Shown: one piece after another, positions 1 to 64,000 of the stretch | Numbering within the stretch: the first letter of the stretch is position 1 | Layout: each line of letters begins with the position of its first letter | DNA from: an uncultured Chloroflexia bacterium | Lineage (GTDB): Bacteria > Chloroflexota > Limnocylindria > Limnocylindrales > CSP1-4 | NCBI GenBank assembly: GCA_963813335.1 | Contig: CAWEYL010000001.1 | Coordinates: forward strand, 1,202,281-1,266,280 | Reading direction: 5' to 3' | Length of the DNA stretch: 64,000 nt | Translations under genes and position numbers: made by a program | Notes under the pieces: model-generated | Told to the model about the DNA's origin: nothing | The model's input: only the letters and a program-made list of their open reading frames with translations | The model's database searches: none

Positions 1-2401
1 GCTCGCCGCCAGCCGCGGCATCCGCATCGAGACGAAGGCGATCGGGCTCGGGAACGTGGACGAAGTCCTCGTCGAGCGGCTCACGACCCCCTCGATCGCC
101 CGCCTCGGCGAGTCGGTCCAGGCGATCGCGGAGATCCGCTCGTCCGTGGCGCAGCCAGCCACGGTCCGGCTCTTCGCCGACGGCGCGCTGGTCTCGACCC
201 AGCCGGTCCAGCTCGACGCCGGCGTCACCCGGGTCACGTTCGACGTCAAGCCCACCGAGGCCGGCTTCCACACGTTCCGGGCGGTCGTCGAGGCGGCCCA
301 CGACACCTTCAGCCAGAACGACCGCGCCGACTCGAACACCATCGTCAAGGGCGAGCCGCGGACGTTGATCCTCAAGGGCAACGACCAGGTGGCGACCCAG
401 CTGGTCGCCGCGCTCAAGGCCCAGCGCCAGCAGGTCGACACGATGATCCCCGAGGCGCTGCCGACGGACCTCGCCGGCCTCGCCGCGTACGACAGCATCG
501 TGCTCGTCGACGTGCCACGGATCCGGCTCAGTGACAAGCAGCTCGCCGCGCTGCAGGTCTACGTCCGCGACCTGGGCAAGGGCCTGGTCATGGTCGGCGG
601 GGAGGACAGCTTCGGCGCCGGCGGCTACCAGAAGACGCCGCTCGAGGAGTCGCTCCCGGTCGACATGGGCGTGCGCGACCGCCAGAAGCAGCCCGACATC
701 GCGCTCGTGGTCGTGATCGACAAATCGGGCTCGATGGCGGCGTGCCACTGCAACACGTTCAACCGCGGGACGGGGAGCAGCATCGCCGGCGTCCAGAAGG
801 TCGACATCGGCAAGGAGGCGATCCTCCGCGCCGCCGCCGCGATGACCGATCGGGACGAGCTCGGCGTCGTCGCATTCAACGAGGCGGCCCACTGGGTCGT
901 CAAGACCCAGCCGCTCGGGTCGGTGGGCGACCTCCAGGGCCAGCTGGCGACGATCAAGGCCGACGGCCAGACCAACATCTACTCGGGCCTCGATGAGGCC
1001 GTGAAGTCGCTCGAGGGGGTCACCGCCACGCGCCGCCACATCATCCTGCTGACCGACGGGTGGTCCACGTCCGGGCAGTACGACGAGATCCTCAAGAAGA
1101 TGAAGGCCGACGGGATCACCCTCTCGACGGTCGGCGCAGGCGGTGGCGCGAACCCGTTCCTCGAGCAGCTCGCGACGCAGGGCGGCGGGCGGTTCTACGC
1201 GGCGCCGGACCCGGCCAGCATCCCCGACATCTTCCTGAAGGAGACGCAGCAGGTCTCGGGCCAGCAGATCATCGAGGAGCCGTTCTTCCCGATCCAGACC
1301 TCGTCCTCGCCGATCCTGCGCGGGCTCGACCAGGGGCTGCCCAGGCTGCTCGGCTACAACGGCACGACGGCCAAGTCCGCGGCCCAGACGGTGCTGGTCA
1401 CGTCGCGCGACGATCCGCTCCTCGCCCAGTGGCAGTACGGCCTCGGGCGGTCCGTGGCGTGGACCTCGGACTCGACCGGCCGCTGGGCCGCGAACTGGCT
1501 GGCCTGGCCAGGCTTCGACAAGTTCTTCTCCCAGCTCGTGAGCTGGACGTTCCCGGGCGACGAGACCGACGGCATCGAGGCGACCTTCCAGACCAAGGAC
1601 GGGCGGACCTCGCTGCACATCCAGAGCGTCCAGGCGGACGGCTCGCCGCGTGACTTCTACCAGACGAGCGCTGTGCTGGTCGGCCCGGACCTGGAGCCGC
1701 ACGACGTGGCGCTCCCGCAGGTCGCGCCGGGCGAGTACGAGGCGACGCTCGGCGAGGTCGATCCGGGGGCGTACGCGATCCGCGTGACGCAGACGAAGCC
1801 CGGGTCGTCGCCGCTGGGCCGGACCGTCGGGCTGGTTGCGCCGACGTCCGCGGAGTACCGACTGCTGGGCACGGACGAGGCGTTCCTCGGCTCGCTGCGG
1901 GCCGCGACCGGCGGGACCGTGGTGACGACGGCCCTCCAGCCATGGACGCACGACCTGCGGACCACGAGCCACTTCACCGACCTGTGGCCGCTGCTGCTGA
2001 TCCTGGCGCTGCTCCTCTGGCCGCTCGATATCGCGCTCCGGCGCGTGTCGGTCGGACGGCGCGAGCTCGCGCTGGCCCGCGGGTGGCTGGGCGGGTTCAG
2101 GCGCCGGCGCCGGGCGACCGCCCCGCGGACAGCGACCGGGGAGAGCCTGCTCGCCGCGCGGGAACGGGCGACCGGGGCGCCGTCGCGAGCGTCGCTGCGG
2201 AGTCCCGGCCCCGCGACGACCGAGCCGGCGAGCGAGGGCACGAGCGCGCCGGCGAGGGCCGCCGTCCCTACCGCCACGGATCCGAAATCGACGCCTCCGC
2301 CGGCTGCGCCGCCACCGCCGTCCTCGCCGGCCGGGCCGCCCGCCGATCCGTCCGACACGCTCACCAGGCTCCGCGACAGCAAGCGCGCCCGCGGCCGCTG
2401 A
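1..2401 (+). CDS. VWA domain / glutamine amidotransferase-like membrane protein, 5' truncated by window edge
   Basis: Frame is open from position 2; MIDAS DKSGSM and LLTDG motifs; YDSIVLVDV..GLVMVGG..SFGAGGY GATase-like segment; C-terminal TM helix LWPLLLILALLLWPLDIALRR. Confidence 0.85.
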   Translation, partial: LAASRGIRIETKAIGLGNVDEVLVERLTTPSIARLGESVQAIAEIRSSVAQPATVRLFADGALVSTQPVQLDAGVTRVTFDVKPTEAGFHTFRAVVEAAHDTFSQNDRADSNTIVKGEPRTLILKGNDQVATQLVAALKAQRQQVDTMIPEALPTDLAGLAAYDSIVLVDVPRIRLSDKQLAALQVYVRDLGKGLVMVGGEDSFGAGGYQKTPLEESLPVDMGVRDRQKQPDIALVVVIDKSGSMAACHCNTFNRGTGSSIAGVQKVDIGKEAILRAAAAMTDRDELGVVAFNEAAHWVVKTQPLGSVGDLQGQLATIKADGQTNIYSGLDEAVKSLEGVTATRRHIILLTDGWSTSGQYDEILKKMKADGITLSTVGAGGGANPFLEQLATQGGGRFYAAPDPASIPDIFLKETQQVSGQQIIEEPFFPIQTSSSPILRGLDQGLPRLLGYNGTTAKSAAQTVLVTSRDDPLLAQWQYGLGRSVAWTSDSTGRWAANWLAWPGFDKFFSQLVSWTFPGDETDGIEATFQTKDGRTSLHIQSVQADGSPRDFYQTSAVLVGPDLEPHDVALPQVAPGEYEATLGEVDPGAYAIRVTQTKPGSSPLGRTVGLVAPTSAEYRLLGTDEAFLGSLRAATGGTVVTTALQPWTHDLRTTSHFTDLWPLLLILALLLWPLDIALRRVSVGRRELALARGWLGGFRRRRRATAPRTATGESLLAARERATGAPSRASLRSPGPATTEPASEGTSAPARAAVPTATDPKSTPPPAAPPPPSSPAGPPADPSDTLTRLRDSKRARGR

Positions 2402-2457
2402 GGTTTTCCGGACGGCCGTCCCGACCGGCTTCGCCGAGCGGTGATACCTTCCCCGCG

Positions 2458-2943
2458 ATGTCCCCCCTTCGCCTGGCCGTGGCCGCCCTGCTGATGAGCG
2501 CGCTCGTTGCCGGGTGCGGCGTCGTCAGCACCACGCCACCGGTCCCCAGCCCGGCCGACTTCACGGACATCGCCAACGGCCTCTCGCGCCTCGGCATCCG
2601 CATCGACCACGTCGTCTCCGGCGACGCCGGCTGCGACGACCCTGACCTGGTCCCGACCGCCATCGGCCTCGATGCATCCGGCCTCGACCAGGCCAGTGTG
2701 GTCCGGCTCCACCTCTTCATCTTCCGGAACCGGGCGTCGTTCGAGAAGCTGCGCGAGACGGTGGATGCCTGCGCACGCAGCTTCGTCACCGACGCCGACA
2801 CCTTCGAATCGATCGACGAGTCACCGTACGTGCTCGCCTCGCAGGGGCCGTGGGGCCAGCAGTTCGAGGCGGCGCTCCGGTCGGGGCTGAAGGCCTCTGC
2901 CGGCGACGGGGGCAACGGCAGCGGAGGCTACGGGGGGTACTAG
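2458..2943 (+). CDS. putative lipoprotein, hypothetical
   Basis: MSPLRLAVAALLMSALVAGC signal peptide with lipobox; ATG at 2458 preceded by TACCTT. Confidence 0.7.
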   Translation: MSPLRLAVAALLMSALVAGCGVVSTTPPVPSPADFTDIANGLSRLGIRIDHVVSGDAGCDDPDLVPTAIGLDASGLDQASVVRLHLFIFRNRASFEKLRETVDACARSFVTDADTFESIDESPYVLASQGPWGQQFEAALRSGLKASAGDGGNGSGGYGGY

Positions 2944-3085
2944 CCCGGAGATCACGAGGGTGGTCTGGATCGGAGCGGTGACGTCTGGTGCGGTCCGCTG
3001 AGGTGCGCGCCGCGCCGTCCTTCTCACTCCCGGTGGGACGACCGGGCCACGGTCAGGACCGGGTCCCGGACGGGATGGTTCGGGC

Positions 3086-3820
3086 ATGTCCCTCCCCGAC
3101 CGCCCGTGGTGGCGCTTGCTCACCTCGACGCTGCTCGCCGTGGTCCTCGGGATCGCGGTCGTGGCCGGCACCGTCGCCCAGGATTCGGGGGTCGTCGCGC
3201 CCCCGGCTCCGGCCGTCCCGGCCGCCACGCCGGTCCCATCCGGCGAGGTCGAAGGCATCACGGACCCGCCGTCCGACATCGCCCCGGCTCTCGATGCGTC
3301 TGACCAGAACGACCTCGCGGCGCACGTCGGACCGGTGCTCGCGGCCGCACCCGCTGTCGCCCCGGCGGTCGCCGCCCGCCCGAAGCCGTCCAAGCCGCCG
3401 ACGACCGCCCCCGCAGCGAGGACCTACAAGGGCCGCAACCACGTCTGGATGCCGGCACTCGGCATCGACAACGCGGTGTCCTGGTACGCCTGCTCGAACT
3501 CGTCCTATCCGGGCAACCGGGTCTACCGCTGGGGCTGTGCGGGCGACAACAACGTCTACCTCTTCGGGCACGCCTCGAGCGTCTTCCAGCCGCTCCATGA
3601 CGCCTACGTCGACGGTCGCCTGAAGAAGGGCATGCCGCTCTGGTACGCCGGCGCGGACGGCGTGGTCCACCGGTACGCAGTCTCGTGGTGGAAGGTCACG
3701 ACCCCGACGAAGGGCGTCTGGGCCTACGCCGCGCAGTCGAGCGCGAGTCTCACGTTGCAGACCTGCCTGGGCTCGCAGAGCCAGTACCGGTTGATCGTCC
3801 GGCTGGCGCAGGTCGACTGA
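3086..3820 (+). CDS. sortase family protein
   Basis: N-terminal TM helix, Pro/Ala linker, catalytic H (LFGHAS), C (LTLQTC) and R (YRLIV). Confidence 0.85.
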   Translation: MSLPDRPWWRLLTSTLLAVVLGIAVVAGTVAQDSGVVAPPAPAVPAATPVPSGEVEGITDPPSDIAPALDASDQNDLAAHVGPVLAAAPAVAPAVAARPKPSKPPTTAPAARTYKGRNHVWMPALGIDNAVSWYACSNSSYPGNRVYRWGCAGDNNVYLFGHASSVFQPLHDAYVDGRLKKGMPLWYAGADGVVHRYAVSWWKVTTPTKGVWAYAAQSSASLTLQTCLGSQSQYRLIVRLAQVD

Positions 3821-3847
3821 GCGGGGCGCCGCGGGCCGCGAGGTGCC

Positions 3848-5014
3848 CTAGACGACCCGCAGCCCGAGGATGCGGCGGGCGATCACGAGGCGCTGGACCT
3901 GGCTGGTCCCCTCCCCGATCTCGGTGAGCTTCGCGTCGCGCATGAACCGCTCGACGGGGTAGTCCGTGACGTAGCCGTAGCCGCCGTGGACCTGGATGGC
4001 GTTGTTCGTCGCCCGCGAGCTGACCTCGGAGGCGAACAGCTTGGCCTCGGCGGCGACCAGGCCGAAGTCGCGGCCCTGGTCCTTGAGCCAGGCGGCCCGC
4101 CAGACGAGCGCGCGGGCTGCGTCGATCTCGGTCGCCATGTCGGCGATCATGAACGCGACCCCCTGGAACGAGCCGATCGGCCGGCCGAACTGCTCGCGCG
4201 TCTGCGCATACGGGATCGCGGCGTCCAGCGCGGCCTGCGCCAGCCCGACCGCCAGCGCCCCGATGCTGATCCGCCCGCCGTCGAGGATGGCGAGGAACGT
4301 CTTGAAGCCGCTCCCGCGCTCGCCGAGCATGTTCGCGGCGGGGACGCGGGCGCCCTCGAAATGCAGCTCGCCGGTCGCCGAGGCGTGGAGGCCGAGCTTG
4401 TCCTCGAGCCGGCCGACGGTGAACCCGGGGGTGTCGGCGGGCACGATGAACGCGCTGATCTCCGGGTTGCGGTCGGGGCGGGTACCGGTCCGGGCGGTGA
4501 CGATGTAGGTCCCGGCCTGGCCGGCGTTGGTGATGAAGCGCTTGCCGCCATCGATGACCCACGAGCCGCCGTGGCGGCCGTCGACGTGGCGCGCCGTGGT
4601 CCGTGTGCCGCCGGAGTCGCTGCCGGCGCCGGGCTCCGTGAGCCCGTACGCGCCGATGACCTTGCCCTGGGCCATGGGAACCAGGAACTCGTCGCGCTGG
4701 GCCTTCGTGCCGGCCAGGTGGAGCGGACCGCAGCCAAGGCTCGTGTGGGCCGCCACGATGAGCCCGAGCGAGCCCCAGACCCGGCCGATCTCCTCGATCG
4801 CGATGGCATAGGCCAGCGTGTCGAAGCCGGCGCCGCCCTCGTCCTCGGGGATCGGGATGCCGAGCCAGCCGAGCTCGCCGAGGCGCCGGACGATCTCGAC
4901 CGGGAAGCGCCGCTCGCGCTCGTGGGCGTCGATGACCGGCGCGACCTCGGTGAGCATGAAGTCGCGGATGGTGTCGCGCAGCAGCGCGTGTTCCGGAGAG
5001 AGGTCGAGGTCCAT
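3848..5014 (-). CDS. acyl-CoA dehydrogenase
   Basis: GLTEPGAGSD, KRFITN, REQFGRPI, HGGYGY and EIGEGTSQVQR motifs. Confidence 0.95.
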   Translation of the reverse strand: MDLDLSPEHALLRDTIRDFMLTEVAPVIDAHERERRFPVEIVRRLGELGWLGIPIPEDEGGAGFDTLAYAIAIEEIGRVWGSLGLIVAAHTSLGCGPLHLAGTKAQRDEFLVPMAQGKVIGAYGLTEPGAGSDSGGTRTTARHVDGRHGGSWVIDGGKRFITNAGQAGTYIVTARTGTRPDRNPEISAFIVPADTPGFTVGRLEDKLGLHASATGELHFEGARVPAANMLGERGSGFKTFLAILDGGRISIGALAVGLAQAALDAAIPYAQTREQFGRPIGSFQGVAFMIADMATEIDAARALVWRAAWLKDQGRDFGLVAAEAKLFASEVSSRATNNAIQVHGGYGYVTDYPVERFMRDAKLTEIGEGTSQVQRLVIARRILGLRVV

Positions 5015-5073
5015 GCACGGCCGAGCGTAGCACCGGGACAGCGCCCGACGGGCGCCGGTGCTAGCCTTCCCGG

Positions 5074-5796
5074 ATGCCCGATCCGAACGCGTCGGTGCCT
5101 GCCACCAGCGTGCACATGCCGACCGCCGGCGCCGGCTCCGCCGGCGGCCCGTCCAGCCTCCGTCGCGACCTGCTCCTGCGCCTCCGCCTCGACGGCCCCT
5201 CGTCGCCCGACCAGCTCGCGGCCCGGCTCGGGGCGTCGCGGACCGGGGTCCTGCAGCAGCTCCGGGCGCTCGAGGCGGCGCAGCTCGTCAGCCGCCAGAC
5301 CGTGCGCCATGGCGTGGGCCGGCCGCGGCACCTGTACGACGTGACCGCCGACGCACAGGACCTGTTCCCGGCCACCTACGACGCGCTGGCGGCGGGGCTC
5401 CTGGCGGCGATCGGCGCCGTCGGCGGGGACGAGCTGCTCGAGGAGGTCTTCGCCGCGCGGCGACGCCAGCTCGGGGACCGCGTGCGCGACCAGCTTTCCG
5501 AGCGGGTCGCGCCCGGTGCGTCGCTGGCCGTGCGGGTCCGGGAGCTCGCGGACATCCAGGCCGCGCAGGGCTACCTCGCCGAAACAGTGGTGGATGGCGA
5601 TGGCTCGATCCGCCTGCGCGAGCACAACTGCGCGATCTATCACGTGGCCAGGTCGACGCCGGCGGCCTGCCAGGCCGAGCTGGACCTGTTCCGCGAGATC
5701 CTCGGCGCGGGCGTGACCCGCGAGACCCACATCGCCTCGGGCGACCGCTGCTGCTCGTATCGCATCGAGGAGAAGGCGCCGGACCTCGCCGACTAA
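5074..5796 (+). CDS. ArsR/SufR-like HTH transcriptional regulator with Cys-containing sensor domain
   Basis: HTH, GVGRPRHLY wing, HNC...AC..E...CCSY. Confidence 0.85.
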   Translation: MPDPNASVPATSVHMPTAGAGSAGGPSSLRRDLLLRLRLDGPSSPDQLAARLGASRTGVLQQLRALEAAQLVSRQTVRHGVGRPRHLYDVTADAQDLFPATYDALAAGLLAAIGAVGGDELLEEVFAARRRQLGDRVRDQLSERVAPGASLAVRVRELADIQAAQGYLAETVVDGDGSIRLREHNCAIYHVARSTPAACQAELDLFREILGAGVTRETHIASGDRCCSYRIEEKAPDLAD

Positions 5797-5940
5797 GCCC
5801 CCCTCGCCCTCTGTGATGGCGCGGCGGTAGCCAGTCGGCCCGTGCTGGTCCGGCCGCGATGCGGCTCATTCATCGATACCGGGCACGACACCCGATAGGA
5901 CTGCCATTCGACGCCTGAACGGCGCCGTTTGCCGGTTCAC

Positions 5941-6085
5941 TCGTGCGTGGCCGAGCGTGGCCTTGGGCTCCAGGTGGTCCGCCCGGGTTGGCCTATCCCG
6001 GGGTTTGAGCACGGGATATGCATGAGCGGCATATCGCCGGCCGCAACGAGAGGCGAAGGCCACGTTCACCGCTACGCCTCCGCGA
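5941..6085 (+). ncRNA. candidate structured non-coding RNA, family unassigned
   Basis: Long closing helix (gcgtggc/gctacgc; gagcgtggcctt/aaggccacgttc) with inner hairpins; mismatches read as G-U pairs only on the + strand. Confidence 0.45.
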
Positions 6086-6109
6086 GGGCGGCGCATCCGC
6101 GAGGACCGA

Positions 6110-7162
6110 CTACGCCTCTTCGCGTTCCACGACGGCGCGGCGCGCCGGCTCGAGCACGGGCGGCGGCACGTCGGTCACGTTGGGCACGAACGACGCGGCC
6201 AGCGACGTCTCCGCCGCCTGCACCTGGTCCGCGACCGACAGGATCCCCAACCGCCCGAGTTGCGCCATCTCGTCGCGGATGTAGGTCTTGAGCATCTCGG
6301 GGCCGTCGGTGTTGATCGTGAAGCGGACCTCGTTGCGCCGCAGCGTGTCGAAGATCCAGCGGAACTCCTCCCAGCCGCTGACGACCTTGGTGTTGAGGTT
6401 CGAGGTCGGGCAGATCTCGAGCACGATGCCGCGCTCGCGGATCATCGCCATCGCGCGCGGGTCGTAGGCCGACTTCACGCCGTGGCCGATGCGGTCCGGC
6501 TCGAGCAGCTCGACGACCCGGGCGATCTCCTCGATCGGACCGGATTCGCCGGTATGCACCGTCAGCCCGAGGCCGAACTGGCGGGCCCGGCGGAAGATCC
6601 GCCGGTAGTCGGCGACGCGGAAGGTCGTCGCCTCGGGGCCGGCGATATCGATGCCGACCACGCCGCGATCCCGCCACGCGATCGCCTTCTCCGCGATGAT
6701 CTCGTTGAGCTCGTATGGGAACGCGCGGTCGAGGCAGAAGATCAGCCCGGGCTTGACCGGGTATTCGAGGGTCGCCTTGTCCATGCCGCGGACCGCGGCC
6801 GCGATGATGTGGTCGAGGTCCTGCTCGCCGCCGCGGTTCCGCTTCATCGGGTTGAAGCGGAGCTCCATCGTCGTGACATTGTTCTTGCGGTACGCCCCGC
6901 CGACGACCTCGTAGACGGCCCGTTCGACGGCGAGCGGGGAGCTCTGGATCAGCTCGGTCCAGTGGAAGAGCTGCAGGTAGCCATCGAAGCTCTGGGTGCG
7001 CTTCGAGACCGTGATCATGTCCCGGAACTCCCAGTAGTCCTTGGTCGGCAGCTTGATGCCCTGGGAGTGGGCGATGCCCCACATGATCGCCGGGGTCACG
7101 GCGCCGCCGAGATGGCAGTGCAGCTCCGCGAGAGCGATCTTGCGGGAGAGCGGTCGGGCCAT
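6110..7162 (-). CDS. add: adenosine deaminase family amidohydrolase
   Basis: ELHCHLGG, HTGE, RIGHG, EICPTSN, INTDGP. Confidence 0.85.
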   Translation of the reverse strand: MARPLSRKIALAELHCHLGGAVTPAIMWGIAHSQGIKLPTKDYWEFRDMITVSKRTQSFDGYLQLFHWTELIQSSPLAVERAVYEVVGGAYRKNNVTTMELRFNPMKRNRGGEQDLDHIIAAAVRGMDKATLEYPVKPGLIFCLDRAFPYELNEIIAEKAIAWRDRGVVGIDIAGPEATTFRVADYRRIFRRARQFGLGLTVHTGESGPIEEIARVVELLEPDRIGHGVKSAYDPRAMAMIRERGIVLEICPTSNLNTKVVSGWEEFRWIFDTLRRNEVRFTINTDGPEMLKTYIRDEMAQLGRLGILSVADQVQAAETSLAASFVPNVTDVPPPVLEPARRAVVEREEA

Positions 7163-7177
7163 ACCGGGAGGATACCG

Positions 7178-8371
7178 TCAGCCCGACGCGGGCGCCGAGT
7201 GGGTCGAAGGTCCGGGCCGCAGCTCGACGTGCCAGGTCTCGTCGTGGCGCCCGTCTGCGTCGTTCCAGGCGACGGTCATCGCGTAGACGCCGGGCTGCCA
7301 CGCGCCGCGGTCCGGCGCCTCGAACCCGACCCACGGCGTGCCGCCGTGGTTGAAGGACACGCCGCCGGACTGGCGTGCCCCGGCGAGCCGGTCGTCGGGA
7401 GCGAGCCGGTCGATCGACGCGCTCAGGATCTGCGCATGCGAGGTGAGCATCACGCCGAGCCCGGTCGCCCGTGGCAGGTAGGCGCGCGGGACATAGCCAG
7501 GCCCGCCGGCCAGGCCCTCCACGCTGGCCCCCCAGGCCCTCGCCTCATCGAAGCCGTCGATCGGGAGCGCGCGCAGCCCGACGCCCCGCCCGTCGACGGT
7601 GGCGAACGGGCCGGCCAGCACCGCGGACGGGTCGCTCGAGGTCAGCGGGACGAGGCCGGTCTCCGTCGGGTACGGCGAGTCGTTCGATGGCGGCGTGTGC
7701 TCGGTCGGTCCGGGGATGGCGACCTCGACGCGCCGGATCGTGCCGTCGACCAGGGCGTCGACGCGATAGGTCCCGGCCGGGAATGCGCTCGATCGGCCCG
7801 GGATCGCGAGGACCAGCGGCCCGCCGGCGACCGTGCCGTCGATCGGATCGGCGTCGACCCAATCGAGGACGCCGTTCGGCCGCACCCGCCAGATCCGGAC
7901 GTCCTCGGCGACGGCGCCTCGCTCCGTGGTGACGCCCAGGCCGGCGATCGACTCGCCATGCGTGTCGAGGATCGTCGAGCCGCCCGGCGTGGGCACGCGC
8001 GTGCCCTCCGAGTAGACCGGGTGGGCCGAGCCGGTCGAAGCGGACCGGTCGACGGTGACGAGGTCGATGGCGAAGGACGGGTTCGCGACGGCCGCGCGGC
8101 CGACATCCGCCCAGGACAGACGAAGCGGCGGCGAGGTCGTCGCCTCGGGCACGGAAGGGGCGGCGGACGCGGACTCGACCGCCGTCGCCGCGACGGAGGT
8201 GCCGGCCGAGGCACTGGCCGCGACCACGGCCTTCGGCCCGTCGGGGTCGCGTTCCCATGGCTTCAGGATGGCCAGGGCCAGGCCGAGGAGGATGACGCCG
8301 CCGACGATGACGACCGGGTCCGTCCGGCGGCGCGGCCGCCCGAGCGGGACCGGATCGAACTCGACGCTCAC
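7178..8371 (-). CDS. membrane-anchored hypothetical protein
   Basis: N-terminal TM helix (VVIVGGVILLGLALAILKPW), low-complexity linker, beta-rich body; good codon bias. Confidence 0.7.
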   Translation of the reverse strand: MSVEFDPVPLGRPRRRTDPVVIVGGVILLGLALAILKPWERDPDGPKAVVAASASAGTSVAATAVESASAAPSVPEATTSPPLRLSWADVGRAAVANPSFAIDLVTVDRSASTGSAHPVYSEGTRVPTPGGSTILDTHGESIAGLGVTTERGAVAEDVRIWRVRPNGVLDWVDADPIDGTVAGGPLVLAIPGRSSAFPAGTYRVDALVDGTIRRVEVAIPGPTEHTPPSNDSPYPTETGLVPLTSSDPSAVLAGPFATVDGRGVGLRALPIDGFDEARAWGASVEGLAGGPGYVPRAYLPRATGLGVMLTSHAQILSASIDRLAPDDRLAGARQSGGVSFNHGGTPWVGFEAPDRGAWQPGVYAMTVAWNDADGRHDETWHVELRPGPSTHSAPASG

Positions 8372-8383
8372 GCGTGCCGCCGT

Positions 8384-9448
8384 CTACCCCGCGAGCGGGA
8401 CGATCCGGCCCTCGGCGTCGATGGTGGCCTGGCGGCGCAGGCGCTTCAGCTCGGCGCCGGGCACCTGGTCGCGCGCGTGGTAGCTCGAGCGCACGAGCGG
8501 CGCCGACTCGACATGCTTGAACCCGAGCGCCAGCGCCTCGACCTTCATCTCGGCGAATTCGTCGGGGTGGTAGTAGCGCTCGAGCGGCAGGTGCTGGAGC
8601 GACGGCCGCAGGTACTGGCCGATGGTCAGGATGTCGACGTCGTTCGCGCGTAGCGCCTCGAACGCCTCGGTCAGCTCGGGTCGCGTCTCGCCGAGGCCGA
8701 CCATCAGGCTCGACTTGGTGTGGACCGTGTGGCCGATCTCGCCCGCCATCTCCTTGGCCCGCCGCAGGACGTACAGCGAGCGGTCCCAGCGGGCGCGCTT
8801 GCGGACCGGCTTCTGGAGCCGCTTCACGGTCTCGAGGTTGTGGTTGAGGATGTCGGGCCGGGCGTCCATCACGGTCTGCAGGCGGTCGTCCGCGCCGTCG
8901 AAGTCGGGGATCAGGACCTCGATGCCCATCCCGGGCGACTGCTCGCGCATCGCGAGGATGGTCTCGGCGAAGATCCGCGAGCCACCGTCAGGGAGGTCGT
9001 CGCGGGCGACGCTGGTGACGACGACATGCTCGAGGCGCATCGCCCCGACCGCCTCGGCCACCCGTCGCGGCTCGTCGTCGTCGAACCAGGTGGGACGACC
9101 GGTCTTGACGGCGCAGAACCCGCAGGCCCTGGTGCAGGTGTCGCCCAGGATCATGATCGTGGCGGTGCGCTGATCCCAGCACTCCCCGATGTTGGGGCAG
9201 TGAGCCTCCTCGCAGACCGTGTTGAGCGCGAGGCCGCGCAGCAGGCCCTTGAGGTCGTGGTAGTTCTCGCCGGACGGCATCCGGGCGCGGATCCAGTCGG
9301 GATGGCGACGCGGGGCGACCGATCCGTCCGCCGCGGTGGCGGCCGCCAGCCCTCCGCCCAGGGCGATGGGGAGGTCCGGCCGGCCGTGCGCGCCGCCGTG
9401 GCCGGCGCCGTCGCCGGGCGGGGTGAAGATCGGGAGGTCACGACCCAT
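8384..9448 (-). CDS. lipA: lipoyl synthase
   Basis: [20 protein letters not shown] radical SAM motif, RSSYHA. Confidence 0.97.
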
Positions 9449-9467
9449 GGCCGGAGTGTACGACCGA

Positions 9468-10454
9468 TCAGCCCGAGCGGCCGGCGGTCTCGGCCAGCGC
9501 CGCGGGGAGGCCGACGGCGAGCGATCGCGGGTCGAAGCCCAGCTCGGCGGCGGCGCGGGCCGCCGATGCCCAGTACGTCACGCCGACGGACGCGCTGACG
9601 ATCTCGCGCAGGTTCGGCGACAGTCCGAACCACGCCCCGCGGTCCGGGAAGAGGAAGGCGCCGATCCGCAGCGGAAGGTCCGGGATCTCCAGGCGCGGCA
9701 GGCGGTGCCCGCCGGCCTTGGCCGCGATCCGCAGCGCGTCGCGGATGCGCACGGTGTCCCCACCCAGGACGTAGCTGCGACCCGTGACGCCCCGGTCGAG
9801 CGCGGCGAGGATCCCGCGAGCGAGGTCCGCGACGTGGACGAACCCGATCCCCACCCCGCCCAGCCCGACGAACGGGAGCGTCCCGGCATACGCCTGCGCG
9901 AGCTGGTCGCCGACGGGCGTGTGGTCGCCGGGCCCGTAGACCTGCGACGGCATGACGATGAGGGCCGGCGCGCCGTCCGCGATGCGGCGCTCCACCTCGA
10001 CGTGCGCGCGCCACTTGGTCTCGTCGTACCAGCTCAGGAAGCCGTCGGCCGGGTCGCGCCGGTACGTCTCGTCCACGACCGATCCGCGGGTGTTGCCGAA
10101 GACGTTGACCGTCGAGACATAGACGATCCGAGGGATCCGGCTCGCCAGAGCCGCGTCGAGCGTCCGGACCGCGGTCCCCACGTTCGCATCCTCCATCGCG
10201 GGGCGCTCGGACGCCGCGATCCCGACCCGGTACGAGCCGGCGCCATGGATCAGCGCGTCCGCGCCGGCCAGGGCGGCCGCGATCGCGGCAGGATCCGTCA
10301 GGTCGTTCGCGACGAGCGTCAGGCCGGGCGCTGCCGCCAGCCTCGGGCTCGCCGGGTCCCGCACGAGCGCGAGCACCTCGTCCCCGCGGGCGAGGAGCCG
10401 GCGGACGACCGCGCCACCGACGAACCCCCCGCCGCCCGTGACCGCGACGCGCAT
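9468..10454 (-). CDS. NAD-dependent epimerase/dehydratase family protein
   Basis: [13 protein letters not shown] Rossmann motif, YDETK (YxxxK); ATG overlaps the E2 stop codon. Confidence 0.9.
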
Positions 10455-11828
10455 CAGTAGACGGGCGTGTCGGTCCCGACCGCTTCGAGCGCCGCCTTGA
10501 TCACCCGCAGGAACGCCGCGGCCTGGGCGCCGTCGTTGGCCCGATGGTCGATGGCGAGGACCATGTTCATGACGGGCCGGATCGCGATGACGTCGCCATC
10601 GGGCGTCTCGCGGACGACGGGGCGCTTGGTGATGGCCTCCATCGTCAGGATGGCGACCTCGGGCACATTGATGATCGGCATCGTCAGGTTCGAGCCGAAC
10701 CAGCCGGTGTTGTCGATGGTGAACGTGCTGCCGCCGTAGTCGTCGAGGCGGAGCTTGCCGGCGCGGGCGCGGGCCGCGACATCGGCGATGGCGTGGTTGA
10801 GGCCGTTGATGGAGAGCTGGTCGACGTCCCGCACCACCGGCACGAGCAGCCCGTCGTCCACCGCGACGGCCACGCCCATGTTGATGCGCCGCTTGGCCAG
10901 GATGCCCAGCGTCGGTCCAGTGGGCGTTGAACGTCGGGTACTGCTTGAGGGCGTCGACCGTGGCCTTGATCACGAACGGGACGAAGCTCAGCGAGAGGCC
11001 CTCGCGGGACTGGTAGTCGCGCTTCGCCGCCTCGCGCGCCCGCACGAGCCCGCTGGCATCGACCTCCATGTGGACGTAGGCGTGCGGGACCAGGAGCGCG
11101 CGCGTCATCTGGGCGGCGATGCCCTTGCGCATCTGGGTCATCGGCAGGAGGAGCTCGTCCGTGCCGGGCGGGAAGGCGATCGCGCCACCGGCCGGTGCGG
11201 TCGCCTTCGGCGCGGCGACGGGGGCCGCAGCAGCGGCGGGCCGGCCGTTCGTGGCGGGCGTCGGCGCCGCGCCGCCGGTCCGGATGGTCTCGACCACGGC
11301 CAGGACATCGTCGCGGGTGATCCGGCCGCCGCCGCCCGTGCCGGGGACCTGCTCAGGGCTGAGCCCGTGCTCGCGGAGGAGCCGCCGGACCGCTGGGGTC
11401 ATGCGGGCGTCGGCGTCGCCGGTCGCGGCGAGCGTCGCCGCCGCGGCGAGGGGCGCCGGGGCCGGGACGACAGGCGCGGGGGCGGGCGCGGCGGTCGCCG
11501 CGACCGGCCGCTCGTCGGATCCGGCGGGGCCGTGGGCCGGCTCCGGCGCGGTGGCTGCCGGCGCTGCGGTGGCTGCCGGCGCACCCGCCTCGTCGCCGGT
11601 GTCGATGATCGCGATCTCGGCCTCGTTGGGGACGGTCTCGCCCTCCTGGACCAGGATCTCCTTGAGGATGCCCTCGAACGGCGACGGGACCTCGGCGTTC
11701 ACCTTGTCGGTGATGACCTCGAGCAGCGGCTCGTACTTGTCGACGTGGTCGCCGGGCTGCTTGAGCCATTTGCCGATCGTGCCCTCGGCGACGCTCTCGC
11801 CGAGCTGGGGCATCGTTACCTTGGCCAC
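10454..11828 (-). CDS. bkdB: branched-chain 2-oxoacid dehydrogenase E2 (dihydrolipoamide acyltransferase); +1 frameshift near 10905
   Basis: Lipoyl domain EVITDKVNAEVPSP, E3-binding domain, DHRANDG catalytic motif in the second frame; removing one G restores WTDAGILAKRRINMGVAVA. Confidence 0.9.
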
Positions 11829-11988
11829 GTTCGCTGGTCCTCCGAGTCGCGCGATCCGATCGAGGCCTCACGCCCCGGTCGTCCGCGTAGTGTCGCCCAT
11901 CCGGGCATCCGCGGTCGAGCCGCCGCGGGGTGACGGCCCGTCCGGCCAGCGGGCATGATGCGCCGATGCACGTGGCGCGGGTCCCGGC

Positions 11989-14958
11989 ATGACGCGCTGG
12001 GGACGGACGATCGGGATCCGACCCGGCGAGGGGCGGACGATCGTGCTCGTCGCATCGCTCTTCGCCGCCCTGGAGCTGGGCCGCGGCTTCGGGGAGATCG
12101 GCGTCGATACGCTCGTCGTCAAGCGCTTCGGGGCCGGCTCGCTGCCCTACCTGTTCATCGGGCTCGGGAGCGTCAGCCTCGTTGCCTCGCTCGTCTACGG
12201 CGGGGCGCTCGGCCGGCTGCCGAGGATCCGGCTCTTCAGCGGGATCATGATCGGGGCCGCCATCGCGTTGGTCGTCGAGCGGGTCCTCATCGAGACCGGG
12301 CACCCCGCGACGCTGGCCCTCGCCTATCTGACGGTCTATGCCGTCGGCGCTATCGCGGTGACGATCGTCTGGACGATGGCCGCATCGGTCTTCGACGCCC
12401 GCCAGGCCAAGCGGCTCTTCCCGCTGTGCACCGCCGCGGCGATCGCCGGCAGCTTCTTTGGCACGCTCCTGTCCGGCCCGACGGCGCGGGCACTCGGAAC
12501 GCCGGCGCTGCTCGTCATCGAGGCGGTGCTGCTGACCGCGGTCGGGCTGCTGGTCGTGGCGGTCTCGCGGACGACCACCGTCCGGGTCCCGCCGCGCGGG
12601 CGCGACCGGTCGATCGTCGCCGACCTGCGCGCCGGCTTCGACGCGGTCGTCCGCTCGCCGCTGATGCGCCTCGTGGCGGTGGCGTACGTGCTGCTGGCGA
12701 TCCTCGGGTCGTCCGTCACCTACCCGTTCCTGCGCGTCGCGTCCGAGACGTTCACGACGGAGGCCGACCTCGCGACCGCGCTCGGCCTCCTGTCGGCGAG
12801 CGTGACCGCGACCTCGTTCGTGGTCTCGCTGCTGGTCGCCAACCGCGTCTACGCGCGGATCGGCGTCGCCGGCGCGGCCATGGTCCTGCCGCTGGTCTAC
12901 CTCGGCGGGTTCGGCTTGTGGATCGTGGCGTTCTCGATGGCCACCGCCGCCCTCTTCCGGTTCACGCAGCAGACCGCGCAGCGCGGCCTCTCGAACGCGG
13001 CCTGGAGCGCCTTCTACAACGTCGTGCCGTCCGAGCGCCGCGCGCAGGTCCTCGCCTTCAACGACGGTGTGCCCGGGCAGGTCGGGACGATCCTCTCGGG
13101 CGTCCTGCTGATCGCGGCCGGCTCCGTCCTGGCCCGCGACCAGGTCTTCTGGCTGGGCGCCGTCACCGCGGTCGCCTGCACGGTGGTCGGCGTCGGGATC
13201 CGGCGGCGCTACGGGGCGAGCCTGCTGCAGACCCTGCGGGCCGGGCTCGGGGAGCAGGTCCTCGAAGGCGGCCCGGGCCTGGCCGCGCTCACCCGCGATC
13301 CCGCCGTCGCCGGCGCGCTCGTCACTGCGCTCGGCGCGCCGGAGCCGGGCGTGCGCCGGATGGCCGCGTCGCTGCTCGGCCGGACCGCAGCGACGGACGC
13401 CGGGGCGGCGCTTGCCGGCGCGGCGGCGGACGAGGACGCCGGGGTCCGGGTCGCCGCCCTGGGCGCCATCGCGGCCCTCGGCGGTGACGGGCTGGTGGCG
13501 GAAGCCGTCCGCGGCCGCCTGGCCGATTCGGAGCCGGCGGTCCGCGCGGCCGCCGTGCGGGCGTTGACGGCGATCGCCGTGCTCGCCGACGACCCGGCGG
13601 GCGCCGTGCCCGCGGTCACCGGCCTGGCCGACGACCACGACCCGGCGGTCCGCGCGGCGGTGGCCTGCTCGATGCTGGCGGCGGGACCGGACGAGACCTC
13701 CCTGCGGATCATCGACGAGCTGCTCGATGACCCCGACGACGACTGCCGGGTGGCGGGTCTCGACGCCATCCGCCGGGTGGGCGACCCGATACCGCTCGAG
13801 CGGGTGCGCGCGCTGCTCGGCGACCGTGCCGCGAAGGTCCGGGTCGCCGCGCTCGAGGCGTTGGCGGTGTCGCACGACGTCGGTGCGACGGTCCCCGACC
13901 TGGTCGCGGCGCTCGACGACCCGGTCTCGGACGTCCGGATCGCGGCGGCCCGCATCCTGGCGGCCTTCGAGACCGCACCACCCGGCGTGGTCGAGGTCCT
14001 GGCCACCGATTCCGAGCGGGCGCAGGCGGCCGCGCTGGCGGCCCTGGTCGGCCACGGTCCCGAGGTGCGCACACCGGTCATCGACTGGGCCCGCGGCCGG
14101 CTGACCCGGGCCAACGACCTGCGGCGCGCACGGCTCGCGCTGTCGACCGGGGGGACCGAAGCCTCCGGCGACGCCGCCGCGACGCCGGAGACCGCCTTCC
14201 TGGTGTCGATCCTCGAGCACCGCGAGCACGACCTCGCCAACCTGGCCCTCGGCGCCCTCGTCGTGCTCGGCGCGCCCGAGGCCGGCGGGGTGATCCGCCG
14301 CTGCCTCCGCTCGCGCGACACGGAGACCCGGGCACAGGCCATCGAGGCCCTCGAGTCCATCGGCGACCCGCGGCTGAGCGGCGCCCTCGTGGGGCTGCTC
14401 GAGGACGCGCCGGCCGCGCCGCAGGACCGCGCTGACGCCCTGCGCTGGCTGGCCGATGATGATGACCACTGGATCGCGCGGATGGCGCGCACCATCTCGA
14501 GTGGAGGCGCGGACATGCCGGAGACGAGTCGGACGCTCGGCGACCTCGAGACGATGCTGTGCCTGCGCCGCGTGCCCCTGTTCGATGGGCTCGACCCGGA
14601 GGACCTCCAGCGGATCGCCTCGACCGCCGTCGAGCACGTCTACCCGGCCGGCGAGGCGCTCGTCCGGGAGGGCGACCTGGGCGACACGCTGATCGTGATC
14701 GTGGAGGGGTCCGTGCGCGTCGTGCGGGCCGAGCCCGACGGCTCCGAACGGCTCATCCGCACCTACGCCGCCGGCGACCATATCGGCGAGCTCGCGGTGC
14801 TCCGCGAGGCCCCGCGCGCGGCGACGGTCGTCGCCGAGGGCGACGGGGTCCGCGGGCTGGTCATCGCCGGGGACAGCCTCAAGGCGATCCTGCGCGAGCG
14901 GCCCGACGCCGCGATGGCCATGCTCGCGACGCTCTCGGAGCGGATCAGCAGGCAATAG
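11989..14958 (+). CDS. NTT/MFS-like transporter fused to HEAT repeats and a C-terminal cyclic-nucleotide-binding domain
   Basis: About 12 hydrophobic helices incl. FDARQAKRLFP; repeated D...VRxAA HEAT motifs; HIGELAVLREAPRAATVVA phosphate-binding cassette. Confidence 0.85.
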   Translation: MTRWGRTIGIRPGEGRTIVLVASLFAALELGRGFGEIGVDTLVVKRFGAGSLPYLFIGLGSVSLVASLVYGGALGRLPRIRLFSGIMIGAAIALVVERVLIETGHPATLALAYLTVYAVGAIAVTIVWTMAASVFDARQAKRLFPLCTAAAIAGSFFGTLLSGPTARALGTPALLVIEAVLLTAVGLLVVAVSRTTTVRVPPRGRDRSIVADLRAGFDAVVRSPLMRLVAVAYVLLAILGSSVTYPFLRVASETFTTEADLATALGLLSASVTATSFVVSLLVANRVYARIGVAGAAMVLPLVYLGGFGLWIVAFSMATAALFRFTQQTAQRGLSNAAWSAFYNVVPSERRAQVLAFNDGVPGQVGTILSGVLLIAAGSVLARDQVFWLGAVTAVACTVVGVGIRRRYGASLLQTLRAGLGEQVLEGGPGLAALTRDPAVAGALVTALGAPEPGVRRMAASLLGRTAATDAGAALAGAAADEDAGVRVAALGAIAALGGDGLVAEAVRGRLADSEPAVRAAAVRALTAIAVLADDPAGAVPAVTGLADDHDPAVRAAVACSMLAAGPDETSLRIIDELLDDPDDDCRVAGLDAIRRVGDPIPLERVRALLGDRAAKVRVAALEALAVSHDVGATVPDLVAALDDPVSDVRIAAARILAAFETAPPGVVEVLATDSERAQAAALAALVGHGPEVRTPVIDWARGRLTRANDLRRARLALSTGGTEASGDAAATPETAFLVSILEHREHDLANLALGALVVLGAPEAGGVIRRCLRSRDTETRAQAIEALESIGDPRLSGALVGLLEDAPAAPQDRADALRWLADDDDHWIARMARTISSGGADMPETSRTLGDLETMLCLRRVPLFDGLDPEDLQRIASTAVEHVYPAGEALVREGDLGDTLIVIVEGSVRVVRAEPDGSERLIRTYAAGDHIGELAVLREAPRAATVVAEGDGVRGLVIAGDSLKAILRERPDAAMAMLATLSERISRQ

Positions 14959-14967
14959 CATTCGTCG

Positions 14968-17673
14968 ATGACCGAGACCGCAGGCTCCGGCGATCCCGAG
15001 GCGCGAGGCCCGCTGCCTGTCGGCACGGTCACCTTCCTGCGCACCGACATCGAGGGCTCGATGGCCCTCGCGCGTGCGCTGGGGCCGACGTGGGACGCGG
15101 TCAACGCCGCCCACATGAGCATCCTGCGAGGTGCCGTGGGGCGGCATGACGGTGTCGTCGTTCGGACCGAAGGCGATGCCATGTTCGCGGTCTTCCCGGA
15201 GGCCGGCGCGGCCGTCCGGGCGGCCGTCGACGCGCAGCGGGCGATCGGATCCCACGGCTGGCCGGCTGCGTCCCCCGTCCGGGTCCGGATCGGCCTCCAC
15301 AGCGGCGAGGCCCACCTCGCCGGCGACGACTACGGCGGGTTCGACGTCAATCGTGCGGCTCGGATCGCTGCGGTCGGGCACGGTGGCCAGATCGTCCTCT
15401 CGGGGCCGACCTTCGAGCTCGTCGCCGACCGGCTCCCACCCGCGACGGCCACTCGGCCCCTGGGCAGATTCGTCCTGAAGGACGTCATCCGGCCCGAATC
15501 GCTCTACCAGCTCGACATCGACGGTCTCCCCACGGCGTTCCCCGCCCTCCGGGCCGGCCGCGTCGTCGAAGGGAACCTCGGCCAGCGACTGACGAGCTTC
15601 GTCGGGCGCGATCGGGAACTCGAGGCGCTTCGTCACCTCCTTGAGCGGGCGCGCCTCGTGACCCTGACGGGGCCGGGCGGGATCGGGAAGACGACCCTCG
15701 CCACCGAGGTTGCCCGATCCGTCGAGGACGGCTACGCCGACGGGGCCTGGGTGGTGCCGCTGGCCTCCATCGATTCGAGCGATGGGGTGGCGCCCCTGAT
15801 CGCGCGGACCATCGGCCTGTTCGACGGGCCGTTCCGTCTCGCGGTCGACACCCTTCCGATCTTCCTCGCCGACCGGGCCATGCTCCTCGTGCTCGACAAC
15901 TTCGAACACGTCATCGACGCCGCCGATGTCGTCGGACGGCTGCTCCAGGCCTCGCCGCATTCGCGATTCATCGCGACCAGCCGCGCCCCGCTGCACATCT
16001 CCGGCGAGCACGAGTACCCCGTCGGGCCGCTGGCGGTCGGCGGCGTGGACGATGCCGCGGTCCGGCTCTTCGTCGATCGCGCGCAGGCGGTCCAGCCGGG
16101 TTGGACGCCAGGCACCGAGACGTCCGTGGTCGAGGAGATCGTGACCCGGCTCGACGGCCTGCCGCTCGGCGTCGAGCTGGCCGCGGCTCGCGTTTCCCTG
16201 CTCCCGCTCCAGGCGATCCGGGACCGGCTCGCCGCGCGTCTGCCATTGCCTGGGGCGGGCGCCCGCGACGCGCCAGCCCGCCAGCGGACCCTCGATGGCG
16301 CCGTCGCCTGGAGCCACGACCTCCTGACGCCGGATCTCCAGACCCGCCTCCATCGCCTGTCGGTCTTCGAGGGCGGGTTCGACCTTGCCGAGGCCGGGCC
16401 GGTCGCCCTCGACCCAGCTGAGCGATCGCGGGAGGTCCTCGACGACCTCGCCGAGCTCGTGGACCGGAGCCTCCTGCAACGCGTGCCGGAGGCCGCCGGG
16501 GTCCGCTTCCGGATGCTCCAGACGATCCAGGCCTTCGGCGCGGCGCGGCTGGCCGAGACCGATGACGAGGCGCCCGTCCGTCGCCGCCATGCCGAGACCT
16601 ACCTTGCCCTCGCCGAGGCCGTGAAGGCGCACGAGGACGGGGCCGACCAGCGGGCCTGGAGGGCCAGACTTGATCGCGACGACGCCAATCTACGCGCGGC
16701 GATCGACTGGTCGATCGAGCACGGAGAGGTGGACCTGGCGCTCCGGTTCGTCGGCGCGTCGTGGCGGTATTGGCAGTCGAGCGGCCATCTCAACGAAGGC
16801 CGGGCCCTCGCCGACCGTGCGCTCGCGATACCCGGCGCCGATGCGCCGACGACCGCGCGGATGTGGGCCGCCTCGGCCGCCGGGAGCATCGCCTACTGGC
16901 GGTCGGATTCGGCGAGCGCTGGTCGCTGGTACGAAGAGGAGTTGTCGCTGGCACGGGCGCTCGGCGACGGGGCCGGGCTCGCGGACGCGCTGTTCAACCT
17001 CGGCCATGTCGACTTCGTGCTCAACGCTCCGAGGGGCGATGCGTTCCGAGGAGGGATCGAGGAGACCGTCCGCGCATATGAGGCGGTGGGCGACGAGCGC
17101 GGCGTCGCCCGGACGCGCTGGGCGGTCGGGAACGTCCTCCTCGAGGGTGGTGACCCAGCCGCCGCGTACCAGGCCTTCATCGAGTCACGCGCGTCGTTCG
17201 AGGCACTCGGCGACGTCAGGTACGTCGCCCTATCGTCCGGAAGCCTTGCGTGGACGTCGTTCGCCCTCGGCGACATCCCCGGATCCTTCCGCTGGACCGC
17301 GCATGCGATCCGCGAGACGTATTCCGGTGGCGACCTCGGCTCGACCACCATCTCGCTCCACATCGGCGTGCTGATCGCGGTCATCGCGGGCCGCCCGGAT
17401 GAGGCCGCGCGCATCTCGGGGGCGTTCGACGCGCTGTGCGAACGGTATGGGGTGCGCCCGCCCGCCGCGTTGGAGCGCTTCCTGCATGTCCAGGACCCGT
17501 TCGCCATGGCACGGGATGCCCTGTCACCGGAGCGCTACGCCATCGAATACGCGGTCGGCCAGCGCATGTCCCTGGCCGAGGCCGTCGACCTGGTGGTCGA
17601 GCTCGCATCCACGACCGAGCCCGCGATAGCTGGCGGACCGCCGAGCGCCGGCGGCTCCCCGTCTCGTCAGTAG
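14968..17673 (+). CDS. class III nucleotide cyclase - STAND ATPase - TPR-like protein
   Basis: TDIEGS, RTEGD, RIGLHSG, DYGGFDVNRAAR; Walker A GPGGIGKT, LVLDNFEH, GLPLGVELAA; helical C-terminus. Confidence 0.92.
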   Translation: MTETAGSGDPEARGPLPVGTVTFLRTDIEGSMALARALGPTWDAVNAAHMSILRGAVGRHDGVVVRTEGDAMFAVFPEAGAAVRAAVDAQRAIGSHGWPAASPVRVRIGLHSGEAHLAGDDYGGFDVNRAARIAAVGHGGQIVLSGPTFELVADRLPPATATRPLGRFVLKDVIRPESLYQLDIDGLPTAFPALRAGRVVEGNLGQRLTSFVGRDRELEALRHLLERARLVTLTGPGGIGKTTLATEVARSVEDGYADGAWVVPLASIDSSDGVAPLIARTIGLFDGPFRLAVDTLPIFLADRAMLLVLDNFEHVIDAADVVGRLLQASPHSRFIATSRAPLHISGEHEYPVGPLAVGGVDDAAVRLFVDRAQAVQPGWTPGTETSVVEEIVTRLDGLPLGVELAAARVSLLPLQAIRDRLAARLPLPGAGARDAPARQRTLDGAVAWSHDLLTPDLQTRLHRLSVFEGGFDLAEAGPVALDPAERSREVLDDLAELVDRSLLQRVPEAAGVRFRMLQTIQAFGAARLAETDDEAPVRRRHAETYLALAEAVKAHEDGADQRAWRARLDRDDANLRAAIDWSIEHGEVDLALRFVGASWRYWQSSGHLNEGRALADRALAIPGADAPTTARMWAASAAGSIAYWRSDSASAGRWYEEELSLARALGDGAGLADALFNLGHVDFVLNAPRGDAFRGGIEETVRAYEAVGDERGVARTRWAVGNVLLEGGDPAAAYQAFIESRASFEALGDVRYVALSSGSLAWTSFALGDIPGSFRWTAHAIRETYSGGDLGSTTISLHIGVLIAVIAGRPDEAARISGAFDALCERYGVRPPAALERFLHVQDPFAMARDALSPERYAIEYAVGQRMSLAEAVDLVVELASTTEPAIAGGPPSAGGSPSRQ

Positions 17674-18650
17674 GCCGCGAGCTTGCGGATCCCCGCGGCG
17701 ATCTTCTCGGGGTCGACCATGAACCAGTCCTCCAGGACGTGGTTGTAGGGCACCCCAGGGACCTCCGGGCCGGCGATCCGGGTCACCGGGCCGTCGAGGT
17801 AGTCGAACGCCTCCTCGGCCACGATCGCGGCCACCTCCGCCCCGTACCCGCCGAACTTGTTGTCCTCGTAGACGATCAGGCACTTGCCGGTCTTGCGGAC
17901 GCTGTCGAGGAGGGTCTCGCGGTCGAGCGGGCGCAGCGTGCGCAGGTCGATGACCTCGACGCTGATGCCGTCCTCGGCCACGCGGTCGGCGGCCTCGAGC
18001 GCGTAGTGGGCCATCAGCCCGTAGGCCACGACCGTCACCTGCGATCCGGGGTGGGTCACGGCGGCCTTGCCGAGGGGCACGACATAGTCCGTGTCGGGGA
18101 CGTCGCCGCGGACCGAGCGGTACATCTTCTTGTGCTCGAAGAACAGCACCGGGTCGTCGTCGCGGATCGCCGAGCGGAGCAGGCCGCGGGCGTCGTACGG
18201 CGTGGACGGCACGACCACCTTGAGGCCGGGCACGTGGGTGAAGAACGCCTCGACGCTCTGCGAGTGGTAGAGCGCGCCGTGCACCCCGCCGCCGTACGGG
18301 GCGCGGATCGTCATCGGGACGCTGTACCCGTTGTTCGAGCGGTAGCGCATCCGCGCGGCCTCGGACACGATCTGGTTGAACGCCGGATGGATGAAGTCGG
18401 CGAATTGGATCTCGGCGACCGGCCGGAGGCCGTTGACGGCGGCCCCGATCGACGCGCCGACGATCATCGACTCGGTCAGCGGCGTGTCGATGACCCGTTC
18501 CTCGCCGAACTCGGCCCACAGGCCGTCCGTGGCGAGGAAGACCCCGCCCTTCTTGCCGACGTCCTCGCCGAGGACGATGACCGAGTCGTCGCGGCGCATC
18601 TCCTCGGCGAGCGTCTCGCGGATGGCGTCGATGAACGTCCGGGTGGGCAT
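17667..18650 (-). CDS. bkdAB: 2-oxoacid dehydrogenase E1 beta subunit (branched-chain type)
   Basis: GEDVG, DTPLTE, EIQFADF, HSQSVE, DLRTLRPLD. Confidence 0.93.
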   Translation of the reverse strand: MPTRTFIDAIRETLAEEMRRDDSVIVLGEDVGKKGGVFLATDGLWAEFGEERVIDTPLTESMIVGASIGAAVNGLRPVAEIQFADFIHPAFNQIVSEAARMRYRSNNGYSVPMTIRAPYGGGVHGALYHSQSVEAFFTHVPGLKVVVPSTPYDARGLLRSAIRDDDPVLFFEHKKMYRSVRGDVPDTDYVVPLGKAAVTHPGSQVTVVAYGLMAHYALEAADRVAEDGISVEVIDLRTLRPLDRETLLDSVRKTGKCLIVYEDNKFGGYGAEVAAIVAEEAFDYLDGPVTRIAGPEVPGVPYNHVLEDWFMVDPEKIAAGIRKLAAY

Positions 18651-19681
18651 CAGGGGAGCGCCAGCTCGTCGGGATCGTCGGCGTACACGTAGCGCATCGC
18701 CGTGGCCGGGTCGGGGTCGGGCTCGGATTCGGCGTAGTCGGTGGCATCCTCGACGGCGGCCTTGAGCCCGGCGGCGATCCGCTCCTCGATCTCGTCGGTC
18801 AGGACCCCGGCGTCGCGCAGCTGCTCGCGGAACCGCGGCACGGGGTCGCGCAGGCGCTCCTGCTCGAGCTCCTCGGCGGCGCGGTACTTCGTCTGCTGGT
18901 CGTCCGACGAATGGGCCGTGAGACGGGTCACCTTGGCCTCGATCAGGGTGGGGCCGTCCCCAGCCCGAGCCCGGGCCACCGCGTCGCGCGCCGCCGCGTA
19001 GCAGCCGATGACGTCGACGCCGTCGACGACGACGCCCGGGATCCCGTAGCCAGCGGCACGGTCGGCCACGTCCTCCACGGAGACCTCCATCGCCGCCGGC
19101 ACGCTGATCGCGTAGCCATTGTTCTCGACGACGAACACGAAGGGCAGCTTGTGGATCGCCGCGAAGTTGAGCCCCTCGTGGACGTCGCCCTGGTTCGAGG
19201 AGCCCTCCCCCATCGAGGTCATCGCGACCTGGCCGGTCTTGCGGATCTTGGCCGCGAGGGCGATGCCCACGGCATGCAGGAGCTGGGTCGCGACCGGCGA
19301 GCTGACGGACACGAGGTTGTGCTCGCGCGAGCCGTAGTGGCCGGGCATCTGCCGGCCGCCGGACGACGGGTCGCTGGCGGTCGCGTACTGGGCGGTCATG
19401 ATGTCGCGCGCGCTCATCCCGAACGTGAGACAGGTCGCGATGGACCGGTAGAACGGCGCGATCCAGTCGTGGCCCTTCTCGAAGGCCATGGCGATGCCGA
19501 CCTGGGCGCCTTCATGGCCCTGGCCGCTGATCACGAACGGGATCCGGCCCGCCCGGTTCAGGATCCACATCCGCTCGTCGACGGCGCGGGCGAGCGCGAC
19601 CAGCCGGTACATCTCGACGAGGTCGGCGTCGGACAGGCCGACGGAGGCTGCCAGCGCGGAGGGTCCCGGGGTCACCGCCAT
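18650..19681 (-). CDS. bkdAA: 2-oxoacid dehydrogenase E1 alpha subunit (branched-chain type)
   Basis: LNRAGRIPFVISGQGHE, GEGSSNQG..NN TPP motif, AHSSDD; AGGAGG upstream of ATG 19681. Confidence 0.93.
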   Translation of the reverse strand: MAVTPGPSALAASVGLSDADLVEMYRLVALARAVDERMWILNRAGRIPFVISGQGHEGAQVGIAMAFEKGHDWIAPFYRSIATCLTFGMSARDIMTAQYATASDPSSGGRQMPGHYGSREHNLVSVSSPVATQLLHAVGIALAAKIRKTGQVAMTSMGEGSSNQGDVHEGLNFAAIHKLPFVFVVENNGYAISVPAAMEVSVEDVADRAAGYGIPGVVVDGVDVIGCYAAARDAVARARAGDGPTLIEAKVTRLTAHSSDDQQTKYRAAEELEQERLRDPVPRFREQLRDAGVLTDEIEERIAAGLKAAVEDATDYAESEPDPDPATAMRYVYADDPDELALP

Positions 19682-19745
19682 CGGACCGATGGGCCTCCTT
19701 GCGTCGTCGGCCGTCGCGGCGCCGGACCTCGCGGCGCCATCCCCA

Positions 19746-21188
19746 TCAGAAGTTGATCGACTGCCCGTCGACGGCCATCGCGGCTTCGCCGAGGACCTCG
19801 GAGAGCGTCGGGTGAGGATGCGTCGCGCGGCCGATCTCCCACGGCGCCGCCTCGAGCGTGAACCCGAGGCTGGCCTCCGCGATGAGGTCGGTCGCGTGCG
19901 GGCCGATGAGGTGGACGCCGATCGTGTCGCCGGTCGAGGTGTCGGCGATGACCTTGGCGAAGCCCTCGTACTCGCCACCGATGATCGCCTTGGCGATCGC
20001 CTGGAACGGGACCTTGCCGACCTTGTAGGGGGTGCCGGCGGCCTTGACCTGCTCCTCGGTCAGCCCGATCGACGCGATCTCCGGGCGGCAGTACGTCGCC
20101 CGCGGCTGGCTCACGTAGTCCATCTCGTGGACGTCCGTCTCGCCGGCGATCGTGTGCGCCGCGGTGATCCCCTCGTGGGCCGCCGTGTGGGCCAGCCACA
20201 GGCCGCCGATGACGTCGCCGATGGCGTACACGTGCGGCTCGCGCGTGCGCATGTGCCCGTTGGTCTTGATGACGCCGCGGTCGGTCTCGACCTTGGTCGT
20301 CTCGAGCCCGATGTCCTCGATGTTGGCCGCCCGGCCGGTGGCCACCAGCATCAGCTCCGCACGGAGCTCGGCCGGCTCCTTGCCCTCCGGTCCGACCATC
20401 ACGCAGATCCCGTCCTTGTCGGTCGTGACCGAGGCCGGATCGAAGCGGGCGCTGGTCATGACGGTGATGCCGCGCTTGGTGAAGCTGCGCTCCAGGGTCT
20501 TGCTGACCTCGCCGTCCTCGAGCGGGACGATGCCCGGCAGGTACTCGAGGACCGTCACCTTGACGCCGACGTCGTGGAACATCGAGGCGAACTCGACGCC
20601 GACCGCGCCGGCACCGACGATGACGATGTCGCTGGGCAGCGTGTCCATCCTCAGGATGTCGTCGCTGGTGACGATCCGCTTGCCGTCCGGCTCGAGCCCC
20701 GGGAGCGACTTCACGCGCGACCCGGTCGCGATGATGATGTCCGTCGCGTTCAGCACGCGGTCGCCGCCCTTGCCCGGCGTCCCGTCCTCGCCCGGCTGGC
20801 TGACCCGGATCTTGCCCGGTCCCTCGAGGCGGCCGCGGCCGTCGATCCAGGTGACCTTGTTCTTGCCGATCAGCGACTTGAGCCCGGTCCACATGCGCTT
20901 GACGACCGCGTCGCGGCGGGCAGCCATCGCGGCGTAGTCGACGATCGCGTCGCCGGGAAGCTCCAGGCCGTAGTCCTTGGCATGCCGGATGCGGTCGGCG
21001 AAGGCCGCCGATTCGAGGAGCGCCTTGGTCGGCACGCAGCCGCGGTGGAGGCAGGTCCCGCCGATCTTGTCCTGGTCGACGAGCGCCACCTTGAGGCCGA
21101 GCTGGGCGGCGCGGAACGCGGCGGTGTAGCCGCCAGTGCCCGCGCCGAGCACGACGAGGTCGAAGTCATTGGAAGAGCCGACGGCCAT
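19746..21188 (-). CDS. lpdA: dihydrolipoyl dehydrogenase
   Basis: GAGTGG, GGTCLHRGCVP redox disulfide, HPHPTLSE. Confidence 0.97.
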   Translation of the reverse strand: MAVGSSNDFDLVVLGAGTGGYTAAFRAAQLGLKVALVDQDKIGGTCLHRGCVPTKALLESAAFADRIRHAKDYGLELPGDAIVDYAAMAARRDAVVKRMWTGLKSLIGKNKVTWIDGRGRLEGPGKIRVSQPGEDGTPGKGGDRVLNATDIIIATGSRVKSLPGLEPDGKRIVTSDDILRMDTLPSDIVIVGAGAVGVEFASMFHDVGVKVTVLEYLPGIVPLEDGEVSKTLERSFTKRGITVMTSARFDPASVTTDKDGICVMVGPEGKEPAELRAELMLVATGRAANIEDIGLETTKVETDRGVIKTNGHMRTREPHVYAIGDVIGGLWLAHTAAHEGITAAHTIAGETDVHEMDYVSQPRATYCRPEIASIGLTEEQVKAAGTPYKVGKVPFQAIAKAIIGGEYEGFAKVIADTSTGDTIGVHLIGPHATDLIAEASLGFTLEAAPWEIGRATHPHPTLSEVLGEAAMAVDGQSINF

Positions 21189-21357
21189 GGGTCAGGGTGC
21201 CTCGGGTAGCCGGCGGTCCAGCGGCCCCGATCGGTCGTCGACGGGCCGGACGGTCGGAAGGATCATGGAGGTCGATGGTACGCGTGCGGTCGAGCGTCCC
21301 GCAACCGATGCTAGACTCCGCGCTTCGGGCGCCCGCCCGCGACACAGGAGCGAAGTG

Positions 21358-22002
21358 ATGGATCCGACGATCCTGCGCCTTGCCGTCCTGATGTTCGTCT
21401 CGTACGTCATCGGGTCGATCCCGATGGGTGTGCTCGCGGCGCGGCTGTCCGGCGGGCCGGACCCGCGGACGGTCGGCTCCGGCCGCACCGGCGGCACCAA
21501 CACGCTCCGTGCCCTCGGCCGACGCTGGGCGACGATCGTCGTGGTCGCCGACCTGTTCAAGGGGGTCGTCCCGGTCCTGCTGGCGCGGGTCGTCACGGGC
21601 GGCGACCCGCTCGTCGAGGTCCTGTGCGGCAGTGCCGCCGTGGCGGGCGCCATCTGGTCGCTCTTCACCGGCTTCCGTAGCGGCCGCGGCGTCGGGACCG
21701 GCGTCGGGACGATGCTGGTGATCCAGCCTGTCGCGGTCCTGCTGGCGACTCCCGTCTTCGTGGTCGTGATCCTGCTGACCCGCTACGTGTCGCTCGGGTC
21801 GCTGCTCGGGTCGGCCGCCATGTTCCCGGCGATGCTGCTGGTCCTGATGGTCGTGCCCGAGACGCCGCTCCCCTACGTCCTCTACTCGGCCGTCGGAGCG
21901 GCCCTCATCTGGCTCGCCCACGCCGACAATATCGACCGCCTGCTGCACGGCACGGAGCGGAAGTTCGACCTGGGCCTGCTGGCCGGGAAGCGGCCCGGCT
22001 GA
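21358..22002 (+). CDS. plsY: glycerol-3-phosphate acyltransferase
   Basis: YVIGSIP, GSGRTGGTN, GRGVGT, YVSLGS, HADNIDRLLHGTE; AGGAG RBS. Confidence 0.92.
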   Translation: MDPTILRLAVLMFVSYVIGSIPMGVLAARLSGGPDPRTVGSGRTGGTNTLRALGRRWATIVVVADLFKGVVPVLLARVVTGGDPLVEVLCGSAAVAGAIWSLFTGFRSGRGVGTGVGTMLVIQPVAVLLATPVFVVVILLTRYVSLGSLLGSAAMFPAMLLVLMVVPETPLPYVLYSAVGAALIWLAHADNIDRLLHGTERKFDLGLLAGKRPG

Positions 22003-22019
22003 CACGGGCCCTCGAATCG

Positions 22020-22052
22020 GACGATCCGGGTCGGCTGACGACCCGGATCGTC
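22020..22052. terminator. perfect 14-bp hairpin between convergent genes
   Basis: gacgatccgggtcg-gctga-cgacccggatcgtc. Confidence 0.6.
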
Positions 22053-22105
22053 GTGTCGCGCTGGTTCGGCGGGCCGCCGGTCGGCCCGCACCGAGAGGAT
22101 GAGGG

Positions 22106-22483
22106 TCAGCCTCCGCGCTGGCTGCGGAAGCAGTCGCTGCAGTAGACGGGCTTGCCGCTCGTCGGGCGGAAGGGGACCTGAGCCTCCTTGCCGCAGGACG
22201 AGCAGGTGGCGCTGAACATCTCGCGGGGGCCGCGATCGCGGGATCCGTAACTGCCGCCGGAGCTGTAGCCGCCGGAACCACCCGCCGAATACCCGCCGCC
22301 GGAGCTGTAGCCCCCGTACGAACCCCCGCCCTCGGCGTTGCGGGCAGCCTTGCGGCTGGCGCGGCAGGACGGGCAGCGACGGGGCTCGGTGAAGCCACGC
22401 TGCGCGTAGAAGTCCTGCTCGGATGCGGTGAAGACGAACTCCTGTCCACAGTCTGCGCAGGTCAGGTTCTTGTCGTTGTACAC
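22106..22483 (-). CDS. zinc-ribbon (zf-trcl) plus CxxC-x17-CxxC domain protein
   Basis: CADC..FTASEQDFY..EPRRCPSC; Gly-rich linker; CSSCG..VPFRP..PVYCSDCF. Confidence 0.92.
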   Translation of the reverse strand: MYNDKNLTCADCGQEFVFTASEQDFYAQRGFTEPRRCPSCRASRKAARNAEGGGSYGGYSSGGGYSAGGSGGYSSGGSYGSRDRGPREMFSATCSSCGKEAQVPFRPTSGKPVYCSDCFRSQRGG

Positions 22484-22491
22484 GAAACGAA

Positions 22492-22552
22492 GACTCCTCT
22501 CGGTAGCCGGCGCGAGCCCGTCGGGTTTCTCGCGTCAGCCGTGAGAGGAGTC
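22492..22552 (-). promoter_or_regulatory. 5' UTR hairpin sequestering the Shine-Dalgarno sequence of the zinc-ribbon gene
   Basis: gactcctctc...gagaggagtc perfect 10-bp stem that contains GAGGAG and ends 8 nt before the GTG start. Confidence 0.55.
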
Positions 22553-22689
22553 CGAGTTTGCGTCGAGCTACGTTCTGGCCGTGGACGCGCTCCACGGCGT
22601 TTACGAGCGGGATGATACGAATCGGACGTGCCGTTGCATAGCCCCGACTTTCGGCCGGGCAGCGCGCGACTCGCCGGGGTCCGAGGAGG

Positions 22690-23448
22690 TCAGCCGGCGT
22701 CCGTGAACGGCGCGGTCGCGAACAGGTGGCTGAACTGCTTGCACCACACCACCGTGCTCGCGTACCGGGATGGGTCGACGCCGTCCGGGATGTCGTAGCC
22801 GAACGAGCCGTCGGTCGCCTTGAGCTTGCCGAGCTCCAGGGCGCCGTCCGCATAGCCGTCCGCCGACGGCGAGAGGTAGACGTACAGGTCCGGCCCGTTC
22901 CGCACGGAGAACTCGTCGAACCGGAGCCGGTACTGGCCGGGCCGGGTCTCGATGATCCGAGCCGTGCCAGTCCCGAAGTGGAAGTCGTCGGAACCATGGA
23001 ACGTGCCGATGGCCAGAGTGGCCGGCGCGAACGGCGTCGGGGCCGGCGTCGGGGCCGGCGTCGGGGCCGGCGTCGGGGCAGCGGTGGACGCATCGGTCGG
23101 TCGATCCGACGCGGTGCTCGATGGATACGCGACCGCCGAAGACGACGGCGCGACGGACGGCGGCCGCGGCGCGAGCGATGGCGCAGCGGCGTCCTCCGCC
23201 TCGACCAGGGAGGTCCGAAGGAAGAGCGGCGAAGCGAGATACCACGTCAGCGGCAGGCCGACGGCCAGCATCAGGGCGAGGACCGCACCCGTCCGAGCCG
23301 GATGCCGCCGCCCAGCCGCGAACCAGCCGCGCCGGATCGCGACGCCGATGGTGATGGCACCGGCGACCGCGGCGACGACCACGGCAGCGAAGCGGTAGTC
23401 GTACAGCCCCCCGAAGAACGCCCGTCCCAGCGCGCCGATCGTGTCCAT
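22690..23448 (-). CDS. DM13 domain-containing membrane protein
   Basis: Two N-terminal TM helices, PAPT linker, NGPDLYVYL..LGKLK..VVWCKQFSHLF. Confidence 0.88.
   Translation of the reverse strand: MDTIGALGRAFFGGLYDYRFAAVVVAAVAGAITIGVAIRRGWFAAGRRHPARTGAVLALMLAVGLPLTWYLASPLFLRTSLVEAEDAAAPSLAPRPPSVAPSSSAVAYPSSTASDRPTDASTAAPTPAPTPAPTPAPTPFAPATLAIGTFHGSDDFHFGTGTARIIETRPGQYRLRFDEFSVRNGPDLYVYLSPSADGYADGALELGKLKATDGSFGYDIPDGVDPSRYASTVVWCKQFSHLFATAPFTDAG
23033..23077. repeat. 12-bp tandem repeat (PAPT linker)
   Basis: ggcgtcggggcc about x4. Confidence 0.8.
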
Positions 23449-23500
23449 GGGTCAGGACCCTGACCGACGCGCGTGACGCGGCGATGACGCCAGGGTCGGG

Positions 23501-25177
23501 TCAGTCCGGGCGCGCAGGTCCCGGCGCGGCCGGGGCTGCCGGCGCCACCGAGAACTCGCGGCGGGCCGTCTCGAGGTACGCGTCGACCTCGCGGGCCTGG
23601 CGCGCCTCATCCCAGCCCAGCTCGGTGGCCAGGAGCTCGGCGACCCGTGGCGCGACCGCGGCCCCGCGGTCCGGCAGCTCCTGGGCCAGCCGGGTCCGGC
23701 GGGCGAGGACGTCGTCGATCGACAGGGCCAGCTCGTGGCGCGCGGCCCACGGCACCTCGGCCTCCAGGAACGGTCGCCCGGCGACCAGCGCCCGAACGAG
23801 GTCCAGCGACCTGCCGAAGCTGAGCACCGCCGGCGCCTCGGTGCCGTGCCGGGCGACGAGCCGGTCCGCGGCCCCAGGCCCGACGGCGGACAGGTCCGGA
23901 TCGGCCCCGAGCCCCGCGGCGAGGCGGTCCAGCTCGGGTCGATCGGCGGCCCCCGCCAGGCGATGGTCGACGGTCCTGCTGGGGCGTGCCTTCGCAGCTT
24001 CGCGACCCAGGGCCGCGTCGATCACGTCGCTCGCCATGACCCGGTAGGTCGTGTACTTGCCGCCGCCGATCCGCACCACGCCGTTCGCCTCGATGGAGAC
24101 GCGGTGCTCGCGCGACGCCTTGACCGTCGAGCCGTCCGAGGGTGCGATCAGCGGGCGCAGCCCGGCGAAGGTGCCCACGACGTCCTCGCGCCGCAGGTCG
24201 ACGTCCATCGTGGCGTTGACCGTGTCCAGGAGATGGGTGACCTCCCACGGGTCCGCGGCCGGGTGCTCGTCCGGGCCCTCGTACGGCGCGTCGGTCGTGC
24301 CGATCAGCCAGTGCTCCGGCCAGGGCACCAGGAACACGATCCTGCCCGGGACCCGGATCGTCAGGCCGACCTGGTTGGGGATGCGCGCCCGCGGCACGAC
24401 CAGGTGGGCGCCGCGGCTCGGCAGGATGCGCAGCGAGCCGCCGCCGAACGGGTGGTCGGCCCGCGCCTCCCAGACCCCGGTGGCGTCCACGACGGCCCGC
24501 GTCCGGATCTCGAGGTCCGCGCCGGTCAGGACGTCGCGCGCCCGGACCGCCTCGATCGAGCCGGCTGTCGACCCGGCGCGCAGGCCGGTCGCCCTGACTC
24601 TGGTGACCGCGTTGCCGCCCGCCGCCACCGCCGAGCGAGCCACGGCCAGCGTATAGCGCGCGTCGTCCTCGACCCCGTCGTGGTAGAGCAGGCCGCCGTG
24701 CAGCCCCTCCGTGCGGAGCGTCGGCGCGAGCTCGAGGGTGTCGCTCCGGGAGAGCCGTCGGTGCCAGCCGCCGTCGTGCCGGGCGCCGAGGATGTCGTAC
24801 AGCGTCAGGCCGGCGTCGTAGAACGCCTTCGACGCGAACGGGATCCCGTAGATGGGGAAGAGCAGCGGCTCGACGGTCACGAGGTGCGGGGCGAGGTAGA
24901 GCAGCCGTGAGCGCTCCGCCAGTGCCTCGCGGACCAGCCCGAAGCGGAACTGCTCGAGGTAGCGCAGACCGCCGTGGATCAGCCGCGACGAGCGCGACGA
25001 GGTCCCCGACGCGATGTCGTCCTGCTCGATGAGCGCGGCGCGCATCCCGCGCGAGACGGCGTCGAGGAGCGCGCCGCAGCCCACGATGCCGCCGCCGACG
25101 ATGACCACGTCCCACGTACCGTCGGCCAGGGCCTCGAGGCTGGAGCGGCGACCGGCGACCGGGTCGGCCGCCATCAC
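23501..25177 (-). CDS. glpD: FAD-dependent glycerol-3-phosphate dehydrogenase/oxidase
   Basis: GGGIVG, SGTSSRSSRLIHGGLRYL, GTTD, AGLRPL, GGKYTTYR. Confidence 0.93.
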   Translation of the reverse strand: MMAADPVAGRRSSLEALADGTWDVVIVGGGIVGCGALLDAVSRGMRAALIEQDDIASGTSSRSSRLIHGGLRYLEQFRFGLVREALAERSRLLYLAPHLVTVEPLLFPIYGIPFASKAFYDAGLTLYDILGARHDGGWHRRLSRSDTLELAPTLRTEGLHGGLLYHDGVEDDARYTLAVARSAVAAGGNAVTRVRATGLRAGSTAGSIEAVRARDVLTGADLEIRTRAVVDATGVWEARADHPFGGGSLRILPSRGAHLVVPRARIPNQVGLTIRVPGRIVFLVPWPEHWLIGTTDAPYEGPDEHPAADPWEVTHLLDTVNATMDVDLRREDVVGTFAGLRPLIAPSDGSTVKASREHRVSIEANGVVRIGGGKYTTYRVMASDVIDAALGREAAKARPSRTVDHRLAGAADRPELDRLAAGLGADPDLSAVGPGAADRLVARHGTEAPAVLSFGRSLDLVRALVAGRPFLEAEVPWAARHELALSIDDVLARRTRLAQELPDRGAAVAPRVAELLATELGWDEARQAREVDAYLETARREFSVAPAAPAAPGPARPD

Positions 25178-25416
25178 GTCCGCGGCTCGTCCCCCCGTTC
25201 ATCGGTCGGGCGTCGGGAGATGCGCCAAAGGAGCCAGCCCGTGCCGACGATGAGAACGAGGATCGCGAGCGGTGTATGGAAGACGACCTCTTGCAACGTG
25301 GTCGGGAGGAAGCTGGTCAGCACGGCCGCGCCGAGCACGATGGCGACCACCACCAGGGCGACGATCGCGACCTCGCGCCAGCCCGGCTGGCGGCCCGCGG
25401 GCCGGCTCTCAGCCAC
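25174..25416 (-). CDS. small two-TM hypothetical protein
   Basis: Two hydrophobic helices; overlaps both neighbours; GTG start inferred. Confidence 0.7.
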   Translation of the reverse strand: MAESRPAGRQPGWREVAIVALVVVAIVLGAAVLTSFLPTTLQEVVFHTPLAILVLIVGTGWLLWRISRRPTDERGDEPRT

Positions 25417-26206
25417 GGTCGGCCTCCGGCGGGATCCCGATCGGGGCGACGAGGACCTTCCCGGCATGGGCGACGCCGCGACGGGTGGCGAGGCCGGTCT
25501 TTGGGCGGTGGAACGTGACGGTCAGGTCCGCGCGGACCGCCGGCTCCGACGGCTCGCCGCTTGAGAGGTCCACCGCGGTCGGGGTGTCCACCGCCACCAC
25601 CGGGATGCCGAGCCCGCGCGCCCGGATGATGAGCTCCACCGCGGAGCGGATCGGGTCGCGGAGGGGCCCGCTGACACCGGTCCCGAGCAGCGCGTCGACG
25701 ATGACCGCCGCCCGGTCGATCCCGGTGCCGAAGATGGCGACGTCGCGCGCGACCGGCAGATGGACCTTGCGGATCCCCGTGTCGCGGGCGATGCGATCCC
25801 AGTTGCGGGCACTGACCGCCCCGGCCGGGCGCGCCTCGGGGGCGACCAGCCCGACGATCACCGAGGCGCCCGCGAGCGCCAGCCGGCGCGCGGCGACCAG
25901 GCCATCGCCGCCGTTGTTGCCGGGACCGCACAGGATCACGATCGGCCCGGTCCCCCAGCGATCGAGGTCGACCGCGAGCGCCCGGACCGCGGCCGCGACG
26001 GCCGTTCCGGCGTGCTCCATCAGGCGCTCCTGCGGGACCCCCGCGGCCTGGGCTCGCAGATCCGTGCCGGTCATCGCCTCGCCCGTGATCGGGGGCAGGG
26101 CGGCCTGCGCCGCCCAGCGGGCGCGGAGTCCGCGCAGGTCCAGCTCGAAGATCGACGGGTCGTTCGCGGGGAGGGCGGGACCGACGGGATCGACGGTGGT
26201 GGGCAT
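25409..26206 (-). CDS. nnrE: NAD(P)H-hydrate epimerase (YjeF N domain, stand-alone)
   Basis: LMEHAG, CGPGNNGGDG, VDALLGTG, AVDTPT. Confidence 0.9.
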   Translation of the reverse strand: MPTTVDPVGPALPANDPSIFELDLRGLRARWAAQAALPPITGEAMTGTDLRAQAAGVPQERLMEHAGTAVAAAVRALAVDLDRWGTGPIVILCGPGNNGGDGLVAARRLALAGASVIVGLVAPEARPAGAVSARNWDRIARDTGIRKVHLPVARDVAIFGTGIDRAAVIVDALLGTGVSGPLRDPIRSAVELIIRARGLGIPVVAVDTPTAVDLSSGEPSEPAVRADLTVTFHRPKTGLATRRGVAHAGKVLVAPIGIPPEADRG

Positions 26207-26234
26207 CGCGCCGGCAAGCGTAGCCGAACGGTCC

Positions 26235-27146
26235 TCAGTCCATCCGCAGGCGGGCCGACCGGTCCGGGGCCAGATCGATCAGGCCGTCCCGGGCGAGCCC
26301 GTCGAGCGCGTCGTCGACGGCGGCGCGGTCGTGGACGCCGAGCGGGGCCGGTACCACGACGTAGGCGCCATCGTCCGCCGCGCGGAGGCGATCCAGCACG
26401 CGGCCGCGCAGCCAGCGCGTCGTGGACGGGAACGGGACGGCGGTCGCGCGGCCGGGTCCCGCGCTCGATGCGGTGCGCGGTCGCCGGCGGTTGGTCGCGG
26501 CGCCAGATGCCGCGGATCGGCACCATGGCCGCGCCGGGCACGACCCGCAATCGGTCCGACGCGCCCGGCAGCGCGTCGCCCCGATGTCCATCAAGGCGTG
26601 CGTCCAGGCCGCCGGCGCATCCACCGGGACCGAGGCGTCGGCGAGCGCCTGGACCTGGCGGGCCGTCAGCGTCGCGTCCGCCCCAGCCGTCACCCGGGTC
26701 AGCACCCGGCGGACGTTCGTATCGACCGCGCCGACCGGGAGGCCGAACGCGATCGCCGCGACCGCGCGCGCCGTATACGGGCCGACGCCGGGGAGCGCCT
26801 CGAGGGCCGCGACATCCGCCGGGACCCGCCCGCCATGGTCGCGCACGATGACCCGCGCGGCGCGCCACAGGTTCATGCCGCGCCGGTCGTAGCCGAGACC
26901 CTGCCACTCGCGCAGGACGTCGGCGAGCGAGGCCGCGGCGAGGGCCTCGACGGTCGGGAACCGCGCCATGAAGCGCTCCCAGCGCTCCGCGGCCCGGGCC
27001 GCCTGCGTCTGCTGGGCGATCGCCTCGGAGACGAGCACGGCGTACGGATCCGCGGTCCGGCGGAACGCGAGCGGCCGGCCGACGGCCGCGTACCAGTCGA
27101 GGATCGCGCGCTGCGCCTCGCGCGGGACCGGGCGCGGTTCGTCCAT
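26235..27146 (-). CDS. mutY: A/G-specific adenine glycosylase, short form
   Basis: VSE..QQT, WQGLGY, HhH LPGVGPYTA, VDTNV, Cx6Cx2Cx5C Fe-S loop. Confidence 0.9.
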   Translation of the reverse strand: MDEPRPVPREAQRAILDWYAAVGRPLAFRRTADPYAVLVSEAIAQQTQAARAAERWERFMARFPTVEALAAASLADVLREWQGLGYDRRGMNLWRAARVIVRDHGGRVPADVAALEALPGVGPYTARAVAAIAFGLPVGAVDTNVRRVLTRVTAGADATLTARQVQALADASVPVDAPAAWTHALMDIGATRCRARRTDCGSCPARPWCRSAASGAATNRRRPRTASSAGPGRATAVPFPSTTRWLRGRVLDRLRAADDGAYVVVPAPLGVHDRAAVDDALDGLARDGLIDLAPDRSARLRMD

Positions 27147-27242
27147 CGGTGCAGGATAGCCACGACGCGCGGCGGTGATCCCGAGGTGACCCGCGCGGCG
27201 TACAGTCGGGGCTTCGCAGACCATCGCCGCGGGAGCCGAACG

Positions 27243-27959
27243 ATGACCATCGCCACGTCCACCTTCAGCGGGTTCTCACCCGACGCGATCGACTTCCTGG
27301 CCGAGCTCGCCGAGAACAACGACCGCGCGTGGTTCCAGCCGCGCAAGGCCGACTACGAGCGGCTCCTCAAGGAGCCGATGGAGCAGCTCTGCAGCGCGCT
27401 CGGGGAGCTGTTCCCGTCGAGCGGCATCCCGCTGCACGCCGACCCGGCGAAGTCGCCGTTCCGGATCTACCGGGATGTCCGCTTCTCGAAGGACAAGCGG
27501 CCGTACAAGACGGCCGTGGCAGCGAGCTTCGGCTGGGCCGGCGACGGCATCGCGTCGCACGGGCGCTCGCACGCGGACAACGTCCACGCCAGCGGCGGCT
27601 ACTTCCACCTGCAGCCCGGCGAGATCTACGTCGGCGGCGGGGTCTGGCACCCGGAGCCGAGCTGGCTCAAGGGCTTCCGGGACCGGATCGTGGACGATCA
27701 CGAGGGCTTCCGGGCGATCGTCGAGGCTCCGGCATTCCGCGAGATGTTCGGAAGCGTCAGCGACGACGGCGAGTCGCTCAAGCGGGTGCCGACCGGCTAT
27801 CCGCCAGATCACCCCGCGGCCGACCTGCTCCGCAAGAAGAACGTCACGTTCGGGCGCCGGCTATCGGACGCGGAGGCGACCAGCCCCGACCTGCCCTCGA
27901 TCATCGTGGCGACGTTCGCCGTCGGCACCCCGCTCCTGCGCTACCTGGCCAGCATCTGA
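27243..27959 (+). CDS. DUF2461 family protein
   Basis: NNDRAWF, FRIYRDVRFSKDKRPYK. Confidence 0.9.
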   Translation: MTIATSTFSGFSPDAIDFLAELAENNDRAWFQPRKADYERLLKEPMEQLCSALGELFPSSGIPLHADPAKSPFRIYRDVRFSKDKRPYKTAVAASFGWAGDGIASHGRSHADNVHASGGYFHLQPGEIYVGGGVWHPEPSWLKGFRDRIVDDHEGFRAIVEAPAFREMFGSVSDDGESLKRVPTGYPPDHPAADLLRKKNVTFGRRLSDAEATSPDLPSIIVATFAVGTPLLRYLASI

Positions 27960-27960
27960 C

Positions 27961-28413
27961 GTGCGACGGGGACTGGCACCTTCGGACCTGGGCGACCTCT
28001 TCGACCAGCCGCTGGCCGCCGTGATCTCGCTGAACCTGCCGGATGGCCGGGTCTTCAGCCGGCCCGTCTGGCATCGCTTCATCGATGGTCGGTTCGTCGT
28101 GCAGTTCCCCGATGGCGACCGGAAGATCGCGATGCTCGAACAGGATCCACGAGCGACCGTGCTCCTCGCCGAGAACGCCCTCCCGTATCGTGCGATCGAA
28201 GTCCGAGGCCGTGTCCAGCTGACTCGCGACCGCTATCAGGAGGCCGGTCTGGCGATCATCGAGCGCTACGTCGCTGCGTTCGATCCGACGGCGGAGCCGA
28301 TCACCTACCTGAGCGCCGAGCCCGGGGTGATCGCGACGCTCGAGCCCGAGATCTCCAACTGCTGGGACTACGCCGACGACGCGATGATGCCGCCGACCGA
28401 GCCGCGGGCGTGA
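27961..28413 (+). CDS. pyridoxamine 5'-phosphate oxidase-like (split-barrel, possibly F420-binding) protein
   Basis: PDGRVFSRPVW..K..LEQDPRATVL..IEVRG pattern. Confidence 0.75.
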   Translation: MRRGLAPSDLGDLFDQPLAAVISLNLPDGRVFSRPVWHRFIDGRFVVQFPDGDRKIAMLEQDPRATVLLAENALPYRAIEVRGRVQLTRDRYQEAGLAIIERYVAAFDPTAEPITYLSAEPGVIATLEPEISNCWDYADDAMMPPTEPRA

Positions 28414-29363
28414 CCGCACCGATGCGGTTCGGGGCTGCGTTCTGGATCAACCGCACGGACTGGCCGTCGCTGCGCGACGCGTGCCTGGCCGTGGAGCGGG
28501 CCGGCTGGGACAGCCTCTGGGTGGACGACCACCTGCTCGCCGACGAGGGCGACCCGACCGACGCGAAGCTCGAGGGCTGGGCGACCCTGTCGGCCCTCGC
28601 GGTCCTCACCGAGCGGGTTCGGCTGGGCCTCCTCGTCGGGGCCAACACGTTCCGGAACCCGGGCCTGACCGCCAAGCTGGCCACCACCGTCGACCACCTC
28701 TCCGACGGGCGCCTGGTCCTCGGCCTCGGCGGCGGCTGGTTCGAGCGCGAGCACGACGCCTTCGGGATCGATTTCGGCAGCGGGTTCGGCGAGCGCCTCG
28801 ACCGCCTGGACGAGGCCGTCGGGCTCGTCCGCCGGCTGCTCGACGGGGAGCGCGTGACCCACGAAGGCCGCTTCTACCGCATGCACGACGCGCTGTGCGA
28901 GCCGCGGCCGGTCCAGGCGCGGCTGCCGATCCTCATCGGCGGGTCCGGGCCGACCAAGACCCTCCGGACGACGGCTCGCGACGCCGACCTGTGGAACGCC
29001 TACGGGACGCCGGAGCGGATCGCGGCCACGAGCGAGATCCTGCGTGAGCGCTGCGCGGAGATCGGCCGGCCGTTCGAGGCGATCGAGCGGACCGTGACGA
29101 TCCACGCCGTCGTCCGCGACGAGAGTGACGCCGCGGCGAGGGCGTGGGGCGAGATCGCGCGGATCCACGACCTCGAGAACCGCATGGGGTCGGACGGCAG
29201 CGAGCGCGGGCTGGATGCCGGCGGCTCGCCCGGGGAGGTGGCCGCCTACGTCGAGGGCTACCGGCGGATCGGCGTCGCCGAGGTCATCGTCGTGTTCCGC
29301 GCGCCGTTCGACCTGGAGACCATCGAGCGCCTCGACGAGGTGCGAGCCGCCCTCGGCGGCTGA
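28410..29363 (+). CDS. LLM class flavin/F420-dependent oxidoreductase
   Basis: DSLWVDDH, RNPGLTAK..TVDHLSDGR..GLGGGW, PILIGGSG. Confidence 0.9.
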   Translation: MTAPMRFGAAFWINRTDWPSLRDACLAVERAGWDSLWVDDHLLADEGDPTDAKLEGWATLSALAVLTERVRLGLLVGANTFRNPGLTAKLATTVDHLSDGRLVLGLGGGWFEREHDAFGIDFGSGFGERLDRLDEAVGLVRRLLDGERVTHEGRFYRMHDALCEPRPVQARLPILIGGSGPTKTLRTTARDADLWNAYGTPERIAATSEILRERCAEIGRPFEAIERTVTIHAVVRDESDAAARAWGEIARIHDLENRMGSDGSERGLDAGGSPGEVAAYVEGYRRIGVAEVIVVFRAPFDLETIERLDEVRAALGG

Positions 29364-29366
29364 CCG

Positions 29367-30800
29367 TCAGCCGTTCTCCGGCCGCATCAGCCAGCGGATC
29401 CCCTCGGTCGGCGCCCACAGCCACGACGGCATGTACATCGACGCGTACGCGAACTCCGCGACCTCCTTGTCGACCTCGAAGGCGCGCAGCAGTGCCGTAT
29501 CGATGGTCGACGGCTCGCCGGCCTCGCGCAGGCCGTCGCGGTAGGCGGCCAGGAATCGCTCCCGGGCGCGCGGGACCCAGCCGGCCAGGTCCAGGCCCGG
29601 CTGCTCGAGCGGGCCGCCGTTGCCTGCCTCCGCACGGCGGCCGGCGCTGCCGGCGACATGATCGAACGAGCGGAACATCGTCGCCACGTCGCGCAGCGGC
29701 GATCGATGCGCGCGCCGGGCCTCGGTCGGATCGAGCGGGTCGCCCTCGAAGTCGATGACGCGATAGCCGTCGGGCGCGACGAGGATCTGGCTCAGGTGCA
29801 GGTCGCCGTGCGCCCGGATGACCCGCGGCACGGTCGAGAGCCCGTCGAAGACGGTGAACGCCTCCGCGATCCGCGGCGCGAGGTCGCGCAGGAGCTTCCT
29901 GGTCTCACCGCTCGTTGATGCGATCGCCTCGTCGAGGTGCCGGCGGGCGGCGGCCGACCAGCCGCGGATCTCGCCCCGGGTCGCGTCGCGCGGCGCCAGC
30001 TCGCGGATGTCCGGTCGCGAGGCGAGCGCCGCGTGGAGACCGGCCGTCAGCGTGCCGAGGTCGGCGGCCACCTCGGTCGCGAACTCGAGGCTGACCGCGC
30101 CCGGGGCGAGCAGCCAGGCGACCAGCGCGTCGGCCAGCGACTCGTAGAGGTCGGCGCCATCGGCGACGAACGCCTGGGCGATGGCGATCGTCGTCAGCCC
30201 ATCGCTCGCGGAGACCATCTCGACATAGCCGGCCAGCGGCGGCACGGCGGCGAACCCGACCTCCTCGGACAGGAACGCGACCAGCTCGAGCTCCGGGCTG
30301 AGCCCGGCCTCGAGGCGGCGGTACGCCTTGAGCAGCACGGCCTCGTCGAGGACCACCGAGGTGTTGGACTGGTCCGTGCCGACCGCGCGCTCGACGGCGC
30401 CCACGATCCCGGGCGTCATCGCCGGGCCGGGGCGGCAGACCAGCGCCGCCGTCGGGGCGGCCCGCGCTCGATCGTCAGCCGTGATCGCCCCGATGGCTCG
30501 TCCGGCACCCATCGCGGCGGCCAGCGCCCGCCATGTGCCGTCGCCAGGCAGGGCGGCCCGCAGCGGGCGCCCCGTCAGCGGGATCGTGTAGCGCTGCGTC
30601 GACCCGTCGTCGAGGCCGACGCGAACGATCGCGAGGACATGCGGCCCGCCGGGATCGAGCTCGAAGGCGTCCTCGAGCTGGATCGACGCGATCGTCCGGC
30701 CCTTGGCCGCGAACCAGCGCTCGCCGGCGAGCGCGTCCCGGTCGAGGCGCCCGAGGGCGGCCTCGACCTCCGAGTGCGAGATGCCGGCGTCAGACGCCAG
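29367..30800 (-). CDS. maltokinase-like phosphotransferase; start probably non-canonical (CTG)
   Basis: RWFAAKGR N-cap, [27 protein letters not shown]; frame open to 30800 with no ATG/GTG before 30512. Confidence 0.8.
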
Positions 30801-32241
30801 TGTTGATCATCACGTGCTTGACGAACGTGTAGTCCTCGAGCGCGTACTTCGAGCCGTCCTTGCCCCAGCCGGACTGCTTGACGCCGCCGTGCGGCGTCTC
30901 CGACGTGAGCGTGAAGTGCTCGTTGATCCACACATGGCCGAACTCGAGCGCCTTGGCCACGCGCATCGCCCGCCCGATATCGCTGGTGAAGACCGAGGAC
31001 GCGAGCCCGTAGGGCGTGTCGTTCGCCCAGGCGACGGCCTGCTCCTCGTCGGCGAAGCGCTGGACGGTGACCACCGGGCCGAAGATCTCGTCCTGGATGA
31101 TCTCCGACTTCTGGTCCGGCCCGGCGATGACCGTGGGGGCGTAGTAGGCGCCGGCGCGGTCCGGGCGCACGCCGCCCACGACGACCTCGGCGCTCGCGCG
31201 GGCCCGGTCGACCATGCCCTGGACCTTCTCCGCCTGGGCCTGCGCGATCATCGAGCCCATCTCGATGTCGTCCCCTTCGGCCGGGTCGCCCCACTTGATG
31301 GTCTTGACCTGGTCGGCCAGCGCGGAGACGAACTGGTCGTAGACGGCCGGGCCCGCGATGACGCGGGTGGCCGCAGTGCAGTCCTGGCCGGCGTTCCAGT
31401 AGCCGGCGAAGCGCAGCGTCTCGGCCGCGAGGTTCACGTCGGCGTCGTCGAAGACGATGATCGGCGCCTTGCCGCCGAGCTCGAGGTGGAGGCGCTTGAC
31501 GCTGTCGGACGCGATGCGCGCGATGCGCTTGCCGGTCACGGTGTCGCCGGTGATCGAGACCATCCGCACCTTCGGGTGCCCGACGAGCGCGTCGCCGATG
31601 TCCGCGCCCGAGCCCGACAGGACGTTCACGACGCCCGGGGGAAGGATGTCGGCGAGGATCTCGGCGAACGCCAGCGCCGTCAGCGGCGTGCGCGCCGACG
31701 GCTTGAGGACCACCGTGTTGCCGGTGGCCAGCGCCGGCCCGAGCTTCCACGACGCCATGTAGAGCGGGTAGTTCCAGGGCGCGATCGAGGCGACGACGCC
31801 GATCGGGTCGCGCCGGATGATCGAGGTGTGCCCGGCCGCGAACTCATTGGCCGCGAGGCCGTCCATCACCCGGGCCGCGCCGGCGAAGAAGCGGAAGAGG
31901 TCGGCGCAGACGGCCATCTCGTCGATGGCGGCTCCGACCGGCTTGCCGGCGTTCGCGCTCTCGAGCCGGCCCAGCTCGTCGCCCCGCCCCTCCAGCGCGT
32001 CCGCGATCTTGAGGAGCAGGAGCGAGCGGTCCTGCGGCGTCGTCTTCTTCCAGGTCTGGAAGGCGGTATCCGCCGCGCTCACCGCGCGGTCGACGTCCTC
32101 GTTCGAGCTGGCGGGGACGCTGGCGATGGGCTGGTCGTTGGCCGGGTTGATGACCTCGGCGGTGCGCCCGTCCGCGGCATCGACGAACTTGCCGCCGATG
32201 AGCTGCTGGTAGGTCTTGACGCGCTCGGCGACGTCGGTCAT
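30790..32241 (-). CDS. aldehyde dehydrogenase, gamma-aminobutyraldehyde dehydrogenase-like
   Basis: [39 protein letters not shown]. Confidence 0.9.
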
Positions 32242-32336
32242 CGGGGTGTCCTCCTGGCTGGTGACGGGGTCATGTCAGTCCGCGGGATGGTGGCGCCATC
32301 GTAGTCCCCGGCAGATACGCCGTCCCGTCACGTGGC

Positions 32337-33650
32337 TCAGCTCGTGACCGGCGCTCCGGTCAGCGCGACGCGCTCGATCAGGTCCGCCGCGCGGACGGTG
32401 CCGGAGCCCGACTTGATGCGCGACGACATCTCCGAGAGGCGGCGCGCGAGCGCGCGGTCGTCGAGCAGCTCGTCGATGGCGTCGGACAGCTCCCCGTCGC
32501 GGAAGTCGTAGGTCGCCAGCCGCCGCCCGAACCCGGTCTCGTCGATGCGCTGGGCGTTGTCGACCTGGTCCCAGAAGAGCGGCAGCACGATCATCGGCTT
32601 GCCGTGGTGGAAGGCCTCGGTGACCGTGTTGTTGCCGCCGTGGGTGATCACGAGGTCGACCTGCGGCAGGATCGCCGGCTGCGGCAGGAACCCCTCCCCC
32701 GCCTGGTTGTCGTGGAGCGTGATCTGGTCGGCGAGGGGGCCCTTCGAGACGATCACGCGATGCTCGGTGGTGGCGAGCAGGTCGACCAGCCGCTGCATCA
32801 GCCCGACATCCGCCGACCCGAGCGAGCCGAGCGACAGGTAGATGAGCGCGCCGTCGCGCTCCCGAAGGTGCGCCGGCAGGTCCCATGTGGTGTCGGCGGC
32901 GCGCACGGACGAGTCCACGCGGTGCCACGTCGGGGTGGGCGGTCGCTCGCGGGCGTAGTCGGCCTCGGCCGGGTAGGCGTAGAGGTTGAGCCACGGCGAC
33001 TCGGCGGTGAAGTCCGGGCCGAGCGGGCCATGGGACAGCCCCGGCTCCCCGTGCTCGCGGCAGAAGGCATCGAAGTCGGCCCACATGTCGCCGTGGGTGC
33101 GGCGGACCTCCTCGAGGAAGCGCGGCCAGTCGCGCCGGTCCGCGGCGGGATACCCGGACGAGAACGGCGGCACGGCCGGGTCCTTCAGCTCGGCCGGGTT
33201 GCACGACATGATCCGGACCCACGGCCGCCCGGACGCGCCGAGCGCCGGGAACGACACGACGTTGTCCTCGACGATCACGTCCGGCCCGAGCTCGTCGAAG
33301 ATCTCCAGCAGCCGCGGATCGACGTACTTCGCCCCGTCGATCAGCGCCTGGAAGGTCGGCGCGATGAACTCGCTCAACTGGTCGATGGTCGGCTTGCGGA
33401 AGACCGGCGCGGTGTCGCGGATGAAGTCGATCCAGAACTGGCCGGGGATCTCGGGCTCGGCCGGCGGCGGCCCGAGGCGCATCAGGCGCTCCTCGAACCC
33501 CTTGGCTTCCAGCGTCCCCGCGAACGACTCCTCGACCACGAACACCACGCGGTGCCCGCGCGACCGCAGCACCTGGCCGATCCCGACGCAGTTGTTGGTC
33601 GGTCCGTAGGCGCCTTCGGGGAAGAAGACGACGGTGCGGGCGTCGGTCAC
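32337..33650 (-). CDS. GT1 (MGT/UDP-glycosyltransferase) family glycosyltransferase
   Basis: YLSLGS, FLPQ..ITHGGNNT..E..GKPM..P..WDQ UGT signature. Confidence 0.9.
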   Translation of the reverse strand: MTDARTVVFFPEGAYGPTNNCVGIGQVLRSRGHRVVFVVEESFAGTLEAKGFEERLMRLGPPPAEPEIPGQFWIDFIRDTAPVFRKPTIDQLSEFIAPTFQALIDGAKYVDPRLLEIFDELGPDVIVEDNVVSFPALGASGRPWVRIMSCNPAELKDPAVPPFSSGYPAADRRDWPRFLEEVRRTHGDMWADFDAFCREHGEPGLSHGPLGPDFTAESPWLNLYAYPAEADYARERPPTPTWHRVDSSVRAADTTWDLPAHLRERDGALIYLSLGSLGSADVGLMQRLVDLLATTEHRVIVSKGPLADQITLHDNQAGEGFLPQPAILPQVDLVITHGGNNTVTEAFHHGKPMIVLPLFWDQVDNAQRIDETGFGRRLATYDFRDGELSDAIDELLDDRALARRLSEMSSRIKSGSGTVRAADLIERVALTGAPVTS

Positions 33651-33666
33651 GCTCGGCGGGATCCGC

Positions 33667-33900
33667 TCAATGGCCTTGCAAGACGGATCGCAGGCGCTCG
33701 AATTCGCGGTCGTCGATCTCGCCCTTGGCGAGTCGGGTCCGAAGTGCATCCATGGCCGGGTCGCGCGGACCATCGGAGGCGGTGCCGTGCAGCGAGCGAG
33801 CCAGTCGCACGATGAGTGCGTAGGCGACGCCAACGACCAGGATCCATACGGCCACGATCGCGACGATGACGAGGATCTCCGGAGCACCCACGTTCGGCAC
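33667..33900 (-). CDS. SHOCT domain-containing small membrane protein
   Basis: TM helix followed by LRTRLAKGEIDDREFE. Confidence 0.85.
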   Translation of the reverse strand: MPNVGAPEILVIVAIVAVWILVVGVAYALIVRLARSLHGTASDGPRDPAMDALRTRLAKGEIDDREFERLRSVLQGH

Positions 33901-33948
33901 AGGACCCCTCCACGAATGCGGCGATGTGCCCATCGAGAGAGTAGCGCC

Positions 33949-34710
33949 CTAGCGGCCCAGCGCAAGGGCGACGACCAGGATCGCGGCCGACCCGATGGCC
34001 ATCACCGCGTCCAGCCACGTCCAGCGCAGGACCCGGTACGACGTCCGTCGACCCGACCCGAACGCCCGGGCGTCCATCGCGAGGGCGAGCCGGTCGCCAT
34101 GCCGGATGGCGAGGACGAGGACGCCGACCAGCAGGCGCGGGTGCCAGCTCCCGCGGAGGCCCCGGATCCGCCGCGCGGCGCGCAGCGTCGTGAGGTCCTC
34201 CGCGAACCGCGGGATCGCCTGGTACGCGGCGAGCGCCCCGTACGCGAAGCGCGGCGAGACGCCAGCCTGCCCGGTGAGCGAGTCAGCGAGCCGAGTCGGG
34301 TCGGTGGTCAGCGTGAAGACCGCGCCCACACAGGCGAGGGCCACCACCCGCAGCGCCAAGGCCGCGCCCGTGACGACGGCTTCGACGGTGATCCGCACCG
34401 GACCGATCTCGAAAAGTGGCGACGCCGCGGGATCGCCGTTCGACATGGAGAAGACGGCGTTCGAGATCCCGATCCCGATCGCCGCTACCCACAGCGGCGC
34501 CAGGGCGCGGGCCAGGGTGCGCGGCGCGATCGCGCCGATCGTCAGCCCGGCGGTGACGGCCACCGCCGTCAGGGCCAGTGGCGGTGCGAACCGCTCGGTG
34601 AACGCCAGCCCGACCAGCCAGACCAGGGCGATGGCGAGCTTGACGACGGGACTCGTCCGCCCGAGCAAGCTGTCGAGCTGGGCGTCGATGGGCTCGAGTC
34701 GCGCGATCAC
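33949..34710 (-). CDS. ECF transporter transmembrane (T) component
   Basis: Multiple TM helices, ARRIRG and AMDARAF motifs. Confidence 0.9.
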   Translation of the reverse strand: MIARLEPIDAQLDSLLGRTSPVVKLAIALVWLVGLAFTERFAPPLALTAVAVTAGLTIGAIAPRTLARALAPLWVAAIGIGISNAVFSMSNGDPAASPLFEIGPVRITVEAVVTGAALALRVVALACVGAVFTLTTDPTRLADSLTGQAGVSPRFAYGALAAYQAIPRFAEDLTTLRAARRIRGLRGSWHPRLLVGVLVLAIRHGDRLALAMDARAFGSGRRTSYRVLRWTWLDAVMAIGSAAILVVALALGR

Positions 34711-36200
34711 GGCACTGGCGCGTCGCGCACGATCCGGCCCTCGTCGAGCTCGATGACCCGGCCGGCGACATCGCGGACGAACCGCTCGTCGTGGGTCGCC
34801 GCGATCAGGCAGGCGCCAGCGTCCAGCCGCTCCCCCAGGATCGCGAGCAGCCCGGCATAGCCGGCGCGATCCTGCCCGAACGTCGGCTCATCGAGGACCA
34901 GGAGCCGCGGCTCGCGCACGAGCGCGCACGCCAGCGACAGCCGCCGCTGCTCACCCCCGGACAGCCGGTACGGGCTCCGGGCGCCGAACGCCTCGAGCGG
35001 CAGGCCCAGCTGGGCCATCAGCGGCGCGACGCGTCCGGTCTCGGCGGGCTGCAGCCCGAGCGTCACCTCGTCGTCCACCCGCTGCGCCAGGAACTGGCGT
35101 TCCGGCTCCTGGAAGACATAGGCGGCGCGGCGCGCAAGATCGGCTGCCGACAGCCGCGCTGGGTCGTCGCCAAGGAGGCGGATGGTCCCGACGTCCGGTC
35201 GCCGGAGCCCGACCAGCAACTGCCCGAGCGTCGACTTGCCGCTGCCGTTCCGCCCGACCAGCGCGACCCGCTCGCCGGCGGCGACCGTGACCGACGCTCC
35301 GTGCAGGACGGGGACGCGCCGGTCGAAGCCGAAGGTCACGCCGTCGGCCGACACGACGACGTCGTCGCCGGATGCGCGACCCGGCGGCAGGATGGTCGCG
35401 CCCGGATCCGGCCCGAGCGCCGCCTCGACCGACGCCGGCAGCCAGATCCCGGCGGCGCGCATCCGCTCGCCCGACCGCCCTGCGACGGCATCGGGCGGCC
35501 CGACATCGATGGTGCTCCCATCGCGGTCGAGGGCGATGACGAGGTCCGCCAGCGGCCAGGCGACGTCGACGCGGTGCTCGATCAGGACGATGCTGGTCCG
35601 CCGCGCGTCGCGGATCCGCCGGAGCCAGCGGATCAGGGCGTTGGCCCCGTCGGGGTCGAGGTTGGCGGTCGGCTCGTCCAGGACGAGGAGGCCCGGGTCG
35701 GCCGCGAGCACGCCGGCCAGCGCCAGTCGCTGTTGCTGGCCACCGGAGAGCGTCCTCGACCGACGGCGGCCCATGCCACTGAGCCCGACCGCGGCGAGCG
35801 AGGTATCGACCGCCGCGCCCATCGACGCGCGGGGCCACGCCCGGTTCTCGAGCCCGAACGCCACGTCGTCCTCGACCCGGTCCATCACCAGCTGCGAGGC
35901 CGGATCCTGGAAGACGAGACCGACCCTGGCAGCCACGGCGCGGCCATCCGTCTCGCGCATCGCGCGGCCGTCGAGGTCGAGCCGGCCGTCGATGGTCGAG
36001 GGGATCTCGCGCGGGATCAGCCCGGCGAGGGCCAGGGCGAGCGTGCTCTTCCCCGAGCCGGACGGGCCGACCACCAGCATCGTCCGGCCCGGGGCGAGCT
36101 CGAAGGACAGGTCCCGGACAGCCGGGCGATCGTTGCCTCGATGGCTGATCGTCACCCCACGCGCGACGACGCTCGCCGGGTAGGTCGAGGTCAGGCTCAG
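34707..36200 (-). CDS. ECF transporter dual ABC ATPase (YkoD-like)
   Basis: Two Walker A motifs (GPSGSGKS, GRNGSGKS), LSGG, DEPT; start probably the CTG overlapping the S-component TGA, alternative GTG at 36156. Confidence 0.9.
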   Translation of the reverse strand: MSLTSTYPASVVARGVTISHRGNDRPAVRDLSFELAPGRTMLVVGPSGSGKSTLALALAGLIPREIPSTIDGRLDLDGRAMRETDGRAVAARVGLVFQDPASQLVMDRVEDDVAFGLENRAWPRASMGAAVDTSLAAVGLSGMGRRRSRTLSGGQQQRLALAGVLAADPGLLVLDEPTANLDPDGANALIRWLRRIRDARRTSIVLIEHRVDVAWPLADLVIALDRDGSTIDVGPPDAVAGRSGERMRAAGIWLPASVEAALGPDPGATILPPGRASGDDVVVSADGVTFGFDRRVPVLHGASVTVAAGERVALVGRNGSGKSTLGQLLVGLRRPDVGTIRLLGDDPARLSAADLARRAAYVFQEPERQFLAQRVDDEVTLGLQPAETGRVAPLMAQLGLPLEAFGARSPYRLSGGEQRRLSLACALVREPRLLVLDEPTFGQDRAGYAGLLAILGERLDAGACLIAATHDERFVRDVAGRVIELDEGRIVRDAPVP

Positions 36201-36793
36201 TCGGGGAACCCTTCCAGCACGCCGGCACGCTTCAAGGCCCGATGCAGGACCACCGACCCACCGGCGACGAAGATCACCGCGGAGATCGCCATGAAGATGC
36301 CCCGCACGATCTGGTAGCCGGGGTCGATGTCCGGGTAGTACAGCGCCCAGTCGTGGATCCACGCGGCGGCGGCACTCGCGACCGCGGCGATGGCCAGGAT
36401 CGGGAACGACCAGACCCGATAGAGGGTGAAGGCGAAGACCAGCTCGGCGGCAGCCCCCTGCACGAACCCGGAGAGCAGCGTGTCCACGCCCCAGATGCTG
36501 CCGAGCAGCGCCGACACGCCGGCGGCGACCATCTCGCCGAAGAGCGCCGCCCCGGGCTTGCGCACGACGAGCGGCACGAGGACCGCCGGGATCAGCCAGA
36601 TCGCGTAGCCCAGGTCGCGGATCGGCAGCGCGAGCGTGGAGAGCGGCTTGAGCGGCCCGTCCCAGACGAGGCTCCACGCCCAGAAGACGACGCCGAAGGC
36701 AACGCCGATGACCGCCGCGACGACGATGTCGCGGGTCCGCCAGCGGGTATCGGGAAGGGCCGCCGGCGCGGACGACCCGTATGCGGTGGTCAT
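36197..36793 (-). CDS. ykoE: ECF transporter S component, thiamine/HMP (YkoE-like)
   Basis: WRTRDIVV, RKPGAALFGE, QGAAAELVF; TPP riboswitch upstream. Confidence 0.88.
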   Translation of the reverse strand: MTTAYGSSAPAALPDTRWRTRDIVVAAVIGVAFGVVFWAWSLVWDGPLKPLSTLALPIRDLGYAIWLIPAVLVPLVVRKPGAALFGEMVAAGVSALLGSIWGVDTLLSGFVQGAAAELVFAFTLYRVWSFPILAIAAVASAAAAWIHDWALYYPDIDPGYQIVRGIFMAISAVIFVAGGSVVLHRALKRAGVLEGFPD

Positions 36794-36871
36794 CTGGTCA
36801 GATCCTCCGATCTCGAACGTGCAGGACGCCGCCTCCGGGTGCCGGGGACGGCGTCGTCGATGACGTTCGGC

Positions 36872-36960
36872 CTGCTTCCTTCGCCGGTACGAGCCGGATC
36901 AGGTTCGGCGGGTCTGCGGCGGTAGCCGCACTCTCAGCGCATCAGCGCTCCCCGGAGGCG
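36872..36960 (-). ncRNA. TPP riboswitch
   Basis: Minus strand GGGGAGC..CTGAGA..GACCC..GAACCTGATCCGG..TACCGGCGAAGGAAG. Confidence 0.95.
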
Positions 36961-36994
36961 TATTCGGTTGGCGGCACCGTACCACGGCGGCCGA

Positions 36995-37369
36995 CTACTC
37001 GACGACGTGGCCTGCCGCGGTGAGGGCCTCCACGGCCGCAGCGAGATCGGGTTCGTGGACCAGCACGTAGTCCGTGTCGTAGGTCGAGATCGCGAAGATG
37101 GCGATCCCCGCGTCGCGGAGTGGGTCCGCGATGGCGGCGACCACGCCGATCAGCGTCATGACCAGCGGTCCCTGGACCTTGAACGCGCGCCACGGGCCCT
37201 CCTGGGGCAGGTCGGCGGGCACGGCGTCGGACCCGCACACGATCGAGAGCTCGTCCGCTGTGCGGGTGATCGAGCTGAACCCGCCGGCTCCCGCGGCCCA
37301 GGCCGGGAGGTCGCTGCCGGCCGGCAGCCGGCAGACGGCCAGTCGCGACTCGATGACGGTCAGGCGCAC
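36995..37369 (-). CDS. ACT domain-containing protein (ACT_7/CASTOR-like)
   Basis: FSSITRTADELSIV, GIAIFAISTYDTDYVLV. Confidence 0.88.
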   Translation of the reverse strand: MRLTVIESRLAVCRLPAGSDLPAWAAGAGGFSSITRTADELSIVCGSDAVPADLPQEGPWRAFKVQGPLVMTLIGVVAAIADPLRDAGIAIFAISTYDTDYVLVHEPDLAAAVEALTAAGHVVE

Positions 37370-38212
37370 CTTGACCGGATCCAGGCGATGACCTCCTCGA
37401 TGATCGCGGGACCCTCGGGCTCGTTCTGGAGCTCGTGGCGAAGGTCCGGGTACGTCCGCCGCTCGACGCCGGGCACCGTCGCGAGGATGGCGGACGCCTC
37501 CGTCGGGACCAGGCGGTCGGCCTCGCCGTGGAGCACCAGGGCCGGGATGCCGAAACCACCACTCACGGCCGCGAGCACGCGCTCCTGCTCCTTGAACGCC
37601 GCCACGGCCATCCGAGCCGTGCTCGACTTGACGCAGGAGCGGGTCGTCGACGGTCTTCGCCCCGACCGACGGGTCGCGCGACAGCGTCTCGCCCTTGATG
37701 TCGTTCGGTATGTCGAAGGTAGGCCTCACCCTGGCGATCAGCGCGGCCAGCGAGCGCTTCCAGACCGGGACCGCCGAGCCGAGCGCCGGCGCGGTCAGGA
37801 CCGCGAGATCCGGCTTCGGGCGGTCGGTCAGGAGATACCCGCTGCAGATCAGCCCACCGAGCGAATGGCCGTACAGGACCACCGGCCGCCCGTGAGCGGC
37901 GGCCCGCACCGCCGCCAGGCGCTCCGCGAGGTCGTCGTGGAACTGGGACCAGCGCTCGACGTCGCCGCGCCGCCCGCCGGAGCCGCCCATGCCGCGGTGG
38001 TCGTACGCCCACGTCTCGAGGCCCGCACCGCTCAGCTGGTCGCCGACGTGCTCGTAGCGTCCCGAGTGCTCGCCCAGTCCGTGGACGAGCAGCACCGAGC
38101 CCCACGGCGCGCCCGCCCAGGCGCCCCCGGCCTCGGCTTCATCGGCCGGCCAGTGCCGGACGAGGAGGTCCGTGCCGTCGGCGGCGGTGGCGTGGCTGAC
38201 GATGGACGGCAT
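37360..38212 (-). CDS. alpha/beta hydrolase (lysophospholipase-like); +1 frameshift near 37637
   Basis: HGLGEHSGRY, DHRGMG, GHSLGG; LHGEAD and RHELQNE in the second frame. Confidence 0.85.
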
Positions 38213-38270
38213 CGGCGCAGCGTACGCGACCGAGGAGGCCGCGATGGGACGCGGACGCTAGCATCGGGGC

Positions 38271-39103
38271 GTGGACGTCGCGGCTGGCTGGGTCGAGATC
38301 GGCGATCGCGTGTTCGTGCGCCGCTACGCGTTCTACGACCAGAACATCGGGGTGATCCTCGGGCGCGGCGAGGCGCTCGTCATCGACACGCGCTCGACCC
38401 ACGTGCAGGCGCGCGAGATCCTCGACGACCTGCGCCAGCTGACACGCGACCCGGTCACGGTCGTCGTGGACACGCACGGCCACTTCGACCACGCCTACGG
38501 CAACCGGGTCTTCCGGCCTGCGGTGATCTGGGGCCATGAGCGCTGTGTGACATTCATGGAGCGGACCGGGGAGCAGCGCCGCGCGAACATCGCCCGCGAG
38601 GAGCCGTCCCTCGCCGCCGACCTCCAGGAGGTCGTCATCGACCCGCCCGACCGGACGTTCGCGGAGCGCGCCACGATCGAGGTCGGCGGTCGAGCCGTCG
38701 AGCTGTCATTCCTCGGCCGCGGCCACACCGACCATGACATCGTCATCGATGTGCCGGGCGCGGACGTCCTGTTCGCCGGCGACCTCATCGAGCAGGGCAA
38801 CGTCCCATTCTTCGGCGATGGGTACCCACTCGACTGGCCCGCGACGGCCGACGCGCTGGTCCCGCTCGTCAGCGGGGTCGTGGTCCCGGGCCACGGCGAC
38901 CACGCCGGCCGGGCATTCGCGGTGTCGCAAGCCGCGTCGCTCAGGGCCCTCGTGGAGCTGGCGCGCCGAGTCCAGGACGGCTCGATGACGCTCGACGAGG
39001 CGATCGCCGCGCATCCCGTTCCCGGACCTGCCGCCCGGCCGACGCCCGGGACGGATTCACGCGGGCGCTGGCGCAGCTCCGGAGCGAGCTCGACCCGGCC
39101 TAG
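38271..39103 (+). CDS. MBL-fold metallo-hydrolase; two +1 frameshifts near 39016-39030
   Basis: THGHFDH, GHT, AGDL, VPGHG; corrected C-terminus HPFPDLPPADARDGFTRALAQLRSELDPA*. Confidence 0.85.
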
Positions 39104-40115
39104 TCGGCGATCCGCACGATCCAGCGGCCGCGGGCCTCGCCGGCGACGATCGCGTCGAGCGCCGGGTCCAGCGTCTCGAGCGTGACTTCCTGGCAGTGCA
39201 CGCCGAGGTCGCGCGGGCGGAGGTCGGTCGCGAGGCGGTCCCAGATCCGGCGGCGCCGGTCGATGGCCATGTTCACCGAGTCCATCCCGAGCAGGGCCAC
39301 GCCGCGGAGGATGAACGGGAAGACCGTCGTCGCGAGCGCCGGGCCCGCCGGCGTTGCCGCTGGCCGCCACGGCCCCGCCGATGCGCAGGGTTCGCAGCAC
39401 GTATGGCAGCGTCGCGCCGCCGACCGCGTCGACGGCCCCGGCCCAGCGCTCCGATTCGAGCGGCTTGCCCTCGGCGGTCACCTCGTCCCGTGTCAGGATC
39501 CCGGCCGCGCCAACGGCCGTGAGCCGCGCCGCCTCGTCGGGCTTGCCGGTGGCCGCCCAGACCTCGTAGCCACGCTCGGCCAGGATCGCCAGCGCGGTGC
39601 CGCCCACGCCGCCGCTGGCGCCGGTCACGAGGACCGGCCCGCCCGCTGGCGTCAGGCCGCGCTCCTCGAGGGCCACCACGGACATCGCCGCGGTGAACCC
39701 CGCGGTCCCGATGCTCATCGCGTCGCGCGACGACAGGCCGGCGGCCAGCGGCACGACCCAGCCGGCCGGCACCCGCTGGTACGGCGTGTACCCGCCGTGG
39801 CGCGACACGCCGATGTCGTAGCCGTGCGCGAGCACCTTCGACCCCACGGCGATCGAGGGGTCCTCGCTCAGCGATCACCTCGCCGGCCAGGTCGATGCCC
39901 GGGATGAGCGGGCTGATCCGCGCGACCTTGCCGTCGACCCGGGTGGCCAGGCCGTCCTTGTAGTTGACGCTCGACCATTCGACGCGGACCTCCACCTCGC
40001 CGGGCGGCAGGTCGGATCCGCGCACGTCGCGCACGCCGCGGTCGACGGCCGCCGTGCCGTCGCGGTCCACCTTCTCGGCGACGTAGGCGCGGAAGGTGGC
40101 GGGGATGGCGGTCAT
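39100..40115 (-). CDS. acuI: acryloyl-CoA reductase AcuI/YhdH-like MDR oxidoreductase; +1 frameshifts near 39870 and 39342
   Basis: SSVNYKDGLA, PGIDLAG, GTAGFTAA, TGASGGVG, PFILRGVALLGMDS across three frames. Confidence 0.85.
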
Positions 40116-40176
40116 GCCCCGAATCGTAGTCGCCCGGCGCGCCGCGGGCGCCACCGTTGCGTTTCGGTCGCGAACG

Positions 40177-40206
40177 TTGACGGGCGATGGTTGCGGCGCG
40201 CACTAT
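40177..40206 (+). promoter_or_regulatory. sigma70-like promoter of the met leader
   Basis: TTGACG-N18-CACTAT. Confidence 0.6.
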
Positions 40207-40215
40207 CGGCCGGTC

Positions 40216-40281
40216 ATGAGCACCTTCGTCCGATCGAACATGTGTATGCGCAGGCGGCCCCGCCGAAAGGCATGGGTCTGA
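40216..40281 (+). CDS. putative leader peptide MSTFVRSNMCMRRRPRRKAWV
   Basis: 21-codon ORF just after the promoter, ATG-TGT-ATG cluster, followed by a terminator before metY. Confidence 0.65.
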   Translation: MSTFVRSNMCMRRRPRRKAWV

Positions 40282-40304
40282 GATCCCGCGCACGTTCGAC
40301 ATGA

Positions 40305-42799
<2,495 letters not shown>

Positions 42800-42864
42800 C
42801 CGCGGCCTCCGGCCCGATCGCCCGAGGGCCGCTTGTCATGTAGCCGACACTTGGTCGTGGGAGC

Positions 42865-42984
42865 GAAACATCCCTGACCATCAGGCGTCCCCTCGTGTGT
42901 CGCGCCGCTCGGCCGACGACCGTCACGAGGGCCAAGGGATGCTGGGGTCCGCGAATCCGCAATGAATGGCACGGTCAGGCGTCC
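42865..42984 (+). promoter_or_regulatory. two tandem ECF-type promoter candidates
   Basis: GAAAC-N16-CGTC (42865-42889) and GCAAT-N16-CGTC (42959-42983), both within a tcaggcgtcc direct repeat. Confidence 0.55.
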
Positions 42985-43562
42985 TATCGATCGTGAACGC
43001 ACTCGTGCTCAGCATGGATGACCTCGAGGTCCTGCCGGCCACCATGGCCATGTCCACCCCTCGAAGCAACGAGATCGTCGGGGCGATCTACGACGACCAC
43101 CAGCGCGAGCTGTACTCCTTCGCGCTGCACGCGTGCCGCGATCGCGATGCGGCCGAGGACCTCGTCCAAGAGTCATTCGTCCGGCTGATGATCGAGGTCG
43201 ATGCCGGGCGGATGCCCACCAACGTCCGGGCGTGGCTCTATCGGGTCGTCGCCAACCTCGCCGTCTCGCGTGGCCGTCGGGCGACCGTGGCCAGGCGCGG
43301 GCTCCACGCGGTGGCAGAACACGAGGAGGACCAGGGCCCGGAGCCCACCTACCTCGATGGCGAACGTCGCTCGGACCTGGAGACCGTGCTCGGCGAGCTC
43401 GCTGCCGACGCCCGCACCGCCCTGCTGATGGCCGCAAGCGGTTTCAGCGGACTCGAGATCGCCGAGGCGATCGGGCGGAGTCCGAACGCCACGCGGACCC
43501 TGATGTGTCGCGCCCGGATCCAGCTCCGCGAGCGACTGATCTCGATGGAGGCGAGCGCATGA
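42966..43562 (+). CDS. ECF RNA polymerase sigma factor (start may be 42993, 43014 or later)
   Basis: DAAEDLVQESF region 2, AWLYRVVAN, region 4 GFSGLEIAEAIG..TRTLMCRAR. Confidence 0.92.
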   Translation: MARSGVLSIVNALVLSMDDLEVLPATMAMSTPRSNEIVGAIYDDHQRELYSFALHACRDRDAAEDLVQESFVRLMIEVDAGRMPTNVRAWLYRVVANLAVSRGRRATVARRGLHAVAEHEEDQGPEPTYLDGERRSDLETVLGELAADARTALLMAASGFSGLEIAEAIGRSPNATRTLMCRARIQLRERLISMEASA

Positions 43563-46500
43563 CCGATCACGCGCGAGCCCGCGAACTGGCGGCGGCGGCC
43601 TTCGACTTCGAGCTCTCGAACGAGGATCGCGCCGAGCTGCGCGAGCATCTCGCCGGCTGTGCCCAGTGCCACGTCTTCAACGAGGGCCTGGCTGCAGACG
43701 CCCGCGGCCTTGCCGCGCTTCCGCTCGAGGACGCGCCGACCGCCGTGCGATCCCGGATCGTGGACGGCGAGCCGGCCGCCACCGGCTCGGTGCCGGCCGA
43801 CAGCGCAGCCCCGGCGCCGAAGCGACCCACGCCGTTGCTGCCATTCCGCTACCGCCGTCCGGCCGCCCTCGTCGCGACCGCGGCGGTCGTCGTGGCGCTC
43901 GTCGGCGGCGTGCTCGTCTGGGGGTCGCACCCAGGCGACGGCGGGATCGCGGCAGCCAGCCCGTCAGCGAACGTCCCGACCGATTCCGGGTGGCAGACCA
44001 TCGGCCCGGGCGGGTCGCCCGGCGCTCCCGGCGCGTCCGGCGCTCCCGGCACCCCTGAAGCGACCCCAGCCACCGGCGAGTGGCACGCCGTCGCAGCCCT
44101 GGTCCCCGAGGGCTCCGACACGGCGACCGTCGAGCTCGATGGCAGCTTCCGATTGACGAGCCTCGACGGCACGCCGCCGGCCGAGCTCGCGGCTCGCGTC
44201 CGGGTCGACCCAGCGGTCGCCCTCACGGTGACACCGGAGCCCGACGGCAACGGCGTGCGCCTGACGCCAAGCGAGCCCCTCGCGGCCGGCACTGTCTATC
44301 GCTTCACGCTCGCCGGCCCCAACGGCGAGACCGCGGACTCGTGGGCCTTCCAGACGAGCGCCCCGCTCCACGTGGTTTCCACGATCCCGGAAGACCATGA
44401 GACAACGGTGGCGCCGAACACGGGCATCGAGATCACGTTCGACCAGGACGGCGTCACCGACGCCGCCTCGCACGTGACCATCTCGCCGAAGACGGCCGGC
44501 CGGTTCGAGCAGCATGGCCGCGTCCTCGCCTTCATCCCGGACGCCCTCAAGCCCGGCACCATCTACACAGTGACCGTCGCCCGCGGCATCACCGCCGGGT
44601 CCGGCGGGAAGCCGATGGCGGACGACCTCCAATTCCAGTTCGAGACCGACAAGAGCGGATCGGGCGTGACGGGCACCACCTTCGAATTCGCGGACCCCCT
44701 GTTCGAATCGGGCACGAGCAGCCGACCGATCATCTCGATGTGGTCGAGCTCCGACGAGGACACGGCGCCACCCAAGTCGGCCCAGCTGGACATCTATCGT
44801 CTCGGATCGCTCGATGCCGCGATCGCCGGCTACCGCCAGCTCGTGGCGTTCCCCGCATGGGCCAACTGGTCCAACGAGCACCCGATCGACACCGGCCCGC
44901 TGACGAAGGTCTTGTCGCTCGATGCGCGGTTCGCCGACCGTCCGAAGGACTCCGGCGGCCTTCTGTGGACCGCCCTGCCGGAGCCACTGCCGGCGGGCTG
45001 GTACGTCGTCGAGCATCCGTCGGCGCGATATCCGATCCAGGCCATCCTCCAGGTGACCGACATCGCCTCGTACCTGCTGGTCACCGACACGAAGACCCTC
45101 CTCTGGACGAACGACCTCGCCACGGGCGGCCCGCTCGTCGCGGCGACGGCCGCGGTGGCCGGCCCTGGCACCGATCTCGGGCCGACCGACGCCGATGGCG
45201 TCCTGACGGTCGCGACCCCGGCGAGCCTGCAGCCGCCTGCCGAGGGTCGGACCTGCGGACTGGACTGCGTCCAGGTCATCAGCGTGACCAAGGGCGGCCG
45301 ATCTGCCTTCGTCCCCGCGTCCAACCCGAGCCCCGAAGGGAAGGGTGGATATGACGGCGGGTCCGGAAACCACTGGCTGACGTTCGCGACCGACCGGAGC
45401 ATCTACCGACGCACGGACACGGTGAACCTGTGGGGGATGATCCGCGACCGGAGCACCGGCAATGTGCCGGCCAAGGTCGTGGTCCGCCTCCAGGCCATGG
45501 ACGAGGAGTTCATCGCGAGCGGGGCACCGATCTCGACGCTCAGCCTGGAACCCGGGTCGACCGGCACGTTCAGTGGATCCATCGCGCTCGCCGACGTGCC
45601 GGAGGGCTGGTACGAGTTGGAGCTGGTCGTCGGGACGGACGTCGTCCGCCGGGCCGATTTCCAGGTCAGCCGGATCCTCAAGCCGGCCTACCGACTCGAG
45701 GTCGACACCGGCCATCGAGCTTACGTGGTCGGCGAACGCATCAAGGCCACCATCACGGCCTCGTTCTTCGAGGGCTCGCCCGTGCCCGGCGTCCCGCTCC
45801 GCGTCTCGCAGGGAGGCGACCGGTCGGTGACGACCGACAAGACCGGCACAGCGATCGTCCGGACGACAGCCCGACTCCAAGAGCCGTCGAATCGGAGCGA
45901 TCGCGAGGTGCAATCCGTGTCCGTCGCTCCGCGCCGGGCGGAGGAAGGGCAGATCCAGGGCGCGTCGCGCGAGTTCCTGGTGTTCCCCGGCAGCCGAACG
46001 ATCACGGCGGAGTCGAGGATCGCCACCGGCCGTGTCCGCGTCGCCGGCACCATCAACACCCTGGATCGCGCTGGACTCGAGCGGGATCTGGCAGCAGGCG
46101 TGTCACCCTGGGAGGTCGATCCACGCGGCGCTCCCGTGGCCGGGGCCACGGTGACTGCCAGGTTCATCGAGCTCATCCCGGTCAAGAAGCGCATCGGCAC
46201 CGACTACGACTTCATCGAGAAGCGGACCGTCCCGGTCTACGAGTACTCGACGCGGCAGCGCGCTGCCGGATCCGTCCGGGTCCGCACGGATGCGAAGGGC
46301 CGGTTCTCGGCATCGGTGCCGGCCGGCAGCGGTCACCACGACTACAGCGTGATCCTCAGTGTCGCCGACCCCGACGGCCACGTGACCGAGCAGGAAACCT
46401 ATGCCAGCGACGTCGCGGCGCCCGCCTACGACCAATCCCGGGAGCCGATGCTGGTCTCGACTGGCGTCGAGCCGACGGGCGGTTACAGCGTCGGCACCCC

Positions 46501-48901
46501 GGTCGACCTCACGCTGCGGGATCCGGCGCACCCGGCCGACAAGACGAGCCGGTACCTCTTCCACCTGACCCAGCTCGGGCTCCGCGACGTGGTCGTCCAG
46601 CGGTCCCCCCGCTACGTCGGCGCATTCGAGTCCTGGGCGGTCCCGAACATGCTCGTCACGGGCGTCCGGTTCACCGGCTCGGCCTACACCTCGGCCACGT
46701 ACTCGGCGTCGTTCCGGACCCAGGATCGCCGCATCGATGTCCAGCTGAGCACGGACAAGGCGCGTTACAGCCCGCGCGACCAGGTGACGGTCACCGTGCG
46801 CACGACGAACGCGGTCGGAAAGCCGATCGCCGCGGCCGTCGTCCTCCGGGCGATCGACGAGAAGCTGTTCGTCCTGGGAGGCGCCCAGCTCGACGAACCG
46901 CTGATCGATATCTACACCTCCCTCGACTCGGGGATCATCGCCAGCTACACGTCGCATCGCGGGCCGCCGCTTGATGAATACGGAGGTGGGGACACCACCG
47001 GCGGCGGCGGTGGGGACGACTTCCGGGACCAGTTCCGCGACAGCCTGCTGTTCAGGACGGTCGTCACCGGCGCGGATGGCCGAGCCTCGGCATCGTTCCG
47101 CCTCTCGGACGACCTGACGTCCTGGCGGATCCTCGGATCGGCCTTCAGCGCCGACGTCAAGGCCGGGACCGGGTCGACCGAGGTCGCCGTCGGGCTGCCC
47201 TTCTTCGTCGATGCCACGATCGCGCCTGAGTATCTCGTCACCGACCGCCCCACGATCATCGCCCGCGCATTCGGGACCGCGCTCACGCCGGCGGCCAAGG
47301 TGAAGATCTCCGTGATCTCGCAGAGCCTTGGGCTCAAGGGCGCTCCGGTCACGGCGTCCGCCTTCAGCGATGTCCCGATCCGGCTGCCCGCACTGACCCT
47401 CGGCCAGCACTCCGTGACGATCGTCGCGACGTATGGGAGTGGTGCGTCCGCCCGCACGGACCGGCTGGTCCGCACCTTCACGGTCGTGCGGTCGCGCCTG
47501 GCCACGACCAGGACGTCCTACGTCGACCTGACCGGCACGGTCCGCCCCGATGGCGGCACTGGGCTGACGAGGGTGGTCGTCTCCGACAGCTCCGCGGGTC
47601 GATACCTGCCGCTCGTGACCGACCTGGCGGCCGGAGACGGCGTCCGCCTCGAGCGCGCATTGGCCGCCGCCGCGGCGAGGGGCCTGCTGACCGACCGGTT
47701 CGGCGAGTCCGAGGGGGAGATCCCCGCGGGCAACTTCGACGGCACCCGCTACCAGCAGGAGGACGGCGGCATCTCGCTCGTCCCGGCAGGCGGCAGCGAC
47801 CTCCAGGTCTCGGCGCTCGCGGCCCTCACGGGCCCCGAAGAGTTCTCCAAGGATTCCCTCCGGCAGTACTTCTCCGATATCCGTTCCAACCAGGCATCGA
47901 CCCGTGAACGCGTCATCTACGCGCTGGCCGGGCTGGCGGGCCTCCACGCCACGGTCCTGCCCGAGATCCAGGCGGCGGCAGCCGACGACGGCCTGACGAT
48001 CCGTGAACGGCTGATGCTCGGCCTGGGTGCGGCCGCCCTGGGCGACGCGAAGACGGCCCGGACCATCGCCGACTCGCTGATCACCGGCTACGGCGAGCAG
48101 CAGGCGGGATGGGCCCGGCTGCGGGTCGGCACGACCGTCGCCGACGGCGTCGAGGGCACAGCGATGATGGCGATCCTGGCCGCGGCCACGGGCGAGCCCC
48201 TCGCGCCGGCGTTCTGGGCCTATGTCGAGGCGAACCCCATGCCCGACCTGGTGGTCGACCTCCATGCCATCGGGTACGTCGAACGACTCCTCGAACGCCT
48301 GCCGCCGCGCGCCGCCAGCTTCGCCTACACGGTCGGCGGGACGCGCACGGTCGTCGATCTCAAGCCGGGCGAGACGTTCTCGATGGTCGTCACCGCAACC
48401 CAGCTCAAGTCGCTCGCCATCGAGCGACTGACCGGGTCGATCGGCGTGGCGACGGACTGGCGCGAGCCGGTCAAGGCTTCCACCATCGAGCGCGACCCGG
48501 ACATCACCGTCACGCGCTCGGTGCGCCCGAGCGGCACCGTCGGGTCCGGCGACCTCGTCACCGTGGACCTCAAGGTCAAGTTCGGGAAGCAGGCCCCGAT
48601 GGGCTGCCACCTAGTCACCGAGCTCGTGCCGTCTGGGCTGGTCGCGGTCGGCGACACCGAGAGCGTCGCGTACGAGAACGGCGAGGAGCTGCCGGCAGGC
48701 ATCACGATCCCGTTCGACCAGACGGGACAGCGCGTGTCGTTCTGCGCCGACAACCAGACCAACGACCACGTCGCCGCCCTGCGCTACGTGGCCCGGGTCA
48801 TCACGCCAGGGACCTACACGTGGGAGCCGGCGGTCGTCGAGTCGCGGACGAGTGCCAACCACGCCGCGCTGACCGGCTCGGGCACCGTCACGATCCGCTG
48901 A
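43559..48901 (+). CDS. zinc anti-sigma (zf-HC2) - TM - Ig-like - bacterial alpha-2-macroglobulin fusion, 1780 aa
   Basis: HLAGCAQC; TM helix; Ig-like VVSTIP..IEITF; TDRSIYRRTDTV, TDKARYSPRDQV, RDQFRDSLLF..LSDDLTSWR, RYVARVITPGTYTWEPA MG/A2M motifs; ATGA overlap with sigma. Confidence 0.85.
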   Translation: MTDHARARELAAAAFDFELSNEDRAELREHLAGCAQCHVFNEGLAADARGLAALPLEDAPTAVRSRIVDGEPAATGSVPADSAAPAPKRPTPLLPFRYRRPAALVATAAVVVALVGGVLVWGSHPGDGGIAAASPSANVPTDSGWQTIGPGGSPGAPGASGAPGTPEATPATGEWHAVAALVPEGSDTATVELDGSFRLTSLDGTPPAELAARVRVDPAVALTVTPEPDGNGVRLTPSEPLAAGTVYRFTLAGPNGETADSWAFQTSAPLHVVSTIPEDHETTVAPNTGIEITFDQDGVTDAASHVTISPKTAGRFEQHGRVLAFIPDALKPGTIYTVTVARGITAGSGGKPMADDLQFQFETDKSGSGVTGTTFEFADPLFESGTSSRPIISMWSSSDEDTAPPKSAQLDIYRLGSLDAAIAGYRQLVAFPAWANWSNEHPIDTGPLTKVLSLDARFADRPKDSGGLLWTALPEPLPAGWYVVEHPSARYPIQAILQVTDIASYLLVTDTKTLLWTNDLATGGPLVAATAAVAGPGTDLGPTDADGVLTVATPASLQPPAEGRTCGLDCVQVISVTKGGRSAFVPASNPSPEGKGGYDGGSGNHWLTFATDRSIYRRTDTVNLWGMIRDRSTGNVPAKVVVRLQAMDEEFIASGAPISTLSLEPGSTGTFSGSIALADVPEGWYELELVVGTDVVRRADFQVSRILKPAYRLEVDTGHRAYVVGERIKATITASFFEGSPVPGVPLRVSQGGDRSVTTDKTGTAIVRTTARLQEPSNRSDREVQSVSVAPRRAEEGQIQGASREFLVFPGSRTITAESRIATGRVRVAGTINTLDRAGLERDLAAGVSPWEVDPRGAPVAGATVTARFIELIPVKKRIGTDYDFIEKRTVPVYEYSTRQRAAGSVRVRTDAKGRFSASVPAGSGHHDYSVILSVADPDGHVTEQETYASDVAAPAYDQSREPMLVSTGVEPTGGYSVGTPVDLTLRDPAHPADKTSRYLFHLTQLGLRDVVVQRSPRYVGAFESWAVPNMLVTGVRFTGSAYTSATYSASFRTQDRRIDVQLSTDKARYSPRDQVTVTVRTTNAVGKPIAAAVVLRAIDEKLFVLGGAQLDEPLIDIYTSLDSGIIASYTSHRGPPLDEYGGGDTTGGGGGDDFRDQFRDSLLFRTVVTGADGRASASFRLSDDLTSWRILGSAFSADVKAGTGSTEVAVGLPFFVDATIAPEYLVTDRPTIIARAFGTALTPAAKVKISVISQSLGLKGAPVTASAFSDVPIRLPALTLGQHSVTIVATYGSGASARTDRLVRTFTVVRSRLATTRTSYVDLTGTVRPDGGTGLTRVVVSDSSAGRYLPLVTDLAAGDGVRLERALAAAAARGLLTDRFGESEGEIPAGNFDGTRYQQEDGGISLVPAGGSDLQVSALAALTGPEEFSKDSLRQYFSDIRSNQASTRERVIYALAGLAGLHATVLPEIQAAAADDGLTIRERLMLGLGAAALGDAKTARTIADSLITGYGEQQAGWARLRVGTTVADGVEGTAMMAILAAATGEPLAPAFWAYVEANPMPDLVVDLHAIGYVERLLERLPPRAASFAYTVGGTRTVVDLKPGETFSMVVTATQLKSLAIERLTGSIGVATDWREPVKASTIERDPDITVTRSVRPSGTVGSGDLVTVDLKVKFGKQAPMGCHLVTELVPSGLVAVGDTESVAYENGEELPAGITIPFDQTGQRVSFCADNQTNDHVAALRYVARVITPGTYTWEPAVVESRTSANHAALTGSGTVTIR

Positions 48902-48913
48902 TCCCTGCCGGGC

Positions 48914-49750
48914 CTAACCCTCGGCGGGCGGCGTCGGGGTCGGGGTCGGAGTGGGCGTCGGAGTGGGCGTGGGGGTCGGGGTAGGTGTCGGCGTCGGGGC
49001 CGGCCATTCCTGCTGGCGCCACAGGTACTCGCGCAGCGTGAGCCCGCTGGCGCGGACCTTCGCGGCGACGTCCCGCCCGACGTAGCGGTAGTGCCACGGC
49101 TCGTACATGTAGCACGTGCGGGTCGTCTTGCCCTTCGGGTAGCTCATGACGAAGCCGTACTTCCAGGCGTTCGCGGCGAGCCACTTGCCCTGCTTGCTGA
49201 GCCCCCAGTCGGTCCAATCCCATGGGATCGAGCCGCCGTAGGCGCGGAAGTCGATCGACGTGCCCATCTGGTGCTCGCTGTGCCCCGCCCGGGCGCTCTC
49301 CTTGAGCGCGTATGCGTAGCCATGGACGCGCACCCAGTAGGCGAACGTCGACTTCTGGGTGGTGTAGCTGCGGTACCCCGACTGCACGACGAGACGCGCA
49401 CCGGCCGCCCGTGCCGCCGACGCCAGTGCGGCGAGGTCGGCGATGACGAAGCCCCGGACGTACTGGCCGCTGTTGAGGCCGGCCGTCGAGGTGTTCCTGA
49501 GGTCGGTCGGGCTGTAGCCCGAACCCAGCCGGAGCGCGGAGTCGAGGACCGTCCGCTGCCACTGCCCCAGCGAGCGCTGCTTGGTGAGCGTGTCGGCGAC
49601 CTTGCAGGTGGGCAGCGCCGGGGCCGCCGCGGCGCTGGCGGCGAACCCGGTCGCGAGCGCGACGACGATCGCGAGGGCGAACAGCGACGCAGCCGACGAG
49701 CGGCCATGGGAGCGGGCACGAGGCCCGGCGATGGTCGGGCGGAACGGCAT
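48914..49750 (-). CDS. M15B (VanY-like) D,D-carboxypeptidase
   Basis: SGYRSY..Q, SARAGHSEHQMG..D, YEPWHYRYVG; C-terminal PT repeat. Confidence 0.92.
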   Translation of the reverse strand: MPFRPTIAGPRARSHGRSSAASLFALAIVVALATGFAASAAAAPALPTCKVADTLTKQRSLGQWQRTVLDSALRLGSGYSPTDLRNTSTAGLNSGQYVRGFVIADLAALASAARAAGARLVVQSGYRSYTTQKSTFAYWVRVHGYAYALKESARAGHSEHQMGTSIDFRAYGGSIPWDWTDWGLSKQGKWLAANAWKYGFVMSYPKGKTTRTCYMYEPWHYRYVGRDVAAKVRASGLTLREYLWRQQEWPAPTPTPTPTPTPTPTPTPTPTPTPPAEG

Positions 49751-49835
49751 GACAGCGGGAAGCGTACGACGGGGCGCCCGCCATCGGCCACTCCCCCGAA
49801 CGTACCGGCGGCCGCTGGGCCGCCGCGGCGGGCGT

Positions 49836-51416
49836 CTAGGGCGCGACGCTCGGGGTCGGGTCCGCCGGCAGCGACGGCGTGGGGGTCGGCTTCGTCGTGG
49901 GCTTCGTCGTGGGCTTGGCCGTGGGCTTCGCGGTCGGCCTGGCCGTCGGCCTCGCGCCGCAGCCGCTCACGCCGCTGCCGCCGGTGGTCTTCGCCGCTCC
50001 CTTCGGGACCGCGTAGGTCTTCTTGGGCAGCGAGCCGTCGGTCGGGAAGAGATCCGCGGCGAGCGCCCGGATCGCCTTGAGGTTCGGGATCAGGATCGAG
50101 CCGCGAGGATCGTTCCTGCCCGACGACACCAGCGGATGGCCGATCACCGCCCGGTACGTCCCGTCGCGGCCGATCTTGACGGCCGCGTCGGCCAGGTCGG
50201 GCAGCAGCTTGCGGGGGACGTTGGTCGTGACGGTCTGGCCGACCGCCTTGAGCAGGCCGATCGGGTCGTTGATGAAGCCGCCCTTGACCACCCGGTCGCG
50301 GATGCCCGAGAGGACCTCCTGCTGGCGGGCGGCCCGCGTGAAGTCGCTCTCGCCGGCGGCCTTGCGGACGCGTGCATAGGCGAGCGCCTGGTTCCCCGTG
50401 AGATGGTGCTTGCCGGCGGTGATCGAGAACCCGTGCGTGAACCCGTACTCGTCGTAGCGCGGGTCGCAGAAGGCGTGGGCGACGTTCACGTCCACCCCGC
50501 CGAGGGTATTGACGACCTGGACGAAGCCACCGAGGGTGACCGCCGCGTAGTAGTCGATCTTGACCCCGAGCAGCTTGCCGAGCGCGCCCATCAGCACGTC
50601 GAACCCGGTCCCGTCGTTGTTCGGGAACTGCTTCGGGTGGTTTCGGACGTACGAGACGAGCCCGTTGATCTTGCCGCGGAACGTGCGCCCATCGGCGAGC
50701 GGCACATCCACCATGTCGCGCGGCACGGACACCATCGACACGGTATCGGTCGCCGGGTCCATCGAGACGACGATCATCGTGTCGGTCCCGTACGTGTTGC
50801 GCCCGACCCCGGCGTCGACGCCGACGATGACGCCGGTGATCCGCGGGTCCAGCGGGACCGGTGTGGGCGAGGGCGACGCGCTCGGCGAGCCAGATGGGGA
50901 CGGCGCGGCGGGGATGAGATTGCTGGGATCGGGCTCCGGCTGCTGCGACGGCAGGATGGCCGTCGGCGATGGTTCGACGAACACCTCGTCCGCCGTCTCG
51001 CGGGCGACCTCGGTCGCGTACCCCGCGTAGGCCTGCGGAGCGATGATCAGGAACAGGAGCAGGAAGATCGGCAGGATGTCGCCCCGCCCGAGTCGCGGCA
51101 GCCCGCGTGCCATCAGGCTCGACCCGACCGCCAGCAGCCGCCACACGAGCAGGACGCCCTGGAAGGCCAGCAGGCCCCAGATGACCTCCGATTCGAGGAG
51201 GGTCGCGACCAGCCGCGGGCCAGACGTCGTCAGGACGATGAAGACCGCGGCGACGACGGCGAGCAGCGTCGGGGCCAGGAAGATGGCGCCGAGCAGCCGC
51301 CGGCCGGCCACCAGGTGGCCGAGGCCGGGGACGATGGCGTCGAGGATGGCGGGGACGTAGCGCGAGCGTCGGCCCGGCGTGGCGGACGTGACGGTGTCCG
51401 CGGCGTCGTCTGTCAC
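49836..51416 (-). CDS. LCP (LytR-CpsA-Psr) family cell-wall polymer ligase
   Basis: N-terminal TM helices, TDTMIV, SVPRD, KING, ALAYARVR..DFTRAARQQ. Confidence 0.92.
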   Translation of the reverse strand: MTDDAADTVTSATPGRRSRYVPAILDAIVPGLGHLVAGRRLLGAIFLAPTLLAVVAAVFIVLTTSGPRLVATLLESEVIWGLLAFQGVLLVWRLLAVGSSLMARGLPRLGRGDILPIFLLLFLIIAPQAYAGYATEVARETADEVFVEPSPTAILPSQQPEPDPSNLIPAAPSPSGSPSASPSPTPVPLDPRITGVIVGVDAGVGRNTYGTDTMIVVSMDPATDTVSMVSVPRDMVDVPLADGRTFRGKINGLVSYVRNHPKQFPNNDGTGFDVLMGALGKLLGVKIDYYAAVTLGGFVQVVNTLGGVDVNVAHAFCDPRYDEYGFTHGFSITAGKHHLTGNQALAYARVRKAAGESDFTRAARQQEVLSGIRDRVVKGGFINDPIGLLKAVGQTVTTNVPRKLLPDLADAAVKIGRDGTYRAVIGHPLVSSGRNDPRGSILIPNLKAIRALAADLFPTDGSLPKKTYAVPKGAAKTTGGSGVSGCGARPTARPTAKPTAKPTTKPTTKPTPTPSLPADPTPSVAP

Positions 51417-51565
51417 GGGCGCAGGGTAGCAGCGTTCGCCGCGATGGGCTCCGGTCCCACTCGCGGGTAGTACGGTCGGGTGACGGTCGACGGCCATCCG
51501 GTGGCGTACTGTCAGGTCCTCGGGGGCAGTACTTAGAGAGGCGATGCATCGCCGCCGAGGGGAGA

Positions 51566-54500
51566 ATGCCCGGACGTAGCCGGTCCACCGCGTCCCCGTT
51601 CCTGGTGCTCTGCCAGGTCGTCGCGGTCGTCTCATGGCTGATCACCCCCAGCGCCGGGCTGGCCGCGAACTCGGGCAACCTGCCCGCCGCGGCGCAGTCC
51701 GCGTCAGCGACGGCGGAACCCACCGCCGAACCGTCAGTCGAACCGAGCGCCGAACCCACCGCTGCGCCCACGGCCGAGTCCACGCCGGAACCGACCGCCG
51801 AGCCCACGCCCGAGCCCACCTCCGAGCCGACCGCAGAGCCCACCTCCGAGCCCTCGGTCGAGCCCTCCGTCGAACCTAGCGCCGAGCCCACCGCCGAGCC
51901 GATCCCCGCGGCCACGCCGGTGCCCGCCATCGACACCTTCATCGTGGCCTTCGCCCCGGGCACCTCGGCCAGTGCCCAGGCCGCCAGCCTGGCCGCCGCC
52001 GGCGCCATTGCGGTCGACTCGATCCCGGTCCTGCGGATGCAGGTCATCGAGGCCGCTCGCGGCTCCGACACGGTCGCCACGCTCCGCGCCGACGGCAACG
52101 TCACGCGCGTCGAAGCGGACCACGTCCGCGCCGCCGAGGCGACCCCCAACGACACCCGCTACGACGACCAGTGGTCGCTGGCCACGCATCGGCTGGGACC
52201 AGGTCTACGGCGCCGTGCACCCGTCGGGGTCGGCGGTCGTCGCGGTCCTCGACACCGGCGTCGACGGCGCCACGCCCGACCTCGCCGGCCAGCTCGTGGC
52301 CGGCACCAGCATCCTCGACGGCTCGGACGGCCGGAGCGACCCCAACGGCCACGGCACCGCGATGGCCGGGATCATCGCCGCTGCGACCGGCAACGGCACG
52401 GGCATCGCCGGCATCGGCTTCGACGGCGTGCGGGTCATGCCGGTCACCGTCCTCGGGGCGGACGGCCTGGGCCAGGACAGCGACATCATCGCGGGCATCG
52501 TCTGGGCCGTCGACCACGGCGCCGACGTCATCAACATGTCCTTCAGCAACCCGGGCTTCTCGACCGGCCTGCAGGCCGCCATCGACTACGCCTGGGCGAA
52601 CGACGTCGTGGTCGTCGCGGCGGCCGGCAACGACGGCTCGCAGACGGCCACCTTCCCGGCCGGCGACCGCGGGGTCGTCGGCGTAGCCAACACGGACCGC
52701 TTCGACACGCTGGACCCGTCGTCGAACGCCGGCGACAGCGTGTTCCTGGCCGCCCCCGGGACCGACATCACGACGCTGCTCCCGGGCGGCGGCTCCACCA
52801 GCGTCAGCGGCACGTCGGCGTCGGCGGCCGAGGTCGCGGCCGCGGCGGCCCTGCTGCGCGCCATCGACCCGGCTGCCTCCAACGGCGTGATCGTGTCCCG
52901 CCTGGCGCGGACCGCCGACGCGGTCGGCTCGGTGGCCCAGACCGGCAACGGCCGGCTCAACCTGGCCCGCGCCGCGGCCGACACCGGCACCGACTTCGTC
53001 CAGCCGGTCGGGGCCACCCCGATCGGCAGCGGTGGGCCGTTCGTGGGTCCGTATTCGATCGCGTCCGCCACCGTGAATGGAACGACCACGCTGAACGGCT
53101 CGACGACACCCATCACGGTCGCTCCGGGTGCCTCGATCACCCTCGTGATGCGGGTGACCACGACAGGCATCGGGACCGCCAACGACTGGAACTCGTCGCG
53201 CTGGGCCTTGGCCACCGCGGCACCCGCAGTAGCGGCCATGACCTGCGTCGACCACGCGAATCACGATGGTCCGGGCACCTTCTCCGAGACCATCACCGTC
53301 ACAGCACCGGCAGCGGCCGGGGTCTACAACCTGTACCTGTACGCCTACAACGGCGATGCCTGCGGCGCCGGCCGGAGCGCCCGGTTCACGCGCGCTCGTG
53401 CGCTCGACAACGTCCCCCCGACCGTCACCATCAACCAGGCCGTGGGGCAGGCCGACCCGACCAACGGGGCGACGATCAACTTCAGGGTCGTGTTCAGCGA
53501 GGCGGTCACCGGCTTCGCCACCGGGGACGTGTCGTTCGCCGGCAGCACGGCCGGCGGCGCCCTCGTCGGCACGGTCACCGGCGGCCCGACCACCTACAAC
53601 GTGGCGGTCACCGGGATGACCAGCTCGGGCACCGTCGTGGCCACCATCCCGGCCGCCCGCGCGGTCGACCTCGCTGGCAACGCCAACCTCGCCTCGACCT
53701 CGGCGGACCACACGGTCACCTGGGACGACGTCGCCCCGACGGTGACCATCGATCTCCGGGCGGCCTCGGACACCGGGGTCTCGAACGGGGACGACATCAC
53801 TCGTGCCGCGAGCCTCGTCTTCGACGTGTCCTCCAGCGAGACCGTCGCGGGGTTGGCTGCGAACGACTTCTCGAATGTCGGGACCGCAACCGGTTGCGTG
53901 GTGGGCGCCCCGGCTGGCTCGGGTTCGGCCCACAGGGTGACACTGACCACCTGCTCCCAGGGGACCGTGATCCTGCGGCTCCGGGCGGCCGCGGTCACCG
54001 ACGTCGCGGGCAACGCCAATGCGCTCACCGTCGGGCCGACTGTCACCGTCGATCGGACTTCCCCGACGGTGACCATCGACCAGGCCGCCGCGCAGGCTGA
54101 CCCGACCAACGCGAGCCCGATCGACTTCACGGTCGTGTTCAGCGAGCCGGTCAGCGGCTTCGCCACCGGAGACGTGACTGTCGGCGGTTCGTCGGGCGGG
54201 GTCAAGACCGGCACGGTCACCGGCGGCCCGACCACCTACAACGTGGCGGTCACGGGGATGACCACCTCGGGCACGGTCGTGGCCACCATCGCGGCGGCCC
54301 GGGCGACCGACCTCGCCGGCAACAACAACACCGCCTCGAGCTCCACGGACAACAGGGTGACCTGGGATGTCGTCCCCCCGACCGTCACCATCAACCAGGC
54401 CGTGGGGCAGGCCGACCCGACCAACGGGGCGACGATCAACTTCAGGGTCGTGTTCAGCGAGGCGGTCACCGGCTTCGCCACCGGGGACGTGTCGTTCGCC

Positions 54501-56915
54501 GGCAGCACGGCCGGCGGCGCCCTCGTCGGCACGGTCACCGGCGGCCCGACCACCTACAACGTGGCGGTCACCGGGATGACCAGCTCGGGCACCGTCGTGG
54601 CCACCCTCGGTGCCGGGGTCGCCATCGACCTCGCTGGCAACGCCAACCTCGCCTCGACCTCCGCGGACCACACGGTCACCTGGGATCGGGCGACACACCT
54701 GGCCTTCCAGCAGCAGCCGACCGACACGGTCTACGGGAGTGGGATCAGTCCGACCGTGACGGTCGCCATCCTCGATGACAACGGCCTGGTCGTCTCCGAG
54801 CGCGCTGGGTCGATCACGTTGAGCCCGGCGCCAGCGGGCGCGTTGCAGGTCGAACCTGTGACCGTCGTGGTGGTCAACGGCGTGGCGACGTTCACCGGGC
54901 TGATCGCTGACCAGGTCGGCACCTTCACGCTGGACGCGACCAGCGCCGGCCTCGTCGGCACCACGAGTGCATCGTTCGACGTGACTCCGGCGGCCCTGGT
55001 CGTGACCGCGGACGACCGGACCAAGACGTACGGCCAGGCAGTCGTGTTCGCCGGGACCGAGTTCACCGCCAGCGGGCTGCTGAACGGCGACACCGTGACC
55101 AGCGTGACCCTGGCCTCGCCCGGCGCGGCCGCGGCCGCCACCGTGGCCGGCAGCCCGTATGCCATCACCCCGTCCGCAGCCGTCGGCAGCGGCCTGGGCA
55201 ACTACGCCATCACCTACGTCGACGGCGAGCTCGACGTGACTCCGGCGGCCCTGGTCGTGACCGCGGACGACCGGACCAAGACGTACGGCCAGGCAGTCGT
55301 GTTCGCCGGGACCGAGTTCACCGTGAGCGGGCTGCTTGGGACCGACACGGTCACGGGCGTGACCCTGGCCTCGCCCGGCGCGGCCGCGGCCGCCACCGTG
55401 GCCGGCAGCCCGTATGCCATCACCCCGTCAGCAGCCGTCGGGAGCGGCATGGGCAACTACGCGATCACCTATGTGGACGGCGCCCTGACGGTGATGCCGG
55501 CGACGGCGGTCATCGCCGTGACCGGCTACACGGTCGTCTACGACGGGCTCCCCCATGCCGCCACGGGCACCGCCACCGGCGTCTTCGGCGAGGACCTCTC
55601 GGCCGGCCTCGACGTGTCGGCCACGACGCACACCGCGGTCGGGGCCTCGACCGACCCGTGGACGTTCAGCGACCCGGCGGGCAACTACGCGCCCGCTGCC
55701 GGCACGGTCGACACCGAGATCACTCCGGCGGCCCTGGTCGTGACCGCGGACGACCGGACCAAGACGTACGGCCAGGCAGTCGTGTTCGCCGGGACCGAGT
55801 TCACCGTGAGCGGGCTGCTTGGGACCGACACGGTCACGGGCGTGACCCTGGCCTCGCCCGGCGCGGCCGCGGCCGCCACCGTGGCCGGCAGCCCGTATGC
55901 CATCACCCCGTCCGCAGCCGTCGGCAGCGGCCTGGGCAACTACGCGATCACCTACGTCGACGGCGCCCTGACGGTCGACCCCGCCCCCCTGACGATCACG
56001 GCGGACGACCAGTCGAAGTCGTCCGGGCTGCCCTTCACCTTCAACGGGATCGAGTTCTCCGTCGCCGGGCTCGCCGGCGGCGATAGCGTGGTCTCGGCGA
56101 CGCTGACGAGCCTTGGCGCCGCGGCCGCTGCCGCACCAGGCACCTACCCGATCGACATCTCGGCGGCGACCGGGGCGGGCCTCGCGAATTACACCATCAC
56201 GTATATCCAAGGCACCTTCACGGTCGGGAACACCACTCCGGCCATCGGGGACGCAACGACCACCACGACGGCGACCACCGCCGTGGATGGCTCGGTCTCC
56301 GTCACCGACCCGGATCCAGGCCAGACCGTGACCCTGACGATCACGGTCGCTCCGACCCACGGGACCGCGACGGTCGCCGCCGATGGATCTTTCACCTACA
56401 CACCGACCGGCACGTACACGGGCGACGACACCTTCACGATCCAGGGCTGCGACGACTTCGCGCCGCCCGCCTGTGACACGGGCACGGTGACGATCTCGGT
56501 CTATCCGGTCGCCGTTCCCGACACCGGGCTGACGAGCGACGGCAAGACGGTGGAGGTCGACGTCCAGGCGAACGACATCGGCGACGCAGGCGATCCCGAG
56601 ATCGTCTCCGGACCGGCGCACGGGACGGCGACGATCGGGTCGATCATCTATACCCCGAACGCCGGCTTCAGCGGGACGGACCAGGTCGTGTACCAGATCT
56701 GCAGCCCGAACGAACCCACATTGTGCGACCAGGCGACGCTGACGATCACCGTCACCGCCCCCATGCCCGCGACCGACGCCGATCCGGTGCTGCAGACCCC
56801 GCTCGGTCCGGTCCCATCACGGCTGTTCGGGCTGGCGATGATCATCGTCGTCACGACGATGGCGGGCATCGGCGCCCTGGCATCCACGGCCCGCCGCCGC
56901 CGTCCGGGCGATTGA
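51566..56915 (+). CDS. secreted, cell-wall anchored S8 subtilase with Ig-like, MBG-like and cadherin-like repeats; +1 frameshift near 52180
   Basis: Signal peptide, AEPT linker, propeptide; triad VLDTGV, NGHGTAMAG, SGTSASA; C-terminal MPATD, TM helix and RRRR. Confidence 0.88.
53411..54685 (+). repeat. near-identical ~315-bp direct repeats (53411-53725, 54371-54685) encoding Ig-like domains
   Basis: Same nucleotide sequence at 960-bp offset; a diverged copy lies at ~54060-54365. Confidence 0.9.
54981..55975 (+). repeat. three ~255-bp repeats encoding MBG-like domains
   Basis: TPAALVVTADDRTKTYGQAVVFAGTEFT repeated at ~54981, ~55236 and ~55720. Confidence 0.9.
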
Positions 56916-56974
56916 GGACGACCGGCCCCGGACCTGCCGCCGAGCGGCATGCGGTATCATCGCCGCCGCTCCAC

Positions 56975-57049
56975 TGGCGAGTGGCCAAGCGGTAAGGCGC
57001 CTGACTCTGGATCAGGAGATCGAAGGTTCGAATCCTTCCTCGCCAGCCA
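56975..57049 (+). tRNA. tRNA-Gln (anticodon CTG)
   Basis: Acceptor tggcgag/ctcgcca, anticodon arm cctga-ctCTGga-tcagg, GTTCGAATC T-loop, encoded CCA; TATCAT -10 upstream. Confidence 0.97.
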
Positions 57050-57216
57050 GCTGCCCCACGGGTAGCGATCCATGGAACACCCCACACCACATCTGGTGGT
57101 TTCGTGCGGCAAGAGCAAGGGCATGGACTCCAAGAAGGAGCCACGCGATGCCGCGACGTTCACCTGATTCGCCGGATCGCCATCCTTCGATAGCGTGCGA
57201 TCTCTGACCGGACGTT

Positions 57217-58155
57217 TCACCCGGCCCCGTCGGCGAGGAGTGCCAATACCCGCTGGGTGACCTTCTGTTTCATCTCGACCAGGGATTCCTCGCTGTAGAA
57301 CGCGGCGTGTGGCGTCAGGACCACGTTCGGGAGCCCGATCAATGGGTCGTCTGCCGGGATCGGCTCGTGCTCGAGCACGTCGAGGGCCGCCCCCGCCAGA
57401 CGACCTGACCGCAGGGCGTCGACGAGGGCATCGTGGTCGACCAGGCCGCCTCGGCTGGTGTTGACCAGGATGGCCGTGGGACGCATCAGCGCCAGCGTTC
57501 GCGCGTCGATGAGATGGCGGGTCGAGGCGTGGAGCGGAGCATGGATGCTGACGATGTCGCTCGTCGCAAGCAGGTCGTCGAGTTCGACGACCTCCACATC
57601 CGAGGCGCGTGGTCCCAGCGGATCCGAGCCGACCACCGTGTAGCCGAGCGCCCGCGCACGCCGTGCGAACGCCGAGCCGATCCGACCGAGCCCGACCACG
57701 CCCACCTGCTGACTCGATGGGCGGCGAACGCGCCCCGCCAGGCGGAAGTCCCAGATGCCGGCCTGGACACCTCGGTCGAGCGGAACGATCCCACGGGTCA
57801 GGGCCAGGATCAGTCCCAGGGCATGGTCGGCGACCTCGTCCGTGCAGTAGTCCGGCACGTTGACGACCCGGATGTCCAGCGACGCGGCGGTCTCGAGGTC
57901 GATCGTATCGAGTCCGACACCGTACCGGCCCACGACCCGACAGGCCGGCAGGGCGCGCAACACCTCCCCGGTGATGGGTGCGTATTGGACGATCAGCCCG
58001 GCCGCCGCGCTGGTCGTGCCCGCGGCGATGACGTCGGCCGCGGTGCGGCATTCGGCAACCTCGAGCCCGAACCCGGCTGCCTCGACCATGGCCCGTTCGA
58101 TCTCGGTCGATGGATGGTCGCAATCGGTGATGAGGATCGTGCCCGCCGCTGTCAT
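57217..58155 (-). CDS. D-isomer specific 2-hydroxyacid dehydrogenase (CtBP-like)
   Basis: RYGVGLD, GLGRIG, NTSRG, LDVLEHEP, TPHAAFYS. Confidence 0.9.
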   Translation of the reverse strand: MTAAGTILITDCDHPSTEIERAMVEAAGFGLEVAECRTAADVIAAGTTSAAAGLIVQYAPITGEVLRALPACRVVGRYGVGLDTIDLETAASLDIRVVNVPDYCTDEVADHALGLILALTRGIVPLDRGVQAGIWDFRLAGRVRRPSSQQVGVVGLGRIGSAFARRARALGYTVVGSDPLGPRASDVEVVELDDLLATSDIVSIHAPLHASTRHLIDARTLALMRPTAILVNTSRGGLVDHDALVDALRSGRLAGAALDVLEHEPIPADDPLIGLPNVVLTPHAAFYSEESLVEMKQKVTQRVLALLADGAG

Positions 58156-59180
58156 CGCCCGGCGCCGGTCGTCGGGTCGAGGAGCGCCTTGATGACCGTC
58201 CGCTCGCGGACAGCCTCGAACGCGGCCTCCCAGTCGCCGAGCGGGAAGACGGTGCTCATGCCTTCGAGCTGCGGGGTTCGCTCGAGGATGGTGATCGCCG
58301 GCGCCCACGCCGTGCCGTTCGAGCTCATCGAGAAGGTCGCATCGACGGCCCGCGAGACGGCCAGATCCCATGGCACCCTGACGACCGGCTGGCCGCTCAT
58401 CCCCACCGCCGCGAACCTACCTCGGCGCCGAACCGCTCTGAGCGCAAGGTCGATCGCCTCGGTGGTTCCGGTCGCGTCGATGACCAGGTCTGCCCCGCGG
58501 CCGGCGGTCTGGTCCTGGATGAGCTCGACCGCCGAGTCGTCCAGGACCGTCAGCGCTCCGACGGTCCCTGCGAACCGGAGGCGGTCCGAATCCCGCCGGC
58601 CGGCCACGACGACGGTCGCGGCACCCATCGCGAGCGCACCGGCCGCGAGCAGGATGCCGACCGGCCCGGGGCCCACGATAAGGACGACGTCGCCGGCCTC
58701 GACGCCGGTCCGCGCGAGGGCGGTGACCGAAACGGCCATCGGCTCGGCCAGGGCCGCGACTCGGTCGGGCAACCCGGCCGGGACACGGTGGAGGAGATGC
58801 ACCGGCATCGTCAGCCGGTCGGCGAATGCGCCGTCGATCCCCCAGCCGGGCGAACGCTTGCTGGCACACAGCTCCGCGAAGCCACGGCGGCACAGGTGGC
58901 AGGTGCCGCAGGCCAGGGAGTGCGGTTCGCTGACGACTCGTGCTCCAAGCCAGGCCTGATCGACGCCGCCACCGAGCTCGACCACGGTCCCCGTGAACTC
59001 GTGGCCGAGGGTGACCGGCGGCCAGTACGGGAACTCGTCCTGGACGATGTGCAGATCGGTCCCGCAGATCCCAGCGTACCGGACGGCGATCTTCACCCAG
59101 CCCGCCACTGCCTCGGGTTCCGGCCGTTCCTGTAACGCGAGGTGGCCGACACCGCGGGTCGTCTTGACCAGGGCGCGCAT
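58152..59180 (-). CDS. zinc-binding alcohol/polyol dehydrogenase
   Basis: GICGTD, GHE, CxxCxxCx7C, GPGPVG. Confidence 0.9.
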   Translation of the reverse strand: MRALVKTTRGVGHLALQERPEPEAVAGWVKIAVRYAGICGTDLHIVQDEFPYWPPVTLGHEFTGTVVELGGGVDQAWLGARVVSEPHSLACGTCHLCRRGFAELCASKRSPGWGIDGAFADRLTMPVHLLHRVPAGLPDRVAALAEPMAVSVTALARTGVEAGDVVLIVGPGPVGILLAAGALAMGAATVVVAGRRDSDRLRFAGTVGALTVLDDSAVELIQDQTAGRGADLVIDATGTTEAIDLALRAVRRRGRFAAVGMSGQPVVRVPWDLAVSRAVDATFSMSSNGTAWAPAITILERTPQLEGMSTVFPLGDWEAAFEAVRERTVIKALLDPTTGAGR

Positions 59181-60181
59181 CAGTGCCCACCCGTCGCAAC
59201 GAGGTACTTGACTCCTTCGCCCGCGCGCAACCGCGCGAACGCCGCCGGCGCCTCATCGAGCCCAACGACTTCGCTGATCAGCGGTCTGAACGCCGCCGGG
59301 TCGTCCGCCAGCATCCGGAGTGCGGCGTCGATGTCGGCCGGCTGGTAGACCCGATTGCCGAGCACGGTCAGTTCCTTGAACAGGATGGCCTGGAGGTCGA
59401 GCTCGACGGGCCGCGCGTAGGTGCCGACGAGGCCGATGCGCCCGGCCGGCCGGACGAGCCGAGGCAAGAGTGCGGCGACGGCTGGCACCGCGGCAGCGTC
59501 GAACGCGACGTCAGCCAGGCGGCCCGACGTGTGCCGCTCGAGGTCGCCGAACGGATCCACCGTGTCAAGCGTGTCGAAACCGAGCGACTCGGCGAACGTC
59601 CGCCGGGCCGGGGCAGTCTCGCCGATGAGGATCGTGGCCGCCCCGACGTGTCGCGCTGCGAACGCCAGCAGGAGCCCGATCGGTCCTGCGCCCATGATCA
59701 CGATCGTGTCGCCGACCCCGACGTGTGCGCGACGGGTTGCGTGGACGGCGACCCCCAGCGGCTCTGCCAGGGCGGCCACCACCGGATCGAGTCCGGCCGG
59801 CACCGCGTGCACCCGCTCCGAGTCCACGACGACCCGCCCACTCAGCCCGCCATCCCGATCGATGCCGATCAGGCGCAGGTTGGCGCATACGTGTCGCTCG
59901 CCAAGGCGGCAGGCCGAGCAGTCGCCGCAGGCGATGAGCGGATCGACCACGACCGCCCGCCCTGCCAGATGCCCCGCCGTCGCTCGACCGACCAGTTCAT
60001 GTCCGAGGACGAGCGGGAAACGAGCCCGGGGATGGGAGCCTTCGACGATGTGCAGGTCGGTCCCACACAGGCCCACCAGATCGACGTCGATGGCGACTGC
60101 GTCGCCGGTAGGCTCCGCCGGCGGTCGCTGTTCCACGATGAAGCTGTCGACGCCGGTGAGCACGAGGGCCGGCCGGTTCAT
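59180..60181 (-). CDS. zinc-binding alcohol/sugar-acid dehydrogenase
   Basis: GLCGTD, GHE, CGDCSAC..C, GAGPIG. Confidence 0.9.
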   Translation of the reverse strand: MNRPALVLTGVDSFIVEQRPPAEPTGDAVAIDVDLVGLCGTDLHIVEGSHPRARFPLVLGHELVGRATAGHLAGRAVVVDPLIACGDCSACRLGERHVCANLRLIGIDRDGGLSGRVVVDSERVHAVPAGLDPVVAALAEPLGVAVHATRRAHVGVGDTIVIMGAGPIGLLLAFAARHVGAATILIGETAPARRTFAESLGFDTLDTVDPFGDLERHTSGRLADVAFDAAAVPAVAALLPRLVRPAGRIGLVGTYARPVELDLQAILFKELTVLGNRVYQPADIDAALRMLADDPAAFRPLISEVVGLDEAPAAFARLRAGEGVKYLVATGGH

Positions 60182-61275
60182 CGGCGGACTCGGGCGCCGG
60201 CACCTGCCATGAGCGCCTCGACCTCGGCTTGCGTCGCCATCGACGTGTCGCCCGGGGTCGTCATCGCCAGGGCGCCGTGCGCGGCTCCGTATTCGACGGC
60301 GACCTGCGGCGGATGGCCGGCGAGCCAGCCGTGGATGAGGCCCGATGCGAATGAGTCTCCACCGCCGATGCGATCGAGGATATCGAGGTCGCGCCGGGTG
60401 GTCGCTGGGTAGACGACCCCATCCGACCAGAGCAGGGCACCCCAGTCGTTGCGATTGGCCGTCCGGGCGACCCGAAGGGTGACCGCGATCGCCTTCAGGT
60501 TCGGGAAACGCGTCGCGGCGACCGCGAGCATCGCCGCGTAGGCCTCCGAATCGAGCTGGTCGAACGACCCGTCCGTGCCGGAGACGTCGAGGCCGAGTGC
60601 GGCGACGAAGTCCTCCTCGTTGCCGATGAGCACATCGACCGATGCGACGATCGCGGCAAGGACCCGCTGGGCGGCGGGACCACCGCCTCGGCCGCGCCAC
60701 AACGAGTCGCGGTAGTTGAGGTCGAATGAGACGACCGTGCCGTGCCGGTGCGCCGCCTCGATCGCCGCCGCGATCACGCCCGGGGTGGTGTCCGAAAGTG
60801 CCGCGAAGATCCCGCCCGTATGGAACCAGCGCGCGCCTTCAGCGCCGAAGATCGCCTCCCAATCCACGTCCTCGGCGGTCAGCTGGGACGCCGCCGTGTT
60901 GGCCCGGTCCGAGCTTCCGACCGCCGCGCGCACGCCAAAGCCGCGCTCCGTGAAGTTCAGGCCGTTGCGGACCGTGCGGCCCATCCCGTCGTACGGGACC
61001 CAGCGGATGTGCGAGCGATCCACGCCGCCCTGTCGGATGAGGTCTTCGATCAACCGGCCGACCGGGTTGTCTGCGAAGGCCGTCACGATGGTGGTCGACG
61101 AGCCGAAGCAGCGACTCAGGCCACGGGCGACGTTGTATTCGCCGCCGCCTTCCCACGCCCTGAACTGACGGGCGCTCTGGATCCGCTCGTCACCCGGATC
61201 CAGGCGCAGCATCACTTCGCCCAATGCCACCAGGTCCCAACGCGTGTCCGACGGCGGACGCACTGTCAATGCCAT
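60178..61275 (-). CDS. kdgK: 2-keto-3-deoxygluconate kinase (PfkB family)
   Basis: GGGEYNVA, DLNYR, NEED, DRIGGGDSF. Confidence 0.88.
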   Translation of the reverse strand: MALTVRPPSDTRWDLVALGEVMLRLDPGDERIQSARQFRAWEGGGEYNVARGLSRCFGSSTTIVTAFADNPVGRLIEDLIRQGGVDRSHIRWVPYDGMGRTVRNGLNFTERGFGVRAAVGSSDRANTAASQLTAEDVDWEAIFGAEGARWFHTGGIFAALSDTTPGVIAAAIEAAHRHGTVVSFDLNYRDSLWRGRGGGPAAQRVLAAIVASVDVLIGNEEDFVAALGLDVSGTDGSFDQLDSEAYAAMLAVAATRFPNLKAIAVTLRVARTANRNDWGALLWSDGVVYPATTRRDLDILDRIGGGDSFASGLIHGWLAGHPPQVAVEYGAAHGALAMTTPGDTSMATQAEVEALMAGAGARVRR

Positions 61276-61919
61276 CAGGGCGCCGGAGGGCGCACGGTCC
61301 GGACGACCTCACTCGCCTCGTGGGCCAGCCGACCGACCGCAGGCCAGTCTCGTTCGAGAAGCAGCCCCGGACGGACCATCCAGCTGCCACCCACCGCCAG
61401 GACCGATGGCACCCCGAGATACGCTGCCAGGTCCGCTGCCTCGATCCCGCCGGTCGGCACGAAACGCAGCCCCGGGAACGGGCCGCCCAACGTGCGCAGA
61501 TATGCCGGCCCGCCTGCCGATGAGGCGGGGAAGAGCTTCACGACAGACAGGCCGAGGTCCATCGCCTGGATCACCTCCGTGGGCGTGAAGACTCCGGGCA
61601 GGACCGGTGTGCCTCCAGCCTGACACGCCCGGACCACGTCTACCTGCAGACCGGGGCTCACGATGAACTCCGCGCCTGCCGCGAGGGCCTCGTCGAGCTG
61701 GGCCCGCGAGATGACGGTTCCCGCCCCGACCAGCACGTCGGGAACCTCGGTCCGGATCGCGCGGATCGATTCCGCGGCGGCGGCGGAACGGAAGGTGATC
61801 TCGATGCACGCCAGGCCGGCGTCCCGTAGCGCGCGGGCCAGCGCCGGCGCATCCTCCGCCCGCTCGATCCGGACGACCGGGACCACTCCGCTGGCGGCGA
61901 TCCGCTCGAGGACGTTCAA
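61275..61919 (-). CDS. eda: KHG/KDPG aldolase
   Basis: EITFR, GAGTV, FIVSPG, TPTE, KLFPA, PTGG; TTG start overlapping the upstream TGA. Confidence 0.93.
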   Translation of the reverse strand: MNVLERIAASGVVPVVRIERAEDAPALARALRDAGLACIEITFRSAAAAESIRAIRTEVPDVLVGAGTVISRAQLDEALAAGAEFIVSPGLQVDVVRACQAGGTPVLPGVFTPTEVIQAMDLGLSVVKLFPASSAGGPAYLRTLGGPFPGLRFVPTGGIEAADLAAYLGVPSVLAVGGSWMVRPGLLLERDWPAVGRLAHEASEVVRTVRPPAP

Positions 61920-63250
61920 ACCCGGACAGCCCCTGCTTCGCGCAGCGCAAGCCAGGCACTGCCGTCCGGGTACGCGTAGGCGGCCCGCGAGGCGGATCTC
62001 ATCTCGATCGAGTAGCCGGGCGCGGCCGGCGCCTGGTAGCGCCCCGAGACGACGACGACCGGGTCGACGAAGTGCTCGTGGAGGTGATCGACGTACTCGA
62101 CGACGCGATCCGCGAGCGATGCGCTGATCGCGATGTAGTCGATGATCGCAATGTGCTGGACGTACTCACACAGGCCCACGCCACCGGCGTGGGGACATAC
62201 CGGCACGCCGAACTTGGCCGCCAGCAAGAGCACCGCCAGCACCTCGTTCACGCCGCCCAGGCGACAGGCGTCCACCTGGCAGAACGCGATCGCCTCGGCC
62301 TGCAGGAGTTGCTTGAACATCACCCGATTGTGGCAGTGCTCGCCGGTCGCGACGCCGATGCCATACGGGGCGAGCGCGCGGGCGATCCGGGCATGGCCGA
62401 GGATGTCGTCCGGGCTGGTCGGCTCCTCGATCCACCATGGCTGGAATGGTGCGAGGCGTTCCATCCAGGCGATCGCCTGGTCGACGTCCCAGACCTGGTT
62501 GGCGTCGACCATGAGGATCCGGTCCGGCCCGATCTCGTCGCGCAGGATCCGTGCCCGCCGGACGTCCTCTTCGAGATCACGCCCGACCTTGATCTTGAAA
62601 TGCGTCCAGCCCGCCGCGACGCCCTCCTGGGCCAGCCGACGGACCTTGTCGTCGGGGTAGCCGAGCCAGCCGGTCGAGGTGGTGTAGGCCGGGTAGCCCG
62701 TTGCCAGCATCTCGGCCTCGCGGGCCGCCTTGGTCGGTTCGTTGCGGCGCAGGATGTCGAGAGCCTCGGCCGGCGTCAGGGCATCGGTGATGTAGCGGAA
62801 CGGGATGCAGCGGACGAGCTCCTCCGGGGTCATGTCGACGATGACCTTCCAGAGCGGCTTGCCCTCGGTCTTGGCATAGAGGTCCCACACGGCGTTGACG
62901 ATGGCGCCGGTGGCGAGGTGGATGACACCCTTTTCGGGCCCGACCCAGCGGAGCTGGCTGTCGCCCACGATGTGCGACCAGAAGGCACCGAGATCCGCCG
63001 TGAACGACTCGAGCGTCCGACCGACGACGAGCGGGGCGAGGGCCTCGATCGCCGCGACACACAGCTCGTTGCCCCGGCCGCTCGTGAATGTCAGCCCGTG
63101 ACCTTCGAGGCCGTCCGGATGATCGGTCTCGAGGACGACATAGGCCGCCGAATAATCGGGCTCGAGGTTCATCGCGTCGGACCCGTCGAGCGCCAGTGAG
63201 GTAGGAAACCGGATGTCCGATGCGATGACCGCAGTGATGGTGACCGGCAC
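61916..63250 (-). CDS. L-fuconate dehydratase-like enolase superfamily protein (ENOSF1 type)
   Basis: FPTS..DGSDAM..PDYS, WVGPEKG, KIKVG, DANQ, EEP, CPHAGGVGLCE, EYVDHLHEHF. Confidence 0.92.
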   Translation of the reverse strand: MPVTITAVIASDIRFPTSLALDGSDAMNLEPDYSAAYVVLETDHPDGLEGHGLTFTSGRGNELCVAAIEALAPLVVGRTLESFTADLGAFWSHIVGDSQLRWVGPEKGVIHLATGAIVNAVWDLYAKTEGKPLWKVIVDMTPEELVRCIPFRYITDALTPAEALDILRRNEPTKAAREAEMLATGYPAYTTSTGWLGYPDDKVRRLAQEGVAAGWTHFKIKVGRDLEEDVRRARILRDEIGPDRILMVDANQVWDVDQAIAWMERLAPFQPWWIEEPTSPDDILGHARIARALAPYGIGVATGEHCHNRVMFKQLLQAEAIAFCQVDACRLGGVNEVLAVLLLAAKFGVPVCPHAGGVGLCEYVQHIAIIDYIAISASLADRVVEYVDHLHEHFVDPVVVVSGRYQAPAAPGYSIEMRSASRAAYAYPDGSAWLALREAGAVRV

Positions 63251-63280
63251 GTGCTTCTCCGTGGGATGGATGAGGGGCCC

Positions 63281-63424
63281 GTCCGCCTCGGCCCGGAGGA
63301 GGCCGGCCGAGGCGGACAGGCGTTGGTGGACCAGGGGTTTGACGGGAGCACGTGGCCCGGCACTCGCTGGTAGTGCCGGGCCCTGCGGATGCCCTTTGAG
63401 CCGGCGTCCGAAGCGTGCTCCCGT
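63281..63424 (-). other. intergenic stem-loops after the sugar-binding protein gene
   Basis: 13-bp hairpin 63281-63317; three-way junction 63342-63424. Confidence 0.55.
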
Positions 63425-63434
63425 GCGGAAGGAC

Positions 63435-64000
63435 TTACTGCCAGGCTGACGTGAAGCTGGCCGCGTTGTCCTTCGTCACGAGCGTGGTGCCTGTGTCGAT
63501 GGCCTTCACGTAGTTCTCGCCCTTGAGCGACTTGACTGCCGCCTCGACGCCGAGGTTCGTCATCTTGAACGGCGACTGCGCCATCGTGGCTGTGGTCTTG
63601 CCTGCCTCGATGAGCTTGGCCATCTCCGGGTCACCGTCGTAGCCGAAGATCAGCAGCGGGTGCTGCTTGGACTCCGCGACCGCCACAGCACCCATCGCCG
63701 GGGAGTCGCACGCCGAGTAGATCGCTGTGAGGTTCGGGTACTTGGTGAGCAGGTCCTGCGTCACCGCGGCGCCGGTCTTGGTGTCACACAGGGTCTGCTG
63801 AGCCCCGATCACGACATTGACGCCAGTACCGTCGAGCGCTGCCTTGACACCGTCGATGCGCTGGTCGAGGTTCGGCACGCCACGCACGGCTTCGAGCAGA
63901 CCGATGGTGTCGCCCGACTTCAGTTGGGTCTTGATGTACGCGCCGGCAGCCTCGCCGCCCTTGACGTTGTTCGTAGCGGCAACCGCATCCGGGATGACAC
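63435..64000 (-). CDS. sugar ABC transporter substrate-binding protein (RbsB-like), 5' truncated
   Basis: ATNNVKGG..AG, R..G, YPNLTAIYSACD, GYDG, AQSPFKM. Confidence 0.88.
   Translation of the reverse strand, partial: VIPDAVAATNNVKGGEAAGAYIKTQLKSGDTIGLLEAVRGVPNLDQRIDGVKAALDGTGVNVVIGAQQTLCDTKTGAAVTQDLLTKYPNLTAIYSACDSPAMGAVAVAESKQHPLLIFGYDGDPEMAKLIEAGKTTATMAQSPFKMTNLGVEAAVKSLKGENYVKAIDTGTTLVTKDNAASFTSAWQ

What the first reader, a model, noticed from the sequence alone, without database searches (positions are those of the whole stretch)
42865..48901. ECF sigma factor paired with an anti-sigma/alpha-2-macroglobulin fusion: candidate protease-sensing signalling system
Seen in the sequence: the sigma gene overlaps (ATGA at 43559-43562) a single uninterrupted 1780-aa ORF. 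It begins with a zinc anti-sigma motif (HLAGCAQC, ~43646-43669), followed by one TM helix (~43860-43925), Ig-like domains and a full set of bacterial alpha-2-macroglobulin MG/A2M motifs. A Gly-rich segment (DEYGGGDTTGGGGGDD) sits where the bait region is expected. Established knowledge: ZAS-TM anti-sigmas release ECF sigmas after regulated proteolysis, and bacterial A2Ms are bait-cleavage protease traps, usually lipoproteins linked to PBP1C. Inference: the A2M here has been repurposed as an extracellular receptor, so that cleavage by a foreign or own protease triggers sigma release. I do not recall this architecture being characterised.
Basis: partly seen in the sequence, partly recalled or inferred. 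Interest (0 to 1): 0.9.

Follow-up and report, generated by a model that had tools for sequence, protein, structure and literature searches.

The report
Anti-sigma factor fused to protease trap
An uncultured soil and wetland bacterium (Chloroflexota) encodes a stress-response sigma factor whose membrane-bound inhibitor carries a complete alpha-2-macroglobulin-type protease trap on the outside of the cell, which could let the cell sense protease attack and make more trap in response.

Summary
An ECF sigma gene (ORF from 42966, likely start 43014, ends 43562) overlaps by ATGA an uninterrupted 1780-aa ORF (43559-48901).

That protein has, in order:
- a four-helix zinc anti-sigma domain (His4, His30, Cys34 and Cys37 invariant in 50 of 50 relatives);
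- one TM helix and a disordered linker;
- a complete alpha-2-macroglobulin (A2M) body, whose model matches E. coli ECAM at Foldseek E 5e-50.

It has no thioester. The Gly-rich loop sits at the bait position but is conserved, not hypervariable. Sigma binding is supported by a complex model (0.86, best control 0.31).

The fusion recurs in 20 of 80 related Candidatus Limnocylindria loci, and 17 of those 20 have the sigma abutting.

New here: a conserved ECF promoter (AAC-N16-CGTC) precedes the operon. The only other strong match in this genome precedes a serpin lipoprotein. The same motif precedes 14 of 50 unfused A2M homologues, against 0 of 1133 control windows. The trap is therefore a regular output of this sigma family, and in the fused form it may also be the sensor.

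Protease sensing remains an inference (about 0.4-0.45). A paralogous sigma shares the promoter type, and the serpin site is absent from the closest relative. I found no description of this architecture in the papers searched.

The parts
42863..42895 (+). Distal ECF-type promoter-like site: AAC at 42867-42869, 16-nt spacer, CGTC at 42886-42889.
   Evidence: PWM built from 25 sites upstream of orthologous sigma genes, own window excluded, scores it 25.7. Only two sites in the 2.54-Mb genome score above 16.
42957..42989 (+). Proximal, degenerate copy of the same motif (AAT instead of AAC). It is strong in most relatives but weak here.
   Evidence: It aligns with the conserved proximal site of the relatives. 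Its PWM score here is only -0.6.
43014..43562 (+). ECF sigma factor gene. The ORF is open from ATG 42966. The conserved start is probably ATG 43014. The TGA stop is at 43560-43562.
   Evidence: Pfam Sigma70_r2 1.4e-12 and Sigma70_r4_2 7.8e-9. NCBIfam TIGR02937 sigma70-ECF scores 59.9 bits against a cut-off of 42.9, with no named equivalog reached. Start inferred from the alignment of orthologues.
43559..48901 (+). Anti-sigma/A2M fusion gene, 1780 aa, overlapping the sigma gene by ATGA. Shine-Dalgarno GGAGG at 43547-43551.
   Evidence: No indels in the independent metagenome contigs that cover 42945-44062 piecewise.
43568..43765 (+). Cytoplasmic class I anti-sigma domain (four helices, residues 4-69) with zinc-type ligands His4, His30, Cys34 and Cys37. 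The HxxxCxxC motif is at 43646-43669.
   Evidence: AF2 helices 4-16, 21-33, 35-52 and 61-69, with block-mean pLDDT 84-97 for residues 1-50. H4, H30, C34 and C37 are invariant in 50 of 50 ZAS-bearing relatives. Profile hits: RsiW 5wuq_C 1.1e-6 and RslA 3hug_B 0.0036. Complex model with the sigma scores 0.86, best control 0.31.
43844..43921 (+). Single transmembrane helix (residues 96-121).
   Evidence: AF2 helix 96-121. Hydrophobic stretch read from the translation.
43922..44089 (+). Disordered Pro/Gly/Ser/Ala-rich juxtamembrane linker (residues 122-177). It is a candidate site-1 cleavage region.
   Evidence: AF2 pLDDT below 50 for residues 116-170. The cleavage role is inference.
44093..45316 (+). 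N-terminal beta-sandwich (MG/Ig-like) domains of the A2M body (residues 179-586), including Big_5 at 44360-44647.
   Evidence: AF2 model: nearly all beta strands (two short helices), block-mean pLDDT mostly 80-97. Pfam Big_5 4.8e-15.
45383..46876 (+). Central MG domains up to the bait-region domain. Pfam MG2 covers residues 609-690 and A2M_BRD covers 1050-1106.
46943..47032 (+). Disordered loop at the bait position (residues 1129-1158), containing the conserved Gly-rich motif (residues 1142-1152).
   Evidence: pLDDT below 50 for fragment residues 545-574. Conserved in all 60 aligned fused and unfused relatives. HMMER aligns it with the Gly/Asp-rich segment of ECAM that lies next to its bait region.
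47045..47587 (+). MG7-like domain (Pfam A2M, residues 1163-1221) and the first half of a CUB-like domain.
47588..48298 (+). Helical TED-like domain (residues 1344-1580) without a thioester.
   Evidence: The AF2 model is mainly helical here. There is no CxEQ and no Cys in this domain. The only Cys are 34, 37, 566, 570, 1683 and 1729.
48314..48895 (+). Second half of the CUB-like domain and the C-terminal MG domain (bMG10, residues 1657-1762).
   Evidence: Pfam bMG10 7.3e-7. AF2 model. Aligns with the ECAM C-terminal MG domain but lacks the RDDR/EXMY motifs.

Best explanation
This is a self-contained, autoregulated two-gene signalling module of an uncultured Chloroflexota bacterium (Candidatus Limnocylindria). 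It consists of an ECF sigma factor and a single-pass membrane anti-sigma factor. The extracytoplasmic part of the anti-sigma is a complete, thioester-less A2M-type protease trap.

Shown or strongly supported:
- the continuous fusion ORF;
- a zinc-type class I anti-sigma domain that is modelled to clamp sigma regions 2 and 4;
- one TM helix;
- a full A2M domain set (MG domains, bait-position loop, CUB, TED-like, C-terminal MG);
- an ECF-type promoter (AAC-N16-CGTC) in front of the operon.

Inferred mechanism. The ectodomain sits on the outer face of the membrane as a protease trap. Proteolytic attack hits the bait-position loop (residues 1129-1158) or the disordered juxtamembrane linker (122-177). 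This changes or removes the ectodomain and licenses a site-2 protease; an M50 protease is encoded in the genome. The cytoplasmic anti-sigma stub is then degraded and the sigma is freed. The sigma transcribes its own operon, which replaces the consumed trap and re-imposes inhibition. In this genome it probably also transcribes a lipoprotein serpin. The trap would thus be sensor, effector and main product of the pathway.

My odds, step by step:
- real fusion protein: 0.95;
- functional sigma/anti-sigma pair: 0.85;
- autoregulation through the motif: 0.8;
- proteolysis of the ectodomain as the natural signal: about 0.4-0.45.
For: Architecture:
- Domain and profile hits.
- AF2 models: residues 585-1780, pLDDT 83.5, pTM 0.71; residues 1-620, pLDDT 80.
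- Foldseek top hits: ECAM 5a42 at 5.1e-50 and Salmonella A2M 4u48 at 1.6e-49.

Sigma/anti-sigma pair:
- H4, H30, C34 and C37 are invariant in 50 of 50 relatives.
- Complex model ipSAE 0.86 in three runs, best of 3 controls 0.31. That mark was reached by 58 of 80 solved complexes and 2 of 110 mismatched pairs. Partner pLDDT 78; the runs agree in at least 70% of contacts; contacts fall in both sigma-2 and sigma-4.

Conservation:
- 20 of 80 related loci carry the ZAS motif in frame.
- 17 of those 20 have the sigma gene abutting on the same strand.

Promoter and regulon:
- The conserved motif lies upstream of the orthologous sigma genes.
- A genome-wide PWM scan gives only two sites above 16: this operon (25.7) and a site 88 nt upstream of a 594-aa lipoprotein serpin (26.3). 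The next best is 15.5.
- The serpin carries the hinge sequence EKGTEAAAAT. That this is typical of inhibitory serpins is recalled knowledge.
- The motif lies upstream of 14 of 50 unfused A2M homologues, against 0 of 1133 same-size control windows. It also lies directly upstream of a fused gene that has no adjacent sigma (L028, score 22.5).

Supporting context:
- An M50 site-2 protease is present in the genome (170 bits).
- Thioester-less A2M can still trap a protease (MagD; abstract of PMC5764988).
Against: - No experiment and no RNA data exist for this organism.
- The loop at the bait position is short (about 30 residues) and conserved in sequence in fused and unfused relatives. Broad-spectrum baits are variable.
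- There is no thioester, and the RDDR/EXMY motifs that couple bait, TED and C-terminal MG domain in ECAM are missing.
- A cut about 1000 residues from the membrane does not by itself shorten the ectodomain, which is what known site-2 proteases need.
- The serpin link is weak as a conserved feature. The serpin was found with this query in only 2 of 10 other fused-type genomes searched. The closest relative has the syntenic upstream region without the motif.
- A paralogous sigma in this genome (47.6% identical, contig C6) has the same promoter type, so it may be the one that reads the serpin promoter.
- Across the family, the other genes behind the motif are mostly envelope lipoproteins and membrane proteins, not protease inhibitors.
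- The complex model may pass by likeness to solved ECF/anti-sigma structures.
Confidence: 0.45

Rival explanations
1. Envelope or peptidoglycan-state sensor. The pair is a real sigma/anti-sigma pair, but the A2M-fold ectodomain does not report proteases. It acts as a large scaffold that monitors the cell wall or binds a wall polymer or ligand. The sigma controls a general envelope regulon.
For: - The loop is conserved rather than variable, and there is no thioester.
- Convergent VanY and LytR-CpsA-Psr genes lie downstream and recur in 5 of 14 loci compared.
- Motif-preceded genes in related genomes are mainly lipoproteins, some with LysM-like or weakly SH3b-like domains, transporters and membrane proteins.
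- Bacterial A2Ms are linked to peptidoglycan repair in the literature (introduction of PMC4498604).
Against: - The whole A2M domain set, including the TED-like and CUB-like domains and a disordered loop at the bait position, is kept under selection. A mere scaffold would not need it.
- A serpin lies behind the same promoter type in this genome.
- A type II A2M traps a protease.
Confidence: 0.27
2. Homeostat without an outside signal. The fusion only couples the level of free sigma to the amount of correctly inserted A2M protein. The anti-sigma domain gives negative feedback on trap synthesis, and ordinary turnover of the protein sets the output.
For: - The operon is the only conserved target. 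In 4 relatives searched with up to 3 mismatches, only the operon's own promoter (found in 3 of the 4) and one coding-sequence false positive recurred.
- The A2M gene is an output of this promoter type even when unfused.
Against: Membrane ZAS anti-sigmas studied so far respond to signals (RsiW; RsiV as in the abstract of PMC6066255). Repeated retention of the sigma next to the fusion (17 of 20 loci) fits a switch as well as it fits a homeostat.
Confidence: 0.13
3. Redox or zinc switch. The signal is sensed in the cytoplasm by the His/His/Cys/Cys site of the ZAS domain, as in thiol-oxidation-sensitive anti-sigmas. The A2M body is a passenger or only an output.
For: The four candidate zinc ligands are invariant in 50 of 50 relatives. 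The profile matches RslA of M. tuberculosis (3hug_B, E 0.0036). That RslA is redox-sensitive is recalled knowledge.
Against: Many ZAS domains bind zinc only structurally (recalled). A 1600-residue ectodomain joined through a TM helix argues for outside sensing. This rival does not explain why the fusion partner is always the A2M body.
Confidence: 0.1
4. Annotation artefact. The ZAS-coding part is not translated together with the A2M part, either because the true start is downstream (as in the public gene call) or because of an assembly frameshift.
For: The public gene call for this protein (P0003, 1703 aa) starts at residue 78 and omits the ZAS domain.
Against: - The ZAS residues are conserved at protein level in frame with the A2M body in 20 of 80 loci and in 53 of 103 long database homologues.
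- The ATGA overlap with a GGAGG upstream is present.
- Contigs from 3 of the 4 independent runs laid cross the junction without indels.
Confidence: 0.03

Closest known systems
RsiW/SigW of Bacillus subtilis and RslA/SigL of Mycobacterium tuberculosis (membrane ZAS anti-sigma factors)
   Same: N-terminal class I anti-sigma domain with HxxxCxxC, followed by one TM helix and co-transcribed with an ECF sigma. The family profile hits RsiW (5wuq_C, 1.1e-6, residues 7-76) and RslA (3hug_B, 0.0036). A site-2 protease is present in the genome.
   Different: Those anti-sigmas have small extracytoplasmic parts. The PDB chains that matched are 80 and 108 residues long. Here the outside part is about 1600 residues with a full A2M fold. 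The site-1 event is unknown.
RsiV/SigV (anti-sigma that is itself the receptor for lysozyme)
   Same: The logic is the same: the extracytoplasmic part of the anti-sigma directly meets a hydrolase that attacks the envelope, and the sigma is released by regulated intramembrane proteolysis (abstract of PMC6066255, seen in the listing).
   Different: The sensor fold is unrelated. RsiV binds its enzyme, whereas here cleavage by the enzyme is proposed. No homology was tested or claimed.
Type I bacterial A2M: E. coli ECAM/YfhM and Salmonella SaA2M
   Same: Same overall fold and domain order, and the best structural and sequence matches. Both are anchored to the cytoplasmic membrane facing outward. 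Both have a Gly/Asp-rich segment at the end of the bait region.
   Different: - No CxEQ thioester and no RDDR/EXMY motifs.
- Anchored by a TM helix with a cytoplasmic domain, not by a lipid.
- No PBP1C-like family was hit among the ten neighbouring ORFs scanned.
- Sequence identity is only 13-15%.
Type II bacterial A2M: MagD of Pseudomonas aeruginosa
   Same: It lacks the thioester yet traps a protease (abstract of PMC5764988). It is associated with the inner membrane.
   Different: MagD belongs to a six-gene mag operon and needs MagB for stability. None of that context was seen here, although homology to MagA-F was not searched. MagD has no anti-sigma domain. Orthology with MagD was not tested.

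Membership tests
ECF (group 4) sigma-70 factors | Only regions sigma-2 and sigma-4; small size. | tested here: met
   Pfam Sigma70_r2 and Sigma70_r4_2 only, 182-198 aa. TIGR02937 scores 59.9 bits, above the cut-off of 42.9.
ECF (group 4) sigma-70 factors | Assignment to a named ECF group of the 2021 re-classification. | not testable with these tools
   The group HMMs are not on hand. No NCBIfam equivalog reached its cut-off. The main text of PMC7826278 has no mention of macroglobulin, A2M, serpin or Chloroflexi. Its supplements are closed.
ECF (group 4) sigma-70 factors | Autoregulatory promoter with an AAC -35 element and a CGT -10 element. | tested here: met
   The AAC-N16-CGTC motif is conserved upstream of the orthologous sigma genes; it was matched in 17 of 18 loci scanned (27 sites). 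The window's site scores 25.7 against a PWM that excludes it. Transcription itself was not tested.
Class I / zinc-binding anti-sigma (ZAS) domain | HxxxCxxC motif plus an upstream fourth ligand. | tested here: met
   H30, C34, C37 and H4 are invariant in 50 of 50 relatives. Zinc binding itself cannot be tested here.
Class I / zinc-binding anti-sigma (ZAS) domain | Curated family model match (Pfam zf-HC2). | tested here: inconclusive
   20.6 bits against a cut-off of 22.2. NCBIfam antisigma NF052375 scores 32.6 against a cut-off of 100. The family profile does hit RsiW at 1.1e-6.
Class I / zinc-binding anti-sigma (ZAS) domain | Helical bundle that binds sigma-2 and sigma-4. | tested here: met
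   Four helices in the AF2 model. Complex model scores 0.86, best control 0.31, with contacts to sigma residues 19-59 and 122-175. This is a model only and may reflect likeness to solved complexes.
Alpha-2-macroglobulin superfamily (fold) | MG domains, bait-region domain, CUB, helical TED and C-terminal MG, in that order. | tested here: met
   AF2 secondary structure and domain order. Foldseek probability 1.00 to ECAM, SaA2M, A2ML1, CD109 and C3/C5.
Type I (thioester) bacterial A2M, ECAM type | CxEQ thioester in the TED. | tested here: not met
   No CxEQ in the query, and only one such match among the 119 listed relatives. There is no Cys in the TED-like domain.
Type I (thioester) bacterial A2M, ECAM type | Lipoprotein anchor and pbpC (PBP1C) neighbour. 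| tested here: not met
   The N-terminus is a cytoplasmic domain plus a TM helix. The neighbours scanned are metY-like, an alpha/beta hydrolase, VanY, LCP and an S8 protease. The genome was not searched for pbpC.
Type II (thioester-less) bacterial A2M, MagD type | A2M fold without a thioester. | tested here: met
Type II (thioester-less) bacterial A2M, MagD type | mag operon partners (MagA, B, C, E, F) and orthology to MagD. | not tested
   No search with Mag proteins was made. The neighbours seen are of other families.
Anti-sigma factors released by regulated intramembrane proteolysis | Site-2 (M50) protease in the genome; a site-1 cleavage in the ectodomain. | tested here: inconclusive
   M50 is present (170 bits). 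The site-1 event and protease are unknown and cannot be tested here.

The most novel reading that the evidence does not exclude
One polypeptide is at once protease trap, protease sensor and the main product of the pathway it controls. Consumption of the membrane-anchored A2M by a foreign protease frees the sigma. The sigma then rebuilds the trap and, in this genome, switches on a serpin. This would be a consumption-coupled anti-protease immune circuit in a bacterium.

In its boldest form, the conserved Gly-rich loop is a decoy for a particular class of enzyme, such as glycine-specific cell-wall endopeptidases of competitors or predators, rather than a broad bait.
Probability: 0.3. Interest if true: 0.8.

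Novelty: new variant of a known kind. Interest (0 to 1): 0.66.

Why it matters
ECF sigma/anti-sigma pairs are a major bacterial signalling mechanism, but for most groups the signal and the sensor domain are unknown. Bacterial A2Ms are thought to be passive protective traps.

A conserved fusion of the two would link protease attack directly to transcription. It would give the thioester-less A2Ms a readable output. It also offers a testable design, in which a bait loop controls a promoter, that could be re-targeted by changing the bait.

The work also shows that in Candidatus Limnocylindria, an abundant but uncultured soil and freshwater lineage, A2M-like genes are regular targets of one ECF promoter type.

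The fusion is hidden in public annotation. The gene call for this protein starts after the anti-sigma domain, and the precomputed domain lists of the 120 listed relatives never include zf-HC2.

Tried and rejected
The sites were then read from the stored loci inside the script.
- One search used a wrong spacer (N11) and returned only chance or coding matches. It was repeated with N10.
- A second motif match shared by four relatives is the coding C-terminus of a carboxyltransferase gene in front of a biotin carboxylase. It was rejected as a promoter.
- Conservation of the serpin target:
  - The serpin was not found with this query in 8 of 10 other genomes.
  - The motif is absent upstream of it in the closest relative.
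  - It is therefore not a conserved regulon member.
- S8 subtilase 3 kb downstream as a cognate protease: it is shared only with the closest relative (2 of 14 loci) and has no motif. It was not pursued.
- No RNA holder was listed among the sequencing runs, so expression could not be examined.
- A search with residues 1-130 alone among long proteins gave only 3 hits, all of this family. It says nothing about independent fusions in other phyla.
- The protein atlas returned only A2M-family clusters.
- Literature:
  - 'anti-sigma' + 'alpha-2-macroglobulin' + 'ECF' gave 0 papers.
  - 'anti-sigma' + 'macroglobulin' gave 6 papers. The one I opened used the terms separately. The other five were judged irrelevant from titles and abstract starts.
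  - The supplements of the two ECF classification papers, which list domain architectures, could not be opened and may bear on novelty.

Full report
**Observation.** The window is about 72% G+C. The sigma ORF runs from 42966 to 43562, and a long ORF in another frame ends at 48901. From the ATG at 43559 it gives 1780 residues without a stop. The ATG shares its A with the last sigma codon, and the sigma stop TGA follows, so ATGA at 43559-43562 is correct. GGAGG lies 7 nt upstream.

Pfam finds Sigma70_r2 and r4_2 in the first protein. In the second it finds zf-HC2 (7-38), Big_5 (268-363), MG2 (609-690), A2M_BRD (1050-1106), A2M (1163-1221) and bMG10 (1657-1762). Three of these (zf-HC2, MG2, A2M_BRD) are just under their curated cut-offs.

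Contigs from 3 of the 4 independent soil or wetland metagenome runs laid cross the sigma/anti-sigma junction, and others cover the ZAS-TM-linker part. No insertions or deletions were seen, but no contig spans the whole gene.

**Anatomy.** AlphaFold2 with family alignments gave two usable models.
- Residues 1-620 (pLDDT 80): four helices (4-69), a disordered stretch, a TM helix (96-121), a disordered Pro/Gly/Ser-rich linker (to about 177), then beta-sandwich domains up to 586.
- Residues 585-1780 (pLDDT 83.5, pTM 0.71): more beta-sandwich domains, a low-confidence loop at 1129-1158, another MG domain, a CUB-like domain split by a mainly helical domain (1344-1580), and a C-terminal MG domain.

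Foldseek puts E. coli ECAM (5a42, 5.1e-50) and Salmonella A2M (4u48, 1.6e-49) first, followed by A2ML1, CD109 and complement C3/C5, at 12-15% identity. A family profile also hits ECAM/YfhM (1e-10) and, with its N-terminus, the anti-sigma RsiW (1.1e-6) and RslA (0.0036).

The ectodomain (about 1600 residues) therefore equals a whole bacterial A2M. There is no thioester. The protein has six Cys (34, 37, 566, 570, 1683, 1729), none in the helical domain, and no CxEQ. In the HMMER alignment to ECAM, the RDDR and EXMY motifs of the C-terminal MG domain are not kept. In ECAM those motifs contact the TED and the cleaved bait.

The Gly-rich segment (1142-1152) lies in the disordered loop at the bait position. 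It aligns with a Gly/Asp-rich segment beside the ECAM bait region; Arg923-Leu942 is disordered in cleaved ECAM (passages of PMC4498604). The segment is conserved in all 60 aligned relatives.

**Sigma/anti-sigma pair.** In 50 relatives that carry the N-terminal domain, His4, His30, Cys34 and Cys37 are invariant. I recall this four-ligand pattern from zinc anti-sigma domains.

A complex model of the sigma (182 aa) with residues 1-95 scored 0.86 in all three runs, against 0.31 for the best of 3 controls. That mark was reached by 58 of 80 solved complexes and 2 of 110 mismatched pairs. Partner pLDDT was 78, and the runs agreed in at least 70% of contacts. Contacts fall on sigma residues 19-59 and 122-175, that is on both sigma-2 and sigma-4. 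ECF/anti-sigma complexes have been solved, so this shows likeness, not binding. An M50 site-2 protease is encoded in the genome.

**Distribution.** The genome is a 2.54-Mb, 81%-complete assembly. Named relatives are MAGs of Chloroflexota / Candidatus Limnocylindria, including CSP1-4. A few are binned under other phyla.
- The protein database holds 202 relatives at E <= 0.001 among 8000 scored candidates.
- 216 stretches in the species-representative genomes encode a relative, of which 80 were kept.
- Within the class, 21 of 201 genomes sampled have a match.
- Of the 80 loci, 20 have HxxxCxxC in frame upstream of the A2M body.
- Of those 20, 17 have the sigma gene ending exactly at the fusion's start. 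One of these is cut by the contig end and one has the sigma split over two frames. Three lack it (L028, L037, L058).
- Of the other 60 loci, 10 are cut at the 5' end. The remaining 50 have only a short tail and a TM helix, and 3 of these 50 have a sigma upstream.
- Beyond the pair, gene order is not conserved. VanY and LCP genes follow in 5 of 14 loci compared, and the large S8 protease in 2 of 14.

A FastTree of 103 long homologues was built on the ectodomain only, with the first 200 residues cut off. It puts all 53 ZAS-bearing proteins in one clade of 88 and needs at least 7 gains or losses. Eleven unfused proteins keep a remnant of the N-terminal sequence. The root is a midpoint root only, and some 'unfused' database entries may be short gene calls.

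**Promoter and targets.** Upstream of the orthologous sigma genes there is a conserved AAC-N16-CGTC motif, often in two tandem copies. I built a matrix from 25 such sites, excluding this window, and scanned both strands of the whole genome.
- Only two sites exceed 16. One is 42863-42895 in front of this operon (25.7).
- The other is on contig C3 (26.3), 88 nt upstream of a 594-aa lipoprotein whose C-terminal 410 residues are a serpin (Pfam 1.2e-86). It carries the hinge EKGTEAAAAT.
- The third site (15.5) precedes a paralogous sigma (47.6% identical). Its ZAS anti-sigma has a different ectodomain that shares a weakly SH3b-like domain with the serpin's N-terminus. Either sigma may therefore read the serpin promoter.

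The serpin link is not conserved. Orthologues were found in 2 of 10 other fused-type genomes. In the closest relative, the upstream region is syntenic up to the point where the motif stands here, and the motif is missing.

The motif does lie just upstream of 14 of 50 unfused A2M homologues (score >= 14), against 0 of 1133 control windows of the same size in the same loci (maximum 12.2). It also lies upstream of a fused gene without an adjacent sigma (L028, 22.5).

A pattern search in 121 genomes of the family (up to 2 mismatches) gave 22 matches, against 11 for the reversed control. Behind the better sites it found mostly lipoproteins, membrane proteins and a sigma gene.

**Mechanism.** What is shown is a conserved, translationally coupled sigma/anti-sigma pair with an A2M ectodomain and a family-specific ECF promoter in front of it. 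The link between the same promoter type and A2M genes holds whether or not they are fused.

What is inferred is the signal. The reading I favour (about 0.4-0.45) is this: proteolysis of the exposed ectodomain leads to regulated intramembrane proteolysis and sigma release, and the main response is resynthesis of the trap, plus the serpin here. Type II A2M can trap a protease without a thioester (abstract of PMC5764988).

The points against are the conserved short loop, the missing coupling motifs and the distance of the loop from the membrane. The mostly non-inhibitor regulon and the ambiguity caused by the paralogous sigma also count against. The disordered juxtamembrane linker is an alternative or additional cleavage target.

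The rivals are an envelope or peptidoglycan-state sensor (0.27), a signal-free homeostat (0.13), a cytoplasmic redox or zinc switch (0.10) and an annotation artefact (0.03).

**Comparison and novelty.** It works like membrane ZAS anti-sigmas of the RsiW/RslA kind and, in logic, like RsiV, which is itself the receptor for lysozyme. Its outside part belongs to the A2M fold and resembles the thioester-less type II class. It fails the defining features of the ECAM type that I tested (thioester, lipid anchor, PBP1C neighbour).

I found no paper that joins anti-sigma factors and A2M. The main texts of the two ECF/anti-sigma classification papers do not mention it. Their supplementary tables were closed and could list it. 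I did not test whether similar fusions exist in other phyla.

I rate it a new variant of a known kind, of clear interest to people who work on ECF signalling or bacterial A2Ms. It is limited by the lack of any experimental or expression data for an uncultured organism.

Noticed in passing
own genome, contig C3 (locus L103:8810-10588, minus strand); promoter-like site at G000:C3:206682-206714: A lipoprotein serpin (lipobox, Pro/Ser-rich linker, weakly SH3b-like domain, then a serpin domain with an inhibitory-type hinge). It lies behind the strongest match in the genome to the ECF promoter motif.
   Followed up: yes
own genome, contig C6:72341-74316 (locus L172): A paralogous module: an ECF sigma 47.6% identical to the window's, plus a 404-aa ZAS-TM anti-sigma. 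The ectodomain of that anti-sigma shares a domain with the serpin's N-terminus. Its own promoter-like site scores 15.5. This makes target assignment between the two sigmas ambiguous.
   Followed up: partly
window 51972-56915 (+): A 1647-aa secreted-type S8 subtilase with MBG, Big_9, Big_12, Big_13 and cadherin-like domains, 3 kb downstream of the fusion gene. It is shared only with the closest relative (2 of 14 loci compared).
   Followed up: partly
window 48914-51635 (-): VanY-type D-Ala-D-Ala carboxypeptidase and LytR-CpsA-Psr genes, convergent with the fusion gene. The VanY ORF's coordinates begin 12 nt after the fusion gene's stop. The pair recurs downstream in 5 of 14 loci compared.
   Followed up: partly
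protein P0003 and the Pfam lists: The public gene call for this protein starts at residue 78 and drops the anti-sigma domain. None of the 120 listed relatives has zf-HC2 among its precomputed domains. The fusion is therefore invisible in automatic annotation.
   Followed up: yes
model m3c73cc964999 (residues 585-1780): The AF2 model superposes better on protease-activated ECAM (4ziq and 4rtd, TM 0.50) than on native ECAM or SaA2M (TM 0.31-0.32). This may only reflect the model's choice of conformation.
   Followed up: no
proteins P0064-P0075, P0084 and others: Unfused relatives begin with a remnant of the fused family's first residues but lack the zinc motif. This suggests secondary loss of the anti-sigma domain.
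   Followed up: partly
loci L138, L140, L145, L146: The promoter pattern also matches the conserved coding C-terminus of a carboxyltransferase gene just before a biotin carboxylase gene in four relatives. This is a false positive worth remembering in regulon scans.
   Followed up: yes
L058:5264-7773 (-): In one relative, a second sigma and a 695-aa ZAS protein lie divergently next to a fused gene that has no sigma of its own on its strand.
   Followed up: partly
loci L023, L043, L048, L058; L101: In several long-read MAGs the fusion ORF or its sigma is split over frames in the deposited assembly. For example, database protein P0005 has only 1243 aa. Assembly indels and real decay could not be told apart.
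   Followed up: no
window 40371-42799 (+): A Cys/Met-metabolism PLP enzyme (O-acetylhomoserine sulfhydrylase-like) and an alpha/beta hydrolase (homoserine acetyltransferase-like) lie directly upstream. They look like housekeeping genes unrelated to the module.
   Followed up: no
loci L173-L177, L192; L160, L162, L165: In related genomes the same promoter motif precedes lipoproteins. One has a LysM-like sequence and some have the weakly SH3b-like domain. This suggests an envelope lipoprotein regulon for this sigma family.
   Followed up: partly
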